DNA of 63,575 nucleotides, the filler included, from Platydemus manokwari (taxonomy: Eukaryota), in NCBI GenBank assembly GCA_037951405.1. It is 6 parts of 6 records of this genome, joined end to end, with 100 filler letters (N's around TTAATTAATTAA, not from the genome) between each part and the next. Parts side by side here need not be neighbours in the genome. Positions count along the whole stretch, not along the records: positions 10,028 to 19,286 come from JBBMOY011276317.1; 5 more parts are not named here. One strand, 5' to 3'. This document shows positions 1-63,575 of this stretch, in pieces. The translations under genes were made by a program, and so were the position numbers. The notes under the pieces are model-generated. The model was given only the letters and a program-made list of their open reading frames with translations, was not told the DNA's origin and made no database searches. Numbering within the stretch: position 1 is the stretch's first letter; each line of letters starts with the position of its first letter.

Positions 1-664
1 TATAAATTAATATAAAATTATTTATAATCAGGAGCTGTAATAAAATATTACAAACGATATTAAAATATAAAATAAAAATCATAAAATTGAAAATATATTG
101 TTCAATGTTTAAAAATAATATTTTATAATTACATATATATTATTAGTTATTATTATCAAAATAATAATATAATTTTATATTCATCCCTTACAATTATATT
201 TGATAATAATTATAATTAAAAAACCGATATTATTAAAATAATTATAATTACTTTTCATGTATAATAATAATTTATATTATGAAATTGTCAATTGATGTTA
301 ATAATCATGATTATAATAATAGAAAATATAATTAAATTACATAATAAACATTATAATTTAATCATAAAAATTAAACCAAATAATTATTTTAAATTATAAT
401 TAATAATATTTCAAGGGAAATTTGAAAGAATCGTGCATGCATGGCACAGAAATTACAAAAGGTGCCGACGTCTAGATGATTACGATAGCATAGAAATGGC
501 ACACAACCGTATCCACCAATGAATGGATTATAAAACTGATGGATTCAAAGGCTCTATTCCATATTTATGAATGGAAAAGCTCCCAAAATAGGTGGTTAAT
601 ATGTTGAAATTGACAATCATGTGTTCATAAATAATATTTTATATAAGCAAATTATCAAATCCTA

Positions 665-1490
665 CTACAAATCATTCCATGATGGTGCTTTCCGAAATGA
701 TTTTTTCAGTGAATCGTTTTTCTTTTTCAATAAACGCGATTCATTGCTTTTTGTGAGTCTATAATTATCAAATAACAACAAATAATAAGCAATCAGGAAT
801 ATTATCACATTTTCTCCCATCTATCCTTAGTTTCTTGAGAGGTTTCTGGAGTTTTACATGCTTCAATACATTCTCTGACAGCATGTCGAATTCTATCCAT
901 ACAATCGGCTTGATTAAGCAATTGCTGTCGGGTTTTTTCTGATGAAACGATGAAATGATTATCTTTAGTCACTCGATGTGATTCCTATTGTAAATTATTT
1001 ATTTGCCAATATTCTATCAAAATGGTTTACTCGTTTTAAAAATGTTTCCTTAACATTTTCTGGAATCCATTTTACTGATGATACATGGAATTTTACTTGA
1101 ACTTTTGTATTGACTAAATCATTTTAATCAACATACAATTTAGTTGTTCTGGTATTACTTTTATTAACATGCTGTCCACCTGGTTTACCAGATCTCAAAT
1201 ATTTTATTTCCAAATCACCTTAAAATCAATTATAATAATTAAATATAAAATCATATCTAATACAAACTGATAGGTATTTCACCAAAAGATTCCTGTGAAT
1301 GAATCTAATCTATTAACTGAAAACCTATTTACACTTTCATTACCTCTAAATTAGTTTCTGATTTTTTGTTAATCTGATAATATTCATCGACTGTTTTCGA
1401 TAAGTCACTTTTATAACATAAATATCGAATACTATTTGAGTTATTATTAGAAACAAAATTTCCAAGTCGCTTTAATACATTTCCAAGCAT
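665..1490 (-). CDS. ICT1: Mitochondrial peptidyl-tRNA hydrolase ICT1/MRPL58 (ArfB-like), 6 exons
   Basis: Manual splicing through five GT-AG introns of ~39-50 nt (e.g. 1305-1343, 1219-1267) gives MLGNVLKRLGNF...IHSQESFGEIPISDLEIKYLRSGKPGGQHVNKINTKVQVKFHVSSVKWIPENVK...FIVSSEKTRQQLLNQADCMDRIR...RLLKKKNDSLKKSFRKAPSWNDL*. GGQ motif at 1172-1180, basic C-terminal tail, N-terminal transit-like peptide. Missed by the ORF track. Confidence 0.92.
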
Positions 1491-1932
1491 CTCAAAACGT
1501 TTAAAATAAGTTTAAATAAGAACAATATTTAAAAGAGAGAAGTAATATATGAGATTTTAAACAAAAATTTCTTGAATATCACACTAACATTAATATTTTA
1601 TTTAATAATTTATCTTTAAAATATACATCAAATTCTTTTGAAACTTCACTAATTGTAATTTTTTCAAAATATTTTTTATCAAGTCTGTAAGATTAATATA
1701 ATTGGATAAACTGTAATAATTTAATTTCAATTTCTCACGTTTTCACTATAAATATATAGTTCTTTAAAATTTCAAAACGAATAATGACGTCTTATGTAAC
1801 ATTAGTTGTTTATTTAATCATATTACCGAAATATTCAAAATTAAATAATTTTATTTCATACAAGATTGTAAATATGATTATATCTTATTTTATTAAAGTT
1901 ATTTCGATTTTAACTTATTTCTGAAATTTTAG

Positions 1933-2420
1933 ATGAATGAAGAACTTGTGCAACTGCAGAAAACATATCAAAAAGCATTTGAAACATCCATTGAATCCAT
2001 CGATAAAGATTTTCTAAGAAAAATGCAAGCCGATCAATATCGATGTTCTGTAAAATGCTGTGAAAATTTAGGCTATAGTGGTACTGAAGTTCAAAATTGC
2101 CTGACAAGTTGCAGTCAACCTATTGTGAATGCACAGTCTTTTATTGAAAATGAAATAAATTCATTTCAAGCATGTTTCACCGATTAAAAAGAAACACCTA
2201 TTTTATCATCTTATTAATTTAGAATCGGTTGCAACGATGTATGTTAGATTGTGCTGATAGTCAGAAGGACAAATTGCCATCAAAACCTAGTGATAGAGAA
2301 TTAAAAGTCGCTGAAGCAGAAGTTAATCGCTGTGCAAAGAGTTGTGTGGATTCTCATATCGATAATCATTTACCTTCTTTGATGCAAAGAATTAGATCAA
2401 AGTTAAAGGAAAATTTGTAG
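1933..2420 (+). CDS. FAM136A: FAM136A (DUF842) twin-CX3C mitochondrial protein, 2 exons (1933-2169, 2223-2420)
   Basis: RKMQADQYRCSVKCCE...VQNCLTSC...EINSFQ|NRLQRCMLDC.D...NRCAKSCVDSH matches the FAM136A Cys pattern. In-frame joining needs a 53-nt GC-AG intron at 2170-2222. Confidence 0.93.
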
Positions 2421-3838
2421 TTAATCTAGTAAATAAAATAAATAGGATCAGTCTCTTGAAATAAATAATTTTTAATTGACTTTATTTGTGTTTATAAAAA
2501 TGTAATATAGATTATGTAATAATGATTTAAAATAATCTAAAATACAAAAATGTTTCATTATTTAAATTTAAAAAACGATAAGGAAACATTTAAATTTCAC
2601 TTCACTACTTGGAATGTACACCTGGTTGATGTTTAGTAGCAGATTTTCGTTTAACAAAAAAGTGCCGTTGTTAATCGAGGTTATTAAAACAACCAATATG
2701 CTCACTCAAGATAAGTGATTTTTTCTCAAATAATAATTAGTTGAATTAATAAAACCTATATTTTTTTTGTTTTTTGAGAATTTAAAAGTTGTAATCGGCA
2801 TTCAGTTTACTGAAAGGTTTTTTGATATTTATTGGACTGGATTATAAGTAATAAGTATTGTTCCACTATATACTTCTATAATTTGTTTTCTGAATCGTTT
2901 ACTTGTCTTAGTCGCCCACTGCATATATATATCAGAACAAATCTGGGTGTATGAACCATTTTCTAATCTCGAAATTCAAGCCAACCACTGGAATCTCAAA
3001 CCAAGTTAAAAAATTAAATGAAGGTGAAACTCTTAAAATCAAAACTCAAAATAGGGTTTCGTAAAATAGGCATTCAAAATTATTGTCAAAGAACACTTAT
3101 TCGAAGACAAGAGGTCATTGCTGTACATTAATTAACGATCTCCAGAATAAATTAAAATCTAAATCGAAATTGTTCTGAATTTTATTGTCTTTAGTTTATT
3201 ATCTTTATCATGTTTATATTATTATGTTTATTTAGTTCATGTGTTAATCTATCTTATTATTATAAAAAGTTATATTAATAATATTTAGTTTCAACATCTA
3301 CTGAGATCATTTAATATACTCAAAAATAAACTCAATCATCTTAAAAACTTTAAACCAATCAAATATCTAGCATTTATTTTGAGTAAAAACAAGGAAATAC
3401 TTATTTAAGCCATGAATAATAGTCACCATCAAATCATAATAAATGAATGACCTGCAAGCTAGAAATAATAAGAAATTTTAAAATAAAGGATCAATTAATA
3501 TTTTCTAATTCGCGCAATGATTCAATCCAATAAGCACCTTACTAAACTACTTTATTATCGATTTTTCATCAGATGTTGTCATGGAATTTTGATTTCAAAA
3601 GGGAATCATCCTCTTAAATATGTTAAATTATATCAAAATGAAGTAATAGTTCCAACAATGTTAATTGAAAAATGGATTCATCCACACTCATAAATAAAAT
3701 AGGCATTACAAATTTGTCGTTTGATAACTTGCAAACGTAACGGGCTATTATTCTAATCTGAATCCTTTTCAATCTAAGTTTACACTGAGATCTTATTTTA
3801 TTTATTTGAAAGGAAAATAAACATTGCGGCTATCGTAT

Positions 3839-4344
3839 TGTTAGGATCCGAACTCGCATTGAGTCACATAACGGCAAATATCATGTTACGCCCACAAACA
3901 TAATCACACAAATAAAAATCCTAAAAATAAACTAGCAATTAAAAATAGTAATTTATAATTACTATAATAGAACAGAAACTAAAAATCGAATTTAATAATT
4001 GCAAATAAAAGAACAGAAAACAAAAATAGGATTTTAAAATTCCAGAAATAGAAAAATCGTAATTGGTTAAAATCATAACAAAAATAGTATATAAAAATCT
4101 AGAGATTAATTGCCATTAAATTAATCGTTATATAAAATATTTTTATTTTAAATAGATGTTATAATAAATCATTGCATAATAATATGTATTACTCGCCCTT
4201 ATTTGAGACAGAAGATTATAATATAAGGTTTCATAGAGTGTACCTTAAGGGGTTGATCAGACCTCATAGAGACTGATCAAGTCGGCATTGATCTACAATA
4301 AAATATAAAATACAGAGACTGGTTAATCAAGCAGCCTCAAAACA
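3839..4344 (+). mobile_element. Probable solo LTR / LTR fragment (Gypsy-type)
   Basis: Begins TGTTAGGATCCG and ends ...CCTCAAAACA. The 5' part recurs inverted at ~26560-26783. The 3' part (ccttaaggggttgatcagacctcatagagactgatcaagtc) matches the end of the Gypsy LTR at 33935-34042. No clear TSD. Confidence 0.55.
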
Positions 4345-5037
4345 CATCAAAATAGTTGCTTTACACTGAAACAAATAAATGTATCAATTTTCAGCTGTTC
4401 ATAAAAATTTACTTTCGTCACAATCGTTACAAGTTTCACCAGCTGAAAATTAATTAAAAGTTTTAATTACAACAATAAAATTATAAATTACTACAACTAA
4501 AATACTTTCATACACAGAATAAGAAAGATATTGTCATAATTACACAAAATGTTATTGTTACAAGTTCCATTCTCAGGACCCCAACATGTTTATATTTTTA
4601 TTTTTTAATGAGATAATTTTTTTAACTCTCCTCGATAATGTTCTTTCAATTCTTTAATATATTCACTTTTAGACTCTTGTTGTAATTTATTATTAATTTT
4701 ATTAATTTACATTATTATAGTTTATTTTTAAATTTCTTCCCTTAAATCACTAATAATATTTTTAGCATTATTTAATTCTTCATCAGTCAATATAGTATCC
4801 CCTAAGCCTTTAGTTGGAATAAATAAAGTTTATCAATACCAACTTCTCTATAAATCTTTTTTCTTTTTACTACTTAATCCAATCTTAAAGGAGCCTCCGA
4901 AAAACATCTTCACAAGTACACTAATTCATAGACCATAGAGTAAATAATGAGAAAATTCTAACAGCAGAAAAAAGTAGGTAAAATACTTGACACAATGTCC
5001 AAAATTCCTTCAAAATATCAAAATTGAGTACTTAAAA

Positions 5038-6219
5038 TGAGTAACAACTTTAGTCAATTTATTTTTTATTTTATTATAATGGGATAAGAACTGATGGAAT
5101 CCTAATAACCTGTGCTAAGTAGTATCTCGTTAGTAGTTAGTTATAAGAGGTAATTCAACTAGTAAAACTCGTTGAATTATCTGTGCACTATTCAAATGAT
5201 TATTAGAACCGGAATAATGATGATTCCACCAATAATTCGACTTTAATAAATAATTAGGTTGCGTATAATTATTCAGATGTAATAATAATAACTATAATAA
5301 TGATAGAATCATTAACAAACTGATAACTCAATACGTATATTATACGAAAGATTTACAAATGTGTTATGCGATAAGTTTGACAGATAGGAGTGTCGTACCC
5401 TGAAGAGGTTTAAAACAAACCGACGTAAGGAACTAAGTGCCGCATTACTACGGACGAGAAACTAAAGGAGATGCGATTTTAGTTTTATAAGATTTTAGTT
5501 TCATAAGTTCACGTTGCAAACCCTTGCGGCGTTACAGCGTAGTGATGACTCGATACAAATGCTTTTGCCTTTGTACCGTTAATTTGTAATTGGGTATCAG
5601 TACAAACTCTTGCGACTTTGTACTCTACCCAGAAGAAAATTATGAAAGTTTACCGCGTGCATAGTTATATGGTTATATTCCAATGTTTCGTGATAGTCAG
5701 TGATAGCTTCCGTTATCTAGTTTTAATCGAGAATACTTCCAATTCTGGTGAGCGGTAACTGCGAGAATAATTCTGCTTTCAGTTGATGAAATTGAATTTG
5801 TATTGCTTCGTGTACTGATTCACAGTACTCTGATAAGTCGAAAATTGTCGGCTAATCTCCTTCGTCGCCCACTTATATATAGTGTTTTCTCCCTGTGGGC
5901 GTACGTGGGAGTTGATGACTTATTTTATCAAAAAAATTATTTTGAATGCCGTTGTCTTGGCAATTTATTTAAAATTATTATTTAAAATACCGTTGTCTTG
6001 GAAATTTATTTATAATCTAAATGTTACCACGGTGACGCATTATTTCACCATGGTGATGTGATTAATTATTATTATTATTGTATTCATTTTTCGGTAACCT
6101 GTGGCAGCATATGTGAGCGATTAATTAATAATATTATTGCATTTATTATCATTATTATTTGGTGCATTTATTTTTATTATGTTTTGTTATTATTATATTT
6201 CATATTTTGGTTCCCAACA
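5038..6219 (-). mobile_element. Probable ~1.2-kb solo LTR (dispersed repeat)
   Basis: Minus strand starts TGTTGGGAACC and ends ...TTACTCA, with an internal TATATAAG. 5210-6060 is clearly homologous to 19390-20160. Confidence 0.5.
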
Positions 6220-6953
6220 AAACTCTAAAACTCTTTTCATTAATAAAATTATCGATTCCAAGTTTATTAGTACTTACTTTTAATTAATCGTTTTCATATT
6301 TCTTAATTTTGTTATTTCTTAATTTTTATTAGCGTTCCTCTTGGTCATATAGTCATAAATGAATACCTTCACCTTTAATCATTTTTAGAAATGTTAATTT
6401 TTTTATATTTAGTATTTTTTAGAAAATCGCATAGAGCCCTACCTTCATAATTATTTAAATAGGTGCCAGCTCATTTAGACCCCGTGTTTTCTTACTTTGT
6501 TTGTTTTAATTCTTCTTTTATTTTATTAATTTTTAAGTCTGCTTTCTTATCTTGTTCTACCGACTTGTTATTTTAATTACTGTGGCTGCAAGCATCAGTA
6601 ATTCCTGCTGCACCACCTAAACCTGATATTATTGCTGATGATGATGTTAATAAAGGTCAAACACCGTCTTCCTTTTGTTTTTATAATCATCTTTATTGTC
6701 AATGATATTTTTTAATTCATTAATAATTTCCTTACTTAATTTTAGTTTTTCTTCATTTATCGTAGAGCAGCTACGGTCTGTATTATTTCGGTTTTTTGTT
6801 TAACAATTGCTTGATTTAACAATTGCAACATTGATTTGATGGATTGATTATGAATTGATTATATTATTTTGTTGTTAGTGTTATTTGAAAATCTTTAGTA
6901 ATTTCTTAATAACTTTATAATAATTTTTATACACTTTTACATTGGTTATTTTA

Positions 6954-7454
6954 TGTAATGTAGTAAAGTGGGGGAGGAAAGTGGGGAAGAGAGAATGGAA
7001 AATAAGAATAAAATAAAAATAACAAGAGTAAATAATGAATTTAATATTTATAAAGAAATTAAATAATGAGTATAATATCTATAAAGGAATAAAAAATAAA
7101 AATGAATATTTATTAATAATAATAAAGAATAAAAAATAAATAAATAAATAATAAAGAAAATATCGATAAAAGTGCATGATGTGATCCATACAAATATTCG
7201 AAAAATGTCGACAAATGCAAATTTATTTTCGACGGTAACAATGTTACCGAAAATAGAAGGCGGGGGCCCGGAGAGAAGTATAAATACTGAGCTGAAAACA
7301 GAGCCGGCCGCCACAATAACCACAAGTATAAAATATCTATATAAAACGAAATTACACAAATCTCGAAGTATTGCGTTAAACCGAAGCGGAACAGTCAGAA
7401 GCACAAATTAAGAAGAGAACCTTAAGAAAAGTTTATTCAAACCAATTTCTCACA
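6954..7454 (+). repeat. LTR-like GC-enriched segment with TATA box
   Basis: TGTAA...TCACA ends, GC-rich block ggcgggggcccgg followed by TATAAATA (~7280). No TSD found. Confidence 0.3.
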
Positions 7455-8199
7455 AGGATTTATTTTTTCAGTGGATTTATTCCTATTGTCAATATCGGAG
7501 TAAGAAATATTTCATTTTTACTGTCATTTTTAAGAAAACTCATTTAAGTAATTGTAAATTAGTAAATTGACAAGTCTATTATTAAACATAATTGGTAATT
7601 TATATGAGTAACGATCAATTTTGCCAAAAAATCTCTCTTCTTCATTCTGGGTATCTTTCCTCCATCCACTTCGAATTCTGCTGGCAACGTGTCGGCAATT
7701 TGAACTACATTTTTTAGTGTTAATCCTTCTTACTGTGTTAATTGTTTTTCTTTATTTCTAAAAATACATATTATTCGAAAAACCTTATTGTATTTGTCCG
7801 ATTTAATAATAATAGATAATCATTCATAATCATTAACGTTGTAACAGTGTAGCTTGTAATATTATAGATCGATCGATTGTATTGAGAAAAATTGATTGAT
7901 TTAATTTTACAGAGATCAAAAATCAGCGTTGGGTATCATCGTGAAAGACTCAGTCAGCAATTGATTAAGGCCTTTAGATAATACTAATCTTTAATTTTCC
8001 AATAGCGAGGTATCTATACCCGTTATTGAAGCCCCTTTGGTGTCGGGAATATCAATTAGGTTTGAAAATCTATATAAATAATTAACCATAATTGGATTAT
8101 GTGTTTATAATCTTTCTAGAAGTTCAAGTTCACTTTCGAGATTTAAAACTATTTCTGGCATACAAAATTCTAAAGACTTCAACCAATGATTGAATAAAG

Positions 8200-8645
8200 A
8201 ATTACATGATGAAGATCCAACAAAGTTGGCATTGTGAGACAATGATTTATTAGCAAAATAATTACATTATGATTATAAAAAAACTTTGAAATATTTAAAA
8301 GTTAAAATATTTGGAAAGGATAATATTGATAGTGCAGATTTATTTCTTATACCTAGAAAATCTACAGAAGGTTTTACTTTTATTTTAGTGATTATTGATT
8401 TATATACAAGATATGGATTATGTGTTCTCTTGAAGGATAAAAAATTATTTTGAGAAATATAAAATAATTCCTAAAAAATTGGTTTGAACCAAGAATAAGA
8501 AGTAAATTTTTTAAAAATATATTTTACATAATATTGAAAATGAATGTAAAGCTGCGTATGCTGAAAGATTTATTAGAACACTTAAAAGTGTGGCGTGGAT
8601 ACATTTTAGAGCTGTTAGAAATCAAAAATGGAATAATAATTTATT
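8200..8645 (+). pseudogene. Maverick-type c-integrase (rve) pseudogene fragment
   Basis: ADL...ILVIID.YTRY and KAAYAERFIRTLK motifs, interrupted by stops and frameshifts. Confidence 0.75.
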
Positions 8646-9927
8646 ACTGATTTCTTTATTTTTCCTGGTATTTTTTGAATATTATTTTTAGTTTTATGAT
8701 TTATTATTATCTAACTTTGGATCCCATTATTTATTAAATTTATTTCACGTTTTTAGATTATAATTTTTTTCGTATGAGTCATTTTACTATTAAAATGTTT
8801 TATGCTTAATATAATTATCAGTACTAAGGTTGGGTTTGGTATCCAAAATACTAATTTTTTTGCATTGACCATTAGTCTATTTTGTTTTAATTTTATGTCC
8901 AACAATACTTACAACAGTGTTAAAGAAAATAAATATCCGATCAAATTGTTGTCTAAATATTCGAACTCACACCTTGAATAAAAATTCTTAATTTATACAA
9001 CGTAATTCATCTTAAAACTTTATATAATAAAACCATATCGCTTTCTCTATGAGTCAACGCACGGCTTTTTTCAAATTGAGCTAACGTGTCTGAATATATT
9101 TTATCGTTAATATATTGGCTAAATCATTATTGAAAGTTGTGTCATTATTTCGTAAACAAGAATATTGCCAAAGTTTCAAAGTTTGAATAATGAGCAGTGA
9201 ATCTTGGAGAAATTATAAATACATCATAATTGTAAATGTGAGACTGAATAAAACAGTGACTCCAACATTATTGATTGTATTAAAGTTGGCAATTTTTGTA
9301 TTTCAAAAAAAAATGTTTATCTATCAAACCTTAAGCACAATTCGAAAGACTTTACGCTATTAAGAAGACGAGTTAATCGCGTACTATTATAAAGCCAGAC
9401 AAGTAAAACCAAATTAAGTGCTTTGTATTATAAAATCAGAGGTTACATATTTTGTCAAAAAGAAGAAAAAATGGTGAGTAAAACTGATTTTCAATCAGAA
9501 TACAAACACATTTTAGAATTCGTATTAAACTTGTTATCTAGTCTAGGAATAATGTAAAAACTTGACATAAACAGTGAAAAATTAAAAAATAAGTTAATCT
9601 CTCAAAAATTACTGAGTTTAATACTAATGCAAATTAGACAACTAACAATTCTCAAAATCAACATTCAAAGACATATCCAATTGATTTTGTTGAGAAATGA
9701 GTGAACACAAACTGAAGTATACTTTTATAATAATACTTATACTTTAATAATAATAGTCTGTAACTATTTCGCAGTATAAGTGATATATGATCAAATAGAT
9801 GATTAATGATTGGGCAAAATATGAAACTGTAATTAATTAAAACAATCAATTAATGAAAAAACTATTTGGAATTCCAATATTTATTTAATCCAATATATTA
9901 TATCGTTGGCAACTAATAGCATGCACA

Positions 9928-10027
9928 NNNNNNNNNNNNNNNNNNNNNNNNNNNNNNNNNNNNNNNNNNNNTTAATTAATTAANNNNNNNNNNNNNNNNN
10001 NNNNNNNNNNNNNNNNNNNNNNNNNNN
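9928..10027. other. Artificial contig spacer (44N-TTAATTAATTAA-44N)
   Basis: Six-frame stop linker flanked by Ns; identical to four other spacers. Confidence 0.97.
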
Positions 10028-10800
10028 TTGATCAATTATTATAATCGAATATTCTTGAAATCATGTTTAATTAAGATTAAATAAAATAATTTCAGAGATA
10101 TCAACAAAAACTAATATTTGAATAATAAAATTTTTCAAAGAAATTCAATTAGGATATAAGACTAATCTTATTTTTTTAGTAATAAATGAGAAAAATAATA
10201 ACCTGACGAATTTTTGTAGTTAATCAGATTTCAGACTGTTATTTCAATGTTGCATAATTCTATGGAGTATTTTGTTTATCGATGTTTTAATGCCATTTCT
10301 GACATAACTGATATTTAGTCTAAGTTTCAAATTTGTTATTGAAGGAATTTGTTAAGAAAAAATCTTTTAATCTTACAACAGAATATAACAGTTTAAAAGA
10401 TTTATTAAAAAGTTTAATTCTGTTAAACAATTTAATTTTTATATTACGAACTAAAATAATTAAATCCATCATTAGACTCTTGTTTTATTATTTCAAAATT
10501 AGAATCAATGAATTTATTTTAAATTACGTTTGTAATTTTCTGTTTCAGATTAATTTTTTTCGACAGTTTAACGATTTCATTAATTAAATTTTGTAATTAT
10601 ATTCAGTCTGTTAATTTTTTAAAAGTTTTTTTTGCTAACTGATATATTTATAAACAAATTCTTATTATCTAAATTTTAATTGTAACATCTTTTTATGAGC
10701 AATTAATTTTTTTGGTTGATGGATATTGATGTGATTTGGAAACGGGTAAGTATATTTATGATATTTTAATTATCTTTTTCATTTAATGGAATTAATTAGT

Positions 10801-11812
10801 CAATAATAAAAGTTCCTATTAAACTACTGAATAGGGGTTTTGATTGTTATATTAATGCTGCATTTCAGTCGATACTTATTACTTATGATGATGAATTTGA
10901 TAAAATATTCCAATCCAGGTTGATGAGAAAAAGACCTGCTATTAAATTACTTTATGAATGTTTAACGGCTGCCAAAGATCATAAATGTTTTTCATTGTCT
11001 GATTATCTCACATCGAATGTCGATATAACATGTACATAAAAAAATGATGAATTCAATCGTTTATTGTTTATACAATTATTGATAGATTTCTCTCAACGTT
11101 TGCAATTAAGCAGACAAGAGGATTGTCATGAGTTTATGTCTGGTTTTTTGGATCGATTATTTAATGAAGTAGAGGAGTGTAAGATATTTATTAAGGGAAT
11201 AAATCCGATCAAAAATGCATATGAGATTTCAATAAAAAATATGGTTGTTTGTGATTCTTGTCAAGCAATTAGTGATGGACTGCCACCAGTCAATACTAGA
11301 ATGTTTCTCATTGTAGAGCCAAAACGGGATCTCGAAGAAAGCATTGAAACATCTTTGAATGGTCGAATGGAGACGTACCATTGTGGGAATTGTAAAAAAA
11401 CTCATTCAGCTCACTGTATATCTCATTTTGTTGGATTGTCGGCTTATTTGTTTATTTGTGTGAAAAGGTAAAACAAAAAACTATAAAAACGGGTTCTCTA
11501 ATAATATTGTTTTTATCCAGATTTTACTATTTGAATAATAAAATCCATAGTAAAAATCGTCTAAAAATGAAGGTCTATGAATATCTAAATGTGCCATTTG
11601 GTTCGGATGCTACTTGTTATTATATTTATGAATTAATATCTTTGGTCATGCATGTCGGTGGGGTCAACAATGGGCATTATTTTAATTATACCAAAATCAA
11701 TAATAAATGGTTTATGATTGACGATACTTCTGTTTCGAGGATCAGTTGGAATAAAATAACGAGTTATGGCTTTAATAGCAACTATATTCACACGTTTAGA
11801 CGCATAAAATAA
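10801..11812 (+). CDS. Ubiquitin-specific protease (peptidase C19), catalytic domain only; 5' end unresolved
   Basis: Cys box LLNRGFDCYINAAFQ, QEDCHEF box, CDSC/CGNC finger zinc ligands, His box YELISLVMHVGGVNNGHY...WFMIDD. In-frame GT-AG introns 11032-11085 and 11468-11520. The nearest upstream ATG exon (~10719-10745) is out of phase. Confidence 0.85.
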
Positions 11813-14800
11813 TAAATTTGCAATTTTTTAAAAATTCATTGTCTCAGTTAAACAAAAATCATTTATTCATTTTGTTATTTTTTTAAAAAAAAACAACAAT
11901 TGAAATATATCAATTAAGAGATTAAAGTTGAAATCAAAATAAAATTTGTCCAATTTTCATTTATTCAAAATAATTGTTACTATTTATATCAACCAATTAA
12001 ATTCATTGTTATTCTCAATTTTTTTATTTTCTTGGTGTTTTAATTATTCAATGGAAAATTAATGATAAGAATTTTGATTATTGCAAATATACTTATTAAT
12101 ATAATATATATGTACAAATATTGTAATCATCAAATAAATATTTGGATTCGAGTTTTATGGTGTGATAGATACAAATTCATAATATAAATATAAAAATTGT
12201 TATAAAAATGCTATAAAAACAATGTGTATTACTTTTACGTAATTCGTTAGAGGGAAAATAGTGATGTTGACCAAATTTTAATACGCAAAAATAATTAAAA
12301 TCGTTAAATTCATTGCTTATTATCACCAGATTTTTTAGTCTAACAAGGATTGTTGATCTATCTTGAACTGTTCTTATAAATCGTAAAATAGTGTTTTATA
12401 AATTACACAATACATTTTATAGAAATCGAATAGTAGCCAGTGTAAGTAGTTACTAATTCATAAATGACGATTTGAAAACGAACTGAAAAGTCATGACACC
12501 AAATTATGTATTTAAATACACTTATATAAGCAAAATACAATTTTATATAAAAACTGAATTAAATCTTCTCACACCCAGTACAATCGCATTTCGTAAAGTA
12601 ATATTAAAAATTGGAAAAAAAATAAATTCAAGATATTTTAGATGATATTTAACTAAATAAATATTAGTAATATGGAATATTAATTCTCTTTTAATGTAAT
12701 ATTAACACAAGACAGTCGTGATATTAATTTCTTTGAAAAAAATTGAATTGTATTTACTTACAAAAATGTTAATAGCTACATAGATTCTATCAATTTTTAT
12801 CAATTAAATATTACATCTATCATAATTTTTTATATTTTGATAAGTGCGATTATATTATCATTAAAAATTAAAATAATCAGATTCTCTACCTAAACCATAT
12901 TTGCTTATGTGAAAAATTAAATCATAAGTGATGGGATTTATGCCATAAAGCATTTTCTACATTTTTTATTAGATAGACAATAAATTTCATAATCAAACCA
13001 AAATATGGCTCAATATAATAATAAAAAAATTTCCTATTATTTCTCAATTTCGTGAATTTTCCAGCTATTTAAAATTAGTGCTTGTCATTTCTGAATACAC
13101 AAAATGAATTTAACAGTCTATTATTTAAACTCAGATATCTCATCCGAATTTTATTGAAATCAATGTTGAATTCTCAAATAATATATTTTTTCAATTATTT
13201 ATTGCGTTTATTATTTCAAAAAGCTATTGTAAATATTTATCAATCGATTGCAGTTAGTCTTCAATTTTATCAAGTGCAAATTCAGTTTTCATAATTTCAG
13301 CTTAGAGAAAAACATAATGACTGCGAAAATTTCATTATATGAAATACGATGACAAATAGTCACTCTCTTCCTATTTTCTTCGATTAAAAATAGTAATAAC
13401 CTGCCAAAGATTGACGATAAATATTTAACAACTGAAATTCTGAAGACTTCGAACAATTTAAGTTGTTATTCAAAATTTTAATAATTAAAAATTATTTACT
13501 TAAAATGAACTCCATAAATTCATGTCGGGTTGCTATGGTAAATTGTCGTCATGTACTTTTAGCTCGTATATTTAAACCATTCCAACTTAAATGTTTCACA
13601 AAATACTGAATTGAAAGCAAAGAATTCTAAACGACAAGTTTTAATAACTGACTTTTGCTTTATTGTTTTCTGATATGAATAAAAATTCCGTGGTAAAATC
13701 AGTAAGAAATTTTCTATAAATATGAGCCACTGATTAAATAAATCGGAAAATATATTTCCAAAACAAATCCAATGGAAATTATGTTTGTTTTATGAGTTGA
13801 CAGAAATCAGATATTGAGATTGATATGCTCAAATCGTCTGCATTAAATAATCATTTCTATGGTTCATTTATTGTCAAGAATTAGTTAGCAGACGGTAAAG
13901 AAAAACCGTATTCTTTAATTTAGTTTATTTTTATCAGTGATTTTTACTAAAGAAAAACATTAATTTCTATCATCCCATTTATGGGGTTTTTTATTTCTGG
14001 AGAAATTTGAAAAATAATCTAATATTTGAGTTTGTAAATTTAATTATAACGATCGATTCTGTAGATTTTATCAGCTGATATCGAGGAATATTTCAAATAA
14101 TTTTTCAGTCGAAAAGCAACATCTGTTTCACGAATTTCATTTCAAAGTTTTTATGTGTGTAATGTCTAAAATAACCATTCGAAATTCAGTTTATGATGGA
14201 CCAAATATGGTTTTCTAAATGGTTTCCGAGAATTTCATGTCTCGTCTAACTTATTTATGGTACATTAATTAAATTAAAAAAAACTTCATTTCAATACTAA
14301 TAATAATTATAATGAATGATTAATATCTGTTTGCGGTTATTCTCTATGATTTTCATTCTCGTAATTGAAATGAAATCTTTTTGATAAACTCAGAAATAGC
14401 TTATGATTGTCTCGAGTAAATTATTCGAAAAACAAATCTCTTCAAACAGAAAACTTATCTCAAAAAATTCAGTTCTGTGCAGATCAATGATTTTTTAATT
14501 CCGGTTAATCAAGTTTGTAATCGAAAGTGACAGTGAAAAGAACAATTAATATTTGTAGATTCTAATTAAATTGAGCTTTTTAATTTTAGTTTAAGTATTT
14601 ATAATTTGCTTTTGATTAAACAAATCTCTCATACAAGCTTGTATAATGAATTTTGTTTTGTTTTTCGGGAAAAATTCTACTAGCAGAAAATTTCTTTTGA
14701 CATACGAAAATCATTGGTAGAAACTAGAGTGGATTTTGTGTGTATTGATTAAATTTTAGAGATTTTTTTGGAAAAAAAAACAAAAAAACATAACATATCA

Positions 14801-17761
14801 TCTAATATGAGTTGTTATTCAGATTTATGATATTATTTTTCGATAATTTGAAAACCATTGCGCATAGCCTCGAGAAAAGCAGTCACATCGCGCACACACT
14901 CACTCACTTGAGATCGATTATTTTGTTTCAAATATATAAGAATTGTATTTATTTTATGTACTCTCAGATTCATTGAACAGAAGAAAAAAATCATTGAAAG
15001 TCATCTGAGTACAATTATGGTTTAGGAATGATTATCAAATGTTGGTTTGTTGAAAGTTTAAAAATCAATGCCATCAGCCAATTATATGGAAAACACATCA
15101 TAGCTAATTGAATTCAAAACTTTGATTGTAAAATTGTATAAATTTTTGTTATTTTGGAAAAATTTTTTGGTTATTTTTCTTTTTTGTTATAGTTTTTTTT
15201 ATTTTATTAGGTAATTTTTTATCGAAAAAAATTATTATTCTTTAATGACCTTGAAATCCTTACAATTAAAATCCTAAAAGTTTCCAATTTGAAATACAAA
15301 TAAATTAAATTATAAATGGTGAAATAATTTGACAAAAGTTGGAAATAATTCTCGAATATTTGCAATCAAATGAGTTTGATGATGAATTATTGTTTACGAT
15401 TTGGTTATTGTTCGAATAATTGAAAAGTGAGATTTCATTGAAAAATTTAAACAAATTTGTGTTGTTTTAAGTTTATTTTCTAATAAACATTTTCTTTCAA
15501 ATGTATTTATTGATTATAAAAACAATAAACATTTAATTTGCCTGGATAATTTGTATTTTTATGAATTAAATAAAATATTTGTTTATGAAGTAATAAGTGA
15601 TAACTTAAAAGTATATTTTATTATTTTATGTATTTAAAGAAATCCTAAGAACTCGAGCATATATACAAGAATTAAATTTATGTTAGATATGATACGCAAT
15701 CATTACTGTTCTGTAAATGAAAACAGATCAACAAAGGAAAGCTTTTATTAGTGGATTTTTAATATGAGTTATAAGAAACGAAAAATTTCGTTAGATTAAT
15801 CAAATTCAGTGGCAATGTATACCAAACATCGACGAAAGTGTTGGTTTGGAATTTTTGGTTGTAAGTAAATAACATGTAAAAATATAAATTAATTAATATA
15901 AAATGTGAAATGTTTATTCGAGATATTTTCCGTAAAGCAAACAATAATGAAAGAATATACACGTATATTTTAGTTGCATTAGTTTCGTCGTTATCATTAG
16001 AGTTGTAATCCTATTATTTCAGTGCATTTATAAACTTTTTTCGCTGAAACTCCCGTTTGATAAATATTCTAATTAGTAGATTTTAGTTTCTTGATTATTA
16101 TAATTATTTACATGTTTATATATTCTCATCATTAATCTGTAATGATTATACAGGCACCGTGAGAATCGAAAATCTAACCAAATTAAAAATGTATTTTTCG
16201 ACGTATTGAGTAATAAACCAAGAGTTTCTATTAATAAGTTCTATCTTTTAATTGTTGTATTTTTTTCTGATATCATTGAACTAATTGGGAATATTTTTTT
16301 GAAGAAAGATCGAGTAAAACAATCGATAATAATTAAGATCTGAAAGAACAAAAAGCCCTTTGATTATGTGAAGTAATGGATTATGTGATAATGGGAAACA
16401 GTAATGGGGAATCATTATTAACTAGGAATAAGATTTACCACGAATATTCAGTTATAATCAACTTTAAATTTAGAAAAATGATTTTCATTTGGATTCGGAA
16501 TATTGATCAAATCAAACATAAAGAAAAAGAATAATTAAATTTGGTGGAGATTACAAGCACATGTATTATAAAAGTTGGTATTTGATGTAATGATAGTTAA
16601 TATTATCATCTATAAGAATAAAAATGAATTCTGTCAAATCTGAACAGCTCAATATGATAACCTAAATTAAAACTTAATAAAAACCGTATGAATCCCCATA
16701 AAAATTGATATTTTAATGTGGATATTAGTTATTTTTTAAAATGAATATAAACTGGTGTAAAATAAAACATATCTCCTTCATTTTTATTCGTTTAGATATC
16801 GATTAATTGGATTGCAACAAAATATTATGATAAATATAAATCTAAAACAAAAGGATTTAACCATTGAAGATAAACAGTAAATGTTAAAATAAATTGATGA
16901 AGATTATTGTTGTTTTCAAAGCTTTATTTAAACGAAATTTATTAAGCTGCGTAAATAATCCTGTCAAATCTAGAGATTCTATTTTGAAATAAAATTTGAA
17001 TATTAAAACAGAAAATAAAATCACATTTATTCAGTGGTTATGAAATTGACACTGTTTTGTATGCTTTATTGCAAAAAATGCTTTGAAATTCGCACAATAC
17101 TTTGACAGTCATGTATTTAAAGTATTAAATGACTGGCTTAATTGTTTTCTTTTAAGACTTATATGATATTGTCCAAAACAATGATTGGAGAATCAAATAC
17201 CGCGAATGAAAGGTTTGACTTTGTTTTTAAAGAATTATCTAAATCAAAGTCGAAGAAATATGAAAATGGAGATGTTTATAAATTTTGTTGAAATTGTATT
17301 TTTCTAAAAATGTTCATATAAGCTGGTATATAATATAGAAATACAGAATTGAAATAAAATGAAGAGATAATGTTTATTTGATTAAAACAAATAATTTAGA
17401 ACACAGAATCTATTTAAAAGGCATAGCCTAGTGCGTACGCACTTTGGCATGCTAAAAATAAAAATGTAAAATTAAAGATTACCAACATACTTATTGTACA
17501 ATGAATTTTTAAATTTAAACCAATTCTTTGTATAATTTTATATTATATTTTCGACTATTTATACTAGTTGATAGTATGTATTTTATAATTATAATTAGTT
17601 ATAATTTTTATTTTTAATTAATTATCATATTGAGCAACGATTATCCATCATACTCGTAGCTCAATCTGTAATCCATTACGATTTGGACTTTCATTGGATT
17701 GCTTGATGAATTTGTCCTAAAACTAGTATATAAACGGATAGCTATTTTCTAGTTTCTTATA

Positions 17762-17818
17762 GTCCTATCTGTCTCTAGCCGAGGCACTGATGAGGCCCAC
17801 GGTAGGCCGAAATAGGAC
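17762..17818 (+). ncRNA. Type III hammerhead ribozyme (copy 1), predicted cleavage after AUC at C17769
   Basis: gtcctaTC | stem I tgtctc[tagcc]gaggca | CTGATGA | stem II ggcc[cacggta]ggcc | GAAA | taggac. All core nucleotides and all three helices are present. Confidence 0.92.
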
Positions 17819-17884
17819 AATATCCATATCATAAAACCACTACCATCATCTTTGGAGCTGTTTTTTTGAAGGCTTCGGGAGATT

Positions 17885-17942
17885 GTCCTATATATCTCTG
17901 AACCGAGATACTGATGAAGCCTACGGAGGGCTGAAATAGGAC
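17885..17942 (+). ncRNA. Type III hammerhead ribozyme (copy 2), predicted cleavage after AUA at A17892
   Basis: gtcctaTA | stem I tatctc[tgaacc]gagata | CTGATGA | stem II agcc[tacggag]ggct | GAAA | taggac. Compensatory base-pair changes relative to copy 1. Confidence 0.9.
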
Positions 17943-18099
17943 TAATTTTCGCCAAAAAGTAATTTATTTATTTATTTTAAATATTTTGACCAATTAAAAA
18001 AATAGAATGTATGGAATATCTAAAGATAAGCCGTATGGTAAATTTTTAAAATCTCGCAGCTATACTCTTCAGAGATTAATATGTTAGGAGCAAAATTAA

Positions 18100-19286
18100 T
18101 ATCTTTTAAAATAGACAAGTCAAAGAAACCTAGTTACTTTAAACATTTTAACATAGAATAGTTACCTGTTTGTCATCATTAGAATACAAAGTCTTGAATG
18201 CCTCTAACGATTATTCAAAGAATCCTTTAAAGAATTTTAAAAAATAGAGAAGAGATGAATATTTCACCACCAAAAGGACTTTTTAAAAAGCCGCACTGAA
18301 TGATTCCATTTTGACTACGATGACTATTATGAATAAATGAAATTTCGAATCTATCGACCTTACGAATGATTTTAACGATCGATAATTAAAATTAATTAAA
18401 TACCAGTAACAAAACTGTCTTATTTACATCAAATGAGACGTCACATCTGAGTGCACATATGGAGAAAAAATATTAAAAGTTATGAATGCGAAATTGATCA
18501 GATATGTATATATTTTTGACAGAAAAATCCTCGATAGTTAATACGTGAAATGTCTAATTTCGTTCAGAAAATTAGGCTTTCTCCAGATCTGGCCAATGTG
18601 CTATCACAATTCAAATCCCAGTTAGGTCTTGAGGCAAGACAATTAAAATGAGTTTCAGTTCAACACTGACTTGAATATTGATTCTACCTTAGTTATTGAG
18701 AAATATATTTTTGGCATTTTCCAGAATTAAAAAAACTTAGCATGCATATATATTATGGAAATTATTTTAAAATATTGGGTTTATATGTGATACTAAATGT
18801 GATAATATACAAATATTTATGTAAATAATTAATTATATTGTCGTTATAATATCATTNNNNNNNNNNTTGTCTAAATTAATTCTAGTTATTTGGACGTTTT
18901 TTATTATTAAATTTATTATTTCAGCTATATTACTTTTTCTTTATTTCGTTATAAGTAGTAATAAATTTTTTATTTCTAAATTTACTATTAATATGACGAA
19001 ATCTAAATATTTAACTGTTGTCTAAAACTTTGAATCATCTGGAATTCTGTTTTTAATGTCATATAATTCAATAATTCCAGCATGAAACAATCAAAGATTT
19101 ACATTAAACATGTTCTCTTATCAAATATAATGGAAGTTAAATTTTGCAATGAAGGCTATGGAGAATATTTCAGTTCTTTTCAAAAGGTTTCCGATTGCTC
19201 ATACCCCTACACCAAGATCGAAATATCATATATGTTAATGCAGGAAGAAAAGCGTCTTTTCCGACATTGACAATGTAATGTTTTTC
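18100..19286 (+). mobile_element. Highly degenerate non-LTR (LINE-like) reverse transcriptase remnant
   Basis: Fragments such as IVTCLSSLEYKVL and QFKSQLGLEARQ loosely resemble early RT motifs; many stops. Confidence 0.3.
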
Positions 19287-19386
19287 NNNNNNNNNNNNNN
19301 NNNNNNNNNNNNNNNNNNNNNNNNNNNNNNTTAATTAATTAANNNNNNNNNNNNNNNNNNNNNNNNNNNNNNNNNNNNNNNNNNNN
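19287..19386. other. Artificial contig spacer
   Basis: 44N-TTAATTAATTAA-44N. Confidence 0.97.
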
Positions 19387-20160
19387 ACAACCGGAATAAT
19401 GATGATTCCACCAATAATCCGACTTTAATCAGTAATTAGGTTGCGTGTAATTCGGATAGGATATATAGTAACAATAGAGCATATTAAAATTAACGAATAT
19501 GTAATGCAATACTATTGACAGAGGGAAGTGTTATGCCCTGAAAAGGTTTAAATTAAACTGACGTAATGAACTAAGCGCTGCCTTACTTAGGACGCAAAAC
19601 TAAGAAAGATTTGATTTTAAGTGATGCAAATACTTACGGATTTGCAAATTAATGTCACTGAATTACAAATTCTTTCGACTTTATAATCTAGCAACGATGT
19701 GAAAAGCAATTAAATTTATCGATTTCATCGTGTATTGCAGGATTGTAAAGGTATAAACCAGCCGACAACTTCAGTCGTATAGCTCGAAATTGAATAATCA
19801 GTTAGTGGCAAAGTTTCCAATGATGATATCCAGAGAAGCTGGAGGTTTACTGTAGAGCGCGATTTCCCATTTATTATTCACTGTAAAATGAGATTTCCAA
19901 TTTCTTAATGAGAGGAGTTCTATCTATGACAAGAAGAAAAATTCCAATTGTCGAATTGAAACAATATCTGTTAATTAAATTTTTAAACTGTTTACGATAT
20001 TTGTCAGAAATTTACGGGTGTTTTCCTCTGTTTGCTTCTGTTTTTATACCTAATTTTTCCGTAAGATTATGGGAAATTTCAAAATTGTTCTGCCGCTGTC
20101 ATGGCAATTCTTATATATTTTAATATTTATCACGGTGACTTCAGAGGTGATGTGATTTAC
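19387..20160 (-). repeat. Second copy of the 5038-6219 LTR-like repeat
   Basis: ccggaataatgatgattccaccaataat...aattaggttgcgt and later blocks align with 5210-6060. Confidence 0.7.
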
Positions 20161-21128
20161 AAGAATTAATAATGTGTGGCCTGGTTTTCGTATGTCATGA
20201 ATTAGCCAACAAAATTTTCTAATTTAACTTTTTATTTTGCAAAATCTTACAATTAATTGAGTAGGAATTCTTAAAGATTGTAGGTGCTTAATAAAGATAA
20301 AACTTCGCTGAAGTTCAAATTATAAATGAGCAATTTGTAAAAAGTTATTGATTAACACTTAAAATATAATGAAGTTTTATACAACGGCCACATAACCCTA
20401 TGCCTTAACCTTATAAACTACTTTTATACACCAAAAGATGAAAGTAGCTCAAACGTGGCCAACACAAGGGCAAAATTGATAGCCCGCAATACAAAACTGC
20501 ATAAAATGCAAATATGTACAGCAAACCACACTGGGATCTGAAAATTGAACTCCGTGGAGGGATGAATCTGTCAGCATTTGGTCCAAAATAATCGGGATTT
20601 AAATATTAACAAAAAATATTAGTTACGGCAAAATTAATTAAGCAAAGTTGCATTCGAAAAATTAAAGGTAAAGTTAATTAGGAATAAAGATTAACAAAAG
20701 TCAAAGTCTTACAATTCAAATTTTAAAGTTTTAAGTTTGACATAGTGAATAAGTAATAGTAAAAAGTGACAAAATTAGAAATATTAACTTTCTATAGATT
20801 GTTAAAAAACATGTCTAGGAAAACTAAAATTGAAGTTAAACAGAGGGTTAATTAAAAACTCAATTAATGATACAAATGAGGAAAATTTATGAAAGTGACA
20901 ATAAAAAAAATGAAGACTTAGAAAGATAGGGTTGATGACAGTGATGAAAATGTGGAGTTTAGCTAAGATAGTAAAACATGAAATGGAGAAAACAAAAAGT
21001 GGATGATAAAAATGAGTAGAATGAAGATATATTAGTAAGATAATCAATTAAATCAGTCAAGCGAGGGCAGTTAGAGACTGAGTCACCATTAAACAATTCC
21101 CTACAGAGAGTTGGGACCAAAACAAAGT

Positions 21129-21900
21129 TTAACAAGCGAATGACGAGGGGTCCCCGTAACTTGGGAAAGATTCTCTGACCACAGTAGTAGTTAGTAGAGT
21201 GGCCAGGGTGCGGAGAGAGTGCTTATCCAAGCCAACTTTCGAAAGAACTCTATCATTCGTGGGGTCCCAACTACCAAGACACCCTACGTTGATGACATTG
21301 ATGAACACCTTATGCCTATTGTTCTTACCTATCAGTCCATCAATGGAGCCATATTTGGCATCATTTTCGGTCCTATTGCGCCTAAAGTTTACATCGGAAT
21401 CAAAAGAAACCTTCAGGTTAAGGACAAAGGTAGTGTGCTTGCTATTGTCCCGAATAACCAAGTCAAGGAGAAGGGTAGAGTCAACACCTGCGGGATGGCA
21501 ATCAACATCAACATCAAACCTTAGATTGCGTAAAAGGAGCCCAAGATATCGAACAGGATGTTGTGTTTACGAGTAGCTATGTATAGCGTAGTTGGGCAGT
21601 GATTCAGGAGATGAGCAGCGGTATCAACATGGGTATTACAACGCCTACAATTCAAGTATAACGATTTAGCGAGACAAAAAGTGCGGTAACGAAGCTGGAG
21701 ATTGTTACAGCGAGCCTGGAAGACAACGCGCCAAACAGCGCGAGAGAAATCGATGTCCTGTAACATAAGATTGGAACGCGGAGATGTGGAGAAGCAGTTA
21801 AAAATGAGACCCTGCGACTTAAATTTGGATCATTTGTCAGCATGCGTGAGCATGACGGCATCGTGAAGGATCTGACAGAGATTCTTGCGTTTCTTAAAGT
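21129..21900 (-). mobile_element. 3' part of a NeSL/Utopia/R2-group non-LTR retrotransposon: CCHC knuckle plus restriction-like endonuclease (decayed, 5'-truncated)
   Basis: Reading through one stop: FQARCNNL...CRRCNTHVDTAAHLLNHC...RKHN...LLDLVIRD...FVLNLKVSFD...NDAKY...VGCLGSWDPTNDRVL. This is the CCHC-RHN-PD..D-K-KY signature with the G.LGSWDP.ND motif. Confidence 0.85.
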
Positions 21901-24671
21901 CAAAATGGAATGATTCAGATATTGCCATCCTTGGTATACTTGTCCGTGTTAATATGCATCTCTTGTAATTCTTTGTATTCATGAATCATTTAAAAATATT
22001 TGAATATAATTTTTATTACCATTACTGAAATATTTATATAATAGATAACAGATAAAATGTAACAAATGTGTAAATCTAAATTTTTGAAGTTAAACTTTTA
22101 TGCCCAGAGGATGTTGAACATTTATATTTGCTACTAAATTTTGAAACAAAACTTCATTCATTGTAATTTGAGTTGTTGAAGTTTCGATTTCTTGAATTAT
22201 TCATCTCTGAGGTCCTAATTTTCGTGCTTCTTATTATAACTAAATACAGTTTTTTCACCTTGGTAATTTTTAAGCAGAGAACCATGAGTGAACCACATAA
22301 ACGTGAAAGATCACGGTATGTGATTTTTTCAAAACCAAGTGCAGTATTATAAGATTATTTAAAAATAAATAGAATCTCATTCTGGTAAATTGATTCTGAT
22401 TCAGTTAGATCGTTAGTTATTTTACAATAATTATTATTTCTCACACAGTTGATTTTGATTTTCTTTGAAAGAAACAGACAATTGAGCATAGATCATGTTA
22501 TTACTAAAAATGTTTCCACTTATTTTCTTAAATTTCAAAAAAACCCATTTTATCGAAATCGGTAATTTTTTCATCGATATCTCTAAATATACACTAACAT
22601 TTTATTTGCTATTTTATCAGTTAAAAAAAATGATAAATCTTCTTTGTTATATCTTTGGGATCAGAATTCATGACATTTTTCAAATATTTAGTCTTTAGAT
22701 TACCTATCTAAATATTCGAATAATGTTTTTGGATTTTACTATTAATTATCTTCTGTGTCTAGAAAAGAATCACACTAGTTAATATTATTGAGATAATTAG
22801 AAATAAAATAAAGATAATATTTGAGTAGCAGGTTTTTAAAATATTTTTACATATAGCTGCATAAAAGGTTTTAGAAAATTTATAACTTTATTTATATTCG
22901 GCAAATTTAGTGAAAGCAAAACGTTGAGATTCCATCTCAACTACGATCAATAATTATTAAATACTTATCAGATGATTTTTATATCAATACTCATATTAAT
23001 AGCAATTCTGAAATCAAAAATTTATTAAAATTGATAACCCTTCAATTAATTAAACATATTTTGTGATTAAAAACAATTACGCGATTATGACATTTAAAAT
23101 AATCATCGATTGGTGAGATTTACGATTCGTTTTATAATGGTTATTTTTCTTGTGAATATTAATTTTCATGTATTAATTATTAATGATTTTATGGGAAAAT
23201 GATTTATAATTTATATATTTATAAATAAGAAAGGTCGTTGATTATTAACATACATGTTTATAATAGTGTTGGATTTTGGTCTTATGAGTTAGTGCTCCCA
23301 ACACGGATGATTTCGTTAAGGTTAGTCTGATTTAAATTCGAACTATCGACTTTCAGTCTAAAAATACTTTATTACGAAACGAGTATTAATTGTGATGACA
23401 ACTATTTACTATATGGGCAATAAATTAAAACGTAAGACAATTGACTTAGAATAATCCGCTATGGAAAATCAAAACAAATTACAAAGTTTTCAGAATAATT
23501 TACTATTAACAATTATTGATATATTATTAAATCGGACCAACAACCAAAGTTATTTAATCCACAACAAACTTAAGTTTAGCTCAATCAATTTAAGGTACGT
23601 GAGTGGTCGATTCGAATTTGACGAAATGACCTATAAGTAACGATTTTAAATAATATAGATTTTAAAATGTTTTTATTTTCGTTCTGGCAACCTCCGCACC
23701 TTTGAGTTGATTCCGTTTAAGCAAAGTATCCAATACTGCCAATTGTATTGTAATTGAAACTTGTGGATCTTTCGAAATCTATGGATTCTTCGTCTGGAAA
23801 CAAGTATCGTCGTCGGCAGTTTTTCTGTTTTAAAGTTTTTGCTTTCCAAGAGTTATCTTTCTCCGTTAAGACTTTTAGATTTTCTTGTTAAGATTTTATG
23901 TCTAGATTTTTGTGAGCGAAAAATAATGATTTTTGGTGTTTATTTATAGTATTTTAAAAATGGAAAATTCGCTTCAGAAATTTAAAATATTTTTATTTTC
24001 CCACTTCAAAATTAAAATTGTTTTATTTTTTCCAAAAATTTAAATCTAATTATTTTATTAATTTTATTAAATAAATTCTATTAATTTTAGACTTTTAGAA
24101 ATTCCAACAAATTTCTATATATATTATTAGCTCACTTAAACAATTTCTAAAATTCTATATAAATTAAATTTATTTTTTCAATTATTGTTATTTTGGGAGG
24201 GCTATTTATTATTTTTGTTGTCCGATTTATTTTTAAGTTTATTAATATTAAAAATTTCCATTATCTTTAAAATATAATTTATGACAAAATACGTTATACA
24301 CCGAATACAAATATTTGAATACAATATACATTGAAAGAAGGATTTGAGAATTACAAGGTATAAGATACAGATTGGAGACAAAATCACTAAATGTTTGGAA
24401 TCAAATGTGAATTTCTACAGGAATCCGTGGTCGTATTGCTCGTCCAGATCTACACATTTGTGCATTCCTCACCATCTGGAATTCTCTTCTCTCGGATCTA
24501 CTGGGATCATCAGCTCTGTTTTGATTGTGTCTTGGGGTTTTCTCCGGCCGACCTTCCCCGTTTATCCCCACGATAAACCTTTCCATCTCAGTTTCCGTCT
24601 TGGTGAAGCTTAATTCTTTCATTGTTTGGGGCATTTGTGTCATTTGTGGCCATTATATTTGATGTCCTTAG

Positions 24672-24750
24672 GGCATTGGAGGGCATATGATAGGAGATAC
24701 TTGTGGCATTGGAGGGCATATGATAGGAGATACTTGTGGCATTGGAGGCA
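24672..24750. repeat. 33-bp minisatellite, ~2.4 copies
   Basis: Unit ggcattggagggcatatgataggagatacttgt starts at 24672, 24705 and 24738; reads MPQVSPIICPP on the minus strand. Confidence 0.85.
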
Positions 24751-25124
24751 CTTTCCCAACATTTCTGTATCTTTCTACTACATCATTTAAATATATAAAT
24801 ATACTGTCTTAAATATAAAATCACATGATAAAACAATATTTCACAATTAAATTTATCCTGTCTTTCATTAGGTTACTTTTATTAGTAAATCAACAGATAT
24901 TAGGCAATATTAAAGATAGCAGAGAACCAGATGTGAATAGTTAAGTTTCAAATGTAAGAGTACGATCTGTAAAAACTGCAACTTATTCTCAACTATTAAC
25001 TTTTATATCTGACTCCAAAATATGTATCGGAAATGAGTGACTATTCCACACTAGATTTAATAAAGAATTATGTTACGTTCAGGCTTTAATGATTTTATTG
25101 TTTAACTAAGCTTAATTCTATTTG

Positions 25125-25420
25125 ATATCACTACTGTCTTTATCAGTCTCTATGGGCTCTTGATTGAGGCCACATGCATAATATACTTTATATTGATGTT
25201 TATTCACCTCTCACAGTCTTATTGTATGAAGGCAATACAATTTATTATTAATAAGCGATATCTTACCTCAAGATATTTACTGTACCTACTGACAATCTAC
25301 TCTAACTTATCCAACTCCTTTTCGGAGGCAAAGGTTGGGTTTCAATCCAAAATAGAAATGTTTATTTTTAAATGTTTGCAAAATAATATTACTTTATATA
25401 TAACATAAAAAGGAAATTTT
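25125..25420 (-). repeat. LTR-end fragment, homologous to 59870-60030
   Basis: ctactgtctttatcagtctctatgggctcttgattgaggccaca is shared with 59877-59920 and related to the Gypsy LTR 3' end. Confidence 0.55.
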
Positions 25421-25725
25421 AATAGTTGATGCGGTAACTAACGAAAATGGGAAATAATTTGATTTTGTTTGAATATTTTTTTATATTAGGACAACTGTGG
25501 AGCATCCGTATTAGAAAGATGAATAGTAAAGCTATAAATCTAAAAAATCCATAAAACAGATTTAGAAACTGAGGAGTAAAAGAATGATTAAAACAAGGAT
25601 TAATTTAAGGATTAATATAATTTTATTAGAAGCACAACAGATTTTAAAAAGCATTGTTATATTTTGATTTGGTTTTTAATTTATTATAACTAATTAACTT
25701 GTAATTCCTGACCCCAGAAGGCAGT

Positions 25726-26190
25726 GTAACAAAATGATGTCAACGATTTAAATTTATAATTTGTTGTCATGACTTTTAAGTTCACTTTCAATGCGTGTTT
25801 TATTAAATAGTAGCGGCTTACATGGCGACCACATATATTTATTCGATTCTGAGAAGATCAGTGACTGAAAATTATGGATAAAAAGAGGAATATATTATTT
25901 ATATATAAATATAATATAAAGAAGCTGTAGAAAAGATATAAAGGAGATACAAAGAGGATTATAAAGAAGATAATAGAATTAGAGATTTTTATTTAGCCAA
26001 ATATACTGAGTACTCAATAAAGAGAGGATTAATTATTAGTTTTTGGGTTTTATTTGAGTGAGATGTGACTGGTTGTTGAGTTGCTCGTTGTTTTTACCGA
26101 TCGAATTCTAAACAATCTGTTGTGTTTCGTATGAAGTAATGTAGGTTGCGATCTTATATATAAATATAGATATAATAAATAACAATAACA
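25726..26190 (+). mobile_element. Probable LTR (TGTAAC...TAACA)
   Basis: Preceded by ctgaccccagaaggcag, similar to the ctgacccccccagtag junction before the 32865 LTR. The first ~100 bp recur at ~26905-26985. Confidence 0.4.
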
Positions 26191-27408
26191 GGGGCTAACT
26201 GAAAAGTATAATCAATGATCGATACAAATACAATAAATAATTAACAGAGTGATTAATAAAATTGTATAAACACCGAGCTGGCGAAGTGTTGACTCACTTA
26301 ACCAGAAGGTACAATGAATAAAAACTTTGAAAAAGATAAGAGAAAAACAAAGGATTGATTACTTAATATCAAATCTTTGGATACGATATGAAACAATTAA
26401 CAATGCGGTTTATACCTCGGTGAATAAAGTCTGCTTCTGGCTAATGCTTCTCGCTGTGACTATTTTCGCTCTCTATTGCTATTCTATTTTGTACACTTGT
26501 TCCAACTATCTGGCTTCTTTTATACCACTTTTTGTTATGGTTTGAGCCAATAGCAATTTTTTCATATTTGGAATTTCAAAATCATATTTTTATTTCCTGT
26601 TCTATTTTTGCAATTATTAAATTCAATTTTTAGTTTCTTGCATTTTTCGTTCTATTTTTATAATTATATATTTCTATTTTTAATTGCAAGTTTATTTATA
26701 GGATTTTTATTTATGTGGTTATGTCTGTGGGTGTAACATGTTATTTGTCGTTGTGTGACTCACTGTGAATTCGGATCCTAACATAATAATAAAAATAAAA
26801 TTAAAGGTTTTAAAAGAAGATGTGCGAAAGTTTAAATGACTTAAATTTTTAAAGATTTAATTCAAATTTAATATATAAAATTATATTGATTCGTTTATAT
26901 AATTGTATTTAAATTTATAATTTGATGTCGTGATTTTTCAGTTCATTTACAATGTGTGCTTTATCAAATGGGCGCAGCTTACAGAAATAATGAACTAAAT
27001 TCGAAATTTATGTTGAGTTGACTTATAGAATTTTTCATTTTATTATGGTTTATTCTATAAAGCCTATCATATAAAGTGTCATAGAAATGAATATTTTGCT
27101 ACCCAATTCAGTTCAAGGTGTCCAATAATTTAATTCTATAGTTTTAATTACACGATACATCAAATTATTGGCTATACTATTAATTATACTGGGATTTTCA
27201 AATCCAAATAAACTGTACTCAATTATTAATTGTGAAATTCAAAAATTAAAATATCTCTGAAAAGAATTTTCTAAATTATTGTTTTAATTCCTCCATTTAA
27301 ATCATTATATAAGTGTTGATCAAACCATGTGTTGTCTATAATAAACCAATGGTATCATCTGTGATTGTAGAAAGAAAAAGAATTGAATCAATTGAAGAAT
27401 TTATAGGC

Positions 27409-27524
27409 CAGTGGTTTTTAATCAGTGCTCCGCTAGTACACTCCCGGGGTTCCGCAATTTCTAAATTTCTAAATTAGAACAACAAGCAAATAAACAACAT
27501 GTTAAATTCAATTTCAAATATCTA

Positions 27525-27561
<37 letters not shown>

Positions 27562-27751
27562 GTTATTATTATTATTATTATTATTATTTCATTAATATCT
27601 GTATTATTATTTGTATTTTTTTATAATTAGTTAGTGTCTAAATATACTACATTTAACATAATTAAACTCGCTACATTATAGCGCAAGTGTTCCTTGAACA
27701 AGAGGAATGTTTCCGTGGGTTCCTCTCCTGCACAGAAGTTGAAAACCACTG
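27409..27751. mobile_element. hAT (Charlie/MER5-like) MITE, 343 bp, containing a (TTA)n microsatellite
   Basis: TIRs CAGTGGTTTTTAA / TTGAAAACCACTG; 8-bp TSD ttataggc / ctataggc; (TTA)n at ~27527-27588. Confidence 0.9.
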
Positions 27752-29151
27752 CTATAGGCAAGTAAATCGATATATTTTTTATAAATTTTATGCTGATATT
27801 TGTAAAATATTTTAATTAAAATTTAAATTAAACTGATTTGTTTTAAACTGATAGTTTTTGCTAGCAAAAGTGAGTAATATCTCTCGAAAATGTGGGAAAA
27901 TTTGAATTTATTCAAAATGTTAAAAATTATAATAGTATTTGAAAAAATCACAACGCACAATAAATTGGAATAAATTAATTCAAAATATTGTGCACATACG
28001 AGCGTGAAAAATTTCCGATAGCCTAAACTAAAATAAATTATTAAAGTTTCAAAATTGTAATGGCAACATCATTCTTTAATAATTCCAAAAACAATTTCGT
28101 TGTCGCATAAACAAATTGTGGAAAATATTAACGTATTCACTGACATTATGGAATTGGGTTAATCGATTGAAGGAAGTGAATATTCCAGATTAGTATTTTT
28201 TTCAATTTTATTTTGTCTAAAGGTTTAAATACGCCAAAATATTTCTCACGAATTGACTGTTGTGTGTAATGGAATAAACTCGTAGATATATGTGAAATTT
28301 TGTTGAAAGAAAGTATTTCCAACAAATCGTAGATTTTAAAGTAGCAAATATCTACAATTCCTTACATTCTCTGAATAAATGAAAATTTTGAACGAATTAC
28401 AAGATATTATTATCCATTACGATTCAATTGTTGTTAATAATTTATGGCAATATATAATTTAAAAAGCAATTATAACAAATGCCACTGTTCGAGTGCTAAT
28501 TGATGCTATCGACCTCTACGTTAACCAAAAATAAAGAGTCAAAAGCAGATAATCACTTTATTTATTTTAAAAGAATCTTACGTTGCCATCTACATTTTAC
28601 TAACACGCACTGATCAGTGCTATACAAGAGCTTCCAAAACTAGGCACAACATTTCATAAAATACAAACTGAAACTTGAATCCATATATGTGTGTTACTGT
28701 ATCACAATGTCCCTTTTTCAAAGCACAATTTTCCATTTAAGTCATCTCTGCAGTGGCTTCTGCAGCGTTTAAATGTTGATTAAAATAAAAAAGGAGTAGA
28801 TGCCGGAAATTTTCATTTGTATCTGCTTGGCACTCTATTTGAATGAGGATAATGAAAGTGAAAGTTAGTCTAAAATCTTTTAAATAGCTAATTCAGAAGA
28901 ACTCGCTACATGTGGACATCATACACTTACTAACACCTTACAATTCCTAAATCTGAGAATGGAATTATAAATTTGTTTATTAATTGATTGAATGTTGAAT
29001 AGGATTGATGAGGAACTATAAACTATTAAAAGTTATTGCTAAAAATACAATAATTTAATTAAGTTTTATTGAACATCAGCTAAATGCCAGGGCAAATTAT
29101 AAAGTAACCGATATATTTCTTACAAATAAAAAGTGTTTTCTGGATTTATGA

Positions 29152-29251
29152 NNNNNNNNNNNNNNNNNNNNNNNNNNNNNNNNNNNNNNNNNNNNTTAAT
29201 TAATTAANNNNNNNNNNNNNNNNNNNNNNNNNNNNNNNNNNNNNNNNNNNN
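29152..29251. other. Artificial contig spacer
   Basis: 44N-TTAATTAATTAA-44N. Confidence 0.97.
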
Positions 29252-29256
29252 CAGAC

Positions 29257-30880
29257 ATGTCTAAACCATTTATAGTAATGACAGATGCGAGTAATGAGGC
29301 ATTAGGAGCAGTATTAGGACAACAAGAGGAAGATCAACCAGATCATGTCATTGCGTATGCAAGTAGATCATTAAAAGGAGCAGAAAAGAATTACTCCACT
29401 ATAGAGAAAGAGTGTTTAGCTATAATTTTTGCGTTAAAAGAATTTCGACAATACATTTATGGTACAGAAATAATACTCAAAACTGATCATAAGCCGTTAG
29501 AAAGTCTAATGAAGCATAGAGATACCAGTAGTAGATTAATTAAATGGGAATTAAAATTACAAAACCTTAACATCAAAATAATATATAGGACAGGAAAATC
29601 CAATGCAAACGCTGACAAAATGTCTAGGATACCAGAAAAATCTGAAAAGAAATTATTAGAAATCAATGCCGTAAACACATTTGTAAGAGCAGTTAATACC
29701 AAAACTGATATACAAGAGATAGAGAAAGAACAAAAAAAGGAGAGTGAAATAATAAAAATAAGATGGTTAATAGAAAGAGATAAAGACAGCGAAAGAGTAA
29801 AAGGATATAAGTTAAGTAATAAAAGTATATTGACTTATCGTGAAGAAAATTTAGTCGTTGTACCTAAAAATCTAAGGGAGCCACTATTGCTTTCATACAA
29901 TGACGGAGCATTAGGAGGTCATTTGTCTAAAAGAAAAACATATAGCAAGTTAAGATGCAAATATTACTGGAACGATATGAAAAATGATGTAAATAAATGG
30001 TGTAAACAATGTTCACTATGCGCAACTAGGAAAAATACAGAGAAAGTAAGAAAAGTACCATTAAAACCATTACCACCAGTGGAAAGACCCATGGAAATGT
30101 GTGCGATGGACGTGATGGGACCATTGCCAGTAACTGAAAAGGAAACAAGTACATCATAGTATTCTGTGATTACTTCACCAGAATGTCACTCGCATTTCCT
30201 AGCTAAATTACTAGTTGAAAAAATAATATTCCAATATGGAGCACCCAGCAAATTATTAACTGATAGAGGCAAAGACTTCTTAAGTAATGTCATAAAGAAG
30301 GTTACTGAATTATTTAAAATCAAGAAAATCAATACATCTCCATATAGACCGAAAACAGACGGATTAGTAGAGCGTTATAATCAAACACTCCAAAATATGT
30401 TGTCAAATTTTGTCAATAAAAAACAAACTAATTGGGATGAACATATAAAACCATGTACGTTCGCTTATAACACAGCAATAAATGAGACAACGGGATATTC
30501 ACCGTTTTATCTAATGTATATGAGAGAGACATATTTGCCCATAGATCTGGAATTTTTGCCACAAACATCACAATTAATGGATGAGAAAGAATATGTTAAC
30601 ATAATGAAAGAAAGATTAGGAGAGACGTACCAACATGCACAGTTAAATTTAAAGTTCAAGCAAGAGTAATATAAGGACTATCATGATAAGAAAGCGTATA
30701 ATCATGGATTTAAGATAGAAGATAAAGTCAGAATTTATGCACCCGAAGTTAAAAAAGGAATATCACTAAAATTACAAAGACCATATAAGGGACCTTATGA
30801 AGTAGTTAAAGTGACTGACACAAATTTGTTCATCAAAAAGAAAAAGAATGAAGATCCATCAGTATTAACACGTAAGAAGA
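29257..30880 (+). pseudogene. pol: Gypsy pol (RNase H-integrase) with frameshift and stop
   Basis: ORFs 29257-30159 and 30166-30669, plus read-through past the stop to KLQRPYKGPYEVV. Confidence 0.9.
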
Positions 30881-31630
30881 AATCAAGATAAGCAAGAAAG
30901 TAAAATAAAATCAATAAGTAGGATAGGAAAAATTATAATAATTTCTCTAATAATTACTTTGATGATAAGACCAGTTAAATGTTTTAATGGAACTGATAAG
31001 TTCAATAGTTCTGTTTTAAACAATGAAACCACATCACCAGTTAAAATCATTACAACAACAATTAGTGCTATGAAAGAAATCATGGAACCAACATGCAAAA
31101 TAAGAAAAGAATTCATCTTGCCATATTTCATAACAATAGAAAACAATAGGGCAATAATAAATTGTCAGCAGCAGTGTAATTGGAGGAAACTTAGATATTT
31201 AAAAGAAGTATGGGTAAAAAATGAAACAAATAAGATAGAATTTGTAGTAAAATGTCATCAAGGAAGTGGTGAGAAATGTAAATAAGAAAGATTAGAAGAA
31301 ATAACAATAATAGGAAAATGGGAAGAGTCAATAGGTGAAGAATGGAGAGTTAATTTCTTGATATTGATACAGTTAACATGTACCGCAATAACAACAATTG
31401 AAGTCATAGGTCATACAAGAGCAATAATAAAAGAAATGAAACCGAGTACAAATGAATGGAAATTCAAAGCCCCAAAAGCTAAGAAGGAAATAATAGGAAT
31501 TTCATGGAGTCCATACACCAATAAGATAACATACCATTTAATAGCATTAACCGGAATAGTAGCTAAAATTGTAACAAATGAAGGAAAAGAAATTAAGCTA
31601 AAAAACACCTTACCATCCAAGACAATCAAA
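30869..31630 (+). pseudogene. Env-like / secreted-type accessory segment following integrase
   Basis: HVRR...SRIGKIIIISLIITLMIRPVKC (hydrophobic signal/TM-like), N-glycosylation sequons NGT, NSS, NET, NET and several Cys. ORFs 30959 and 31358 are in one frame, split by a single TAA. Confidence 0.45.
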
Positions 31631-31639
31631 CTAACAAGA

Positions 31640-32190
31640 TTAGGAATACATGATATATCATTCATACAATGTTATGCGAATCCTCATACATCAAAATGCA
31701 ATTGTGAAAAAAGTTTTAAATACTGTACAACTAATAGAGATAGGTTGATAATTAATATCCCGGATTGGAAAACATCAAAAATCATCAGTGATGAAAAAGA
31801 AATAGGAAATAGGAAGTAGAAAGAGATAATGCATTATAGGCAGAGAGTGAGTGAATGGAATAAGAGAAACACGTATTGCGAGGATCAATTGATTCTGAAG
31901 AAATAAGCCAGGAGATCATCAAACTTGTTCACGGAAAAATCATAGTTGGATATGATTTAAAAAGAAAGCTAAAAGCTTTATCCATCTTCATGGAAGAAAT
32001 AATGGGAGTTCGTGATATTAAAGGAGCCCAGACAGTCAAGGAGATCATGAGAGAAAACAGTGTACAGCCAAGTGACGATATCAAAAAGATCTACGAGGGG
32101 ATAATTGGTAGAAAAATGCCACAGTGTGGAAATTTAGATGACGAGATATAGGCAACAGTATCAATATACAAGTTCATAAGTGAAAAATGC
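31640..32190 (+). pseudogene. DEDDh 3'-5' exonuclease-like domain (REX4/ISG20/PAN2 type) within the Gypsy polyprotein
   Basis: Frameshift-corrected HYRQRV(N)GIRET.LRGSIDSEEISQEIIKLVHGKIIVGYDLKRKLKAL...VRDI...IKKIYEGIIGRKMPQ...ATVSIYK parallels the REX4 pattern DYRT.VSGI....L......VQ.EV..LL.G.ILVGH.L.ND...L...RDT...SL..L...LG..Q...AAM.LY. Confidence 0.7.
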
Positions 32191-32347
32191 ATTGATCACA
32201 CCGAGAACAATGAGGACAGAAGATATAAGATCAAGATTCAAAAAGAAGAAGATAATATGATGACGGCAGAAAAAGAATTCCCAACAGAAAAATCAAATCA
32301 GATCAAGTGAAGGAGTATGGGAACTGAAATCATCTAGAGAATGTCAG

Positions 32348-32878
32348 TTGAGCAATAAACGAAACAAATTCTGGAGTAAAACCATGAAAGAATTCTGTCA
32401 AATGAGAGCCAACAGAATTGAGAAGGGCGAGATAATAAATCATTGTAACGATTCGAAAATTCAGGATAAGACTGATGACATGTTAATGGATGAAAATGAA
32501 AATGAGATAGAATGCAGTGAGTATGAATTAACATCGGAGGACGAGCGCAATTTGGAACAGTTATGGCTGGAAGCAATGATTGAGGAGGAAATAAACCGAG
32601 AAAGAAATCAGCAGGAATTCGAGGAAATCTGGCAGGATGCTGAGGAGTTCATCAGAGAAGAAAAGGAAAAAGAAATTGTCAGAAATTCTGTCCTGAATCC
32701 TTTTGCAAAGGAATTTGTCCCGACACGGTTACAGGAAAATGAGGAAAAATCAGTCAATGAAAAATCTATGAGGAAGAGAAGAGTACCAGATAATTTAGAT
32801 GATCAATCTTCAGAAGCAAAGAAAAGCAAGCATGAGGACATGCTTTTTCTGACCCCCCCAGTAGTGTTGGGGTTCTGA
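32348..32878 (+). CDS. Acidic C-terminal accessory ORF with PAM2 motif (PAIP2-like)
   Basis: Glu-rich LEQLWLEAMIEEE...EFEEIWQDAEEF followed by SVLNPFAKEFVP (32687-32722), a canonical PAM2 (LNPxAxEFVP). The stop codon lies inside the LTR. Confidence 0.65.
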   Translation: MSNKRNKFWSKTMKEFCQMRANRIEKGEIINHCNDSKIQDKTDDMLMDENENEIECSEYELTSEDERNLEQLWLEAMIEEEINRERNQQEFEEIWQDAEEFIREEKEKEIVRNSVLNPFAKEFVPTRLQENEEKSVNEKSMRKRRVPDNLDDQSSEAKKSKHEDMLFLTPPVVLGF

Positions 32879-34042
32879 CACTTTAACAATCTAAAAACTG
32901 ATAATACTGTTTAAATGTATAAATGTATTGAAAAAAGTGTATCAATGTATATGTAAATTTTTATAATTAATTTTTATAAATTTGGTGAATTGAAATATGT
33001 GACATTTATTGATGCCTCAAGTCAATAAATAATTCAGCACGCAATAATAGTGACAGTTTGTACATCGCATTGTAGCGTTAATTTAATGACAAATTCTGGA
33101 ATAAATATTATTATGTAACATTATATTATATATCTTTATCGGTAAAAATAAAGGAAATAAAATATATTTAAAATATATATTAAATGATTTGAGGACAAGC
33201 AGGAGACATAGGGGAATTTTAAGTGAATTTTATAAATAATTAATAGGGAATATTTTTCATAAAATCAACACCCAATATTTTAATCAAAGGGAATTAAAGC
33301 GCCGACATTCAAACAGTATAAACGGAGACCCGAACATCATAATTCGCCCATTTTAAGAAACCACTAGTTTGTGTAAGAAGATTTACGAAGCCCACAATTT
33401 GATTGTAAGAAGACAAATTGCCATAAGGAGAAGCCACAAGTTTATGCCATTCGAATATTTTCTGTTTTGTCATCAAATCAAAGTGAGTTCGATCGTATAT
33501 AAAATCATCATCACTATTATATATAGTATTTCGTTTAACATCCTACTATCGAGTTTTATCTCAAACATCTTGCGGTAAGGTTCTGTTTCTAGAGTTGAAA
33601 CAAGCAACCGTGTACTTTCCTGAATTTGTAAGGTCATTCGTCTAGGATATTGTATTAAGTGTATATTGTAGTTTTAAACATTGAATTGTATTGTTGTATA
33701 ATTGTAATCATTTGTATCATCAATAAACGTTATTGTAAACGGAAAATTGTGTTGTTGATCGAATAGGATATAGGATAGGATTGTTGAATAATTTGAGACT
33801 GATTGAGACTGATAATTGTAAAATAGTTTTAATAAAGTTAATAATTGGATCTTTGCTGCCTATCATACTATCTCCATATAGTATTGATAGTGAGGTGAAA
33901 AGAGAAGACAATAAATTAGGGTTTAATTCGTATACCTTAAGGGGTTGGTCAGAGCTCACGGAGACTGATCAAGTCAGCACTGATCCACAAACTAATTGAA
34001 TATAGAGACTGATAAAAAATTAAATCCAGCAACCCCAAAACG
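32865..34042 (+). repeat. 3' LTR of the Gypsy element (~1.18 kb)
   Basis: Starts TGTTGGGGTTCTG and ends CAGCAACCCCAAAAC(G), an imperfect terminal inverted repeat. TATAAA near 33317. Confidence 0.7.
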
Positions 34043-34954
34043 AATAGGTTAAACGTCCATGTTATTAGCTAAATCTTTGAAGGCATCAGTAAGTCTTCCA
34101 ATGAAACTGTTAGGAAAAAATAGATTGAGTGGTACTCTATTCAGGTAGAAAAAATTATAGTGTTCCAGAAGACGAAAAAAATTCCACTGACAATCAGCCC
34201 ATATAAATTATAGACAGAAAAAAATGGCAAAATAGAGTCGGTAAGATATGCAACCACATCTAAAAAGTATGGATTATCAAACAAGGAATACGATAAAAAG
34301 ATTTCAAAAAAGGTCACTAAAAATAGTAGCAGGAGCTCATTGTGAAAAAAGGTTACGAGGAAAAGAAAAAGACTTAGGGAATGAAGAACTGGAGTCTTGA
34401 CCCCGCTGAAGTTATAACCAATGTTCAACCATTGATGACCTTCGAATTCCAAATCCAATCAGTTTCAGCCCAAAGTATTTTAGTAAAACACTGCACACAT
34501 TAAAATTTTTATTTTAAGATCTAATATTTTTCCCCAATATTAAAATAATTTTGTAATTATTCACCATGTAATAAAACATGAACGTTGGGGAAAAATCAAA
34601 ATTAACATACTTTTAGTATAAATAAACCCATACCAATACAACACGTCAGAATTTAAATGTTAAAAATAGTATCCAGTTGTATACCTTATAAATGCTAGTT
34701 AAGTTCAAGTATAACATTGACATATAGTCAGATTAACAAAGTTAAACGCAAATTTTAATTTTGTAATAATTTTTATGATGTGGCCCGTAAGATAAATTTT
34801 CCATGAACCTGTCCATGGAATTATAGTAGAAACAGCTGTATTTATTTAAAAATTAAACGAAGATATAAAATTCTAATCTTATATATTTTATTAAATGATA
34901 TTTTGAGCGTTCACTGACTAGATTTGGTATTTTTTGACTTTAAATTATATTTTC

Positions 34955-37063
34955 TCAAGTCTTTATTGAAGTATATTGCTTTTTGTTCATTAAGCAATTT
35001 CTACAAACCGGAAGCGAACAATATACACACGAATGATAGTATTCCTTGAAGCATGATAGACACAAATAATCAAAACAGTTGCTACAAAAGTAAGTCTCAG
35101 ACATTTTACGAATAACTGTCTCACAATTTATGCACTTATTTTCAAGTTTCACTTTTGAACTGTCAAAATTCCCGTGGTGTATCTGATGCTCTAAATCTTG
35201 AATGATAGATTTCCTAATTTCTCTATTATTTAAATTCATTAAACTCATAGATTTATTATCATGTTCACTTAATTTTGGTTTATTCGTTTCTGAAATCATC
35301 GATTTTGATTTAAGTGCATTAATAGATTTCTTAGTTTTTTTCACCAGACCACTGAAAAATCCAAATTTGAAGAAAGAGAATCTCTTTTTATCTGGTCCTT
35401 TAGGACTTGCAACTTTTTCAGAGTTTTCTTCGTTATGTTTTTTCTTGGCAGTAGGTCTGGAAATATTGGAATTGTCAAAATTGTCAGCACTCTCAATATT
35501 TTCTATTTCTGTTTTGTTTTCATAATCATAAATGGAAGGTGATTGAACATTAATTTGTACCTCGGGATAATAAACATATTTCCAAAATACAAATTTAGAT
35601 GCTACGATTGGATTATTAATTACGGGAATAATATTATTCTTATTATAATTTTGGTTAAGATAATCGAGAATACTATGCCTGATATAACCCCATACTGAAT
35701 GACAATTTTGATGAACTTTCAAGGCCAATCTTTCTTTTTCACTACTGCCTATGAAAGTACCAAACGAACAGTCTTGAGACCATCGATGTAGATGCCTTAG
35801 CATCAGTTCATTGAACTGAAATTGATCAGGATAAATAATCATCAACTGGTAGACACAGTCTAGGAATTGAATAAATATTGGAGAAGTATCGGATTTCTTA
35901 GCATTACTCAATTGATTACAACGCTTTTTGAAGTTATGTCCAAATGCTAGAAAATCTTTTTCAATAATATCTTCAAATCCTTCAACAGTTCTGTAATAAG
36001 GATCAATTATAATTTGAGCTAAGGCACACAATTGAGATGTTCTATCCCAACCATCACTACAATGAACAACAACATTTTCTCCTCTTTTTAATTTTTTGAC
36101 GATGTAAAGTGACGATTTTAATAACAGTTTTATATGACGGGACCATTCACTGTTTTCGGCAGAAAAATTATTTCTTTCCTCCAAGTTTTCGTACTTTTTC
36201 AGTAATTTCTTCAAACTGGATCTCATAACATGAACGTTCTCAATTTGCAGAAATTCATAATCAATATTTTCATAGAATCTTGTGATTTCATAACCCATTC
36301 CTATTGCTCTATTAGTTAATGCATTCAACTTTGGTCTTGCATCTAATACATGGAGGACATTTGTATTCTCTTTCAAAGCAACGTCTTTAATTCTTTTCAG
36401 CAATGCAATATCATCATTACACTTTTTCCCAAATCCTGTAAATGGTTGGCTGCATCGACATAGAGCTGAACCTTTGGCAGCATAGTAATAAGTAAGTGCG
36501 GGAAATCTGTTTCGACTGCGATAATTTGCAGATCCTTGCACACGAGATTTGGAAATACCTTGAGGGATGAAAATCACTGATGGATAACTGTCCGAGATTT
36601 GATAATTTTCATTGATATCTGAATATTGCCACTGATCATTTGGTAAACCCATTCTCTGGAAACTTTGTTCCAGTCTATTTTTTGGATGAATCCAACCAGT
36701 AGCTTGATCACGATAATCGTAGTTCGATAAAAGGCACGGGAGCTTATTGTATTGGTCAATATGTTCCGTGAGATATGTCAAAATTTGTTTCAGGCTTTCA
36801 CAGATCTTTATTATTTCGATTTTAAATTCAAATCGACGAAAATCTTTCAGCTTAACATGGAAGATATTTTTATTATCATTGATTGAAGTAAATTTAACGG
36901 ATTTAATTATATTTATGTTAATTCTAATAACTTTACTTAATTCTTCAGAAAAGAAACTCAAATAGTTTATAGAAACATGTAATCTACCGGGAATCACGAA
37001 TAGAGGGGAATTCTTCACTATCAGGTCAACATTTTCGATTTTAGAGAGTGCTATGTATTCCAT
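34955..37063 (-). CDS. Myotubularin-related phosphoinositide 3-phosphatase (MTMR6/7/8-like), intronless, 702 aa, C-terminal FYVE-like Cys cluster
   Basis: PH-GRAM-like N-terminus, YRSRNRFPALTY, LCRCSQP, DARPKLNA, active-site VHCSDGWDRT, SPIFIQFLDCVYQL, and a C-terminal series of CxxC motifs. Confidence 0.95.
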   Translation of the reverse strand: MEYIALSKIENVDLIVKNSPLFVIPGRLHVSINYLSFFSEELSKVIRININIIKSVKFTSINDNKNIFHVKLKDFRRFEFKIEIIKICESLKQILTYLTEHIDQYNKLPCLLSNYDYRDQATGWIHPKNRLEQSFQRMGLPNDQWQYSDINENYQISDSYPSVIFIPQGISKSRVQGSANYRSRNRFPALTYYYAAKGSALCRCSQPFTGFGKKCNDDIALLKRIKDVALKENTNVLHVLDARPKLNALTNRAIGMGYEITRFYENIDYEFLQIENVHVMRSSLKKLLKKYENLEERNNFSAENSEWSRHIKLLLKSSLYIVKKLKRGENVVVHCSDGWDRTSQLCALAQIIIDPYYRTVEGFEDIIEKDFLAFGHNFKKRCNQLSNAKKSDTSPIFIQFLDCVYQLMIIYPDQFQFNELMLRHLHRWSQDCSFGTFIGSSEKERLALKVHQNCHSVWGYIRHSILDYLNQNYNKNNIIPVINNPIVASKFVFWKYVYYPEVQINVQSPSIYDYENKTEIENIESADNFDNSNISRPTAKKKHNEENSEKVASPKGPDKKRFSFFKFGFFSGLVKKTKKSINALKSKSMISETNKPKLSEHDNKSMSLMNLNNREIRKSIIQDLEHQIHHGNFDSSKVKLENKCINCETVIRKMSETYFCSNCFDYLCLSCFKEYYHSCVYCSLPVCRNCLMNKKQYTSIKT

Positions 37064-38488
37064 TTATTTTTGGAAGATTATTTATTGTAAAGTTCTAAAG
37101 GCACTGTGGAGTTTATATTTAATAAAATTTTACGTAATCTTTTAAATTTAGCAGAATAATGAGGAAATTTTTTTCATTCTTTTGTTAATAATAATTATTT
37201 TGTATGAATACTTAAATTCGTTTGATGATATCAGTCGATGTCTACATAAATTACTAAAAATAGAATAACTTAGAAAAATATGATTCTTTTAACTGGGAAT
37301 TTTAATTCAAAATTTTCAATTGATAATCTTGATAAATAAATTAAAAACTAGTTCGATAACTCTCTCATATTAACTTGAAACTTTAAAAATTATTATCGAC
37401 TGTTATCAATATTACAAATAAGAGAATTGAGAAGATTATTGAAAACAAGTTGCGATGACTGGATTCTTCCAAATTGGCATGATTATATACACTATTTCTT
37501 TGGATTTGTGTCTTACTTAAAAATTATCAGGTCAAACATGCGCTTCAGAGTTTATATATTTATTAATATCGACCGCAAACTCGGTTTTATCATTCAAAAA
37601 TTCTCTTAGGTGATTTCGAAAACACGGTCTCTTCACTTAGTGTTTAGATATGGGGCCATTTATATCAACATTTCCTTCACAGAAATAATAAAGAGAAAAA
37701 TTTTAAACTGAATAATTAAATATTGGTTTTCTAAAATCTTAAACACAAAAACAACTGAAAATTCATTGAAAAATTCTTTATCGGACTAAATTAAGCATTC
37801 TAATACGCTATTTCATATAATTTTAATGAAATTAAAAAGAAATTTACACCTTCAAATAGTGTAAGTTTATAATTAATAAGATCACTTAAAAATAATGATG
37901 GTTTAAAGTTAATATGAAACATTTTTGTGATTTAAGTCTTTTTTTAAAGCATTTATACGGCAATAAACAACAAATAGTTATTTAACTCCATTTGTATTTT
38001 AATAAAAATGAAATTTAAATTAATAGTGGTACCAAGCACATGCTGCTTTAATCATATCCAATGAAATCAAGACACGTGTATCGGTTATGTGCTTTGTTAA
38101 AAAGTACCAAATCATGTTGAATAGCCAAATCCAATCCACCATTTTGTGAATCATGTTGGAAGTTACGAAATATTATTTTAAAATTTCTTGCTACGTTTCA
38201 AACATGAAATTGTTTTTATGACAAACAAGAAAAATGGTCCAATAAATTAAGTGCACGTAATCAGATTAAATATGCACAAACAACTTAGATCAGAGTCGAT
38301 TTTTTTTTATAAGTGAATTCTGGTTCTAAATATAATTGTATATATATTTATATATATATGTGTGTGTGTAGATCAGGTAACTTAATTCTAAACATCTTTT
38401 TATTTTTATATTCGAAATCATTGTTTTTCTAAATATCATCGAATGATTTATCGATTTTATATTTCAATTATTTAAATAAAAAATCATA

Positions 38489-38746
38489 ATGGCGCAAGTG
38501 GATGTAAACCCCGATGAAATATGTATCGAGCCACCATTCAGACCTTCGCAATTTCCAATTGCAGATCCGAACTATTATGATTTACCCCGTCCTTTGGAAA
38601 AAATGCAATTCGTTGGATATTTACCAAATAATTACAAGCATGCTCCATGTACGACTTTAAGTGAATTCGACACTGATGTTCCAGCGTACAAATATGAAGA
38701 TTGTTTGAAAACAGAAGCTGTTCGCGGTATAACTATATATAATTGA
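38489..38746 (+). CDS. 85-aa uncharacterised Pro/Tyr-rich protein
   Basis: ATG in ATAATGG context, GC content above the flanks, protein-like composition, AT-rich flanks. Divergent from the myotubularin gene. Confidence 0.6.
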   Translation: MAQVDVNPDEICIEPPFRPSQFPIADPNYYDLPRPLEKMQFVGYLPNNYKHAPCTTLSEFDTDVPAYKYEDCLKTEAVRGITIYN

Positions 38747-39249
38747 TAATTTTAAATGTATTTGAATATAAAATATGTGAGTAAATCGTGTAAAATAAGT
38801 ATCAACGGTATTCTATTATTTTGTTGTTAACCGAGTTGATTCCCATTATGAATATGTTGTCCATTTCTCGAAAATAAAATTTATTTGATCCGATAATTGA
38901 TCTACAAATTAATCAAGAGAAGAATTGTAATTCTATTAATAAAAATTAAATAATAATAATGAATATTTTAACAGAATATTATTATTATTACTAAATTTGA
39001 TACATTTAATTATTATAAATTTTTCTTTGCCACATTAAAGACAACAATTCTGACATAAATTCGCATCTCACATTCCCGATGTCAACGTTCATTTCAGAAG
39101 CTCTTTCGTTATTAAAGATGGATGGTGAAGCGGTATATATGCCTAACAGCAAGCCATAAAGCTTCACTTGTGATTACAAATTTTATTTTCAAATTCATTT
39201 TAAGAATGCGATGAAACTATGATTTTGAAATGCTAAAATTATCAGTTAC

Positions 39250-42200
39250 CTTTGAGAATAAACATTGAAAGAAGCACGGAGGTTGTGCTACTCTGTCGGG
39301 ATCCAGTTATACTATAATCTTCTGGAATGAGTGTATTAAATTTTCATCAACCCAATTCTTCAGTTGTTTGCACAGAATTGTTGTGAATATTTTATAGCTG
39401 CAGTCGAGCAGAGCAATGAAGCACCAGGGGCTAACTTGATGATAGAGGCCCTCTTTCATAGGTTTTGATATCATCAATGTTGTATATGTTTTCCATTCCT
39501 CTGACATTTCTTGGTTAGATAACCGGTTTGTGAAAATCTTATACGATTATTATGTCTGGGTTTGCATATGGAATATTCTTATAGTTCATCTTGTTTTTCC
39601 AGGAACAATTAGGTCCTTTTTACAAAGGGTTGCATAAATTGTTTCTAGTTCTATTGTGCTGAAATCAAAGTTTTGGCCCCTTTTAGTAACTTTCTTTAGT
39701 GAACAATAATTTTTACATGCTCGTACACGATCCTTCGCATTCAGGAAAATCTGTTTTTCCTCGAAATGTTTTTCAAAGTCTTTGAATAGGTAGAGTCAAT
39801 TTTTGTATATTGCGTGGCTAATTCAAAGGCAGCAGATGGAGCGTGATTAAACAGTCTTCTTAGTTTCAGGTCAGTTTTACCTCCTTTTTAATCATTGGCT
39901 TTACCCATAAGGGGTTACTTAGTAATTTAATTGTGCAGAGACAACGAATGAATTCAAAGTATTTGCTAAACATCTCATCTGTGTCATTTGTAAAGTGGTT
40001 GGCCAGGCCTTCTGCTAATGACTTCTTAATTTCAAATGTACCTTTTTGCATCAGGAATTCACATTAGTTGTTCTTCTCTTTTGATCATTCATGTTCGAGG
40101 ATCGCTTTATTATTTTTTTCTTTATCGTCTTGATGTTTTTTCTTAACAGTTGACAGTTATGGGTGATGTTCGGCATATATTTAAATATCCCGCTTTCCCC
40201 AAAATTGCACTGTAGTAGTCTTATCTTTGTAGGCTCAATTTCATTCAGACCTTCTTTGTTCCATATCATTATAAAAATATTTCTATTTAGACTATTGAAA
40301 GTTTGTTTCTACATCATCCATTCATCACCTCTAGGGTCCAGCAATTGAATTGATTTTTCTGTTACAAAAATTATCACTCGAATCTAGCGTTTAGATTTCA
40401 TTGGAAGTGGACAAAAGATAATTTCCCTTTTTTGAAATACTGGAGCGACAGGAATTCAAGAATATCTTCAACTTTATCGATTCCGAGGGCTCTGCCATTA
40501 AAATGATCGAATACTAGAAATTTTCGACATTGAAGTTCTTTTTTACATAAGGCCATCATGTGTCTTTCTGTAAAGAAGATATGGTCATCCTGGTTAATCG
40601 AATCTTGTGAAATGTTTTGTTTACATATTCTTCCAATGGCTCTTCTAACGTGTATGCCTATGCATTATTACTTATTGGCCAGCTTCATTTAAGAATTTAT
40701 AACTACTCAATGGGTCAAGTATTCCTCCCCGAATGAGTAGGTCACTAGTAGCGTCCAGTGTTGGTTTTGTGTGTTAATTGGAGTGAAGTCTATTATACAT
40801 ATTGTGAGCCTCATGGAATTGATACCAACTTCACTGAGATTGGATCCATTTGTAATTAATTCTGCAACATGGCTAATGATGAACATGCAGTCATTTAAAT
40901 TAACATATGTTGATACATATTTATCAATCTGGTCTCCGGAGAACCTTTTGGCATATGATACTGGGGCCTTTTTGTTCGCTCCGGACGAAGCCCCAGTGGG
41001 ATCTCATCAAAAGTTAACTCGCAGTACCAGACAAGGAGTACTCCTCACTATATAACAGCCTTGATCTGTGAATAGTTGACAGGTATCGATTCTTGTTTAC
41101 GTTTTTTGGTGTAGGCGCTATGGCCTGTTTATCCATCCTGCTTAGCATTTTTTCTTGATTTGAAATGATTTTTTTTTATTTTGACTTCTTTAATAATTAG
41201 GTCCGGTATTTCTTCTTAAGCTGCACAGTTTTCTGGAGTTTTAGTTTTCGTATTTCTATCTTAAACTCATCCTTCATCTTTTTCTAAATGTTTTTGTGAG
41301 TTCAAGAACATCAAACTTATATTTTGCTGTGGAAGGACCTTCTCCAATACTTTCGTATCATCACTCGTCAATGACGATAGAGGAGATGTTGCAGTATTGA
41401 TTTTAAGGAGTGTTTCAGTGAAATGTGCGCTTGATTCACTGTTCAGAACTATGGTAGGCATATCTAATTCAGCAGCTTGTATTATGATCTTGGTTGCATT
41501 TATATTGAGGATATCTCGGTTCATGTGATTTGTTGTTACTATATCAACTATCAACTGTTGTTACTAGATTAACTTCGTTCAATTGTTTGGGTGGAGAATT
41601 CACGATGCTTTGCTAGCTATTGCCAAGATCATTTATAGTGTATGAGTTTTGATCATCCAGGTTAAATCTTTTATCATTATACAATGTAATAGTTGGCTGA
41701 AATATATTTTTTAGAGTTTCCATAATTTTATCGGTAACCATACCTTCTGCTTCATAATTAGGTAGATTATTTTTGAATTGCAATAGTGCGTCGTTATTCT
41801 TTAATGTTTGGATATTATTAGTTACAGTTGGTACCCTTGGCATTTGTTTTCATGTTTGTTTGCTTCATTCTGTTGTCTTTTTCCCTTTCTCCAAGGATTT
41901 TTCTAAATTTATCTAAAGTTTTGAGACGTTTAACTTTTATTGATCCCATTTCAATGTTAAGAGACCATAATTTGTCGGAGTTAATAGTAGCAGAACTAAG
42001 GGGTCTCAGTTTCTTTTTGGAATGTATATAATTTTTTGTACGTTCAATACCTGATGACTTTATATTGGTTTTTTCATTTTCCGGTTTAAACTGGGAAGAA
42101 TAATCTCACGTGGAGTTTTGTCGTGTCTTCCTCCTTATCATTTTGTAACCCCTATCATCGAGTGTAATGGTAATTGTTATCACTTGATCTCTTATGCTTG

Positions 42201-42450
42201 GGGTCTTTTACTATTACCATCCTTCCAGTTTACAAATTTCACAACATTTACATAGGACGGCCTTGCATTGAGGTGGTATTGTCTGTTCTCTGTGTGGAAG
42301 TATTCATTGGTATTTTCAATCGGGTAATTCGATGCGAATTTCTCCACAATTCTGACCAACCGATTGATATGCAATCAGTTGAAATGTTTTTCGACAGTTT
42401 GCTGTTATTAAAATTCTTTACATTAAAGAGGCGTTCTTCAATCGTTTGAT
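39250..42450 (-). mobile_element. Decayed NeSL/R2-group non-LTR retrotransposon (5' region plus start of RT)
   Basis: RT N-terminal motifs EEWKTYTTLMISKP...PWCFIALLDCSYKIFTTILCKQLKNWVDENLIHSFQK. Upstream ~2.5 kb of interrupted minus-strand coding-like sequence. Confidence 0.7.
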
Positions 42451-44963
42451 TCCGTTAGATAGTTTAAATTGATTAGTCACACATTAATCAAGCAATTAAT
42501 AATCAAAACGATTTAAATTTTTAAAATTAGTAGAATTTATTTCGATACAACGAATACAATTTTAAAATATTCAATGAATTCCTGTAGCATTTGCTTTAGA
42601 TATCGAGTTGTGGGACTTCCTGTATATTTTAAAATGCCAACTCATATTGCTGAAAATTAATAAATATGGATATTTTGAGAACAAGGAACATAAGGTAACT
42701 TATTTTTGTAATCTTTTTAAAACGAAATACAAACATCAAATAATTTGTAAAGTACAGTTAGTAATTACATTATCATCATTTATTTAGGGTTATTGTACAC
42801 CACCAGAATAAACTGCAAAATTGAGACTAGGCTTTATCACTAGGAATAAGATCAACTGTCAAGATTTAAAAATATCTTTTGATATAATGAATAATTTTGA
42901 AAAACACAGGAACCTGGAACCCACAAAAGAACAATCTTCTATAAAACATAGGCATAGATAAATCACAGATAACTTTCATCTCGGGCTTTCTAATGCCTTC
43001 GCAACATATAAAGGTTCGCACCGATTAGAGGAAAATCAAAAACCCCTCGTGGGCACGAACCTTCAATTCAATTACCAACATTGCATATCAAAATTAACAA
43101 TGCGAACTTGCAATGTTACTAGAAACGAGACGAATCTTAATAGAAGAAGCTCCAAATATATATTGTATATAAAAGGAAATTGATTGTATAAATATCATAG
43201 ATCGACTCGAGTAATTGTGTCACCGCATTGTGAAGATTTTTATATTTATTCAAAATAAATTTTAGTTTTCATAGTTTATGAAGAATATCAAGACTCCTCA
43301 GTAAGTTGATGTAATTGAAAATGTGCATTTATTGATTTATTGATTTATTTAAGAATTTATATATGAATGTATTCTTTTATATCTACTTCTGAGAATGTTT
43401 TTATTTTTAAAATATATGTTCAGACTTTTGGAGAACAACATATTCCAGTGAGATTATCTTGATTATAAACGTTAATTTATATAACTGAAAATTATCGATA
43501 GGAAGTTTCATTGATCACAGTCCTTATCATAAAATGAAGGCATTTGAAAAATTTTCGCTTCCTAAAAATCCACCAAAACCAGATTGTACGTGAACTATTA
43601 TTATACTGGAAAATTTTTTATTTCATTTCCATAAAAATTACTGAAAACAGAATACAGAAAATGTAATATTAAATTAGTTTTTTGTTAAAAATCGTTATGG
43701 AAAGATTTTGAAATCTAATTTCCATTTAATTTTTGATTAAAATATGATTTGATTTATGAAACGACCATTATAAATGAAATAAAAAATTTTCATCGTTGAT
43801 TTAATGTTTATTTTATAAAATTTTACTCAAAATCGTATTTCATTTTTATTCTATTAATTAATTATGTTAATATAATGAAATAGCTGGGTAACATTCTACA
43901 AGAATAATGATAAAAATGATAAGTGAATGCTTTGAAGAGTTATAAAGATAATAGTACCTTATGTGATGAACTATCCACAATTAACATCAATAAAAACTTT
44001 TAATTTCCTTTTAAATGAGTGCCAGAAATCTAGCTATTTATGATTGCAAATTATATCCCCCAATACACTAATGAAGGAGTGAAACAATGAAATCACTAAT
44101 CAAAACTCTTGAGCTAAGATCCAGAACGTTATCAAAAAATGAAAATATAAGCTGTACCAACAAATCAATAAAGAGGTATTGTATTCTAGTATTACCTGTC
44201 TTTTGATGGAATCTGTCAGTCTTTTTGTTCGGTAACTCGATTAATTTTTATCAATTTTTATTTCGTTTTTCATTTTGTGTTTTGAACTTAATATTGCTTG
44301 ACAGAATCACAATGTAAACAACAATAAAGTTTAATTTTTACTCATCAAATTTTTTAATTAAATTGATCATGAATATTTAAAACATGGATTGGTCAGTGTG
44401 GTCTTAAAAAATAATTGGTAACCGGAAAGATTTATTATGTGTTATCATTATTACACTGAAATTATGAATGGACATCTTTAAAATTAAAATGTGAAATCTA
44501 GTAACGTTTTGATTGTCGAAATAATTATAATTTTCAAAAATTCATTCAAAACCACTTTTATAAAGTATAGAATTTCTTCATTCAGGTTATTTGATTGATA
44601 AACCGCAATCACTATTTCCGAAAGTTCCAATTCAGAAACAAGAAAATGTAATTATATATATTTTTAAAAACTTATTTTAATCATAAACATGGTATGGTTT
44701 ATTGGTAATCAACAGTGTAGGGAAATAAAAGTTTTAAAAACCTATTTGTCGGTGGACTTAAATTCGCTGGAAATATGAGTGTTTCAATCAGTAGACTATT
44801 TTAATATTCTTGTAGTTATGCTTATAGTTTTTAGCTCAAAAAGCAATAATTTAATCTTCAATAGATATTTGTTTCTGCAAAATCTCAATGATTTGTAAAT
44901 ATAATGAAGTTCAGAATAAATTCTTTTCAGGTTGCTGATTAACTATTGAATTGCATTTATAAA

Positions 44964-45063
44964 NNNNNNNNNNNNNNNNNNNNNNNNNNNNNNNNNNNNN
45001 NNNNNNNTTAATTAATTAANNNNNNNNNNNNNNNNNNNNNNNNNNNNNNNNNNNNNNNNNNNN
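44964..45063. other. Artificial contig spacer
   Basis: 44N-TTAATTAATTAA-44N. Confidence 0.97.
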
Positions 45064-47370
45064 TCAAATAATTTTCTCTCCAAATAATAAGACAAATAAT
45101 AATCGAGTAACTCATCATAAATAATAAATCAAATGAATAATCGTTATGTATTAATATTTAAAACATTTTTGAAAAAATATTCTTAATAGCGGCAAATTAA
45201 AATATAATTTATCTGGGATTAAGTCTTTGAAGTTCCGAATATTTTCCGATAATATTTTGCGATTATATGTTATCAATAGCTATGATATTATGTATATTAT
45301 ATTAATATTGGTAGATATTTTCAAAATTTTCAAACCATAAGACTTAGTGAAAGGGCTTCATTTTGAATTTAAATTAGAATTTATCGATGAATATTATTAA
45401 TTCAAACAAAAACACTGACCTATATGAGTTATGAAAACATTTTTGAAAAGATTAATTAAATTTTTTATGGATAGTTTTAAACTGATTAAACTTCAATTTG
45501 TTAAAAATAACTATTTCATTAATATTATATTTTTGTAGTTTTATTTTCAGTTTTTCATATATTAATTAAAAATAATTTCAAACTGAAAAAAAATATTTAA
45601 TATATGACATTAAAATCGGTGATCACACTTTTAATTAGATATGGTCATGAATTGCAAAAATTGAAAGGGTCGATTGGATAAACCTAATTAATTAAAGAGT
45701 CCAAGAAACCATGATTTATTAATTACAATTTATTATAATTTTAGAATCACTATAAGCATAATATATTATTTAATAAAGTAACTTTGTAGCAAATGACTTC
45801 AAATAGATATAACAAATAAATAAATAATGATTAAAATGAGTTATTATGATAAAATCTAAACAATCTCTTTCTTAGGATCCACAGATTCCGTCCTTGCTTC
45901 ATAATGTGTTTTAAAAATCTGCCTTTATTTTAAAGTTTAATTTAAAAAATGTTCGAATTATATTTTAAAAGTTTATCTTCGAACTTAATAATTTCATAAA
46001 TGAAGTTCATATGATAATATTTTTATTATAAAACTAATACCATTAAAATTGTATTAGAACTCGGTATAATTTTATGTTAAATATATCTTTAATAATAACA
46101 ATAAATTTTTATAATTAAATTCTGAAGTATAATTTCCCAATAGCCATGAGCTTTAGAGAAGCGTTTTGAGCATACGATAATCCTTTAAATTCAAATGAAA
46201 AGCTTTTAAATTTTTATTGGAGATTCTAAAATTATGATAAAAAATATTTGAATTTCTTGTTATTGGTTTCAAAAATTGACTTTTACCGGGTTCAATTCAG
46301 AAAATATTTTTGACCAGTTCAAACGATTAGTATACTAGAGAATAATTTGTATAATAATTATCGATTATAAAACAAATCCACGCTTCATTGTTTGGAAGCT
46401 TCAAAGTAGAAATCACATCTCTACTCCACAAGTAGCTCAAATTTTATAAAATATTTCGAGAACTAGATTAGAAATATATTTTATGGTGAATATTGGATTC
46501 ACAATTTATGTTATCAACCTACAATTCATTTGCCATTTCTTTATTTCAATTTATCCCGATTATTTAATTAATTTTAAAAATGTTTCATCAAAATTCTACA
46601 ATTTTTTTCTTACTAAATGAATTTCAGTCTACAATTTCCCTCTAGTAATCTACTTGACATTTCTTTCAGAGATCGTATTTCATTTATTTTAGATATTTTC
46701 CTCCATAGACAAATATCGTTGAGAAATTAATACATCCCATTTGAGTGAATGAGACACTCCTATCAGTCACTCGATAATGACCACTGAAAGTATTGGACTC
46801 TCATTAAATAAAAACTACATTTCTTCAACATCATTTTTATCATAAAATTTTTCGTGGTATAATTAATAAATATTTTTCTCTTTTAAATGTTTTTTTTCTC
46901 AATAACGTATTCCTTTCTTTTATAGAAATACAAGTAGTCTAATCTCACATGAAACCATTGATGTTAAATTTGCACCTCATAATTATCTTGATCTATGACG
47001 GAATAATTAGATTGTGATTTTATTAAGAATTGTGGTTATTACCAAATCGAAAAAGTTCTCATATTTGTATCATGGTTTAGTTGGTCAAATACCATGTCGA
47101 TCTGATCAGTCTCTACATCAACAGTCGTTCAACACTTTATTAGTCGAGATTCTTTCCCATATGTTGAAGGTGTGATTTTTATGTTCAAAATAATTACACT
47201 CAAATTCATAACAATACTTTTATTGACGATTATAAAAATTTCAAAGTTGCATTCAGTTAAGAAATAAGTTTAGATAGTTTACATCATGCAATACAATATT
47301 TTAAAATTTTCTATGAGATGCCCATAGATAACACAATTACCAAAAAGCCGTTTTTGACTTTACATTTTAA

Positions 47371-47623
47371 CACGTTGACTGACACTTGCGTCTATAACCG
47401 TCAAAGTGAAGTTCACTATGTGGCATGACGGCAATAGCCGTCTAAAACGAAACGGTCTTTTTTGGACAATGTGGCTATAGCGGCACAAATGTACATTTAC
47501 CGGCGTACAAATAGAAGACTAGTGTCATGTTTTGGAAACAATTCTCTCGGTTGACTTTTGAAATAAGTACGACATATAGTGTTAAATTTCGAACTTCACT
47601 TGTCCATACTGTCCGTCAATGTG
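47371..47623. mobile_element. piggyBac-type MITE (253 bp)
   Basis: TTAA on both sides (47367-47370, 47624-47627). TIRs CACGTTGACTGACA / TGTCCGTCAATGTG (12/14). Subterminal IR aagtgaagttc / gaacttcactt. Confidence 0.85.
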
Positions 47624-50187
47624 TTAATAATATATTTTATAATATTGCCACCTGAAGTTTTTTTAAAATTCAGATTTCGTTGGTAATCGAATTTCAATTC
47701 TGTTTCGTTAGAATTTTAATCTCCGATTTTTTTTGTATTAATAGTTTCGTCCTATGTACAACTGTTTCATATACACTTCTACTCGAAGGTTCAATTATCG
47801 TTCGCTGCAAATTAGTCATTTTCAAATTTTGTTTTGCAATAAATTTTTACTGATTTTCATTTGGATATTTAAAATCGGTGATTTTCTCTTAAGTTACCTG
47901 ATTTCTAAATATTATTATTTTTTGGCTATGTATTGTCCTATTTCTTTCGAATGTTTGACTTTGTGGTATTCATTTGTCATTTTATTTGTAATGACAACCT
48001 TTATTTTACCTGATATCCTTAGAAGTTCTGAAAAAACGTATAGTTAAAGGTTTAAACCAAAATAATGTTTAATCGCAAATTAATTATCTTTGGTTGATGG
48101 TATTATACATGATAACTTATGACAATGCGAAACCTAAATATTATCGTTGGTTTTCTGCTGTCGAAGTTTTCACACACTATTGTCAATTATTCCAACAGAT
48201 GAGTTAGAAAATCAGTTCAAGTAAAATATAAAAGTTGGTCCTACATGAAACACAAAATCCCTTGAACAGTTAATACTTTTATTTTAATCGAACTATAACT
48301 GCAAAACAATCAAGCACAAGTTAGGCACTTTTTTAAAACAAAATAATGAGAGCTGATTAGAGAACAATCAAATTCTTCAAAATTTTCGATTTATTTATTC
48401 TATATTCTAAGGTATATGTATAAATAGATTGTATTAACAGCACTTATTCAAACTTTAGCTACAAATGGAAATATTCCTGATCAATTATTAACACAATTCT
48501 TTTCAACACTGCTAGTTTATCAAAAAGTAATATTTTGGCTCACTAAAGTTGTTCAATAACTACTACTGAAAAAGTTTTCGTCAGTAGCTTGTCGTTCTAG
48601 TTCACTTCTAAGAAAATGTTTGTGTATTGTGATGGAATCGGCTCACTATTTACACTATTTTCATAGATTTCAGTTAATTCGTGCTAAGATAATAATTTCA
48701 GATCTGTGCTCGAATATAACGAACGGATTTCTCAACTTAAAAATTTTTGTAACAAAACTTGAATTTCGTACTGAAATTTCGTTTGAATTCGTACTAACAT
48801 TAGTTAATTTATATTTATAATAATAATCTAATGATGAAATACATTTCAACTTATAAAATAAATTTAACTCCAATTAATCTGCAAATTAAATAAAACACAC
48901 GCGATGCAAGTAAGCATATTTCCATGTTAAGTCCGATGGTATGCCATAACCATCGTCGATTCCGGAGTGATCGGTACTCGGAAGTGTGAAAAGTATCCTT
49001 CAGGACCCAAAAGACAATCGACATCAAATGGTTCTGTTGCTCAGCCAATCAAATTCTCAACAATCTTATTTGGGCGTCAGCGGACATAAAGTGCAGATCA
49101 GTCATCCAATTGAGGAAAAGGCTGCCTATTAAGAAACATTTGTATGACTAGAAACCATTTTTTGATATTTCCTGTGTTCTACGGCCAATTATTTATGTGT
49201 AAATTAAATAACTATATTATTTAATTTAGATAAACATACATTGGAACATGATACTAGAAGAGTTAATTTGCAAACATCGGATTTATCATTGGAACGAAAA
49301 ATATTTATTTAAACAAATAACAATATGATTCCATAAAATATTTTATTAAAATCTATATCAAATAATCGATATTCAATAATCGATTTAAAAGCACTTAAAT
49401 GGTCTACTGTAATTAAGCCTTAAATAAAGCATTTACTAATAATCATTATTAGCAAGATTAAAATCTTAATATAATTAACCTTCAAATCAACATATGTTTA
49501 ATAATCTTTGTGGTAACGAATTAAAATTTTTATTTAGTACGACTGAATTTTTATAATTTTCAATTCGATTTAAAAGATCCGAAAATATCATTTGATATGA
49601 CATTCACGATGTTAATTTATCAAAACAAAGAGAATTATAATGGTTTATTAATTAATAAGTATTCTAATATTGTGATAAATCTTCGGAAAAAAACGTTATA
49701 AATTATTTCTAAGTTTGATTTTATTTCTTAAATTAAAATTTTGAACTAATATCGAATGAAAAATAAAAAAAATATACTTTCAAGTTAATACACACAGAGT
49801 CATATCGATGGAAACTCAAAATTAATTCGAAAATGAAACTAATCGAGATAAATTAATGAATCAAATTGATGCAGCAATCGAGTGAAACTATAATTAAGAA
49901 TTTCATTTTTATGCCAACCATTTATGAATTAAATTTCTATAAATTTCTATCGATAAAATTTCTAAAATGTTATCATAGAACTTCTAGCATTATTATATCC
50001 CAAGACGATGGTTTTAATATCTTTGTAAAATAAAATATTAAGTGGAAATAGTAAAAACAATCAAATCAAAAATAATTTTTACGAAATAAAAGAATAAGAT
50101 AAAAATATTAAATAACCATTGTATATTTATAGCAAATGATAATTCGAATTGATGAAACAATAAATTTTCGAATATTGTAAATCATTA

Positions 50188-53508
<3,321 letters not shown>

Positions 53509-54221
53509 TTCACCTTCTCTCAATCTTTGCGGAGAACCCGAAATTACCTTAAATGCCATTGAATATTGAGTACAGCAAAAACAAATCGACAATAATTTAC
53601 CTGAACAGATCCACAAGAATAGTATGGAAAGTGAATTGAATCAGAGGAATGATTATTGTCTGCCAGCTTGGATGATAGATCGGTTATGAAGCTACATTAA
53701 TTTGATAAATCATATCAAAATCCAACAACAAAAAAAAATAACAATTTAAAACAGCAAATAAAATAGCAAATTGTAGTTGGAGATTAAGTGGAATAATTAA
53801 TTATGACGGGCTTTTGCAAACATGGGCTTTTGTAAACCACTTATTTTACCGCAGATAATGGGTTTGCTGGACCCGAGAGAATAGGGATAGCAGACTGTTA
53901 GTGAATAGTTTGTTTAGATAATCGCTTCTAATAATTAAGAATTTCAGGTTTTTATTAATAAAATGCATTCGATAGTTCAGCTGTTAAATTAATTGAAGAA
54001 AGAATTAAAAACTTGTATCACGATAACTTAAGGTTCTATTGTGACCATGACAACTATATGTAAGAAATGATAATTTCATTATTATTATTATTATTATTCT
54101 TATTAAATTTATTGATATTAATAATAACGAAATTATTATTATATAAACTATTATTAATGTGAATCAAATTGTATAAATTTTTGTTAAAAGTAAATATTAT
54201 TATTATTATTGGTATAATAAT

Positions 54222-54321
54222 NNNNNNNNNNNNNNNNNNNNNNNNNNNNNNNNNNNNNNNNNNNNTTAATTAATTAANNNNNNNNNNNNNNNNNNNNNNN
54301 NNNNNNNNNNNNNNNNNNNNN
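54222..54321. other. Artificial contig spacer
   Basis: 44N-TTAATTAATTAA-44N. Confidence 0.97.
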
Positions 54322-57300
54322 CTATGCAAAATGTACTTTAAATAAATAAATATTTTTCAAAAAAAACCGAAATTTTAAGGTTATACACCTAATATATGCG
54401 TTAATATAATTTGAAACAAGACTTGACATTTAGAAAAAATAGTTAAAGTAAATGTTAGAAAATTTATATTATCAGTTATCAACAAAAAAATTTGGTTTTG
54501 TTAAAATAATCAGACACAAAAAGATTTTATTTAACATATTCACACGTTTATTTTAATATGACAACGCTCATTTTATATGACGTAAATAAATTTTCTTATT
54601 AATAGATGTTGTTGCTTAGTCTCGTGGAATTAAACTTTGTTTAAAAATGTTAATCATTTCAAGCATATAACCCGTTTTAATACTAACTTCTAGTTTCGGT
54701 TAACTGAACCTATATATAGTGTAATAAATGTACGGAAATTTTTAGTTAAACTCATCTTTTCATCTTAGAGTATATCAATACCGACTTTTTATGAAATTCC
54801 TTTATAATCTCATTGAAACCTGCTACGATATGGAGTCCATGAAATTATGAAATAAAGAATAATTTATTTTGAATGCCATTCCAGATATCATCAGTCACAT
54901 CTGTTCAAATCTAAGAAAAATCTGATTCGTAAAATATATTTTATTTATTTTCATTCCAATTATAATAAAACCGGTATATAAGAAAATCAATCGAATATTT
55001 ATCGGTTCCAATTTTAATTTTATCGATCTCCCTGTGAATTTGATTTGAAATTACTTATTAATCGTAAGGAAATCATTAACCTGAAACAACCAGTTCTACA
55101 TGATATGTATGTTTGGTATATTTATGATGATGATGTGTGTAGTTCTTCGATAATGTTGGATACATAGATACCCATGTATATATAAGTATAACAACATAAA
55201 GATGATGTAACAAAAAATGACATTATAAAAATTACACAAACAAAAATTTAAAAGTCAAAACTATAAAATTTAATTAGCTAGCAGTGACTAGTTTAGACAA
55301 TTATTTGCGTTGCCGTGGAAATTAGCAACGAAACTATAGAGATTTAAGTTAACATTCAAAAAATCATGGCAACGCTGAAAATCTACGAGGAGACATAACT
55401 ACGAGTATTTGCGCTTAGTCACTCACTCAGTCTTCATTGCACAAAAAGTGAATTCATTTCTGCCATTGTATCAATATCATTCGGTTTTGCATAATCACCA
55501 TTGAAAATTATACAGCATTATTTGGTTCTTGATGACCGTGGTTGGAAATTATATGTTTGCAAACTTTCTGAGTTTAGTACATTATTTTATTTTTATATTT
55601 TCAATTTTGCAATGGTAATCATTTTTACTGTTCATATTTTTAGTTATCTTTCATCAGTCTCCGATAAGAGATTAGTTGGAAGCATTTAAATCAAAATCTC
55701 CACAAAGTCGATATCGAATTTGTAGGAGCCTGAAATAATTCATTCCCATTAGTTTTTATTTGGAATACGGAGCACATAGACCATCCGCTGGTTATAATCC
55801 ATTAAGGGCACGTCGCTTATTCATTTAATATTCATCGCAAACATAAATCGTGTATTTAATTGTCAATAAACTTTTATTGTACTTATTAATTTGATTATTT
55901 ATATCACGAACACCACCTAATTTTCTGTTAGGAGCTAGATTATTGGTGGGAGTACCAATTATCTACTGTCAACGGAATCGAACTAAGTACAGATTTAAAT
56001 CATTGAGTGTAAATTATTGATTTAAATCAAATCCATTCATCATTTAAAATTTCCCTCAATACAAAGTTCATTACGGTGTAATGTATAAAATCAAATTTTT
56101 ATGGCAATCTTGAAGACTAACTGAACAAGTATGTGAAAAACATTTCCATGAAATATGTCGACCTGCAATTGACTACATATATAGAAATGAACTTGCCACA
56201 TCAACGTGGACAATAAAATCCGCATATAAACAGCTTGGAAATCAGATTATTTTTTCATCAATAAATCCGATTCCAAACTGATCTGAAGAGCCTTAATACT
56301 AGTTTAATGAAGTTGCTTGTATAATTTCTTTCTTTCTATCTTTCTCCACGTTTCTGGAGATTTGACGAAATCCGTGTGATAGATAACTCAATTGTCAACA
56401 ATTAAATTACAGTTTTAAGTAAAGATTTTCACCAATCTCATTTTAAAGTCATCTCATTACATCAGACCCAAGAGTAAATTATAAATTATTCTATTATCAT
56501 TATTAATTATAACTTAACTAGAAATTAGTTAATTAATCTTATAAATAAACATATCGAAATCATAATTATCTTTAGTGTCTTTATACATTGAAGTTTGTTA
56601 AAAATAAATTTCAATATATCATTTTTAGTATTTAGTTTGTGATTAACTTTGGAGAGTTATAATAATGTTGTGAATTTATAAGTACAGACATATATATTAA
56701 ATTTTTGTACTTTTAGTGTTGGCTGAGATTAAACGTATTTTATAAAATATTTTAAATTTCATATCAATGTTATGAAAGATGAATATTTGAAAATGATTTG
56801 TCGCTATAAAACTAATTATAATCGAATGTGAATTAAAATGACCACCATATCAAATGCGTGTATTGCGTAATCCATTGCATAACCGATTATCGAATATTAT
56901 GCTCAAGTGAATTCTAATTTCTTTGTGATTTTTAAGTTTATCTTAATGATTTAAAAAGATTTATAAGTTATAAAAATGTTCCATGTGCTATAGAGGTATG
57001 TTAAATGCTTCTTGAATAACTCTGACTCCAAAATTGAAGGCTTTTCCGTACACCTACATGTAATTACACTTAACCAAATATCAACCAAACTTTCTTCCAA
57101 CTGGCAGTTGGCTATCTTTATATTGATTTTTATATTTGCTATATGTGTGTATTTTTTGTGTTGTGTTGTATCATATTTTGATTCGATCTTTGCTTTTCAA
57201 TGTCCCTATTGTGTTTTAAGTTTTGCATGAGTGGCATTGGTCAATCCCTATGTGTGCGTTTTTCCAATTGTCGTTTACCATCTAACTTCACTATGATTGG

Positions 57301-58093
57301 CCAGTTATTATGCCTGTATGATTGTGTAGGAATATATATATATTTAAAGTACTTAAACAATGGTTCCGGGTAAAAATCCGTTTTTCTCAGTCAACAAATA
57401 TATATATATATATATGACAAATTGAATAACAAAGGACCCTTTTTTTAATTTAAGCCAATAAATCCATTTAACCACTATATTGAAACAAAAAATGTCGTAA
57501 TAAATCCTTTATATAATTATTTAAAAATATTTTTTCAATGCCTTGAAATCTACACATATTTCTTTGCTTTAAGTCTTTAATTTTCTTTATTTTTTGCTAT
57601 TAGTTCATCTATTAATCTCTATGTTTTTATATCTAATTCTTTATATATTCATGTCCTCTATCTATTTTATAAATATTCATAATTACTTGCTCAGGCCAAT
57701 CCTTCTGGTGTATCCTTATTGTCAAAATTATATTATTCTATAGTTTCCTGACATTGATTTTCTTAAATTCGATTTCAAAACAGGTTTCACTACGCTAGCT
57801 CCGACTATCTCATTAAATAGAAGTCAACCGAAAAAGTATTTTTAACAACTTTTAAATATTAATATTGTATTTAATTCCTTTTAAAAAAATTATATACAAA
57901 TAAAAATTATTATATTTATGAGATGATGAATAAATTTTTGGCTTATTTTATAGATGAGAAAATAGTTTCTTAGTGGAAACAGGAAACTCATTGGATCTTC
58001 TGTAGTTAATATATTTGATAATTCTCATTGTGAAGATAGAAATGTTTTCGAAAAATCTAAAATGATTTCATTTAATTTTTTCCTTGCCTAATT

Positions 58094-58199
58094 TACCCTG
58101 CACTCAGCTTAATTACCTTTTTAAACATCTAGAAGATAGTAATATTTTATTGTTTATCTTCTAGATGTTTCAAAAGGTATTTAAGCTGAGTGCAGGGTA
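58094..58199. mobile_element. Foldback MITE / near-perfect hairpin (45-bp arms, 43/45 match)
   Basis: TACCCTGCACTCAGCTTAA...TTAAGCTGAGTGCAGGGTA with a 16-nt loop; possible TA TSD. Confidence 0.8.
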
Positions 58200-61100
58200 C
58201 CATAAATTGCCTCTTTAAATTTTTTACTTTACATATTCGATAATTTTTTATTATAGATCTGTGTGTATTATTCTAGCGTGGCTACTATTATATTATATTA
58301 TAATACACCACCTATTAATCAAATATATATCTAATTTTTTATATATTCTTCATGTCCTCTATCTAATGTCTAAATATCTAAATATCTCTTCTTTAATAAT
58401 TATTCATATTTATCACCAAACCCAGACCACAATAAAATTCCATCAAAATTAAACAATACACGAAAAATCATAACATTAAAATTAGGTCCAAGGAGCCGTT
58501 TTCTTATTTTAAGCCCTATTTAATATTTTGTTAAAATTTATAATTTTCGCGTTCAGTTACATTATTTATTTGTATTCAATCTTGTTATCATAATTACCAT
58601 CAACTTTGAACTCCTCATTTACATAAACTAGCCCAGGTGCTCAGTGAAATATCAAGGCTACAAAAATAAGTTTGGAATCAACTATGTGTTTAACTGTACT
58701 CTTTATATATATTGAGAGATAAATTGAGAGATGGTTTGAAAATCTCGAATAAAAATTTGAATGTTATTCTGTTCTGGTAAATATTAATCATAAATAAAAT
58801 GACGATTTTTTAATATTTTCAAATAATAATAATAGTAGTAGATAAATACAATATTTTTTATATCCACAGTTAGGTTCTGACATCTTCCAGACTAATACAC
58901 TCTCATCAGTCAACCAGAACAATGCAACAAACGGAAACGAATTCTATCTGTTGCTTTCAATGTCTATGTATTCCTATCTCAGAACGAAGCCCGTCCCAGG
59001 TGAGAAATTATTTTTGTTCCATCATTACAGTTATTCGATTAAAATCAACTAATGATAGCAATACATTAGGTTGCTTTGCAAAATAGAAGAACAAATTGTA
59101 CCATTTGTCAATATTGGGCAAAAACAAACAAAAACATTGAAATAATTTGTGTATCGATCGAATGTTAATGAAACCTATTGTGTTCCTTTTCCACTGAAAT
59201 ACGACGAATGATACAGCTTCGCAGTTCACTACTTCATTGTCAATCACATTCTACGATGAGAGTTGAAAAATTACAATTCTCAATTCAATCATTCATTTCT
59301 TGGGGAGGAAATATAATTATTCATTGTTCTAATGATATCAATTAAATAAATTATTTTCCACAATCTAATCGATTGCAATACGATAAAGAGAAGATTATAA
59401 ACTGGCACTGGATCACAGTAATATCCAATAATGCATTTAAGCATTATACATCATTCGTGATAATGATACAAAACAAATATTAATAGCGTTTAATAATATG
59501 ATTGGCTATGATATAAGTGATAAGAACTGCTTATGATTAAGCTGAGTTAATAACCATCTCGTTACAAATTAAGATTGCTGTTGCAGCAGTAACAGTATCA
59601 ATTCTACTAGCATCTTTCAAATAGATTTGACGGCATGCTATAGGTAAATTGAAATTAAAATAATATAAGTAAATTTATAATTTCAAACCAATAATTTTAT
59701 AAATCAATAATAGTTACATCTTAATATCAAATTGTAAATAATTGCTCAATCAATTATTTTGGATGAGCCTATAAACATAATGTTTATTGATGTCATATTT
59801 TAATTTTTATATCAAGTATTACGTTCGGGCCTTATTGAATTTATTGTTTAATTAAACTTAATCATATATGATACCACTACTGTCTTAATCAGCCTCTATG
59901 AGCTCTTTATTAAGGCCACAGGTGTAATTTACCATATGTTAATGTTCCTTCACCTCGCACAGCCTTATTGTGTGATGACAATAAGTGTGGCAGTAACGAT
60001 ATATTTTACTTAACCTAACTATCAGTCTCAGATTTTATAAGACTATAACTATTTAAAAATATCATCTATGTTAATGCCAATGAAAATGAATAACAATTTT
60101 ACAATCCCTATATGAATATTAACTAAGATTTATTATTACAGATATTTATTAACAATTAGCATCACTATAAAAACTGGGTAACAATAATAATATAAATTTA
60201 CAATGGATTTTAAAATTACACTATACATCAAATTATACTTATAAAGGGCCTTACAACTTCCAGAAACAAGAACGGTTGACTACCTCCAATTCGAGGAGTA
60301 GAACCTTTCTTTACCTTCAAGACCTTTAAGCAATAACTCTATAATATAAAATACAAGATACGCTATATAATATAGATCAGTATCTTACAGGTGTAAGACT
60401 TACTTTGGATCTTCCAGTAAAATACCGGGCATCACTCGCAGATATTCTTTACGAAAGAATTTATTCAGTGGTGAGAGAAATTCTCTCTGGGTATATTTAT
60501 TAGATAAAGAAAATATCTCTCGATTAAATTGGTCTGTGATAGAATTTCTCTTTCTCGAAAACAGATGACAATTTATTTGTGGCTGTTAATGCGCGATATC
60601 TTATTGTGTATTGATATTTTATAAATTAATTTATTGTTTTAGGGAATTTCGACGAATTTGCTATTGGCAATTTTATTGATATTATTATTTTACGTAAATA
60701 TAAATAAAAATTATTATAAATATCAACATTTCAAACAGGTTTTTGATAAAAAAAAATCCAAGAGTTGTTAAAACATAAAAAATACATGCTGATTAAATAA
60801 AAATTGATACAATCAAAATTAATACACATTTCATACGTATTGCCATGCAAAGGTATACACATAATTTTCCAATGTGAATTAATTGTTGTAAGTAACTTGT
60901 TGTACCAGAATTCCAACACAAGTTAACTTGGAAAAGGTGGTTACTTACTGTGTTGCAATTCACACTAACATAATTACTAAAAGGACTTTATATTTTGAAC
61001 AGAATTTATTTCAGCGCTTTTCAAACACTTTTCGACTGGGACAAGTACGAGAAAGAAAAGGATTAACAAGTAAAAGGAAATTAAACATTCATTGTCTCTT

Positions 61101-61949
61101 AAGCTGTCTTTTCTTCAATAAAATTCGAGCTTGGAAAGAATTTAGGCACAAATATAGTACGTTTCCAACAAATGGATATATTGATAATTAAATTTAAACA
61201 GTATTTGATAAACTGTATTGAATTTTTATTGGAATCAAGATATTTTTAGTGACAAAAAATGTGAGAGAGAATTTACACTATTCTTAGGGAGCATTGTTGT
61301 TTATATGAGAATTTTCTGATAAAACTAACATATGTTTCAATGGGATCATCAATCGGTATGCTCATTTCGAGGCCATCACTAATAATCAGTAATAGACCTC
61401 GAATCCACACCAATTTTATACATGTGAAAATTTATGAAAATTTAAATCTTATGTATGGGAATGTCTGAAAAATATTCAGCAAAATATTTTGTTTTGTTTT
61501 CGAACAAAGCTTATCGTTAGTTATTTCAGTCCATTATTAATATTCACATAGATCCCCAAGAGTATTATTTTTGACGAATGTTGTCTATTGTTTCCGAATT
61601 GTCTGTTGTTACGGTTACAGTCATGTTTCATAAAAAGTATGAAAATTTAACGTACGACTGTATTAGTTTCTTCAATGTGAAACGAAAAAAATTTTGTATT
61701 TCACAAAAGGTACTCAATAATTTTCAATAATGCTTTCTTGTGCTCGTTGCCAAGTAGGTGCTTAAGGTTGAAAAATTTTATGAGGAGATCCAGATAATGA
61801 GAAATCTTATTTTATAGATAAATAGATAAGTAGACAGATAGCTATAAAAGTAAATGAAAAATATGTAAGTGAAATACAAGAGATAAAATAAAATAAGAGA
61901 AGCAGTGGCAAGAACAAAACTATCCAGAGGAGGATGCCAAAACATACAT

Positions 61950-62950
61950 TTATATTCAAGTATTCAACCACAGATCTATCAAATAAGAAAGGTAAGTAAA
62001 AACACTTATAGATACACGGGCTAATGCATTAATGGTCAGTACAAATATACTGAACACAGCAGAGATGAAAATAAAATAGAAGTAGATTTAGGCACATCAA
62101 TAAAAACAGTTCTCCAGTTTATATAACAAATTACGATATAGAAAATAATATCTTAAATGAAGAAGTTTAAGGAACATTGGTGATAGTAAAGGTAATCGCA
62201 ACTATATATACCAACACATCAGAGAGAATTAAAAATTGCCTAGAAGTTAAAATACAACGCGAAAACTTTACATCAGAGCAAAATAAAAATTACAACAAGT
62301 ATTAAATCGATCCACAGACTTTATTAGTAAATATGAATATTATGTAGAATCGACAACAGTAAAAGAATTTAAAATAGTAATGACAGATTACGTCACCAAT
62401 TAAATTACCACCTAGAATACTAAGAATGCAATATAAACTCTAAGAAGAAACAGAAAGATAAATTTAAAATATTAAGGTATTCGGTTAATTATAATAGACA
62501 TATATGGTAGTAGTTAAAAGGAAGATACAGAAATACGACTGTGTAGAATATTGAGAGTAAAATCAAAATACTAAACATGAGTTTCCTTTACCCAATATGT
62601 TGAAAATATTCGATAAATAAAACGAAGCAAATTTTTACACCAAATCAGATTTGGATAAGAAATTAATTACAATTTAAAGGAAGACATAGAGAAAACAGAA
62701 TTTTGTCCAGGTTAAGGATTATATGAAAACGTAAATAATCCGTTTGAATTAACAGTATCGATTGAAACATTTCAGTGTCTTATGACACCATATTGACTTA
62801 TTTGCCAAATGCCATAGTGTATCTTAATGTTACATGCTCACCAAAATGTAGGAACATCTAGTTGATTTAGGAAAACTCTTTTTAGAAACCTAGGATTTAA
62901 AATACAACTCATTACATGTTTCATATTAAGATATTCGAATATCTCATAGC
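61950..62950 (+). mobile_element. Heavily decayed Gypsy protease-RT remnant
   Basis: LIDTRAN (DTGA-like) at ~62005; RT-like fragments EFPLP..., EDIEKTEFCPG.GLYE...PFEL...ETFQCLM at ~62570-62790; many stops. Confidence 0.6.
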
Positions 62951-63505
62951 CATTTACTGTAATGACTGAAATGAGTACTGAAATAACAATAAGAGAAATA
63001 AAAATGGAACAAAATCAAGATATCGTAATAAAAGATTATGTTAAATAGTTAGTCTTTAACCGATTCTAAAAAATAAGTAGCACAAGTGCAAGACATCTAG
63101 TAAAAAGAATTGACATATCTGTAAAAGGAGTTAATTCTCGAGGTAACTGCTTGTCCTCTATAATCATTAATTTCTGTCATTGTTTTTCTCTCCCTGGTGC
63201 TGATTCCTTTTTAAACTGATTATTGACTTTAATCCTCTGCGTATGATTTATTGACGCCTGAGCATTGTTGATTTGATTTAAATACAAATGCGATTTATAA
63301 TTATATTTTTGAATGTTTACTGTTAGCATACATCTAAAAATGGCATTTTTACAATTTATTAAACTCTTTACAATCCATTTTGTTGGGGATCTGTGACAAC
63401 ACGTTAAAAATTAACAATAAACCATTGACAAAATCTTGTATTCGAATACTCTGTTGTAATCTATGAACAATATTGTATTATCTGCCTGTTAAAAGTAGTA
63501 ATTTA

Positions 63506-63575
63506 TTAGGTTGGTGCAAAAATAATGGCCGTTATCTAACAGCAACTTTAAAAGACTATAACTCGCTTAAAAAAT
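63506..63575 (+). mobile_element. Left end of a cecropia-subfamily mariner (Hsmar1-like TIR)
   Basis: TA followed by TTAGGTTGGTGCAAAAATAATGGCCGTT, closely resembling the Hsmar1 TIR TTAGGTTGGTGCAAAAGTAATTGCGGTT. Runs off the window. Confidence 0.8.

Follow-up and report, generated by a model that had tools for sequence, protein, structure and literature searches.

Two hammerhead motifs lying close together in AT-rich DNA raise the question of whether they could release the RNA between them and, if so, what kind of genetic element carries them. The initial annotation of this locus described an interlocked pair of type III hammerheads cleaving at 17769 and 17892, and took the segment between the cuts for a tiny ribozyme circle integrated into another hammerhead or for an intron-like excision unit. 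The locus lies in a 9.3-kb piece (positions 10028–19286) of the window, which is the whole stretch of 63,575 nucleotides.

Two type III hammerheads in direct orientation

We used a generic type III descriptor of our own (helices of at least 4, 3 and 4 bp; CUGANGA, GAAA and U-H) to search positions 10028–19286. On the plus strand its matches are exactly the two motifs, called hammerheads 1 and 2 (Table 1), in agreement with the annotation of two complete type III hammerheads with predicted cuts at 17769 and 17892. The descriptor finds no hammerhead on the minus strand of the piece, and 300 first-order Markov simulations of the piece yielded no match at all. A covariance model made from both hammerheads reveals no third or relic copy above noise in the piece. 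Likewise, the minus strand carries neither a hammerhead nor another Rfam ribozyme, as judged by Rfam on 301 nt and by the descriptor and covariance model on the whole piece.

The two motifs are in direct orientation, 123 bases apart and of a single (plus) polarity. Both contain the type III core, with CUGAUGA at C3–A9, G12–A14, the A15.1–U16.1 pair and an H17 that is not G, and both have loop-closed helices I and II and an open helix III, of 6, 4 and 7 bp, respectively. One departure is seen in hammerhead 2, where the first pair of helix II is A10.1–U11.1 in place of the usual G–C. The minimum free energy (MFE) structure of hammerhead 2 is the hammerhead fold, and in hammerhead 1 this fold has an energy of −18.9 kcal/mol versus an MFE of −21.4, such that the folds of the two copies lie 0–2.5 kcal/mol from the minimum.

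Table 1. Positions of the hammerhead, unit and repeat features, counted along the window.
Feature	Position	Strand	Details and evidence
Hammerhead 1, type III	17762–17818	+	own descriptor, covariance model; Rfam Hammerhead_3 19.2 bits, below gathering score
Hammerhead 1 helix III	17762–17768 with 17812–17818	+	7 bp including A15.1–U16.1
Hammerhead 1 cleavage triplet AUC	predicted cut 3′ of C17769	+	sequence
Hammerhead 1 helix I	17770–17775 with 17781–17786	+	6 bp, loop UAGCC (5 nt)
Hammerhead 1 core CUGAUGA	17787–17793	+	
Hammerhead 1 helix II	17794–17797 with 17805–17808	+	4 bp, 7-nt loop CACGGUA
Hammerhead 1 GAAA	17809–17812	+	
Hammerhead 2, type III	17885–17942	+	own descriptor, covariance model, MFE fold
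Hammerhead 2 helix III		+	7 bp including A15.1–U16.1
Hammerhead 2 cleavage triplet AUA	predicted cut 3′ of A17892	+	sequence
Hammerhead 2 helix I	17893–17898 with 17905–17910	+	6 bp, loop UGAACC (6 nt)
Hammerhead 2 core CUGAUGA	17911–17917	+	
Hammerhead 2 helix II	17918–17921 with 17929–17932	+	4 bp, 7-nt loop UACGGAG
Hammerhead 2 GAAA	17933–17936	+	
123-nt unit between predicted cut sites	17770–17892	+	hammerhead 1 body, 3′ arm, spacer, hammerhead 2 5′ arm
3′ arm of the unit's extended helix III	17813–17825	+	pairs with 17878–17890, 12/13
5′ arm of the unit's extended helix III	17878–17891	+	last base is U16.1 of hammerhead 2
Small spacer hairpin GGAGCU...AGGCUUC	17854–17876	+	fold; surrounds seven-T run 17861–17867
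High-copy repeat block with hammerhead pair	17513–17950	+	contig depth; right edge sharp at about 17950
Separate upstream high-copy block	17342–17455		contig depth; ends in GC-rich hairpin 17421–17452

The check proposed with the initial annotation, an Infernal search with the Rfam model Hammerhead_3 (RF00008), turned out negative. Hammerhead 1 scores 19.2 bits, with model positions 5–50 aligned to 17766–17814, and so falls far below the gathering score of 48.5, and hammerhead 2 has no Rfam match at E values up to 10. Rfam also returns no ribozyme over the whole 9.3-kb piece at E values up to 1. We attribute the low score to the plant and viroid sequences on which the model was trained, but by this formal standard neither copy counts as a member of the Rfam family. 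Three further Rfam matches on 301 nt (ARRPOF, snoPyro_CD and MIR9481) score far below gathering and were dismissed as noise.

A pattern fitting both hammerheads was used to scan public collections of viral contigs, bacterial and archaeal genomes, and metagenomes. No match occurs in the viral contigs or in the bacterial and archaeal genomes, and the metagenomes give one (L001). This match, an intergenic hammerhead that is rich in GC and lies in coding-dense DNA, has no relation to the repeat family described below and was rejected.

Comparison of the two hammerheads with each other is more informative about their history. Aligned over 62 columns, the copies share 82% identity, and the direct repeat is confined to 17760–17820 and 17883–17944, so that the duplicated part is a hammerhead domain of about 60 nt only. 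Within the 57-nt motif the copies differ by ten substitutions and one loop indel (17.5% divergence), and these substitutions leave intact the 12 core bases, H17 (never G) and all 17 pairs (34 positions). Such a pattern has a probability of roughly 7e-4 in a simulation of ten random substitutions with matched transition bias. The compensatory changes reported in stems I and II were checked and are real: between copies, G–C becomes A–U at 1.2–2.2 and U–G becomes U–A at 1.3–2.3 in helix I, and G–C becomes A–U at 10.1–11.1 in helix II. In two of these cases, one in each helix, both sides of the pair have changed. Both hammerheads also retain the CC of loop I and the GG of loop II, again as first described.

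That ten differences in 57 positions include none that is damaging indicates divergence under selection for the fold, and not the neutral decay of a locally duplicated copy. On this argument, the two-hammerhead layout was either selected in a master lineage or built from two functional variants, and the hammerheads are unlikely to be decaying twins. The earlier statement that the locus is not a simple tandem duplication stands insofar as only the ~60-nt domain is doubled. The spacer bears at most a weak resemblance to the upstream flank at 17634–17740 (6 of 500 shuffles reach the score). The possibility of a relic unit at 17634–17740 was set aside as weak, given that a single-copy control window scores equally well.

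Crossed arms and the 123-nt unit

Interlocking had been proposed on the grounds that the crossed arms of the two hammerheads pair better than each hammerhead's own arms. The counts given for the inner arms (12 of 13) and for the outer arms (8 of 8; 17760–17767 with 17937–17944) are correct on recount, and the gain that they imply differs between the two. The inner arms go on to form six of seven pairs past the 7-bp helix common to both, a modest effect (P ~0.025 against random 7-mers from the AT-rich piece), whereas the outer extension consists of only two added A–T pairs (P ~0.17). Better crossed pairing results from helix III being the open helix, with the remainder of the unit closing it, and is the normal geometry to be expected for a type III hammerhead in a tandem or circular unit. 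One detail goes further. At the eighth pair of helix III there is crosswise covariation (17884:17819 is U–A and 17761:17943 is A–U), and each hammerhead's own arms mismatch at this position. This is suggestive, but lends an interlocked design little support.

The 123-nt unit has a GC content of 45.5%, versus 24.7% for the 9.3-kb piece. When folded as a circle, 63% of its bases are paired. Its fold is only mildly better than that of shuffled sequences (z-score −1.72), which counts against the retrozyme-like reading developed below. Release of a 123-nt RNA, as first put forward, is supported to the extent that the sequence offers two competent-looking hammerheads and unit ends that would be held by a 13-position helix.

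Crosswise covariation is also what might be seen if a hammerhead circle (17770–17892) had been inserted at the cut site of a second hammerhead (17760–17769 plus 17893–17944), or if the segment were an intron-like unit with rejoined flanks. The circle insertion would proceed by RNA-level ligation of a monomer between the halves of a cleaved hammerhead, followed by copying into DNA. Such an origin would suit the mismatched own arms at the eighth position, the resemblance of the hammerheads to a pair of functional variants more than to twins in decay, and the folding of the flanks, once joined, into a hammerhead whose helix III has 9 bp. The outer gain of two pairs at P ~0.17 weighs against it, and an intron-like unit with rejoined flanks is not supported. 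Further evidence on this origin comes from other copies of the element.

A dispersed repeat family

Among public runs, this DNA occurs in one (X1, available as contigs) and in no RNA run. Contigs of X1 were aligned on positions 17000–18700 at a likeness of at least 80%, and element boundaries and copy layout were taken from the contig tables alone. This yielded 1,025 aligned contigs, most of them 80–95% alike. Summed contig depth is 1,190–4,250 over about 17513–17950/17968, compared with roughly 12.8 in the single-copy flanks at 17969–18700 and 10–26 upstream of 17285. The depth falls to 44 at 17456–17512, and the high-copy block at 17342–17455 is therefore probably a different repeat. No other family copy is present within the 9.3-kb piece. 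The locus thus belongs to a dispersed repeat family, heterogeneous or old, that numbers roughly 100 copies or more.

The arrangement of hammerhead 1, spacer and hammerhead 2 recurs at about 82–85% identity in at least four other contigs (records 4–7), and one of these copies resides inside a 1,468-nt contig of single-copy depth, which places it at a different locus. A consensus over the first cut site, ...TTTTAGTCCTATC/TGTCTC... (slash, cut site), is common to 16 other contigs. Because these carry the exact junction of hammerhead 1, with its 5′ arm and its own helix I, the junction is a family feature rather than a local accident. On these observations, neither a special interlocked device nor a unique circle inserted in another hammerhead is supported, the block being a high-copy repeat. 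Any insertion event would date back to the ancestry of the whole family instead of setting this locus apart.

Family copies differ in internal length between 17678 and 17779, as seen at contig joints. Some joints skip between the two hammerheads (104–136 nt among the listed skips), and the copies concerned may be single-hammerhead copies. No exact 123/124-nt 'empty' joint, such as a hammerhead lacking the inserted circle would leave, occurs among the listed joints. Given this and the recurrence of layout and junction, we consider circle insertion or an intron-like unit at this locus very improbable. The repeat period is 123–124 nt, and the unit is short and many-copy; contigs with two hammerheads recur, with at most 1.5 units seen.

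The 16 best-supported family variants within 17759–17945 all lie outside the core positions. At 17918 most family copies carry G and thus the usual G10.1, and most also lack the T7 spacer run, the family spacer reading ...GCTATCGTTCTTGAAGG... instead. The T7 run and the A10.1–U11.1 pair, being absent from most family copies, mark the copy studied here as slightly atypical and possibly a decayed member.

The surrounding DNA provides the genomic setting. The sole recognisable gene in the piece encodes a ubiquitin-specific protease (USP; Pfam family UCH, about 10700–11812, plus strand), whose exons are split by GT-AG introns of roughly 54–100 nt. Together with the AT-rich DNA, these introns point to a host that is an AT-rich, intron-containing eukaryote. 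An exhaustive search finds the closest relatives of the USP domain in vertebrates and metagenomes, at 30–47% identity, and the USP exon open reading frame (ORF) has no match in a word-indexed protein database. A 68-amino-acid minus-strand ORF across the element likewise has no match in that database and was discarded as spurious. The hammerhead locus itself adjoins other repeats (17342–17455) in apparently non-coding DNA.

We favour, with some reserve, the interpretation that the locus is a miniature retrozyme-like repeat releasing a 123-nt RNA that is possibly circularised. The 3′ end of the repeat carries two direct type III hammerheads flanking a spacer of 63–66 nt. In a plus-strand read-through transcript, each hammerhead would fold and cut at its predicted site, 3′ of C17769 and of A17892, freeing a 123-nt RNA with 5′-OH and 2′,3′-cyclic phosphate ends. 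Ends of this kind are the established products of hammerhead cleavage. The extended helix III of 13 positions would bring the unit ends together in a manner suited to ligation, and an RtcB-type ligase or the reverse reaction of the hammerhead could then close a 123-nt circle. Spread of the element might occur through reverse transcription by an enzyme borrowed from a retroelement or through amplification at the DNA level, with the former, retrozyme-like route offering what would be the best analogy for its multiplication. Processing of hammerhead repeats to circular RNAs is known from retrozymes (PMC4918200, PMC7229834).

Several features expected of such an element were sought near the locus. 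No long terminal repeat (LTR) is present, the doubled part being about 60 nt, and Pfam searches of ten neighbouring ORFs return nothing, with no reverse transcriptase gene nearby. The best match to a 12-nt tRNA-Met primer binding site has 4–5 mismatches, and 17285–17990 contains no polypurine tract in the form of a purine run of 8 or more. No clear 4-bp target duplication emerged either, and these absences together count against the retrozyme-like interpretation. The search for target duplications found short AT-rich matches only, for example ATTTTC at 17744 and 17945, which is also present in other copies and hence is part of the element.

That outcome, together with the 80–95% likeness of most family contigs, the family-atypical changes in the copy studied and the neighbouring repeats at 17342–17455 in apparently non-coding DNA, would also be compatible with a repeat that multiplies purely as DNA. 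The locus would then be a satellite fragment or a transposon passenger, an inert copy with hammerhead relics from which no RNA circle is made. An inert relic sits poorly with two intact cores and 34 intact paired positions at 17.5% divergence (P ~7e-4) and with the persistence of a GC island in AT-rich DNA, and we therefore regard this alternative as unlikely.

Contig joints raise another alternative, in which the hammerheads serve as the 3′-end processing module of a SINE-like or other non-autonomous element of about 440 nt and the 123-nt piece is a by-product. Contigs do join the upstream part at 17584–17687 to the hammerhead part (for example, 17678 to 17720 in three contigs), and the family ends sharply just 3′ of hammerhead 2, at about 17950. 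A single hammerhead would suffice for trimming, though, and this model leaves no function for the extended helix III between the ends of the 123-nt piece. Moreover, a search for internal promoter boxes or a tRNA-like head confirmed none. We give this alternative little credence.

Relationship to known hammerhead systems

The miniature retrozyme-like repeat that we favour can be set against three groups of natural hammerhead RNAs. The first group comprises the plant LTR retrozymes described by Cervera, Urbina and de la Pena in 2016 (PMC4918200), with which it shares type III hammerheads in two direct repeats bracketing a non-coding segment, a single polarity, a multi-copy heterogeneous family and a predicted circular RNA that spans from cut site to cut site. 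Plant retrozymes have LTRs of 300–400 bp, a tRNA-Met primer site, a polypurine tract and 4-bp duplications, and they give rise to circles of 600–1,000 nt with a GC content above 55% (PMC4918200, PMC7229834). By contrast, the repeated part here is a ribozyme of about 60 nt rather than a 300–400-bp LTR, the unit is 123 nt rather than 600–1,000 nt, its GC content is 45% rather than above 55%, and neither the primer site nor the polypurine tract was found. The host DNA, at 24% GC and with introns of 54–100 nt, is also unlike that of a flowering plant.

The second group consists of metazoan non-LTR retrozymes and hammerhead satellites, known from newt, Schistosoma, cave cricket, coral, mussel and axolotl, which exist in monomeric, dimeric and multimeric form and give rise to small circular RNAs (PMC7229834, PMC7761336). 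Like these, the present element is short, low in GC and high in copy number, and is without an LTR, primer site or polypurine tract. However, the metazoan elements carry type I hammerheads in units of 150–450 bp, with a helix III that is often so weak that a dimer is needed for cleavage (PMC7229834, PMC7761336), whereas the hammerheads described here are of type III rather than type I, with a stable 7-bp helix III in a 123-nt unit. Repeat-associated eukaryotic hammerheads are, as Perreault et al. state, overwhelmingly type I (PMC3088659), and in the account of De la Pena et al. type III elements of insects figure only as unpublished work (PMC7761336). Judged by its sequence, the two-hammerhead element fits neither described retrozyme class, though it would work like a retrozyme.

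A bolder proposal is that the family represents a third kind of retrozyme: LTR-less type III hammerheads in a non-plant AT-rich eukaryote, with a 123-nt circular unit and a two-hammerhead master that arose through RNA-level ligation of one circle variant into the cut site of another. We hold this to be improbable. If it were true, the 123-nt unit would be smaller than the retrozyme units (150 bp upward) and viroids (220 nt upward) with which it was compared.

The favoured interpretation, if real, would have consequences of its own. Nearly all hammerheads described from repeats outside plants are of type I, and reported retrozyme units measure 150–450 nt in animals compared with 600–1,000 nt in plants. 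A high-copy family of intact type III hammerheads that has 123-nt units and lacks LTR features would make the split between plant and animal retrozymes less clear-cut. It would also show that a genomic RNA able to process itself, and possibly circular, can be smaller than has been reported. Furthermore, the family would bear on the proposal that plant retrozymes gained type III hammerheads by horizontal transfer (PMC7761336). The compensatory differences between the two copies make a good natural test case for the sequence tolerance of hammerheads, including the rare AUC and AUA triplets.

Viroids and viroid-like satellites with hammerheads (Avsunviroidae, sTRSV and sLTSV) form the third group. 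They resemble the locus in having type III hammerheads with loops I and II available for tertiary contact and a helix III closed by the rest of the molecule. These RNAs replicate via circular RNA, and most of them are 220–450 nt long, have ribozymes in both polarities and are not encoded in genomes. Unlike them, the locus carries no minus-strand ribozyme, and its sequence is chromosomal and repeated. With the Hammerhead_3 family (RF00008), both copies have in common the core and the three-helix topology, whereas their triplets, AUC and AUA, depart from the usual GUC; according to an earlier description, natural hammerheads lack AUC almost entirely and use AUA rarely (PMC1636495).

Internal structure of the hammerhead repeat

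Copy depth in run X1, a public sequencing run kept as contigs, peaks at 4254 among all bins in the one that contains the internal hairpin of the high-copy repeat carrying both hammerheads. This hairpin is joined to the hammerhead block in several contigs, at joints that omit 36–41 nt of the window copy.

The copy of the family in the window itself seems to be an internally deleted member, because roughly 35 family contigs continue at positions 17687–17695 into sequence that it lacks. The extra sequence has a median length of 52–126 nt, and its consensus fragments include ...CGTACTCCAACGGGAT... and ...CTCCGACGGGATTTATCCTGACGGCAATAA.

Neighbouring features of the piece

Features within the piece and a metagenome hammerhead
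Feature	Position	Strand	Remarks
USP-type deubiquitinase gene (Pfam UCH family)	10700–11812	+	Cys-box and His-box exons
High-copy block, separate from the hammerhead repeat	17342–17455		Summed depth 1240–2760 (run X1)
Terminal hairpin of this block	17421–17452		GC-rich imperfect palindrome
Hairpin in the hammerhead repeat	17629–17666		TTGAGC...GCTCAA; bin of top copy depth
Type III hammerhead L001	882–940 of contig Ga0163161_10082017 (metagenome)	−	GC-rich

The palindrome that ends the upstream high-copy block carries GTGCGTACGCAC at its centre and is followed by CTAA; the hairpin has a DNA fold z-score of −2.6, and run X1 depth falls to 44 directly past it. The block and its hairpin could constitute the terminus of another transposon, with an end that is perhaps Helitron 3′ end-like.

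The USP-type gene contains three short GT-AG introns and is very divergent, with a best identity of 30–47% among 1.8 billion representatives; its best-scoring relatives are gene models from vertebrates in which USP17/18-like domains recur many times in tandem. The piece spanning 10028–19286 also includes an assembly gap, a run of 10 N at 18857–18866.

A metagenome hammerhead

L001, the single metagenome match to a pattern fitting both hammerheads, sits between two coding regions in surroundings that are bacterial- or phage-like in appearance. This hammerhead is probably unrelated to the hammerhead family of the window; its helix III sequence is identical to that of hammerhead 1 (17762–17818), and the two have the rare AUC cleavage triplet in common.

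Follow-up and report, generated by a model that had tools for sequence, protein, structure and literature searches.

A decayed Ty3/gypsy retrotransposon copy from Platydemus manokwari carries, past its integrase, part of an ISG20-like nuclease domain followed by a PAM2 motif. Both modules are real in the sequence; a conserved function for them is putative, and the protein itself could not be made from this copy. The window, meaning the whole stretch of DNA analysed (63,575 nucleotides, filler included), is a chain of contigs joined by identical N-linker spacers (9928-10027, 19287-19386, 29152-29251, 44964-45063 and 54222-54321), so neighbouring contigs in it are not truly adjacent. The region of interest sits in the contig at 29252-44963, which opens inside the pol gene. 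Its features are as follows.

29254-30870, plus strand: pol remnant with RNase H and integrase (HHCC, core, GPY-type C-terminus), from Pfam, translation and tree
30869-31411, plus strand: post-integrase extension with one stop at 31283, from hydropathy and sequons
30911-30967, plus strand: signal-peptide-like segment, hydropathy 2.01
30986, 31004, 31022 and 31220, plus strand: four N-glycosylation sequons, all between the two hydrophobic segments
31355-31411, plus strand: likely membrane span, hydropathy 1.84 (modest)
31412-31850, plus strand: open region with a stop at 31817, where the nuclease's N-terminal half may lie in diverged form
31851-32200, plus strand: C-terminal two thirds of an ISG20/REX4-type DEDDh domain with a stop at 32149, from PDB, Atlas, HMMER and hhalign
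32264-32875, plus strand: tail ORF, unbroken over 204 codons and of low complexity, from stop counts
32480-32680, plus strand: Glu-rich stretch in the tail ORF, 34% Glu
32687-32722, plus strand: PAM2 motif SVLNPFAKEFVP, from Pfam, the 1jgn peptide and shuffles
32865-33910, plus strand: putative 3' LTR (TGT...ACA), from sequence, with stops in all frames and contigs of three runs over it

The initial annotation had placed the region in a gypsy element, and this is borne out. It lies 3' of an RNase H (Pfam RT_RNaseH, 3e-40) and an integrase (Integrase_H2C2, 4e-18), in the order and with the HHCC, core and GPY-type end expected of Ty3/gypsy. The pol remnant is interrupted by two stops and one frame change, and its 5' part is lost at the N spacer 29152-29251. 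It is 48% identical to residues 2720-3263 of P0134, a single 3,735-aa ORF made up of gag, a fusion protein of the mononegavirus type, protease, RT and RNase H as well as integrase. In a pol tree of 31 rows, from which 90 of the 121 fetched pol proteins were excluded by length or rank, the window and its ten best pol relatives (46-53% identity) form one clade with support 99/98, P0134 included. Through P0134, the pol is placed with elements whose single ORF has env between gag and pol. The element is therefore likely to be of the Burro-like gag-env-pol kind; its own 5' half is missing, and the likeness to Burro is by published description. One member of this eukaryotic retroelement clade, P0004, is filed under a Turicibacter MAG, likely a contamination of that bin.

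At the 3' end, the putative LTR start is preceded by a run of seven C (32853-32867), not by a polypurine tract; contigs from all three runs extend to this place. No 5' LTR was found in the contig and no second LTR copy in the window. A 94-base dispersed repeat (33915-34008 and 4223-4316, 77% alike) adjoins the putative LTR end. Elsewhere in the window, an intronless 702-aa myotubularin closest to MTMR6/8 lies on the minus strand at 34958-37063, and a ubiquitin hydrolase (UCH), split across two overlapping frames, lies on the plus strand at 11040-11809.

The reading frame past integrase had been described as broken by just a few stops and frameshifts, and counts of stops per frame agree with this as far as 32875. 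The three frames contain 2, 53 and 38 stops at 30869-31852, 1, 11 and 13 at 31864-32304, and 0, 16 and 21 at 32264-32875, compared with 32, 29 and 26 in the comparison region 32900-33900. One frame at a time is thus nearly free of stops up to 32875, which indicates that the 3' region was once coding. Within 31640-32878, the breaks are the stops at 31817 and 32149 and changes of frame at about 31850, at about 31875 and somewhere in 32264-32304.

The signal, ectodomain and membrane segment in the extension, like the Burro-like affinity, was absent from the initial annotation. There is no sequon after the second hydrophobic segment as far as 31852. The predicted topology is that of a membrane protein whose nuclease-like part and PAM2 would face the cytosol. 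The extension (30869-31411) has no significant sequence match to the post-integrase extensions of relatives. A strong membrane span is present in the extension of seven of eight relatives, and P0002 and P0010 have additional captured domains after integrase; the post-integrase slot therefore appears to accept accessory modules. The captured domains are a weak second aspartic-protease-like domain in P0002 (residues 602-692) and, in P0010, a second aspartic-protease-like domain and ankyrin repeats (residues 822-909 and 1154-1368). The pol extensions of P0002, P0003, P0005, P0006, P0008, P0009 and P0010 end as membrane proteins, and in five of these seven the C-terminus is Thr-x-Val/Leu, which we take to be a class I PDZ-binding pattern.

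The nuclease part might also have a start of its own near 31435, given that nucleases homologous to it exist as stand-alone ORFs. GC at third positions amounts to 0.38-0.42 for the nuclease part and tail versus 0.23-0.26 in pol and the extension, a difference that suggests later capture or another origin.

Homology to an ISG20/REX4-type fold is solid solely for 31851-32200. A PDB sequence search with the piece from 31891 returned two entries at E<10, ISG20 and ISG20L2. The best ESM Atlas cluster was RNase_T (0.93; family carried by 16% of the cluster members, top family hits agreeing 10/10). Among 1.84 billion proteins, HMMER gave five matches (E 4e-6 to 5e-4), all aligning to the 31851-32200 part, and three of them pass the RNase_T cut-off. 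Alignment by hhalign to a profile of seven family homologs gave 98.1% and E 9e-14, a value that is not independent because these homologs were found from the window query itself. The family profile matches ISG20L2 (E 7e-18) and ISG20 (1e-12). A model of the homolog P0133, confident in the nuclease part and low elsewhere, had ISG20 as its best fold match (TM 0.82), with Pan2 fifth in rank. The homologs are not of the DEDDy subtype; their third motif contains His, and they match RNase_T/ISG20.

A complete DEDDh domain across 31640-32200, as originally read, is not supported. The similarity of the family homologs to the window begins at 31851, and 31640-31850 has no significant match to the family N-terminal half in any frame. 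An anchored alignment of that half was equalled by 26 of 400 shuffles and is not significant. For 31286-31816, single-sequence AlphaFold gave a pLDDT of 33 and the ESM Atlas returned nothing. The suggested Pfam RNase_T check produced no match on the window pieces. The domain claim stands for its C-terminal two thirds and lacks support for the rest.

None of the nuclease homologs was placed in an LTR element. A word search with the nuclease half passed 0 of 76 candidates, and the family profile, in what was a weak search, found no nuclease family member among 4,672 proteins of 992-2830 aa. Viral contigs yielded nothing for the integrase, the nuclease family, the PAM2 pattern or P0134. A metagenome scan gave seven loci: L001 is a family member, a stand-alone ORF without a pol match; L003 is a bacterial DnaQ-like gene, and the other five are partial weak matches. 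The longer nuclease homologs are likewise stand-alone ORFs of 379-575 aa. L001:485-2209 and P0123-P0127 make up an unnamed family of stand-alone ISG20-like ORFs. Its members share their N-terminal region, carry Glu in the second motif and have acidic tails; Pfam does not detect P0133 or P0135. The end of an ORF lying upstream of the L001 gene (L001:1-116, HEDSMFITP) resembles the end of the window ORF (32831-32860, HEDMLFLTP). C-run/G-run hairpins occur at both places, with no significant DNA match between them.

The nuclease-like domain of the window copy is likely inactive, judging from its residues. GYDLKRK lies at 31948-31968 with Lys in place of the second acid (31966), as the initial annotation had noted. 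At the third motif (about 32125-32130) there is no His; an acidic residue may remain, the register being uncertain. No first motif D-x-E was recognised on comparison with the family N-terminal half by profile or alignment. The proposal that DISF (31652) replaces DCEM did not hold up: it lacks profile support and its spacing is off, as it lies about 80 codons before the DSEE anchor versus 57 in the homolog P0124, some 23 codons too far. Two alternatives, NCE at 31700 and RDRLII at 31733, were not significant either. The scaffold motifs GxDL and GxRD are kept while the three catalytic motifs are lost or unrecognisable.

In six of the eight homologs, DxE and H..D are kept and the second site is acidic (Glu), so the losses in the window copy may be decay. 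P0122, a fragment, keeps Asp at the second site. Conversely, P0121, the best match and a separate unbroken ORF, resembles the window in that a basic residue replaces the second acid and the His is absent. This resemblance agrees with the earlier suggestion of a pseudonuclease in the window copy, where the second acid and His are missing. A dead nuclease subfamily comprising the window and P0121 is plausible and goes no further than that because the tree joins them without support, as two long branches; we do not treat the two as a clade.

The PAM2 motif SVLNPFAKEFVP of the initial annotation is supported. Pfam PAM2 (PF07145) scores 19.4 bits (E 8e-4), just below the cut-off of 20. In composition shuffles, the strict PAM2 pattern arose in 0 of 200,000 and the loose pattern in 32 of 200,000. 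The sole PDB match of the motif is the PAIP2 peptide 1jgn (E 0.72). The motif has an LNP.A.EF.P core with Leu and Phe seven residues apart, the anchors given for PAM2 in PMC10132805. We conclude that the motif is well beyond chance and nearest to that of PAIP2; binding to the MLLE domain is predicted from this likeness. In PMC9753129, eRF3, PAN3, TOB and PAIP1/2 are described as binding MLLE via PAM2.

In the window copy, PAM2 is in a different frame from the nuclease part. It is absent from all eight nuclease homologs and all twelve pol relatives scanned, several of which are fragments, and Pfam finds no PAM2 in P0134. The Glu/Trp-rich stretch that had been reported before it (32480-32680) is rich in Glu; Trp makes up just 3% (2 of 67 residues). 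The acidic part of the tail has no PDB match, and nuclease homologs that have no PAM2 can have acidic tails as well.

Evidence from read contigs points to a multi-copy family, since 751 of the 2,602 contig pieces of run X1 that align over 29252-34300 are less than 90% alike. Smaller contig sets over the same interval come from the runs of two other organisms. One X1 contig is identical to 32064-32374, which shows that the DNA itself contains the stop at 32149 and the frame change preceding the tail; X1 may be the window's own source. In run X3 (organism C), one contig has a related piece over 31933-32168, with about 400 of its 672 bases beyond 32168 unaligned at the 80% threshold. The PAM2 bin has the lowest summed X1 depth among the first 29 of 30 bins, a contig depth that cannot rank the parts, and no variants fall in the PAM2 motif among the variants listed.

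We tentatively propose, as the reading we lean towards without holding it probable, that an accessory pseudonuclease-PAM2 part would dock PABP on the element RNA and thereby shield or localise that RNA. The frame past integrase would encode first the predicted segment of signal, ectodomain and membrane span and, after it, a part predicted to be cytosolic, in which an ISG20-type DEDDh domain, likely inactive, is combined with an acidic tail and PAM2. The PAM2 would bind the MLLE domain of host PABP. The dead domain might grip RNA 3' ends without cutting them, while PAM2 might recruit PABP and compete with PAM2-bearing deadenylase adaptors. As an outcome, the element's own poly(A) RNA would be stabilised or kept near the membrane. 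A bolder form, which we consider speculative and the least probable of the readings given here, is that in an env-bearing lineage of giant retrotransposons a membrane-anchored protein with an ISG20-like pseudonuclease and PAM2 tail tethers PABP-coated element RNA at the particle-assembly membrane. It would be the first PABP-recruiting module in an LTR element.

It is also conceivable, and in our judgement rather unlikely, that template switching in one subfamily brought in a truncated DEDDh piece and a PAM2-bearing fragment of host mRNA, without use to the element. Such an origin would fit a domain recognisable just in its C-terminal two thirds, the higher third-position GC of the nuclease part and tail than of pol and the extension, and the lack of PAM2 in all 20 relatives scanned. 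Variation of ORF3 is moreover described as neutral in bdelloid LTR elements (PMC5408684). However, the modules keep in step with a single long frame, which runs out at the edge of the putative LTR, and the nuclease part is covered by related contigs in the run of a second organism.

The losses at the catalytic sites could instead be post-insertion decay, with intact elements encoding a working 3'-5' exonuclease. Its PAM2 would target PABP-coated RNA, as in a one-chain PAN2-PAN3 analogue, or the enzyme would trim element RNA, cDNA or small RNAs. The catalytic set kept in six of eight homologs, the heavy breakage of the window copy elsewhere and the catalytic residues retained by the bdelloid DEDDy ORF3s (PMC5408684) are consistent with this. 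We regard it as improbable; three motifs are lost or unrecognisable and yet the scaffold GxDL and GxRD is kept, and similar losses are seen in P0121, whose ORF is unbroken. If the tail were the main functional part and the nuclease secondary, the Glu-rich stretch directly before PAM2 might strip PABP off host poly(A) tails and dampen host translation. PAIP2, the sole PDB match of the motif, is reported to displace PABP using PAM1 plus PAM2 (PMC9753129), which lends this repressor some appeal. Nevertheless, the acidic part has no PDB match, homologs without PAM2 have acidic tails too, and the element's own poly(A) RNA would suffer as well, which makes this quite improbable.

For most accessory ORFs of LTR elements no role is known, and a PAM2 points to a host partner for one of them. 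If the arrangement proves conserved, PABP mimicry would reach from RNA viruses to retrotransposons, and the element would have made an RNA-holding component out of a protein related to the antiviral nuclease ISG20. If it is not conserved, it is a curiosity of a single decayed subfamily. It also draws attention to a family of ISG20-like ORFs in metagenome contigs (P0121-P0127, P0133) that has no name. No LTR element carrying PAM2 or a domain of the ISG20 type turned up in our literature search; such ORFs could be described in the original Burro genome paper, its supplements or Repbase, all outside that search. The claim of novelty thus holds for the pairing as far as the literature searched goes and has to be reduced for its components, as DEDD nucleases in LTR elements (PMC5408684) and viral PAM2 mimicry (PMC10132805) were already known.

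Among known proteins, ISG20, ISG20L2 and REX4 are the best sequence and fold matches of the family. The window piece differs from them in having no detectable first motif, second acid or His and in its PAM2 tail. The PAN2-PAN3 deadenylase is made up of two chains, has an active nuclease and includes additional domains. The analogy to it, drawn in the initial annotation, captures the pairing of a DEDDh nuclease with PAM2 in one functional unit. It is otherwise loose, because ISG20/ISG20L2 are the nearest matches of the family, with Pan2 in fifth place in the fold search of a homolog; the window would encode one chain, likely inactive and closer to ISG20.

Burro and GYPSM1 are giant planarian gypsy elements with a gag-env-pol layout (PMC6431247), a layout also reported from nematodes and bryozoans (PMC13524379). 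The window's clade resembles them in holding P0134, with its one long ORF and a mononegavirus-like fusion protein between gag and pol, and in the capture of accessory domains, such as the ankyrin repeats of the relative P0010. In contrast, no DEDD nuclease or PAM2 is listed for Burro in the available portion of PMC6431247, a comparison by description only. PAM2-type motifs that bind PABP are known from the henipavirus P/V/C, HCoV-229E N and Berne virus N proteins (PMC10132805). These and PAIP2 share with the window the short motif, its Leu and Phe anchors and a low-complexity setting. They belong, however, to host proteins or to RNA viruses that do not reverse-transcribe, and have no DEDDh domain; binding was measured for the viral motifs (PMC10132805), whereas that of the window motif is predicted.

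The closest precedent within LTR elements is the DEDDy exonuclease ORF3 of the bdelloid rotifer elements Juno and Vesta (PMC5408684; also cited in PMC6338049). It too is a DnaQ-like 3'-5' exonuclease downstream of pol, and its DEED signature has Glu for one catalytic Asp, as do six homologs here. It differs in being RNase D-like and encoded by a separate ORF3 with intact catalytic residues, and the available text of PMC5408684 mentions no membrane segment or PAM2. The domain in the window is instead of the ISG20/REX4 DEDDh type, likely dead, and apparently in the pol frame.
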